Of a DNA stretch of 4,063 nucleotides, positions 1 to 4,063 are shown one piece after another. The DNA is from a virus (Duplodnaviria > Heunggongvirae > Uroviricota > Caudoviricetes). A program made the position numbers and the translations under genes. The notes beneath the pieces are model-generated. The model was not told the origin of the DNA, did not search any database, and saw only the letters and a list, made by a program, of their open reading frames with translations. Positions within the stretch are counted from its first letter, which is position 1. Each line of letters opens with the position of its first letter. The DNA lies in the IMG/VR virus record IMGVR_UViG_2778261543_000002; one strand, written 5' to 3'.

Positions 1-223
1 ATTCTTCTTTGGTGTAATCGCTGGTTTTTACCCGCCCGTCGATTAAATCGTGGCATGAGCTACAGGCAATTGCCGCCTGCATATCGTGTGGTTTTGTCGC
101 TGTTCCACACGTCCCCGCCAGCCTGTAATGCGCCAGCACGGACGTTTCGGGATTGTGATTGCAGTAGCCAGGAATTCTGACTGTACACATCTGACCTTTT
201 GCCGCTTTACGTAAATCCACCAT
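1..223 (-). CDS. DUF1364-family (YbcO-like) cysteine-rich phage protein, N-terminal 74 codons; 3' end lies beyond the left edge
   Basis: Minus-strand ATG at 223..221 opens a frame that stays open to position 1: MVDLRKAAKGQMCTVRIPGYCNHNPETSVLAHYRLAGTCGTATKPHDMQAAIACSSCHDLIDGRVKTSDYTKEE. The Cys pattern and the VRIPG.C..NPETSVLAH / IACS.CHD motifs match my recollection of DLP12 YbcO-type nin-region proteins. The start overlaps the stop of the upstream gene (TAATG). Not in the ORF track because it is partial. Confidence 0.6.
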   Translation of the reverse strand, partial: MVDLRKAAKGQMCTVRIPGYCNHNPETSVLAHYRLAGTCGTATKPHDMQAAIACSSCHDLIDGRVKTSDYTKEE

Positions 224-822
224 TACGCAAACTCCAGCAGCTGCGCGGCCACATTTTCGACTTCCTCCGGAGAGGAGAATTTACGGAACAGGATCCAGTT
301 CCACAGCACATTCAGTACGGCTTTATAAACCTGCTGAAACTCGGTTTCGTCCATATTCGCAAAAGCGATGGATTTCGCCCGACGCCCGTGGCTACCGTCC
401 GGATAAATATGCTCGGTGTAAAATCCGGCCTGAATGGTTACCCACTCGCGGAAAGCGTCAAACGACTTTAGCAATGCCGTATCCCGGGTTCTGCGTGTTG
501 CAACTGTATTCAGATATTGCTCTGCGGCTTCGCTCAGAGCTGGCTTATGTTCCCGACCTACTGATTCGCACAGGTAATCAACGAAACCAGACAGCAGTTC
601 TCGCTCGCGAGGCGTGATCGCCCCACCGACCGGAGTCCAGTAATCGAATCCCAGTTGCAGGAGTTTGAAAAAACGCTTGTGGAATGCGTAGTTACGCACA
701 CGCTTAAAGTCTGCGTGTATCCACTCACCTATTTTGATTTGATGCAAAAAATCGCAACTCTCCGGCGTCGCCGGGAGAAGTAATCCGGAAGAGGTTTGTT
801 TGACCAGTTGTATATGCGCCAT
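223..822 (-). CDS. DUF1367-like lambdoid phage nin-region protein (199 aa)
   Basis: Track ORF 223..822. ATG at 822..820 is preceded by GGAG with a 7 nt spacer (minus strand ...cagcGGAGaactacgATG). The MAHIQLVKQTSSGLLLPATPE...FHKRFFKLLQLGFDYWTP N-terminus resembles DUF1367 proteins as I remember them. Stop TAA at 225..223 shares one base with the downstream ATG, suggesting translational coupling. Confidence 0.7.
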   Translation of the reverse strand: MAHIQLVKQTSSGLLLPATPESCDFLHQIKIGEWIHADFKRVRNYAFHKRFFKLLQLGFDYWTPVGGAITPRERELLSGFVDYLCESVGREHKPALSEAAEQYLNTVATRRTRDTALLKSFDAFREWVTIQAGFYTEHIYPDGSHGRRAKSIAFANMDETEFQQVYKAVLNVLWNWILFRKFSSPEEVENVAAQLLEFA

Positions 823-893
823 CGTAGTTCTCCGCTGGCGCAGTAGAATGGGTGTTCAGCCCGTTATGTAGTATAACAGAATTAATGCCAATA

Positions 894-1106
894 CTAACAG
901 GATGCTCTGACTCGCAATTCATCCAGCAGTTTATCATTTCCCATAATGTCACTTACCCTCATCGGTAAAAAAATTGCCTTTCGACCATTACGATACATCA
1001 TTGATTTTGGGGTTTCAGGGAAGTAATCCATTTCGACTATAACTGACAGGTCATCACGACGTATGACTGCGTATTTGCTACTAAATAGTTTCTTTATTTT
1101 TTCCAC
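894..1106 (-). CDS. small hypothetical phage protein, 70 aa from GTG 1106 (83 aa if GTG 1145 is used); positionally Rem-like
   Basis: Track ORF 894..1145 (83 aa). An internal GTG at 1106..1104 has a strong GGAGG 4 nt upstream (cctGGAGGcatcGTG); the GTG at 1145 has no Shine-Dalgarno. Sits between a hok gene and nin-type genes, as the 83 aa rem gene does next to hokD in E. coli K-12 Qin; I cannot recall the Rem sequence, so the link is positional only. Confidence 0.5.
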   Translation of the reverse strand: MEKIKKLFSSKYAVIRRDDLSVIVEMDYFPETPKSMMYRNGRKAIFLPMRVSDIMGNDKLLDELRVRASC

Positions 1107-1145
1107 GATGCCTCCAGGTTTATAAGTACAAAAGGTTATATCCAC

Positions 1146-1289
1146 ATAGAGACAAAAATATTAATCTGAAAAATATTTATTTCACGCCGTATATTTGATT
1201 GTTTAATGTGCAAGTACAATGACTTTTATTTTTTGTTGTGTATATAATCAAATATATGGTTATTTTTCACCATGCGTATTCAGCGCGCA
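1146..1289 (-). promoter_or_regulatory. AT-rich intergenic spacer, probable promoter region for the Rem-like / nin genes
   Basis: About 145 nt that is strongly AT-rich, with several TATA-like hexamers, lying between the hok terminator and the next minus-strand gene. No single convincing -35/-10 pair could be fixed. Confidence 0.3.
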
Positions 1290-1313
1290 ACAAAAAACCC
1301 GCCGAAGCGGGTT
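1290..1313 (-). terminator. rho-independent terminator of the hok transcript
   Basis: Minus-strand RNA aacccgc-UUCG-gcggguu (7 bp GC-rich stem, UUCG loop; plus 1296-1313) is followed directly by a U-run (plus A-run 1292-1297). On the plus strand the hairpin is not followed by Ts, so it is unidirectional. Confidence 0.6.
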
Positions 1314-1317
1314 AAGT

Positions 1318-1332
1318 GCGGGTGCATTGAGG
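1318..1332 (-). other. 3' fold-back (fbi-like) element of the hok mRNA
   Basis: Plus gcgggtgcattgagg (1318-1332) is the near-exact inverted complement of plus cctcaagcacccgc (1695-1708). In the minus-strand RNA the 5' GCGGGUGCUUGAGG can pair with the 3' CCUCAAUGCACCCGC (about 14 bp with one bulge). Confidence 0.5.
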
Positions 1333-1381
1333 ATGCCTGACACATCAGAGGTGGCGAGGGATTTCACCCCCGCCTGGTCTC

Positions 1382-1537
1382 TTACTCCTCAGGTTCGTAA
1401 GCTGTGAAGACAGCGACCTCCGTCTGGCCGGTTCGGATTCGTACCTCGCAGAGGTCTTTCCTCGTTACCAGTGCCGTCACTATGACGGTTAAACAGATGA
1501 CGATCAGAGCGATTAACATCGCCTTTTGCTGCTTCAT
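1382..1537 (-). CDS. hokD: Hok-family type I toxin, HokD/RelF-type (51 aa)
   Basis: ATG at 1537..1535 with AGGAG 9 nt upstream. Product MKQQKAMLIALIVICLTVIVTALVTRKDLCEVRIRTGQTEVAVFTAYEPEE: a single TM helix and a conserved Cys/charged tail, matching the E. coli HokD (RelF) sequence as I recall it. Stop TAA at 1384..1382. Confidence 0.88.
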   Translation of the reverse strand: MKQQKAMLIALIVICLTVIVTALVTRKDLCEVRIRTGQTEVAVFTAYEPEE

Positions 1538-1594
1538 AGCCTGCTTCTCCTTGCCTTTCGGCGCGTAAGAGGCTAACCTAGATTTGCCGTTCAT
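1382..1594 (-). CDS. mok-like upstream reading frame, in frame with hok (70 codons)
   Basis: ATG at 1594..1592 preceded by GAGG (8 nt spacer); no stop before the hok ATG, so the frame gives MNGKSRLASYAPKGKEKQA + Hok. Leader layout (GAGG-ATG ... gcaaggagaag...ATG) parallels the plasmid R1 mok/hok leader as I remember it. Whether it is translated is unknown. Confidence 0.4.
   Translation of the reverse strand: MNGKSRLASYAPKGKEKQAMKQQKAMLIALIVICLTVIVTALVTRKDLCEVRIRTGQTEVAVFTAYEPEE
1551..1579 (+). promoter_or_regulatory. sok-like antisense promoter (-35 TTGCCT, 17 nt spacer, -10 TAACCT)
   Basis: Plus-strand TTGCCT (1551-1556), 17 nt, TAACCT (1574-1579), lying inside the hok/mok leader and pointing against hok; same arrangement as the R1 sok promoter from memory. 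Hexamers are only moderate matches to sigma70 consensus. Confidence 0.4.
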
Positions 1595-1660
1595 AGATTG
1601 AGCCTCAGATTAATGTTAAGCGTCTTGCCGGACGCGTAATGTTAACTGGGGCTTTTCTCT
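1586..1660 (+). ncRNA. sok: Sok-like cis-antisense RNA (antitoxin of the hok locus)
   Basis: Predicted start about 7 nt after the -10. Transcript would be antisense to the mok start and SD (1592-1606), contains hairpin gcguc-uugccg-gacgc (1620-1635) and ends in a U-rich tract (1653-1660). Ends are approximate; inferred by analogy to R1 Sok. Confidence 0.4.
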
Positions 1661-1694
1661 GTCTGCCTTACAGTGGCATGCCTGAGGCAGACAG

Positions 1695-1708
1695 CCTCAA
1701 GCACCCGC
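1695..1708 (-). other. 5' end element of hok mRNA (pairs with the 3' fbi element; tac/ucb-like region follows)
   Basis: Minus RNA begins about GCGGGUGCUUGAGGCUGUCUGCCUCAGG. It is complementary to 1318-1332 and is followed by a local inverted repeat CUGUCUGCC...GGCAGACAG (plus 1661-1690), as in metastable hok mRNA 5' structures. Confidence 0.45.
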
Positions 1709-1712
1709 AGCA

Positions 1713-1741
1713 ATCTTACCGACACCGATAAGAAAACGCTA
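1713..1741 (-). promoter_or_regulatory. putative hok promoter (-10 TAAGAT; weak -35)
   Basis: Minus-strand TAAGAT (plus 1713-1718) lies about 6 nt upstream of the inferred mRNA 5' end; the -35 region is a poor match (TAGCGT/AGCGTT). Weak call. Confidence 0.25.
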
Positions 1742-1875
1742 TTTTTTATTGCCAGCACCTTCTATCCAGGCTAATTTATCTGCGTCAGAACGGCGCAATG
1801 CGCTCGCCTGAGATACGTTTACTTGCCATGGTAACAACAGGTAACGGCAATTGTTGTTTCTGTTTTGTTTCCTTC

Positions 1876-1906
1876 AAAAACCCCGGACCATCAATCCGGG
1901 GTTTTT
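1876..1906. terminator. bidirectional rho-independent terminator (terminates the upstream minus-strand operon)
   Basis: aaaaa-CCCCGGA-ccatcaa-TCCGGGG-ttttt: a 7 bp GC stem flanked by an A-run and a T-run, so either strand gives hairpin plus U-tract. Sits 86 nt downstream of the 273 aa gene stop. Confidence 0.6.
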
Positions 1907-1911
1907 GTTTG

Positions 1912-1962
1912 TTAACCCCAACGGCAAATCGAATACACCACCAGCGCCACCGCCATCACCAT
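1912..1962 (-). CDS. candidate micro-ORF, 16 aa hydrophobic peptide MVMAVALVVYSICRWG
   Basis: Minus-strand ATG at 1962 (second ATG at 1956 has AGGA 6 nt upstream), stop TAA at 1914..1912, between the 273 aa gene stop and the terminator. Very short and GGTG-rich, so it could be chance. Confidence 0.15.
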   Translation of the reverse strand: MVMAVALVVYSICRWG

Positions 1963-1991
1963 TCCTACCGTTGCGAATGCTTCAGGCCAGG

Positions 1992-2813
1992 TCATCGTAA
2001 AATATCCTCCACACCTACCAACCCGTTCTGCTTCAGATATTCCATCGCCTTATCAGGCAAGCTGCTTAAACTATTGGCGTACTTTAAGGAGTGAGCCAGA
2101 CGCTTAACCCACATTGTTAATTCGCTAACCTGGTTACCTGGCACTGGCGACGCTACTGTCTGTTCCAGAACGTCATCAGGTACTACCGGCTCTACTGCCA
2201 ACTGACTGGCATATTTGTTAATGGTAACGATAAGCTCTTGCTCGGCCTCATCCAGACAATCACCAACACCTCGCCTGTCACCGTCAAAATCATCGAAATC
2301 GGCACGAATCCTGGCAACCTTCAGGATTGCGGACAACACCTCACTAGGAATTGCCGGATAGTTGGTTGACGTTTCCGCGATTTCCCGAAAATTATTGGTT
2401 GACGAATTCTTGTTTTCCCGAAAGTTTCCGGACTGAAGCATGGCGGCGCGGCAGGCGTTCCATATTTCGGCAGCAATATCGCGCTCGCTATCGGTTAATT
2501 TGTACGTGGAAACATAGCCAGAGAGCATTTCTACGTTTTCCGGAGTTGCTTCTTCCGGCACTACCGGCGCTGGCGGGGCGATGCGTCCAAGCAACTTATT
2601 TACCTCTTTCGCCATCGCGTCATATTTATCTAAATGGCGATTAGCTTCTAAGCAGACTCGGCGCATCTGATCTGAGTTAACTCGTTTAACTGGATCTGCT
2701 TCCAGCGATGCCAGCGCAATCCGTGCCAGTTCCATTTGTTCACCACGGGTAAGCCCGTTTTCAAGCGGATTTTTAATGAACAATTCAATACGTTCTTTGG
2801 TAATAGTGGTCAT
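1992..2813 (-). CDS. hypothetical acidic phage protein (273 aa) with internal repeats
   Basis: Track ORF 1992..2813. ATG 2813..2811 preceded by AGGAG with a 6 nt spacer; that SD overlaps the TAA stop of the upstream 87 aa gene (TAAGGAG). Contains an 11 aa tandem repeat (FRENKNSSTNN / FREIAETSTNY) and two PVVP[ED][ED]-type segments. No family recognised. Confidence 0.8.
   Translation of the reverse strand: MTTITKERIELFIKNPLENGLTRGEQMELARIALASLEADPVKRVNSDQMRRVCLEANRHLDKYDAMAKEVNKLLGRIAPPAPVVPEEATPENVEMLSGYVSTYKLTDSERDIAAEIWNACRAAMLQSGNFRENKNSSTNNFREIAETSTNYPAIPSEVLSAILKVARIRADFDDFDGDRRGVGDCLDEAEQELIVTINKYASQLAVEPVVPDDVLEQTVASPVPGNQVSELTMWVKRLAHSLKYANSLSSLPDKAMEYLKQNGLVGVEDILR
2361..2427. repeat. 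imperfect ~33 bp tandem direct repeat inside the 273 aa CDS
   Basis: Unit 1 (2361-2394) gttggttgacg-tttccgcga-tttcccgaaa-atta; unit 2 (2395-2427) ttggttgacg-aattcttgt-tttcccgaaa-gttt. The 10 bp blocks TTGGTTGACG and TTTCCCGAAA are each repeated exactly; GTTTCCG also recurs at 2372-2378 and 2424-2430. Confidence 0.6.
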
Positions 2814-2823
2814 GTGTTACTCC

Positions 2824-3087
2824 TTAACCCGCAGTGCTTTCAACTGATGAGGGGAACAAAATCCTTTCATCAAATCCGGCATTCATATCATGGACAGCAA
2901 CACACCAATCCATCGACGAACGATTATCAAGAGCCTCCATGATTTCATCCATGCGGCGCAGGTCATACAGGTAAATGCTTTTATCGCCAATGGTGTAAAA
3001 GCCAATTTTTTTCGGTGATGGACAGCGATCAAGAATTTCCTGTAATTCGTTCAACCATGCCCGTTCTTTTTTTGTCAAAGTTGCCAT
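2824..3087 (-). CDS. hypothetical protein (87 aa)
   Basis: ATG at 3087..3085 with AAGGA 8 nt upstream (track ORF 2824..3165 extends further but lacks an SD at its first ATG). Product MATLTKKERAWLNELQEILDRCPSPKKIGFYTIGDKSIYLYDLRRMDEIMEALDNRSSMDWCVAVHDMNAGFDERILFPSSVESTAG. Packed tightly between the 72 aa and 273 aa genes. No family recognised. Confidence 0.7.
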   Translation of the reverse strand: MATLTKKERAWLNELQEILDRCPSPKKIGFYTIGDKSIYLYDLRRMDEIMEALDNRSSMDWCVAVHDMNAGFDERILFPSSVESTAG

Positions 3088-3088
3088 A

Positions 3089-3307
3089 TCAGTTTTCCTT
3101 ATACGGATTAATTTTATTGTGCAGTGTGTTGAATGACGCCCATACCACGTCGTTATACAATTCAATAACTAGCTCAATTATTTTTCCGATTATCCAGACT
3201 AGGATTAACGGGGATATCGGTATCATCAACACGATAAACAGAATAAGAAACAGAAATTCTGTTGTTCTACTCTTTCGCGGATATTTTTTTCTAAATAATG
3301 TGACCAT
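3089..3307 (-). CDS. putative small single-pass membrane protein (72 aa), AT-rich gene
   Basis: Track ORF 3089..3307. Basic N-terminus (MVTLFRKKYPRKSRTTE) followed by one hydrophobic helix (FLFLILFIVLMIPISPLILVWIIG), i.e. positive-inside topology. Stop TGA sits 1 nt before the next ATG. Caveats: the region is visibly AT-rich and no clear SD precedes the ATG, so a chance ORF in a promoter region is not excluded. Confidence 0.45.
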   Translation of the reverse strand: MVTLFRKKYPRKSRTTEFLFLILFIVLMIPISPLILVWIIGKIIELVIELYNDVVWASFNTLHNKINPYKEN

Positions 3308-3313
3308 TCATCA

Positions 3314-3329
3314 CCGCCCTTTCGGGCGG
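3314..3329 (-). other. GC-rich GNRA-tetraloop hairpin in the intergenic region between the 70 aa and 72 aa genes
   Basis: Minus RNA GGAGG-CCGCCC-GAAA-GGGCGG-ugaugaAUG: a 6 bp GC stem with GAAA loop, immediately 3' of a GGAGG and 7 nt upstream of the 72 aa gene ATG. Not followed by a U-run, so not a classical terminator. Confidence 0.4.
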
Positions 3330-3339
3330 CCTCCTGACA

Positions 3340-3552
3340 TTAATCGTTGTGATAACTCATAGCTTCATTTGCAGCATCAACTGGATCAACCTCCCTCCAG
3401 CAATAATTTGGGTCGGCTCCTTCAGGCGTCCACGGTTCTAATTCATTTTTTGCCGCATTCTCATCGCCAGTAATTTTAAAAATCTGCTCAGAGAATTTTC
3501 TTGCCCACTCGTTATATTTTTCCGCATTAATGGCTTTCTGTGTATTTAACAT
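3340..3552 (-). CDS. hypothetical protein (70 aa)
   Basis: Track ORF 3340..3552. ATG 3552..3550 preceded by GGAGG with a 7 nt spacer. Product MLNTQKAINAEKYNEWARKFSEQIFKITGDENAAKNELEPWTPEGADPNYCWREVDPVDAANEAMSYHND, acidic and soluble-looking. No family recognised. Confidence 0.7.
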   Translation of the reverse strand: MLNTQKAINAEKYNEWARKFSEQIFKITGDENAAKNELEPWTPEGADPNYCWREVDPVDAANEAMSYHND

Positions 3553-3602
3553 AAATATACCTCCAGTTAAGGATTAGATTTTATTTACAGCGCTAAATTT
3601 AT

Positions 3603-3959
3603 TTATTCAGTTCTGGATTTTGTCACCCTGCGTATCCGCGCTTTCGCGTTACGCTCAATCTGAATTAACTTTTCTATATTTTTTCGCCTTTCCCGCTCCT
3701 CCTGACGCAAGAGCCTTACATCATCTGCCAGTCTGGTTTCTCTTTTCGCCACAGAGAGCATCCAGTCAAATGGCTCCACAACTGCACCGCAGATTTTACA
3801 GCGGACCTGACGCTCTTTTTCGTCAACCCGGACAGAGGCGTGATGACAATATGGTCTTTCCGATGGCTCATAAAGAAAATTAACCTGATTACGAGGGTCA
3901 TCCTCTTTTACCGGAAATAAAACAATATTACTTAACTCATCTTCTGGTTTTATTTCCAT
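3603..3959 (-). CDS. hypothetical zinc-ribbon-like protein with basic helical C-terminus (118 aa; 132 aa if ATG 4001 is used)
   Basis: Track ORF 3603..4001. The internal ATG at 3959..3957 has a strong SD (AAGGAGAGGAGc-ATG). Product has C-H-H-x13-C-x2-C (YCHHASVRVDEKERQVRCKIC) and an Arg/Lys/Glu-rich tail (RLADDVRLLRQEERERRKNIEKLIQIERNAKARIRRV). The ATG at 4001 overlaps a TGA of another minus-strand frame entering from the right edge (ATGA), so the longer form is possible. Confidence 0.7.
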   Translation of the reverse strand: MEIKPEDELSNIVLFPVKEDDPRNQVNFLYEPSERPYCHHASVRVDEKERQVRCKICGAVVEPFDWMLSVAKRETRLADDVRLLRQEERERRKNIEKLIQIERNAKARIRRVTKSRTE

Positions 3960-4063
3960 GCTCCTCTCCTTTGATATGAATGCCAGCAACACGTAGTTCA
4001 TGTTCTAAGGAAGGTGCGAATAAGCAGGTCATTTCTTCCCAAGCTGACTCGCTGATTAAAATT

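Follow-up and report, generated by a model that had tools for sequence, protein, structure and literature searches.

Our analysis confirmed that positions 1292-1741 (minus strand) of a 4,063-nt stretch of viral DNA (IMGVR_UViG_2778261543_000002; hereafter the window, meaning the whole stretch analysed) carry a complete and self-contained hok/sok-family type I toxin-antitoxin locus. The locus is of the prophage "hokW/sokW" type, with a toxin identical to HokD. Our data demonstrate its sequence elements, their predicted alternative folds and the conservation of both. More broadly, we found that the complete form of this locus is the rule, and that the relBE-linked hokD of Escherichia coli K-12, though often treated as the reference, is a minority, truncated derivative.

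A preliminary description of this DNA had proposed an intact, autonomously regulated hok-type locus, and the leader with a mok start, the sok-like promoter, the fold-back complementarity and the terminator that it listed are all present as stated. Any implication that the locus is unusual is not supported. The complete form is common, the K-12 relBE-linked form is in the minority, and the locus is an ordinary, textbook module of a type whose mokW, hokW and sokW genes are already annotated in the 933W record (AF125520.1) and have been tested in experiments.

Elements and predicted folds of the locus

The hok coding sequence (1382-1537, minus strand; 51 aa plus stop) lies behind the Shine-Dalgarno (SD) sequence GGAG (1547-1550, minus strand) and encodes MKQQKAMLIALIVICLTVIVTALVTRKDLCEVRIRTGQTEVAVFTAYEPEE. 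Its product is identical to K-12 HokD/RelF (b1562) at 51 of 51 residues, in agreement with the identity that had been proposed. The toxin matches the Pfam family HOK_GEF (PF01848) at 3e-23 (cutoff 22 bits) and PHROG 251, "MokW-like host killing", at 7.8e-33, a family classed as moron. The mok reading frame (1382-1594, minus strand; 70 aa) starts upstream of hok at the predicted ATG (1594), runs for 19 codons and then continues in frame through hok, which it overlaps; this is the layout of the annotated mokW of 933W. We considered the in-frame mok as an unusual feature and rejected the idea, since an R1-type IncFII locus and 933W mokW are likewise in frame. A mok out of frame with hok in R1 is contradicted by the R1-type IncFII locus, whose leader ATG is in frame.

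As a separate observation, a UACG tetranucleotide lies across the Tyr47 codon (window 1396-1399, mRNA 308-311) within the motif GCUUACGAA, and it is invariant in 27 of 27 aligned loci. UACG is the motif reported for A-to-I editing by TadA, which recodes Tyr to Cys in hokB; the same recoding has been reported in hokC, hokD and hokE (bioRxiv 10.1101/2025.08.07.668861).

The full-length mok-hok mRNA is predicted to span 415 nt (1292-1706, minus strand), so that mRNA position i lies at 1707-i in the window. Its 5' end was placed by homology to the conserved start GGGTGCTTGAGG, and homologs align from mRNA position 1. By position, the hok promoter has a putative -10 hexamer TAAGAT (1713-1718, minus strand) 6 nt upstream of the mRNA 5' end, and a poor match, TAGCGT (1736-1741, minus strand), at the -35 position. 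Across 55 distinct upstream contexts, a -10-like hexamer (TAGAAT, TATAAT or TAAGAT) occupies -12 to -7 relative to the GGGTGC 5' end. On the plus strand, the anticipated sok-like antisense promoter (1551-1579) consists of a -35 hexamer TTGCCT (1551-1556), a 17-nt spacer and a -10 hexamer TAACCT (1574-1579); 933W has the same two hexamers at the same spacing. Only three of the six positions of the sok -10 agree with the consensus, and the sok -35 does not vary across 67 unique HokD-identical loci. Neither promoter, hok or sok, was picked up by a simple sigma-70 consensus scan of 1150-1950. Both are thus putative promoters, assigned by homology and position and not by consensus strength.

The Sok antisense RNA, of about 71-75 nt, is placed at 1586-1656 (plus strand) by mapping of the 933W sokW misc_RNA, whose start coincides exactly with the start at about 1586 given in the preliminary description. 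The predicted RNA begins with a single-stranded 5' tail, continues into a long hairpin and closes with a U-rich tail that reaches about 1656-1660; its fold has an energy of -32.9 kcal/mol (z -5.4). Sok is complementary to mRNA 51-121, which covers the ucb box, the mok SD and the mok AUG.

All regulatory boxes of the R1 type could be located on the minus strand. The tac box GGGUGCUUGAGG (mRNA 1-12; 1695-1706) has three partners: fbi when the RNA is full-length, ucb once it is truncated, and mRNA 19-29 while it is nascent; the last of these, placed by folds and conservation counts, is the 3' arm of the metastable 5' hairpin (1678-1688). The ucb or anti-SD box AAGCCCCAG (mRNA 53-61; 1646-1654) sequesters the mok SD in the predicted full-length structure and pairs with tac after truncation. 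The mok SD GAGG (mRNA 101-104; 1603-1606) is invariant in 27 loci, and the dcb box AGCCUC (mRNA 133-138; 1569-1574) pairs with it in the truncated RNA. Downstream of the coding sequence lie a stable 3'-UTR hairpin (mRNA 333-354; 1353-1374), which by analogy with R1 data (PMC9841398) likely protects the 3' end of the processed mRNA, and the fbi box CCUCAAUGCACCC (mRNA 375-387; 1320-1332), which is complementary to tac. The locus ends in its own intrinsic terminator (1292-1313), in which a stem (1296-1313) is followed by a T-run, as had been described.

Folding predictions, with elements defined according to Le Rhun et al. 2022 (PMC9841398), reproduced the full R1 folding pathway without constraints. 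The 415-nt minus-strand transcript has a minimum free energy (MFE) of -170.8 kcal/mol (z = -6.85 against shuffles), and in its MFE structure mRNA 1-12 (tac) pair with 375-387 (fbi), which is the 5'/3' fold-back complementarity noted earlier, and the mok SD is paired to ucb. Truncated RNAs ending at 356, 360 and 374 switched to the tac/ucb and mok SD/dcb pairings, with a Sok-target hairpin spanning mRNA 101-138; truncated RNA 1-368 folded closed and not open, which suggests that the open and closed states are energetically close. The first 30-45 nt (segments 1-30 and 1-45) formed a tac-containing metastable hairpin. The folding check proposed in the preliminary description therefore gave full-length and truncated structures that match the R1 model, the latter at three of the four lengths tested.

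The Rfam model RF01794 (sok) matches 1532-1706 over its whole length with 110.7 bits (E 1.7e-25; gathering score 59). This match lies on the hok-sense strand (minus) and not on the Sok strand; therefore, what the model as built describes is the hok leader, to which Sok is complementary. Annotation pipelines that use RF01794 would put "sok" on the incorrect strand, at roughly double its true length. Two sets of weaker Rfam matches were rejected as terminator or hairpin look-alikes, namely isrK at 1292-1373 (30 bits; gathering score 50) and the sub-threshold matches to STnc30, PsrR1 and Thr_leader at 1805-1913.

Conservation, loop diversity and prophage setting

We aligned 27 full-length loci from six genera (Escherichia, Shigella, Kluyvera, Pseudocitrobacter, Erwinia and a further Enterobacteriaceae genus). 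The tac/fbi, tac/ucb and metastable helices were paired in 95.1%, 98.4% and 98.7% of cells, respectively, compared with 35-54% in slid controls, a comparison that is inflated because the helices were derived from the window's own sequence. Double-sided changes occurred at nine pairs of the closed structure, and within tac/fbi one position covaries, from G-C to A-U in five Kluyvera-group sequences. Conservation of the leader, whose absence the preliminary description had counted among the grounds for refutation, thus extends across genera, with these three pairings kept at 95-99%. The genome Enterobacteriaceae MGYG-HGUT-00110 carries two complete hok/sok loci in direct tandem about 560 nt apart (2271-2687 and 2833-3250), and the two differ in target-loop sequence.

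In a second comparison, among the 67 unique HokD-identical loci, mRNA 107-127 (window 1580-1600) was hypervariable. Pairwise diversity in this segment is 0.31, against 0.03-0.05 in the adjacent boxes. The segment comprises the loop and upper stem of the target hairpin, the 5' tail of Sok and mok codons 2-5; it occurs as 17 target-loop alleles, and the hairpin is retained in all of them. The two multi-copy genomes sampled, CP178302.1 and CP182556.1, which are related, each contain three co-resident complete copies with three different alleles. This pattern could tentatively be read as selection for orthogonal, non-cross-reacting Sok/hok pairs, although we lean somewhat against regarding this as the explanation. 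If it were correct, each co-resident prophage would retain its own addiction module, not covered by the Sok of its neighbour. In either case, the alleles form a naturally occurring panel on which antisense specificity could be tested.

The window is a mosaic segment of a lambdoid prophage. All genes flanking hok are on the minus strand; among them are an HNH/DUF1364 gene fragment (2-226), a DUF1367/NinB-like gene (223-822), a DUF4014 gene (3089-3307) and, downstream of hok, an ORF of 83 aa (894-1145). Several PHROG families whose function is unknown are also encoded in the window. The equivalent gene block of homologous E. coli prophages lies between the replication genes and the Q antiterminator. 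The best explanation is that the hok/sok locus is an independent transcription unit, that is, a moron, in a nin-like early region, and the earlier reading as a prophage moron fits both these neighbours and the Q-antiterminator synteny. The closest match to the locus has 98.2% identity and the closest match to the window has 96% identity over 81% of its length; no copy identical to the locus was found among 80 IMG/VR loci.

Three further features of the window were observed. A hydrophobic 27-aa ORF (1912-1995, minus strand), MTWPEAFATVGMVMAVALVVYSICRWG, matches no PHROG or Pfam family, and its start overlaps the stop of an upstream 273-aa ORF by 4 nt (ATGA); it may encode a small membrane protein that has escaped annotation. 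A 13-bp hairpin at 1875-1907 is set between an A-run and a T-run (CAAAAACCCCGG...CCGGGGTTTTTG) and is the site on which several sub-threshold Rfam sRNA matches cluster; it looks like a bidirectional terminator, which would insulate hok from the upstream phage genes. Finally, the top match of the window in the phage database is PP818812.1, "Actinobacillus phage vB_Apl-pPE4" (52% coverage, 94% identity), which, as an E. coli lambdoid sequence with a Pasteurellaceae host label, looks like a host misassignment or contamination.

Proposed mechanism and alternative explanations

We consider an R1-type mechanism highly probable for this locus, a judgement that concerns family membership and architecture. 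Transcription of this copy, 3' processing of its mRNA, the action of Sok and a killing phenotype are what we infer by homology to plasmid R1's hok/sok module. In the proposed model, a weak promoter would produce a stable 415-nt mok-hok mRNA. In the nascent RNA, the metastable hairpin would hold the 5' tac box; once the RNA is complete, fbi at the 3' end would pair with tac, and ucb would hide the mok ribosome-binding site. Through this closure and masking, the full-length RNA would be translationally inert and unable to bind Sok. Slow 3' trimming would then remove fbi, so that tac pairs with ucb and the mok SD shifts into the dcb hairpin, which would be both the translatable form and the Sok target. 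The unstable Sok of about 71 nt, made from the opposite strand, would pair across the mok start and block translation of mok and of the coupled hok, and the duplex would be marked for RNase III. When Sok is no longer made, be it because the element is lost, the prophage is induced or the host is shut off, the hok mRNA pool would be translated, and the 51-aa Hok peptide would depolarise the inner membrane.

The role of the locus is most likely prophage addiction and/or help with lysis after induction, by analogy with what has been reported for hokW-sokW. Exclusion of other phages is also a possible role. R1 hok/sok has been reported to exclude T4.

Two other explanations have to be weighed against a functional, autonomous locus. 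The locus might be a structurally intact but functionally silent and decaying passenger, whose promoters are too weak or whose Hok is not activated. The weak hok -35 and sok -10, with no promoter called by the consensus scan, are compatible with this reading, and HokD-type toxins may need the Tyr47-to-Cys editing by TadA for full toxicity. Moreover, hokA, hokB and hokC on the chromosome are reported not to mediate post-segregational killing (as cited in bioRxiv 10.1101/2025.08.07.668861), and therefore integrity of sequence does not guarantee activity. However, every regulatory box and the ORF are intact here, and the full leader is kept in 77 of 80 IMG/VR contigs with an identical toxin; the tac, fbi, ucb and dcb pairings would not survive decay. 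The sok hexamers are those of 933W, in which sokW is expressed and HokW is toxic, and overexpressed HokD is reported to be toxic as well. We therefore regard a silent passenger as improbable.

Even less credible, to the point that we give it hardly any weight, is the view that hok is not autonomous and is transcribed mainly by read-through from the upstream phage early genes, as in K-12 relBEF, with a vestigial leader. The common minus-strand orientation of the flanking genes would allow such read-through, and K-12 hokD is indeed co-transcribed with relBE (PMC3598666). In the window, however, the strong terminator-like hairpin at 1875-1907 separates the upstream genes from hok, and the -10 hexamer keeps a fixed distance from the conserved 5' end despite wholly different upstream contexts. 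In addition, the fold-back and its switch need tac at the very 5' end of the RNA, and the tac pairings are conserved. An independently transcribed R1-type module thus remains our preferred reading.

Comparison with K-12 hokD and known hok/sok systems

In MG1655 the gene order is relB-relE-hokD-rem, within the Qin prophage. K-12 hokD encodes the same 51-aa toxin as the window, and its DNA is 98% identical over a stretch that opens shortly ahead of the hok SD and takes in the 3' UTR, fbi and the terminator; the alignment starts at mRNA position ~156, about 15 nt before the hok ATG, and ends with the terminator. By contrast, mRNA 1-155, with the hok promoter, tac, ucb, the mok SD and start, dcb and the sok gene, is missing from K-12, where relE stands instead. 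The absence of relBE upstream of the window's hok, as claimed in the preliminary description, was borne out: a hok leader of about 155 nt occupies the place of relE, and the window does not have the K-12-type arrangement of relB-relE before hok without leader or sok. That K-12 hokD sits behind relBE without a leader, as had been stated beforehand, is seen directly in the sequence comparison. The view that hokD lacks its own regulatory elements reportedly goes back to Pedersen and Gerdes in 1999. Nothing specific on hokD was found in Faridani 2006 or in Wen & Fozo 2014. Leader remnants upstream of K-12 relB, which would be a sign of simple insertion, were not found within 7 kb. We also considered the 83-aa ORF (894-1145) as K-12 Rem, an identity that would have extended the synteny with Qin, and rejected it, as the two have no similarity at all; the downstream neighbour therefore differs from K-12 as well.

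The 452-nt query (positions 1290-1741) was covered to at least 80% in 3890 of 5426 complete E. coli genomes (median, two places per genome), and the K-12 relE-hokD junction occurred in 1167 of the same 5426. The three IMG/VR contigs (of 80) without the full leader are truncated at position 156, and two of them carry relE. By these counts, loci are complete as a rule, and the K-12 form is a derived exception. PGAP labels only "hokD" at such loci and omits mok and sok, and the name "hokD" hides that most of these loci are complete hok/sok modules, unlike their K-12 namesake.

Compared with hok/sok (parB) of the conjugative plasmid R1, the window's locus, which resides in a prophage, has the same order of boxes (tac, ucb, mok SD/ATG, dcb, sok promoter, hok SD/ATG, fbi) and the same predicted folding pathway. 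In the R1-type IncFII locus, the tac/fbi pair U4-A384 of the window is replaced by C-G, a compensatory change. The R1 toxin has clearly diverged from that of the window; HokW and R1 Hok are 44% identical (PMC8621323). The window's Sok hairpin exceeds that of R1 by 16-18 nt, giving a Sok of about 71 nt in the window.

The hokC (gef)/mokC/sokC locus is about 74% identical to the window over leader and coding sequence and has the same boxes, but it occupies a fixed chromosomal position and its Sok hairpin is shorter. The K-12-like hokC copy of E. coli ECDA1023 has a diverged 3' end without fbi, homology being lost just after the 3'-UTR hairpin (alignment columns ~360-455), which is consistent with disruption of this hokC locus.

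The closest described relative is the right-end region of 933W and Sp5 (VT2-Sakai), which is 91.4% identical to the locus over 405 nt. Mapped onto the window, the AF125520.1 annotations fall at 1382-1594 (mokW), 1382-1537 (hokW) and 1586-1656 (sokW misc_RNA); in both phages' DNA and the window mok has 70 codons in frame and hok encodes 51 aa, and all these loci lie in lambdoid prophages. HokW and the window's toxin are identical at 46 of 51 residues, the five differences being C-terminal (FVDYESEK in HokW, FTAYEPEE in the window). The loci also differ at mok codons 2-6, where the 5' tail of Sok and the target loop lie, in the hok -10 (TAGAAT in 933W, TAAGAT in the window) and in position, near the right end of the 933W genome as opposed to the nin region in the window. 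The window's 3' terminator sequence is absent from 933W because homology stops after fbi. Other phage records label the same locus "HokD toxin", "MokW" or mok/hok, and a 2025-26 preprint survey reports that hok is enriched in prophages. For this closest relative, Takada et al. 2021 established that hokW-sokW is a functional type I toxin-antitoxin system, detecting the sokW RNA on northern blots; mitomycin C causes a depletion of sokW and a rise in HokW that depend on RecA, and hokW-sokW approximately doubles Sp5 phage release (PMC8621323).

What the first reader, a model, noticed from the sequence alone, without database searches (positions are those of the whole stretch)
1551..1660. Sok-like antisense RNA gene embedded in the hok leader
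A plus-strand promoter (TTGCCT, 17 nt, TAACCT) lies between the mok-like and hok start codons. It would give a short RNA antisense to the mok SD and start, with a stem-loop (1620-1635) and a U-rich end (1653-1660). No plus-strand protein-coding frame explains this region.
Basis: inference. Interest (0 to 1): 0.45.

Follow-up and report, generated by a model that had tools for sequence, protein, structure and literature searches.

The report
Sok antisense RNA gene of prophage hok/sok
The flagged stretch is the promoter and gene of a Sok-type antisense RNA that keeps a prophage-borne Hok membrane toxin switched off. It is a nearly exact counterpart of the sokW RNA already annotated in phage 933W and tested in prophage Sp5, so it is real but ordinary.

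Summary
TTGCCT (1551-1556), a 17-nt spacer and TAACCT (1574-1579) lie on the + strand between the mok-like ATG (1594, minus strand) and the hok ATG (1537, minus strand). A hairpin and a U-rich end follow.

The hexamers match the consensus at only 7 of 12 positions, which is no more than chance. Homology decides the matter. Both hexamers, the 21-bp interrupted hairpin and the U-tail are identical to sokW, which the phage 933W record annotates as a 71-nt antisense RNA. Takada et al. 2021 detected sokW by northern blot and inactivated it by mutating this same TAACCT box.

By that annotation, Sok in the window runs from G1586 to about 1656. Across 46 distinct hok leaders, positions 2 and 6 of the -10 box are invariant. 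The hairpin shows compensatory base changes and is more stable in the Sok sense in 44 of 44 loci.

The surrounding module looks intact: Hok (identical to HokD), an in-frame mok, tac/fbi long-range pairing and a terminator. It sits in the nin region of a lambdoid E. coli prophage. K-12's own hokD lacks everything upstream of position 1551.

Expression of this particular copy was not tested.

The parts
1551..1556 (+). sok promoter -35 box, TTGCCT. It overlaps the complement of the hok Shine-Dalgarno sequence by 2 nt.
   Evidence: Sequence. Identical in 933W sokW, and aligned with TTGCGC of the R1-type sok and TTGACC of K-12 sokC. TTG is present in 45/46 distinct leaders.
1574..1579 (+). sok promoter -10 box, TAACCT, 17 nt after the -35 box.
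   Evidence: Identical to the sokW -10 box, which Takada et al. mutated to abolish sokW. A2 and T6 are present in 46/46 leaders and T1 in 36/46.
1586..1656 (+). Predicted Sok RNA. The start is G1586, 7 nt after the -10 box. The 3' end falls in the U-run at 1653-1656, or as far as about 1662 by the sokC annotation. Length is 71-77 nt.
   Evidence: Transferred from the annotated sokW (L063 677-747, 71 nt, starting 8 nt inside mokW) and from K-12 sokC. The TG at the start site is conserved in 43-44 of 46 leaders. The ends are inferred, not measured.
1586..1594 (+). Single-stranded 5' tail of Sok (GCCGUUCAU), complementary to mok codons 1-3. It is the most variable part of the RNA among paralogues.
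   Evidence: Unpaired in the MFE fold. In the 16 long-hairpin loci the segment 5' of the hairpin (about 16 nt, including this 9-nt tail) shows 65% mean pairwise identity, against 93% for the hairpin. Six of the first 11 nt differ from sokW.
1600..1654 (+). Sok terminator hairpin: 9 bp, an A bulge, 9 bp, a 1x1 internal loop, then a 6-bp tip closing a 4-nt loop.
   Evidence: Fold of -31.4 kcal/mol, z = -5.24. 92.8% of cells are paired, against 34-52% with slid partners. Five pairs show compensatory change. The Sok-sense fold is more stable than its complement in 44/44 loci.
1620..1635 (+). 16-nt apical hairpin. It is an insertion relative to the Rfam consensus, R1-type Sok, sokB and sokC, and it marks the hokD/hokW clade.
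   Evidence: Shown as an insertion in the Rfam alignment and in alignments A1, A2 and A5. Present in 16 of 44 distinct predicted Sok sequences, including Kluyvera loci and Sp5/933W.
1592..1606 (-). mok translation initiation region: GAGG at 1606-1603, an 8-nt spacer, then ATG at 1594-1592. It lies wholly within the Sok-complementary stretch.
   Evidence: Sequence. The ATG aligns with the annotated mokC and mokW start codons.
1382..1594 (-). mok-like ORF of 70 aa, in frame with hok. It starts 57 nt upstream and shares the hok stop codon.
   Evidence: ORF list. The geometry matches K-12 mokC/hokC and 933W mokW/hokW.
1382..1537 (-). hok toxin gene (51 aa). The HokD protein is unchanged; the one difference from K-12 hokD is synonymous.
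   Evidence: Pfam PF01848, 82.9 bits against a cut-off of 22. One synonymous difference from K-12 hokD. RefSeq annotation as hokD.
1292..1706 (-). Full-length hok mRNA, about 415 nt. It contains the 5' tac element (1706-1695), the anti-SD GCCCC (1652-1648), the fbi element (1332-1320) and a terminator hairpin (1313-1296) followed by a U-run.
   Evidence: Rfam RF01794 hit at 1706-1532, 110.7 bits against a gathering score of 59. The MFE fold pairs nucleotides 1-12 with the fbi element; z = -6.85. Terminator found by the scan. The 5' end is inferred from the Rfam model start and from the R1 hok primer GGGCGCTTGAGG.
1713..1718 (-). Probable hok promoter -10 box, TAAGAT. No good -35 box is present.
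   Evidence: Aligns with TATAAT of hokC and TATGAT of the R1-type hok. This is an inference.

Best explanation
Positions 1551-1660 hold the promoter and gene of a Sok-type cis-antisense RNA. It belongs to a hok/mok/sok type I toxin-antitoxin module of the hokD/hokW lineage that looks intact by sequence, in the nin region of a lambdoid E. coli prophage.

Shown by sequence and homology: a promoter (TTGCCT, 17 nt, TAACCT) sits inside the first 19 codons of mok and faces away from hok. From G1586 it would give an RNA of about 71 nt with a short single-stranded 5' tail, a long interrupted hairpin and a U-tail. That RNA is perfectly complementary to the hok mRNA leader from mok codon 3, across the mok start codon and Shine-Dalgarno sequence, to the anti-SD box.

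Inferred from work on R1 and on hokW-sokW:
- Sok is made constantly and decays fast.
- Full-length hok mRNA is locked shut by 5'-3' (tac/fbi) pairing.
- Slow 3' trimming opens the mRNA. Sok then pairs with the mok initiation region, blocks mok translation and so blocks the coupled hok translation.
- The duplex is cut by RNase III.
- When Sok supply stops, through loss of the element or prophage induction, the stable hok mRNA pool is translated and Hok damages the inner membrane.

The divergent 5' tail probably keeps this copy from cross-reacting with other hok/sok copies in the same genome.
For: - Rfam RF01794 covers 1532-1706 at 110.7 bits, E = 1.7e-25.
- The 933W record annotates mokW, hokW and sokW with the same geometry. 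The window matches sokW exactly in the -35 box, the -10 box, the hairpin and the U-tail. The hok/sok cassette at 1310-1714 is 91.4% identical to that of Sp5.
- Takada 2021 provides the experiments: sokW RNA seen by northern blot, the -10 mutant is toxic, sokW supplied in trans rescues, RNase III and Hfq contribute partly, and sokW disappears after mitomycin C.
- Promoter positions are conserved in 46 distinct leaders from Escherichia, Shigella, Kluyvera, Photorhabdus, Erwinia and others.
- The Sok fold has z = -5.24. The hairpin covaries. The Sok-sense fold is more stable than its complement in 44/44 loci, mean -23.7 against -13.4 kcal/mol.
- hok is a Pfam HOK_GEF member. The full-length mRNA fold shows tac/fbi pairing.
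- The mechanism is taken from PMC9841398 and PMC1635323.
Against: - No transcript data exist for this copy.
- The hexamers match the consensus at only 7/12, which is no better than chance in this window.
- Part of the promoter conservation is confounded by constraints on the sense strand. The -35 box overlaps the hok Shine-Dalgarno sequence, and the spacer and -10 box lie in a conserved hok mRNA helix. The invariant GTAAGAGGC was also my selection anchor.
- The related loci are not phylogenetically independent, so the counts of 44/44 and 46/46 overstate the support.
- Chromosomal hok/sok loci tested earlier (hokA, hokB, hokC) did not give post-segregational killing (bioRxiv 2025.08.07.668861).
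- The MFE fold of an arbitrarily 3'-truncated mRNA did not reproduce the open tac/anti-SD form.
Confidence: 0.9

Rival explanations
1. Relic locus. Sok may be transcribed, but the module as a whole is functionally dead, as reported for several chromosomal hok loci. In that case the RNA has no consequence for the cell.
For: [quoted passage not shown] K-12's hokD copy is truncated at position 1551 and lacks mok and sok. No good -35 box is evident for the hok promoter.
Against: Every element is present and uninterrupted here: the hok ORF, the mok start codon and Shine-Dalgarno sequence, tac/fbi, the terminator and the sok promoter. The cassette is 91% identical to hokW-sokW, which is functional in Sp5. 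HokD is toxic when expressed. The locus is kept in 3890 of 5426 complete E. coli genomes at 80% coverage or more.
Confidence: 0.06
2. There is no antisense gene in this copy. The conservation of 1551-1660 reflects only the needs of the hok mRNA leader on the minus strand (anti-SD, mok initiation region, hok Shine-Dalgarno sequence, helices). The + strand hexamers are a chance by-product.
For: The hexamer match is at chance level. The Rfam model that hits is in the hok sense. The -35 box overlaps the hok Shine-Dalgarno sequence.
Against: The variation pattern in the -10 box is TAnnnT: positions 2 and 6 are invariant while positions 3-5 vary freely. That is the signature of a promoter, not of a helix. 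G-U pairs make the hairpin about 10 kcal/mol more stable in the Sok sense in 44/44 loci. The identical promoter drives a detectable sokW RNA, and mutating it releases toxicity.
Confidence: 0.03
3. The + strand of this region encodes a small protein rather than a regulatory RNA.
For: Two + strand ORFs touch the edges of the region: 1404-1568 (54 aa, GTG start) and 1639-1731 (30 aa).
Against: Neither ORF covers 1569-1638, and neither has a Shine-Dalgarno sequence evident in the sequence. They are antisense by-products of hok and its leader. The 5'-tail region tolerates indels among loci, which does not fit a coding sequence.
Confidence: 0.01

Closest known systems
sokW / hokW / mokW of Stx2 phage 933W and Sakai prophage Sp5 (AF125520.1; Takada et al. 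2021, PMC8621323)
   Same: The -35 box (TTGCCT), the 17-nt spacing and the -10 box (TAACCT) are identical. So are the start-site position (8 nt inside mok), the hairpin with its 16-nt apical insertion and the U-tail. mok is in frame, 57 nt upstream of hok. The cassette is 91.4% identical over 405 nt. The same 27-aa ORF lies upstream.
   Different: Six of the first 11 nt of Sok differ, and with them mok codons 2-4. One spacer base and two discriminator bases also differ. Hok here is HokD-identical, with a different C-terminus (..FTAYEPEE) from that encoded by Sp5. The position in the phage differs: the nin region next to ninB here, the right end near attR in Sp5. About 190 nt containing a strong terminator separate the 27-aa ORF from the hok promoter here; in Sp5 the gap is 30 nt.
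hok/sok (parB) of plasmid R1 and R1-type IncF plasmids
   Same: The architecture is the same: the sok promoter lies between the mok and hok start codons (TTGCGC, 17 nt, TATCCT), the start site is 7 nt after the -10 box, and the RNA has a 5' single-stranded tail, a hairpin and GGGGCU followed by a U-rich tail. tac/fbi pairing is also shared. The mechanism is taken from this system.
   Different: Hok is only about 44% identical, the figure given for HokW against Hok. The R1-type Sok hairpin is short, giving about 58-64 nt. By the paper's numbering R1 mok starts 58 nt upstream and is out of frame. R1 is plasmid-borne. The plasmid locus I aligned (L005) was found with an R1 Hok sequence recalled from memory, and it differs slightly from true R1 in the Sok tail (compare the primers).
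E. coli K-12 sokC / mokC / hokC (gef)
   Same: mok is in frame, 57 nt upstream. The annotated sokC starts 8 nt inside mokC. The GTAAGAGGC spacer motif and the GGGGCUUUUCUCU terminator tail are shared.
   Different: sokC is 59 nt and lacks the 16-nt apical hairpin. Its -10 box is CACTCT and its -35 box is TTGACC. It is a chromosomal locus next to IS186.
E. coli K-12 hokD (relF) in cryptic prophage Qin
   Same: The Hok protein is the same. The hok coding region, 3' UTR, fbi element and terminator are nearly identical.
   Different: In K-12 the homology stops at window position 1551, just upstream of the hok Shine-Dalgarno sequence, and relE follows. The K-12 copy therefore has no mok, no Sok gene body and no sok -10 box. 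The window is the intact form.

Membership tests
[quoted passage not shown] | A small hydrophobic Hok/Gef toxin ORF | tested here: met
   The 51-aa ORF at 1537-1382(-) scores 82.9 bits on PF01848 against a cut-off of 22. RefSeq annotates its homologues as hokD.
[quoted passage not shown] | A hok mRNA leader with the family's conserved sequence and structure | tested here: met
   RF01794 full-length match at 1706-1532(-), 110.7 bits against a gathering score of 59, E = 1.7e-25.
[quoted passage not shown] | An upstream overlapping mok reading frame with its own Shine-Dalgarno sequence, to which hok translation is coupled | tested here: inconclusive
   The ORF (1594-1382), GAGG and an 8-nt spacer are present and align with the annotated mokC and mokW. 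Translational coupling itself cannot be tested here.
[quoted passage not shown] | Long-range 5' tac / 3' fbi pairing that closes the full-length mRNA | tested here: met
   In the MFE fold of 1706-1292, nucleotides 1-12 pair with 1332-1320; z = -6.85. This is a prediction only.
Sok antisense RNA | Its own promoter between the mok and hok start codons, reading antisense | tested here: met
   TTGCCT, 17 nt, TAACCT at 1551-1579. It aligns with the sokW, R1-type sok and sokC promoters. Key positions are conserved in 46 leaders. Promoter activity in this copy was not measured.
Sok antisense RNA | A short RNA with a single-stranded 5' tail, one hairpin and a U-rich 3' end, complementary to the mok initiation region | tested here: met
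   Fold, covariation and strand asymmetry. The complementarity is perfect by construction, because the RNA is cis-encoded.
Sok antisense RNA | The RNA is actually transcribed and is unstable, and the duplex is cleaved by RNase III | not testable with these tools
   Shown only for R1 Sok and sokW in the literature.
[quoted passage not shown] | A phenotype: killing or lysis when Sok is lost | not testable with these tools
   Shown for hokW-sokW in Sp5. Not known for this copy.

The most novel reading that the evidence does not exclude
Two features of the phage-borne hokD/hokW lineage may be functional adaptations rather than drift.

1. The 16-nt apical hairpin lengthens the Sok terminator stem to about 21 bp. 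It might alter Sok's half-life or its handling by RNase III or Hfq.
2. The segment 5' of the hairpin, which includes the single-stranded tail, is hypervariable: 65% identity against 93% for the hairpin. It might act as an address code that lets up to nine hok/sok copies coexist in one genome without cross-protection.

In this nin-region copy, N-antiterminated P_R transcription running into the sok promoter could in addition couple Hok release to prophage induction.
Probability: 0.2. Interest if true: 0.3.

Novelty: already known. Interest (0 to 1): 0.1.

Why it matters
There is little new biology here. The value is mainly for annotation. RefSeq/PGAP labels only 'hokD' at such loci and omits the Sok RNA and mok. 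The K-12 reference copy of hokD is a truncated form lacking both. A correct annotation records a complete type I toxin-antitoxin module in the nin region of a widespread lambdoid prophage. Such modules can affect prophage stability and lysis timing, as hokW-sokW does in the Stx2 prophage Sp5.

Tried and rejected
- The consensus promoter/terminator scan found neither the sok promoter nor its terminator. The promoter is too weak a match, and the hairpin is interrupted.
- Rfam gave nothing on the + strand. Its 'sok' model is built in the hok-mRNA sense, so the hit cannot serve as evidence of orientation.
- I looked for hokW in the early and nin regions of Sp5 and found nothing. It lies at the right end of the prophage, annotated there as 'MokC'.
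- I folded a 3'-truncated hok mRNA (1706-1345) hoping to see the open tac/anti-SD conformation. The MFE fold instead gave the 5' metastable-type hairpin. The true processing site is unknown, so I drew no conclusion.
- PHROG, Pfam and NCBIfam gave no match for the 27-aa upstream ORF.
- I considered + strand coding and rejected it: no ORF spans the region.
- The window's 83-aa ORF (894-1145) is not homologous to K-12 rem, although it has the same size and position.

Full report
**The observation.** On the + strand, TTGCCT lies at 1551-1556 and TAACCT at 1574-1579, separated by 17 nt. GCGTC-TTGCCG-GACGC lies at 1620-1635 and TTTTCTCT at 1653-1660. On the minus strand a 51-aa ORF starts at 1537. 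An in-frame ATG sits 57 nt upstream at 1594, preceded by GAGG at 1606-1603. The promoter-like hexamers therefore do lie between the two start codons, and no + strand ORF spans 1569-1638.

The hexamers are weak matches, 7 of 12 to TTGACA/TATAAT. The consensus scan did not list them. Matches of this quality occur 33 and 24 times on the two strands of the window, against 25.6 +/- 5 per strand in shuffles. The pattern alone is not evidence.

**What the region is.** Rfam RF01794 ('sok') matches 1706-1532 at 110.7 bits against a gathering score of 59, E = 1.7e-25. The match is on the minus strand. The model begins with GGGUGCUUGAGG and ends at the hok AUG. An R1 hok mRNA primer in PMC1635323 has the same 5' motif. 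The model therefore describes the hok mRNA leader and does not by itself show an antisense gene.

The 51-aa ORF is a Hok/Gef toxin: PF01848, 82.9 bits against a cut-off of 22. Its only difference from K-12 hokD is synonymous.

The surrounding genes place the locus in the nin region of a lambdoid prophage, co-oriented with the early-right genes. They include a NinB/Orf-family gene (DUF1367) and several phage families of unknown function. A stretch 80% or more of 1280-1760 is found in 3890 of 5426 complete E. coli genomes, with a median of 2 and up to 9 places per genome. It also occurs in 101 phage records. RefSeq annotates only hokD there, with no sok RNA.

**Homology to known Sok genes.**
- The phage 933W record (AF125520.1) annotates mokW, hokW and a 71-nt 'SokW antisense RNA' that starts 8 nt inside mokW.
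- The window aligns to it without gaps. The -35 box, the -10 box, the entire hairpin and the GGGGCUUUU tail are identical. The differences are one spacer base, two discriminator bases and six of the first eleven bases of the RNA.
- Transferring the annotation gives Sok = G1586 to T1656. K-12 sokC is annotated with the same start geometry and runs a few bases further, which corresponds to about 1662 here.
- An R1-type IncFII plasmid locus aligns with TTGCGC, 17 nt, TATCCT at the same columns. I found that locus with an R1 Hok sequence recalled from memory. It differs slightly from true R1 in the Sok tail, as the primers show.

Takada et al. 2021 (PMC8621323) worked on the Sp5 copy of hokW-sokW. 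The hok/sok cassette of the window (1310-1714) is 91.4% identical to it. They detected sokW RNA by northern blot. They showed that a '-10 promoter-less' mutant releases HokW toxicity; by their primers YO-421/422 the change is TAACCT to GAGCCG. Toxicity was rescued by sokW in trans. RNase III and Hfq contributed partly, and sokW disappeared after mitomycin C.

**Conservation.** I collected 53 Hok-encoding loci from species-representative genomes and added the reference loci fetched earlier. I extracted the leaders that carry the GCCTCTTAC motif, which gave 46 distinct sequences from Escherichia, Shigella, Kluyvera, Pseudocitrobacter, Citrobacter, Photorhabdus, Pantoea, Erwinia and others.

In the Sok sense, the -10 box has A at position 2 and T at position 6 in 46/46 leaders and T at position 1 in 36/46, while positions 3-5 vary freely. 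The TTG of the -35 box is present in 45/46, and the TG at the start site in 43-44/46.

Three caveats apply:
- The nine bases just upstream of the -10 box were my selection anchor.
- The -35 box overlaps the hok Shine-Dalgarno sequence.
- The loci are related by descent.

**Structure.** The predicted RNA (1586-1660) folds at -31.4 kcal/mol, z = -5.24. It has a 9-nt free 5' tail and an interrupted 21-bp hairpin spanning 1600-1654.

On an alignment of 43 distinct predicted Sok RNAs, 92.8% of cells pair, against 34-52% when the partners are slid. Five pairs show compensatory change, for example A-U 28 / G-C 12 with no mispairs at one position.

A hairpin is mirrored on the other strand, so I compared the two strands. 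The Sok-sense fold is more stable than its complement in 44 of 44 loci (mean -23.7 against -13.4 kcal/mol), owing to G-U pairs. This argues that the + strand RNA is itself under selection.

The 16-nt tip is an insertion relative to the Rfam consensus, sokB, sokC and the R1-type Sok. It marks the hokD/hokW lineage and is present in 16 of 44 distinct sequences.

**The rest of the module.** The full-length hok mRNA (1706 to about 1292) folds with its first 12 nt paired to 1332-1320, the tac/fbi lock; z = -6.85. It ends in a terminator at 1313-1296. In that fold the mok Shine-Dalgarno sequence pairs with GCCCC at 1652-1648.

mok is in frame with hok, as in mokC and mokW. In contrast, mokB is annotated 58 nt upstream of hokB and out of frame, and the numbering in PMC9841398 gives the same for R1 mok.

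In K-12's Qin prophage, homology to the window stops at position 1551 and relE follows. The K-12 hokD therefore lacks mok, the Sok gene body and the sok -10 box. The window holds the intact form.

**Mechanism.** What is shown is the anatomy and the homology. The steps below are inferred from work on R1 and sokW:
- Sok is made continuously and is short-lived.
- The closed full-length hok mRNA is stable and is not translated.
- After 3' trimming the mRNA opens, and Sok pairs across the mok start codon and Shine-Dalgarno sequence.
- Translation of mok, and of the coupled hok, is blocked, and RNase III cuts the duplex.
- When Sok synthesis stops, Hok is made and damages the inner membrane.

For a prophage copy the likely roles are stabilisation of the prophage, help with lysis on induction as reported for Sp5, or both.

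The segment of Sok 5' of the hairpin, which includes the single-stranded tail, is far more variable among paralogues than the hairpin: 65% against 93% pairwise identity in the long-hairpin clade. Copies within one genome carry different tails. PMC9841398 reports that resident chromosomal Sok RNAs did not repress R1 hok. Together these fit the idea that the tail insulates copies from one another, but this is an inference.

**Verdict.** The element has been annotated since the 933W genome record and tested experimentally in 2021. This copy is one more allele in a very common prophage module. Novelty: already known. Interest: low. The one thing not established is that this particular copy is expressed.

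Noticed in passing
window 1912-1995 (-): An unannotated 27-aa hydrophobic ORF (MTWPEAFATVGMVMAVALVVYSICRWG). Its ATG overlaps the stop codon of the preceding 273-aa gene (ATGA). It is conserved at 86-89% immediately upstream of hokW in Sp5 (L061 35869-35792, with the same ATGA overlap onto a different upstream gene) and in L001, L007, L012 and L025. It has no Pfam, NCBIfam or PHROG match. It may travel with the hok/sok cassette.
   Followed up: partly
window 1715-1906, including the hairpin at 1875-1907: About 190 nt separate the 27-aa ORF from the hok promoter here, against about 30 nt in Sp5. The stretch contains a strong hairpin (13 bp, 7 of them G-C) flanked by A-runs and T-runs, so it probably terminates transcription in both directions. 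It would shield hok from upstream P_R-operon transcription in the absence of antitermination. Several sub-threshold Rfam hits here are just terminator look-alikes.
   Followed up: partly
window 1292-1373 (-): A sub-threshold Rfam hit to isrK (RF01394): 30 bits against a gathering score of 50, E = 9e-4. It covers the hok mRNA 3' UTR, that is the GC hairpin, the fbi element and the terminator. Whether isrK and this 3' UTR are related was not examined.
   Followed up: no
window 1219-1248 (+): The best sigma-70-like match in the area is ATGACT, 18 nt, TATAAT (10/12). It lies in the AT-rich gap between the 83-aa gene and the hok terminator and points antisense into the 3' end of hok. 0.8 such matches are expected by chance in the 800 nt scanned.
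   Followed up: no
window 1532-1706 (-): Rfam family RF01794 is named 'sok antitoxin', but it matches in the hok-mRNA sense, from hok +1 to the hok AUG. Hits to it mark the hok leader strand, not the strand of the Sok RNA. RefSeq records of this locus carry no sok or mok feature at all.
   Followed up: yes
window 1382-1594 (-): mok is in frame with hok: it starts 57 nt upstream and shares the stop codon. 'Mok' here is therefore Hok with a 19-aa N-terminal extension, as in mokC and mokW. mokB, and R1 mok by the published numbering, start 58 nt upstream and are out of frame.
   Followed up: partly
L004 (plasmid NZ_CP033882.1), about 600-745: A non-mobilizable plasmid (MOB-suite replicon type IncHI1B) carries a hok leader and Sok segment, including the 16-nt apical hairpin, with no hok ORF downstream. 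It looks like an orphan Sok remnant.
   Followed up: no
L062 (K-12 Qin) against window 1551: The breakpoint of the K-12 hokD truncation falls exactly at the first T of the sok -35 box, at the upstream edge of the hok Shine-Dalgarno sequence. relE lies directly upstream of it.
   Followed up: yes

Follow-up and report, generated by a model that had tools for sequence, protein, structure and literature searches.

We analyzed a window of 4,063 nucleotides (one strand, read 5' to 3') from a virus of the Caudoviricetes (Duplodnaviria; Heunggongvirae; Uroviricota; IMG/VR record IMGVR_UViG_2778261543_000002). It carries, on the minus strand, three successive genes for proteins of 72 aa (3089..3307), 87 aa (2824..3087) and 273 aa (1992..2813), which the first-pass annotation had set apart as a coupled three-gene cassette and a candidate undescribed accessory system. 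The ORFs are as listed there, except that the ATG of the 87-aa gene occupies 3087-3085 rather than starting at 3086. The junctions are likewise as described: the first two genes are joined by a TGA-t-ATG (3091..3085), while the 87-aa gene ends in a TAA (2826-2824) that is contained in TTAAGGAG, stands 10 nt 5' of the ATG at 2813 and forms part of the Shine-Dalgarno sequence (SD) of the 273-aa gene. The limits drawn around the three genes are too narrow. A fourth conserved minus-strand ORF (1912..1995), specifying the 27-aa hydrophobic peptide MTWPEAFATVGMVMAVALVVYSICRWG, sits between the 273-aa gene and the strong hairpin (1875..1907, assignable to either strand) that closes the block, so the terminator does not come directly after the 273-aa gene, contrary to the first-pass description. 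Genes for an acidic 70-aa protein (3340..3552, minus strand) and a 118-aa protein with a zinc ribbon and a basic helix (3603..3959, minus strand) are equally contiguous on the upstream side. The upstream limit at the 72-aa gene is arbitrary: 32 nt separate it from the end of the 70-aa gene, and this gap contains neither a promoter nor a terminator. A hok/sok module adjoins the block beyond the hairpin, with hok/mok at 1382-1594 (Pfam HOK_GEF, E=3e-23). Collinear E. coli prophages confirm that the site belongs to a lambdoid prophage, where it separates the replication genes from genes of the hok/nin type; the block shares its strand with the early rightward operon and comes after ydaV-like, DUF1627 and DUF977 genes and before hok, rem, DUF1367 and DUF1364. 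All genes of the block are under purifying selection, and synonymous-biased variation is seen in each of the original three.

The 72-aa protein is a member of the Pfam family DUF4014 (PF13198; E=3.7e-25, residues 1-72 aligned to positions 1-72 of the 72 in the model), with a score of 88.5 bits against a gathering cut-off of 23.2, and also matches phrog_1832 (E=1.4e-44). As noted earlier, it has a basic N-terminus (RKKYPRKSR) and then a single strongly hydrophobic stretch, the most hydrophobic 19-residue window being 19-37 (mean Kyte-Doolittle 3.0); the C-terminal tail has about 30 residues. The gene is conserved as a coding sequence (dN/dS 0.19, 45 alleles) and is found in 982 of 5426 E. coli genomes, and a literature search on DUF4014 found no paper mentioning the family. 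The AT-richness that had been remarked upon holds for the gene as a whole (GC 0.34, as against 0.43 and 0.48 in its neighbors) but not for GC3, which at 0.425 equals the 0.42 of the 87-aa gene. The low GC thus follows from the amino-acid composition, and a foreign origin, which might have been read from it, was rejected in view of the GC3 match with the neighbors. The start site of this gene has a distinctive architecture: an AGGAG is followed by the GNRA-tetraloop hairpin GCCGCCC-GAAA-GGGCGGU (3313..3335, minus strand; dG -19.9 kcal/mol, z -3.1), which is 5 nt upstream of the ATG. The hairpin occurs behind two different upstream genes, while DUF4014 alleles that lack it have an ordinary AAAGGAG SD; it belongs to the DUF4014 module. 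Conserved and lodged between the SD and the AUG, it may set the translation of DUF4014 and could be a point of translational control.

The 87-aa and 273-aa proteins had initially been taken to match nothing recognizable; profile and sequence searches place both in known families. The acidic, soluble 87-aa protein belongs to phrog_1714 (E=3e-50 over residues 1-87 of 87) and is 57.5% identical to Orf-87 of the Salmonella phage ST64T. It displays the conserved motifs of this family, namely C22-P-S-P, GFYTIGD, LYDL and FPSxVESTAG, and C22, P23, G29, G34 and Y41 are invariant across 64 family sequences. Its gene is under strong constraint (dN/dS 0.09). A search of 1.84 billion representatives with the family profile recovered 211 clusters, nearly all of which are proteins of 80-90 aa that stand alone; the small number of longer members are devoid of Pfam domains and look like read-through fusions with neighboring genes. 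Structure prediction yielded a confident model for the 87-aa protein, for which no known structural neighbor was found. Scans of Pfam, NCBIfam and PADLOC detected no functional domain in either the 87-aa or the 273-aa protein, the sole match being a weak, sub-threshold one to DUF1843. Neither showed homology to a characterized replication or recombination protein.

The relationships of the 273-aa protein are evident at its N-terminus, where residues 1-46 are 83% identical to EaA of phage P22 (E=1e-23; tblastn E=4e-15) and contain the conserved EaA N-terminal segment MTTITKERIELF...ELARIALASL. Over residues 1-225 it shares 96% identity with proteins of about 298 aa whose C-terminal domain is DUF551. 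In the 273-aa protein, a search for DUF551 (PF04448) gave no Pfam match at E<=1, and a 48-aa helical tail stands where this domain usually ends EaA proteins. The resulting architecture comprises the EaA N-terminal segment, helical modules connected by Pro-rich linkers and the 48-aa C-terminal tail, with multiple partial PHROG matches along its length. More than 7760 related clusters were recovered, which the sources call Eaa or DUF551, and module shuffling is visible in the sequences of the family themselves. These sequence relationships assign the 273-aa protein to the very large P22 EaA family, as a member with shuffled modules. Its AlphaFold model is poor (pLDDT 47) and consists of short helices and linkers; a sequence search of a PDB set that includes the Ea22 CTD returned nothing at E<=1. 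Annotations of some relatives led us to consider the protein as an Ea22 homolog as well, which we reject: it has no PF13935 match, and BLASTP against lambda Ea22 and P22 EaD gave E=4.5. Literature searches on DUF551 and EaA found no functional study of these proteins.

The 27-aa gene, which the first-pass annotation had missed, has a start codon that overlaps the stop codon of the 273-aa gene (ATG and TGA within ATGA) and is preceded by the SD GGAGG. It is under selection (dN/dS 0.19, 30 alleles), overlaps C-terminal tails of the 273-aa type by the same ATGA in 33 of 103 loci, and its DNA is present in 1252 of 5426 E. coli genomes. RefSeq annotates it sometimes, but this conserved membrane peptide gene is usually left unannotated. 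The hairpin that follows folds, with its flanks, at dG -25 kcal/mol (z -3.3) and resembles an intrinsic terminator; having an A-run on one side and a T-run (U-run) on the other, it may terminate in both directions. Upstream of DUF4014, the 70-aa protein matches phrog_4659 (E=3e-50; gene dN/dS 0.23), and its gene adjoins DUF4014 in many loci, the hairpin between the two having no U-run. The 118-aa protein matches phrog_1621 (E=2e-55) and weakly Zn_Ribbon_TF, and its gene opens the block, which many E. coli prophages share in collinear order. We place its start at the ATG at 3959, which is preceded by the SD GGAGAGGAG and at which RefSeq calls genes of 357 nt; the listed ORF of 132 aa from the ATG at 4001 has no SD.

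Taken together, these observations lead us to regard the block, with a probability of about 0.7, as a slice of the hypervariable early accessory ("ea"-type) array of a Rac/Qin-like lambdoid prophage rather than as a dedicated three-gene system. The three genes are real, conserved and separately exchangeable members of families that have already been catalogued. The idea that they form one undescribed system did not survive a check of their co-occurrence: DUF4014 is followed by the 87-aa gene in just 16 of 77 DUF4014-anchored viral loci. The first-pass annotation had suggested more specifically that the cassette might serve in defense, superinfection exclusion or abortive infection, the membrane peptide being the effector, and the setting does recall such systems: accessory genes are known to occupy the replication-nin interval, one of the products is a small membrane protein, coupling between the genes is tight and a hok/sok module is next door. 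Nevertheless, we consider this very improbable. The three genes are not co-inherited, and in otherwise collinear E. coli prophages the third position is taken by different proteins. None of the six proteins tested matched a family of the PADLOC-DB 2.0 defense models, even at E<=1. For exclusion or abortive infection the genes would have to be expressed in the lysogen; such expression is not indicated, as a sigma-70 consensus scan, the only promoter search used, found no sigma-70-like promoter on the minus strand upstream of 3307, 3552 or 3959. Of the features that mark a moron, the block has the terminator (1875-1907), and the consensus-only scan did not find the upstream sigma-70-like site. 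Moreover, Stx phages have the same genes in operons of the early lytic phase, and virulent phages contain the 87-aa gene.

Another reading would pair the first two genes as toxin and antidote, the small membrane protein DUF4014 being neutralized by the acidic 87-aa product. The two products do have the complementary character of a toxin-antitoxin-like couple, a basic hydrophobic protein (pI 9.7) being followed 1 nt later by an acidic soluble one (pI 4.9), and one distant relative is a fusion with another upstream membrane protein (P0251). DUF4014 also precedes the 87-aa gene in 67 of 80 close IMG/VR loci, though such sets, being made up of the 80 closest relatives of each query, are biased toward collinear contexts. 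Viewed from DUF4014 the association dissolves: 61 of 77 DUF4014 loci are without the 87-aa gene downstream, and DUF4014 was found upstream in 0 of 8 distant homologs of the 87-aa gene, so that the two are not obligately co-inherited. Counts over complete E. coli genomes give 982 with DUF4014, 979 with the 87-aa gene and 581 with the junction of the two, and the places occupied by DUF4014 (1516) outnumber those of the 87-aa gene (1196). The latter also stands alone in virulent phages, and the sigma-70 consensus scan revealed no autoregulated promoter. We therefore give the toxin-antidote idea hardly any credence.

Somewhat less remote, but still unlikely in our estimate, is a functional pair made up of the 87-aa protein, as partner, adaptor or regulator, and the EaA-type protein, with DUF4014 as an unrelated neighbor. 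An EaA N-terminus follows the 87-aa gene at a fixed spacing of 10 nt in 62 of 79 viral loci, drawn from the closest relatives, and the junction is present in 750 of the 979 E. coli genomes that have the 87-aa gene. The stop-in-SD arrangement of this junction is conserved, and ST64T, Edwardsiella, Klebsiella, Serratia and Tatumella retain the order although protein identity has fallen to 57-70%. This adjacency in 77-78% of cases, across several genera, exceeds pure chance and runs against a reading of freely exchanged genes; it may reflect a functional pair. On the other side, the 87-aa gene is found without either of its present partners in virulent Chi-like phages, where 71%-identical homologs precede an unrelated 237-aa protein, and in a P2-like prophage, where it is located after gene A; in this prophage and in a Salmonella contig the genes following it specify unrelated proteins of 81 and 74 aa. 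From the EaA side, about 30 of 80 EaA-anchored loci have the 87-aa gene in front and about 50 (~60%) do not, and in P22 its position is occupied by the unrelated EaI. Both E. coli EPSSH018 and a phage-plasmid, the latter containing tandem copies along with truncated fragments of EaA, retain an intact 87-aa gene beside a truncated EaA pseudogene. The linkage can also be explained by the conserved 5' segment of EaA serving as a recombination joint.

In the accessory-array interpretation that we favor, each gene is an independently exchangeable mosaic unit, with coupling signals (TGA-t-ATG, stop-in-SD and ATGA) between successive units. The first is the DUF4014 single-span membrane protein together with its own 5' hairpin/SD module. 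The second is the acidic alpha/beta 87-aa protein, whose last codons and stop supply an SD to whichever gene comes next. The third is a "beads on a string" protein of the P22 EaA family, with shuffled modules and its DUF551 end swapped for the 48-aa tail, and the fourth the 27-aa hydrophobic peptide, followed by the terminator. Conserved gene ends and the EaA N-terminal segment would act as the recombination joints that keep neighbors loosely linked. The block is probably transcribed by read-through from the early promoter, once infection or induction has taken place and not before. In the exo-xis region, Ea22 and other genes influence the choice between lysis and lysogeny and the survival of the host (PMC7093339, PMC10834534). 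By analogy with the exo-xis proteins Ea22, Ea8.5 and Orf63, the products of the block would be dispensable binding proteins without enzymatic activity, adjusting host physiology or the course of lysis and lysogeny early in development.

The chief value of this analysis is corrective. That genes are tightly coupled for translation in an early operon of a phage is not evidence that they form a functional system, and comparison with related loci breaks up what looks like a three-gene cassette into genes that are shuffled independently of each other. The families concerned are very common: DUF4014 and Orf-87 are each carried by about 18% of the complete genomes of E. coli, and the EaA relatives amount to thousands of clusters. 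The Orf-87 family, with its confidently predicted fold that lacks a known relative, spans both temperate and virulent phages.

Among known systems, lambdoid morons and the exclusion genes for small membrane proteins resemble the block in their variable accessory setting, their terminator-bounded end and their small membrane proteins. The block differs from them in that its genes form part of the early operon, where translational coupling connects them; no promoter-like site of its own was found, and it matches none of the exclusion or defense models. The 72-aa protein itself has no structural difference from the rest of DUF4014/phrog_1832. Another parallel is the P22-like ea region (eaD-eaI-eaA-eaG in P22; orf-87, eaa1 and eaa2 in ST64T), with which the block shares the 46-residue EaA N-terminal segment and the organization as small, tightly packed, non-essential early genes; in ST64T, orf-87 is 10 nt upstream of eaa1, exactly the spacing of the present locus. 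However, the P22-like array is leftward and lies by xis/int, whereas the present one is in the rightward early operon, between replication and nin-type genes; P22 EaA has a C-terminal DUF551 that the 273-aa protein lacks, and P22 has no DUF4014. Genes of these families are also present in the exo-xis regions of Edwardsiella, Tatumella and Serratia, and the exo-xis region of the Stx phage ArgO145 brings together zinc-ribbon, 70-aa, DUF4014 and EaA/Ea22-like genes, the same genes in another order. Lambda Ea22, which has a pro-lysogenic effect (PMC7093339), differs in having no detectable homology to the 273-aa protein. Yet the Ea22 variants (PMC10834534) present the same design, a modular mosaic in which a conserved N-terminal segment is combined with variable C-terminal domains, including DUF551.

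The window makes up one 4063-nt contig in draft assembly GCA_002229875.1 (NCBI). It is of an E. coli prophage type, and its best complete-genome matches are 96% identical and cover at most 81% of it, the coverage being partial because the region is mosaic. Collinear E. coli prophages identify its minus strand as the early rightward operon of a Rac/Qin-like lambdoid prophage, with a cro-like HTH gene, ydaT, replication genes (ydaV), DUF1627 and DUF977 upstream of the block and hok, an 83-aa gene, DUF1367, DUF1364 and DUF1133 downstream. Along the minus strand of the window lie genes for a 118-aa zinc-ribbon protein (3603-3959), a 70-aa acidic protein (3340-3552), a 72-aa DUF4014 protein (3089-3307), an 87-aa protein (2824-3087) and a 273-aa protein (1992-2813), then a 27-aa hydrophobic ORF absent from the gene list (1912-1995), a terminator (1875-1907) and hok/mok (1382-1594). 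Past hok/mok in the direction of transcription come the 83-aa gene, called "rem" in the annotation of a related Rac phage record, and the DUF1367 gene (223-822, minus strand; Pfam E=3.5e-97), whose product falls in phrog_319, labeled "NinB/Orf homologous recombination mediator" in PHROGs. At the other end, a mechanical 132-aa ORF (3603-4001, minus strand) most likely starts at ATG 3959, since a Shine-Dalgarno (SD) sequence, GGAGAGGAG, stands there and RefSeq gene calls agree; in the resulting 118-aa protein (phrog_1621), a long basic helix comes after a CxxH...CxxC segment resembling a zinc ribbon. The record PP818812.1, "Actinobacillus phage vB_Apl-pPE4", shares 94% identity with this region of an enterobacterial prophage, hok, DUF1367 and ydaT included, and because of this match to an E. 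coli-type region its host label (Actinobacillus pleuropneumoniae) looks doubtful.

The first-pass annotation had set apart 1992-3307 as a three-gene cassette and a candidate undescribed accessory system. This observation was largely correct, with the unit mis-bounded. Its description of the three ORFs and their two junctions is exact, and the terminator that it placed at the end of the cassette exists, although 3' of the 27-aa ORF rather than of the 273-aa gene. The upstream limit is arbitrary: between the 70-aa and 72-aa genes lies a gap of only 32 nt, with a hairpin that lacks a U-run. The AT-richness ascribed to the 72-aa gene is real (GC 0.34) but compositional, its GC3 of 0.425 being that of its neighbor. 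The 27-aa peptide gene (MTWPEAFATVGMVMAVALVVYSICRWG) starts at an ATG that overlaps the stop codon (TGA) of the 273-aa gene, with the SD GGAGG upstream; its DNA occurs in 1252 of 5426 complete E. coli genomes, often without annotation. All genes of the block are real coding sequences: across the alleles gathered at related loci, dN/dS comes to 0.19 for the 72-aa gene, 0.09 for the 87-aa gene, 0.23 for the 70-aa gene and 0.19 for the 27-aa peptide, and third codon positions hold most of the variable sites; the 72-aa ORF is conserved as a coding sequence.

Over its full length the 72-aa protein belongs to Pfam DUF4014 (E=3.7e-25; also phrog_1832), and it has the basic N-terminus and single, strongly hydrophobic segment previously claimed for it. 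Because the basic N-terminus precedes this lone span, the protein is predicted to sit in the inner membrane with its N-terminus inside and some 30 residues of tail on the opposite side. Its leader consists of AGGAG and a stable 18-nt GNRA hairpin (dG -19.9 kcal/mol, z -3.1), together at 3313-3335 on the minus strand, and then 5 nt before the ATG. The hairpin accompanies DUF4014 behind two different upstream genes, and alleles lacking it have an ordinary AAAGGAG 5 nt from the start. The hairpin may bring the distant SD into range of the start, as does a hairpin in T4 gene 38; it may instead mask an SD-like GGGCGG.

The two other proteins had been said to match nothing, and both have families. 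The 87-aa protein belongs to phrog_1714 (E=3e-50) and has homologs in 130 clusters at 90% identity and 211 at 50%, nearly all stand-alone proteins of 80-90 aa from phages and prophages of Enterobacterales, Vibrio, Aeromonas and Yersinia; the version in Salmonella phage ST64T has long been annotated as Orf-87. In four genera the gene ends in ...STAG-TAA, providing a TAAGG(A/G) SD for any next gene. It is also present in virulent Chi-like Salmonella phages, where an unrelated 237-aa protein comes after a 71% identical homolog; this implies that virulent and temperate phages have exchanged genes. In Salmonella phage BSPM4, as in other Chi-like phages, the homolog (gp45, 2501-2764 of the compared locus, about 71% identity) adjoins neither DUF4014 nor EaA. 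The modest interest remaining in the Orf-87 family lies in a confident fold without a structural neighbor, its wide distribution in phages and its frequent linkage to EaA.

Homology places the 273-aa protein in the very large family of P22 EaA, to which its N-terminal 46 residues show 83% identity (E=1e-23). Its relatives form more than 7760 clusters, named "Eaa protein" or "DUF551 domain-containing protein" in their sources. Over residues 1-225 it shares 96% identity with proteins about 298 aa long that end in DUF551, which is here replaced by a C-terminal 48-aa module also found on other proteins (phrog_660, phrog_924). The sequences of the listed relatives reveal a beads-on-a-string build, with short helical modules inserted, deleted or swapped between conserved linkers that are Pro-rich or of the type "CRAAMLQSGN...NSPVIP"; the insertion or swapping of whole modules at linkers suggests in-frame recombination within these genes. 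The linkers APPAPVVPEE, WNACRAAMLQSGNFRE...STNxPxIP and EPVVPDDV recur in the 273-aa protein and its relatives P0124-P0238. The poor predicted model (pLDDT 47), with short helices and low-confidence linkers, fits a protein of modular, flexible build. This exact mosaic is rare, occurring on three contigs only. We also considered homology to Ea22 and rejected it: there is no PF13935 match, and a BLAST comparison with lambda Ea22 or P22 EaD yields E=4.5.

How far these genes travel together was counted in IMG/VR, taking for each anchor gene the 80 closest loci, sets biased towards collinear contexts. DUF4014 is followed by the 87-aa gene in just 16/77 loci, directly by the EaA N-terminus in 5/77 and by something else in 56/77. 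The gene next after DUF4014 in Stx phage ArgO145 encodes an HNH endonuclease. Seen from the 87-aa gene, DUF4014 lies 5' in 67/80 and the EaA N-terminus follows in 62/79, the commonest pattern being zinc-ribbon, 70 aa, DUF4014, 87 aa and EaA; EaA-type genes have the 87-aa gene 5' in about 30/80. Of the 5426 complete E. coli genomes, 982 contain DUF4014 (1516 places) and 979 the 87-aa gene (1196 places); a 120-nt probe spanning their junction finds it intact in 581, and the 87-aa/EaA junction probe is intact in 750. Upstream of eight distant 87-aa homologs DUF4014 was never found, the gene there often being of Ead/Ea22 type. The same families occupy the rightward early operon here and in Klebsiella, and the leftward exo-xis/ea region in ArgO145, ST64T, Edwardsiella, Tatumella and Serratia. 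These adjacencies and contexts fit separately exchangeable genes with conserved joints; a three-component system does not fit, and the reading of the trio as one undescribed system is not supported.

We favor, with a probability of about 0.7, independent mosaic early accessory genes without a dedicated three-gene system. A functional pair of the 87-aa and EaA proteins is a doubtful alternative: the 87-aa gene followed by EaA is the sole association extending beyond the closest relatives, and at 6/8 distant homologs a modular gene of EaA type is the first or second one downstream. Against this stand a P2-like Pectobacterium prophage, in which the 87-aa gene lies directly 3' of replication gene A without either partner, and a phage-plasmid and E. 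coli EPSSH018, in which it is intact and the next EaA a truncated fragment. In that phage-plasmid, E. coli O104:H4 plasmid NZ_CP022085.2 (3000-4330 of the compared locus), the 87-aa gene and a truncated EaA N-terminal fragment occur twice in tandem and a DUF551 gene follows, an arrangement suggestive of unequal recombination at the conserved 5' segment of EaA. That the block is a defense cassette, or a toxin-antidote module, we regard as very improbable in either case. The proteins gave zero matches to PADLOC defense models and zero above noise to NCBIfam. All parts of the block belong to catalogued, very common phage families without characterized function.

The members of the block are serially coupled within the early operon, with coupling signals that are part of the mobile units, the DUF4014 unit carrying its own leader. 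A sigma-70 consensus scan found no promoter-like site before the block and five sites in the whole window, where 7.3 were expected; expression of the block would come from read-through and be confined to the time after infection or induction. Since catalytic domains are not recognizable, its products probably work by binding to the membrane or to proteins of host or phage. They might be optional modulators of early development, a role like that shown for exo-xis genes such as ea22, whose product has a described domain architecture (PMC10834534) and whose deletion lowers host survival and alters lysogenization (PMC7093339).

Follow-up and report, generated by a model that had tools for sequence, protein, structure and literature searches.

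The direct repeats in the middle of the 273-aa coding sequence very probably belong to the protein and not to the replication of the phage: they are best explained as an in-frame 33-bp coding tandem duplication, which gives rise to a two-copy inter-module linker of 11-residue units in an Eaa-type mosaic accessory protein. The original prediction had left two readings side by side, a plain protein repeat or linker expansion and a set of DNA-level binding sites, and had titled the repeats iteron-like. The first reading stands. The repeat always occurs in frame, lies between predicted helices, varies in 33-nt steps and is conserved as a peptide motif. The second reading is not supported, and neither is the title. 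Only two copies are present, there is neither an AT-rich region nor a DnaA box, the gene is of the Eaa type, the same sequence is found in unrelated replicons, and its synonymous divergence is that of its flank.

In the window, i. e. the whole stretch of 4,063 nucleotides that was analysed, the 10-mer TTGGTTGACG occurs at positions 2362-2371 and 2395-2404 and the 10-mer TTTCCCGAAA at positions 2381-2390 and 2414-2423. The members of each pair had been placed about 33 bp apart; the spacing is exactly 33 bp for both. GTTTCCG, which had also been seen twice, is found at 2371-2377 and 2424-2430. With its spacing of 53 this pair is out of register with the 33-nt unit, and it is no separate feature. 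A repeat search of the window returned a 32-nt direct repeat (2362-2393 and 2395-2426) with 78% identity at a spacing of 33. This is the top ungapped 32-nt self-match of the window, with 25 of 32 positions identical (offsets 12-60), whereas in 500 dinucleotide-preserving shuffles the best match averaged 19.7, had a maximum of 24 and did not once reach 25. Tandem Repeats Finder (minimum score 30) reported no repeat, because two diverged copies fall under its threshold; its silence is thus no evidence against the repeat. The 33-base tandem duplication is real.

The repeat is in frame inside an ORF on the minus strand, and its period of 33 nt corresponds to 11 codons. Copy a (2394-2426, minus strand) reads AAC TTT CGG GAA AAC AAG AAT TCG TCA ACC AAT and encodes NFRENKNSSTN, residues 130-140 of the protein. 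Copy b (2361-2393, minus strand) reads AAT TTT CGG GAA ATC GCG GAA ACG TCA ACC AAC and encodes NFREIAETSTN, residues 141-151. The claim that the DNA repeat encodes a tandem protein repeat of 11 residues is therefore correct.

The host gene was located by ORF call and homology at positions 1992-2813 (stop codon included) on the minus strand and encodes an acidic mosaic prophage protein of the Eaa type with 273 residues. Its calculated pI of 4.89 bears out the acidity that had been pointed out before. A search for the family of the protein, which had been proposed as a check, led to P22 EaA and to homologues named Eaa and revealed no replication-protein signature. Residues 1-56 are 73% identical to P22 EaA (tblastn). 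Its closest matches in the databases, which have 82-100% of the query length in common with it, go by the names 'Eaa protein' or 'DUF551 domain-containing protein'; three homologues named 'Eaa protein' (P0111, P0117 and P0118) have an identity of 70-72%, with 100% of the length covered. Most close homologues carry DUF551 (PF04448) at the C-terminus, whereas Pfam found no match to DUF551 in the 273-aa protein and returned only a sub-threshold match to DUF1843. NCBIfam, PADLOC and PDB sequence searches with the protein gave no informative match. Judged by its homology to the named EaA and Eaa proteins, the protein is filed here as Eaa-type and not as a DUF551 protein.

The PHROG matches of the 273-aa protein are piecewise and belong to 11 families, all of unknown function; phrog_14306 covers residues 116-241 and phrog_660/924 cover residues 220-273. 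Such piecewise matching to 11 families is the signature of a mosaic protein. The N-terminal part (residues 1-117, 2463-2813, minus strand) was delimited by Megablast break points and is itself mosaic, the break points being at query positions 589, 697 and 741; it ends in a helix that leads into a WNACRAAML motif. It is followed by the conserved linker cassette (residues 118-156, 2346-2462, minus strand), which was delimited by BLAST break points and consists of WNACRAAMLQSG, two units of NFRExxxxSTN, and YPAIP. According to the PHROG matches, the remainder (residues 157-273, 1995-2345, minus strand) is made up of C-terminal modules, beginning with SEVLSAILKVARIRADFDDFDGD… and ending with a C-terminal piece that is common to other PHROGs.

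Every gene of the window is on the minus strand. In the direction of transcription, a zinc-ribbon protein, a 70-aa ORF, DUF4014 and an 87-aa ORF precede the 273-aa gene, and a hairpin, hokD with the sok RNA, a 70-aa ORF, DUF1367 and the start of DUF1364 follow it. E. coli prophages match the window. The gene order of a related prophage is immunity region, YdaT, a replication protein of the YdaU family, a DnaC-like ATPase, DUF1627, DUF977, the small ORFs of the window and then the homologue of the 273-aa gene, which is degraded there to pseudogene fragments. Behind the homologue come hokD, DUF1367, DUF1364, DUF1133 and the lysis genes.

The linker cassette is shared by genes that otherwise have little in common. 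Translation of homologous loci yields the form …(G)WNACRAAML(Q/H/N)(S/A/G)G – NFRExxxSSTN – NFRExxE(T/A)ST(N/S) – (Y/S)Px(I/T)P. As …WNACRAAMLQSG-(NFRExxxxSTN)x2-xPxxP the cassette is present in P7 Upf89.5, ev017, phi191, SEN22 EaA and Stx1/Stx2 phages, and its flanks differ on both sides. Between lambdoid prophages and phage-plasmids of the P1/P7 type it is 99% identical. It was found in 1256 of 5426 complete E. coli genomes (about 23%), at a median of 2 and at up to 8 places per genome.

Recurrent homology break points bracket the repeat, in Megablast at window positions 2347/2364 and 2451/2462. When homology was walked outward from the junction between the copies in 87 unique contexts, ungapped homology to the window ended at 2430-2459 in 54 of them and at 2355-2369 in 42. 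Counted over 81 unique contexts, the cassette connects at least 31 upstream module classes with at least 13 downstream ones, in 41 combinations. Among the downstream classes are the SEVLSAILKVARIRADFDDFDGD type, to which the window belongs, a ALLPGGFTIEEAKELHE type, several subtypes of DUF551 that begin with DGWISCSERMP, and two zinc-finger types. The upstream module of the window was seen with four downstream classes, its downstream module with at least 13 upstream classes. A frame-agnostic search of IMG/VR for the 21-mer at the copy junction gave at least 120 matches and, together with loci fetched earlier, 127 instances; in 126 of these (among the matches listed) open sequence extends to both sides in the same reading frame. 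The repeat thus forms the centre of a conserved island that has exchangeable modules on either side. When the alleles of copy a were compared with the upstream module and those of copy b with the downstream module, adjusted mutual information hardly varied (0.34-0.50) and was uninformative on the placement of crossovers.

A comparison of copy number among homologues had been proposed with the original prediction. The number does vary, between one, two and three copies, but two copies are the norm and strongly predominate. The two-copy pattern is present in 117 of the 120 closest proteins. Of the three exceptions, P0046 (YFRE…) and P0115 (NFRKN…) have a substituted first copy, and the third has an extra single copy elsewhere. 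P0070 combines a two-copy linker and a paralogous one-copy linker within one gene. At the DNA level, two copies were found in 126 of the 127 instances with the junction 21-mer (among the matches listed), and the IMG/VR contigs comprised at least 120 two-copy, four one-copy and one three-copy alleles. Among 150 representatives of clusters at 50% identity, about 120 had two copies, 8 had one copy, and about 22 had the flanking module only. A search of genome contigs with the whole protein hit only three short MAG contigs, which are likely mis-binned, and was of no use for this comparison.

All copy-number variants, with one, two or three units, differ by exact steps of 33 nt. In the three-copy allele two of the units are identical in DNA. 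The four one-copy alleles from IMG/VR are precise as well: they consist of copy a alone or of an a/b hybrid that is joined in the TTTCGGGAA block. Whole-unit variants of this kind are to be expected from replication slippage, or from unequal crossing-over between the copies, where a tandem repeat is part of a coding sequence. Since all steps are multiples of 3, they do not switch the gene on and off.

An AlphaFold2 model was calculated from an alignment of 26 sequences and is poor overall (mean pLDDT 47.5, pTM 0.33). It predicts helices at residues 6-14, 23-39, 47-76, 108-127 and 157-174, with low-confidence coils between them. Residues 128-153, which include the repeat, were modelled as coil with pLDDT below 50 between the helices 108-127 and 157-174, in a model that is of low confidence as a whole. 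The linker is strongly hydrophilic (GRAVY -1.26). Both the low-confidence coil and the hydrophilicity fit a segment that may be a disordered or flexible linker, but the structural evidence is weak.

Conservation follows the peptide. In an unbiased set of proteins, R3, S8, S9, T10, N11, N12, R14, E18, T19, S20 and T21 of the repeat are more than 90% conserved, whereas positions 6, 7 and 17 are free, and F and C alternate at positions 2 and 13. In the DNA, nonsynonymous variant types per site amount to 0.51 in motif codons versus 1.38 in x codons (p=0.0007), a contrast that is partly censored, since 9 of the 17 motif codons had their amino acid prescribed by the search pattern, but with which the unbiased protein set agrees. 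Synonymous variant types per site do not differ significantly (0.60 in motif versus 1.12 in x codons, p=0.36). The codons TTT CGG GAA and TCG TCA ACC are nearly invariant in 40-54 unique DNA versions, including their synonymous sites. This could hint at a constraint on the nucleotides, although the counts are small and the differences not significant; recent common ancestry or gene conversion would explain it equally well. An apparent freezing of the synonymous sites in motif codons did not hold up either after per-site normalisation, with the p value of 0.36 given above, or against the flanking module.

For the latter comparison, 28 unique sequences having the downstream module of the window were used. 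Among codons for the same amino acid, the fraction of synonymous differences was 0.034 for the repeat, compared with 0.040 for the 50 codons of the module next to it. The flanking synonymous divergence took the place of a test that had been suggested earlier, namely whether homologues keep the amino acids but not the nucleotides of the repeat, which has little power at a DNA identity of at least about 85%. The repeat thus appears to evolve like ordinary coding sequence under constraint at the peptide level, with the power of this comparison limited because all known copies are closely related, at no less than that identity.

From these observations the following picture can be drawn. An old in-frame tandem duplication of 33 bp, inside an Eaa-type gene of a lambdoid prophage, would have given rise to two polar peptides of 11 residues each with the consensus N-[F/C]-R-E-x-x-x-S-S/T-T-N. 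Preceded by …WNACRAAMLQSG and followed by xPxxP, the repeats would form with these a flexible linker between modules. The segment may act as a flexible spacer, possibly with a short linear motif [N]-[F/C]-R-E-x3-S-S/T-T-N. At the same time the cassette would represent a short homology shared by N-side and C-side modules that are otherwise unrelated (from EaA, DUF551-containing and related proteins), with the mosaic break points at its edges. The cassette is often the sole homology between different genes of the family and would hence be the site where homologous recombination yields viable in-frame chimeras. Homologous recombination inside the cassette, of the Rad52 type or by RecA, may therefore reassort the modules.

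A further interpretation, which is compatible with a protein linker, is that the cassette is kept partly as a joint for module swaps. The translated cassette would then be a dedicated intragenic recombination joint, and the conservation of its nucleotides would itself be selected, with TCGTCAACCAAYAATTTTCGGGAA kept uniform across lambdoid, P22-like and P1-like phages so that modules can be shuffled in frame. The clustering of homology break points at the cassette edges and the 41 module combinations across at least 31 upstream and 13 downstream classes are in line with this. So are the 24-nt junction block TCGTCAACCAAYAATTTTCGGGAA, which is almost invariant, and the hybrid one-copy alleles, which are joined within blocks of identity. 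Moreover, Rad52-like phage recombinases recombine short and diverged homologies, and relaxed homologous recombination drives the mosaicism of lambdoid phages (PMC3945230). However, any surviving in-frame recombinant would break at the ends of a conserved island, and selection for recombinogenicity is not demonstrated thereby. The synonymous divergence of the repeat is no lower than that of the adjacent module, and such second-order selection is difficult to maintain. We regard a selected recombination joint as unlikely.

Much less probable still is that the repeats are DNA-level binding sites for another protein and that their coding function is secondary. Candidates would be a TTTCCCGAAA operator pair or an antisense promoter. 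TTTCCCGAAA is a near-palindrome whose outer four-base arms are complementary, and its repetition at 33 bp would put both copies on the same helical face. A weak sigma-70-like match (TTGACG-18-AATTAT, 9/12) lies on the plus strand at 2366-2395, and some synonymous positions are nearly invariant, as described above. Yet promoter-like matches are at chance level (2 found versus 1.5±1.1 in shuffles), and the window contains no other copies of the motifs. The proposed sites are often altered by nonsynonymous changes such as TTT to TGT and GAA to AAA or GGA, while synonymous divergence is the same as in the flanking module. The uniform context, with one reading frame, open ORFs and module junctions in 126 of the 127 instances (among the matches listed), likewise speaks against this reading. 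As for RNA, folding of the repeat region gave no structure (z = +1.54, less stable than shuffles), and Rfam has no family there.

It is highly improbable that the repeats are the iterons of an intragenic origin like that in lambda O, to which an initiator would bind in order to unwind a nearby AT-rich region. Lambdoid origins are indeed situated inside the initiator gene, and here two direct repeats are spaced by 33 bp, about three helical turns. But lambda-type and plasmid origins typically have at least four near-identical iterons of about 17-22 bp each, whereas the window has just two units of 33 nt that are 78% identical; further copies of either 10-mer were not found in the window, even with one mismatch allowed. 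The prediction had already remarked on the missing AT-rich unwinding region, and had named DnaA boxes or an AT-rich block within about 100 bp as something to look for. Neither was found: the DnaA box TTWTNCACA has 0 matches across the window, and no AT-rich block exists within 100 bp, the GC content being 0.40-0.55 in 60-nt windows over 2290-2500.

The location of the repeat does not fit an origin either. The host gene is Eaa-type and has no replication-protein signature, and in the related prophage the replication module (YdaU-family protein and DnaC-like ATPase) lies about 3 kb upstream of the homologue. Placed some 3 kb behind that module, the 273-aa gene is not the initiator. Origin iterons have to match their own initiator and co-vary with it. 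The cassette, in contrast, is found at different genome positions in P7, which has a P1-type replicon, in the P22-like SEN22, where it belongs to the early region and is close to int, and in Stx phages, where it lies 3-6 kb from the left end. Its presence in replicons with unrelated initiators is incompatible with origin function. Extra conservation of synonymous sites, finally, is missing. Every defining feature of an iteron origin that was examined is lacking here.

That the two copies resemble each other by chance, with no common origin, can practically be dismissed: one exact pair of 10-mers within 60 nt is common enough by itself (102 of 500 shuffles), but here both 10-mers share one register and offset within a match of 25/32 that none of the 500 shuffles attained, hundreds of homologues keep the two-unit structure, and there are variants that differ in copy number by exact units.

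The duplicated linker peptide is thus an ordinary kind of feature and not a set of iterons. With this a false lead, an origin or iterons inside the gene, is removed, and the feature is correctly annotated as a linker peptide that is duplicated within a mosaic protein of the Eaa type. The cassette is a clean and countable example of domain shuffling at a defined intragenic joint. As a natural test bed it could help to show how short homologies drive phage mosaicism, and it could mark module boundaries in poorly annotated accessory proteins of prophages. None of the literature that was searched describes the NFRE…STN linker.

The nearest relatives of the 273-aa protein are the EaA/Eaa and DUF551-containing mosaic proteins of lambdoid, P22-like and P1-like phages, for instance P22 EaA, SEN22 EaA and P7 Upf89.5, which like it are modular, acidic and rich in helices, and two of which (SEN22 EaA and P7 Upf89.5) have the identical cassette. 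It differs from EaA and DUF551 proteins in that DUF551 is missing and the C-terminal part is of the SEVLSAILKVARIRADFDDFDGD… type with a tail of 50 residues. The position of the gene is different, too. Instead of belonging to an ea region close to int, it is located between the replication module and hokD with the DUF1367 and DUF1364 genes, which precede the late-gene regulator. A similar mosaic accessory architecture with portable domains is known from lambda Ea22 and ead-Ea22-like proteins. Ea22 proteins are accessory proteins of the early region that have their N-terminus in common, a centre that forms a coiled coil, and C-terminal domains that are interchangeable and mostly acidic, with DUF551 in one Stx variant (PMC10834534). 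The Ead_Ea22 signature was not found in the 273-aa protein. That study does not describe the NFRE…STN linker, and the words 'linker' and 'repeat' are absent from its text (PMC10834534).

With iteron origins (lambda ori in gene O, P1 oriR, plasmid iterons) the repeat has in common that direct repeats lie within a lambdoid coding sequence. Copy number, unit length, the AT-rich element, which is missing here, the host gene and a distribution that is independent of the replicon all set it apart. There is a parallel to linker repeats between protein domains and to the idea of linker sequences: a short, hydrophilic, low-confidence segment lies between modules, the copy number changes by whole units, and mosaic boundaries coincide with it. 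In the modular theory of phage evolution, which is associated with Susskind and Botstein (1978), 'linker sequences' were reportedly proposed between genes. If the cassette were indeed a recombination joint, it would be a within-gene version of these, and the duplication would double the target for crossovers. In contrast to the classic linker sequences, however, the cassette lies inside a gene and is translated, and any causal role of it in recombination is putative.

The motif (G)WNACRAAML(Q/H/N)(G/S), which lies at 2433-2462 (-) in the window, recurs as the terminus of many unrelated N-side modules; among the homologous loci compared it was found in L003, L005-L008 and L011-L013. In some proteins the motif is followed by the NFRE…STN linker, in others directly by a stop codon, and alternative linkers (QGSQPVSQTYK…, QGAEPVSQPY… and QGVEQPQN…GNSPAIPDDW) also occur at this place. 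The motif seems to be a general signature for the 'end of module' in the Eaa/DUF551-type mosaic protein family.

The only three-copy allele of the NFRE…STN unit that was found is located at 5989-6372 of locus L016 (IMG/VR UViG_2609459833_000005). A TAG stop codon is present just upstream of it, and the first unit carries a 1-nt deletion; therefore the upstream module is severed from the three-copy repeat. An ORF in an alternative frame runs into the repeat and DUF551, and the gene is probably decaying or re-initiated. In the closest relative over the full window, E. coli CE0021a (L004), the homologue of the 273-aa gene (11352-11816) consists, by its annotation, of two pseudogene fragments, one of a DUF551 protein and one of a hypothetical protein, both partial. 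Where the window has DUF4014 and the 70-aa ORF, this strain carries ORFs of the XF1762 family and others instead.

Fragments of the enterobacterial-phage family to which the 273-aa protein belongs are also encoded, for example as …SERDIAAEIWNACRAAMLHGKGE*, on Segatella copri and Collinsella MAG contigs of 1.8-3.3 kb (L001-L003). Their presence in Bacteroidota and Actinomycetota MAGs most likely reflects mis-binning and not the true host range.

A strong, GC-rich 13-bp hairpin at 1875-1907, flanked on both sides by A-runs and T-runs, has the shape of a bidirectional terminator. It is positioned about 85 bp downstream of the stop codon of the 273-aa gene and upstream of a hok/sok locus (1382-1706, -), a complete type I toxin-antitoxin system. 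The HokD-type toxin ORF (51 aa, ATG at 1537, -; Pfam HOK_GEF, 1.2e-23) overlaps with the match to the sok antitoxin RNA at 1532-1706 (110.7 bits; gathering score 59). Between hokD and the 70-aa ORF (894-1106) lies a very AT-rich intergenic stretch (1100-1270). No other block of the window is markedly AT-rich, and the distance from this stretch to the NFRE…STN repeat exceeds 1 kb.

The 273-aa gene (1992-2813) finds its best DNA matches on plasmids from E. coli that are about 87-97 kb long, with 97-98% identity over about 80% of the gene length. Judged by their size and the match to phage P7, these are probably P1/P7-type phage-plasmids. In upf89.5 of P7 (L005, 89164-90696) the linker cassette is present at 99.2% identity. 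These plasmid and P7 matches imply a recent exchange of DNA between lambdoid prophages and P1-type elements. De Paepe et al. 2014 reported that these two groups had not exchanged DNA recently.
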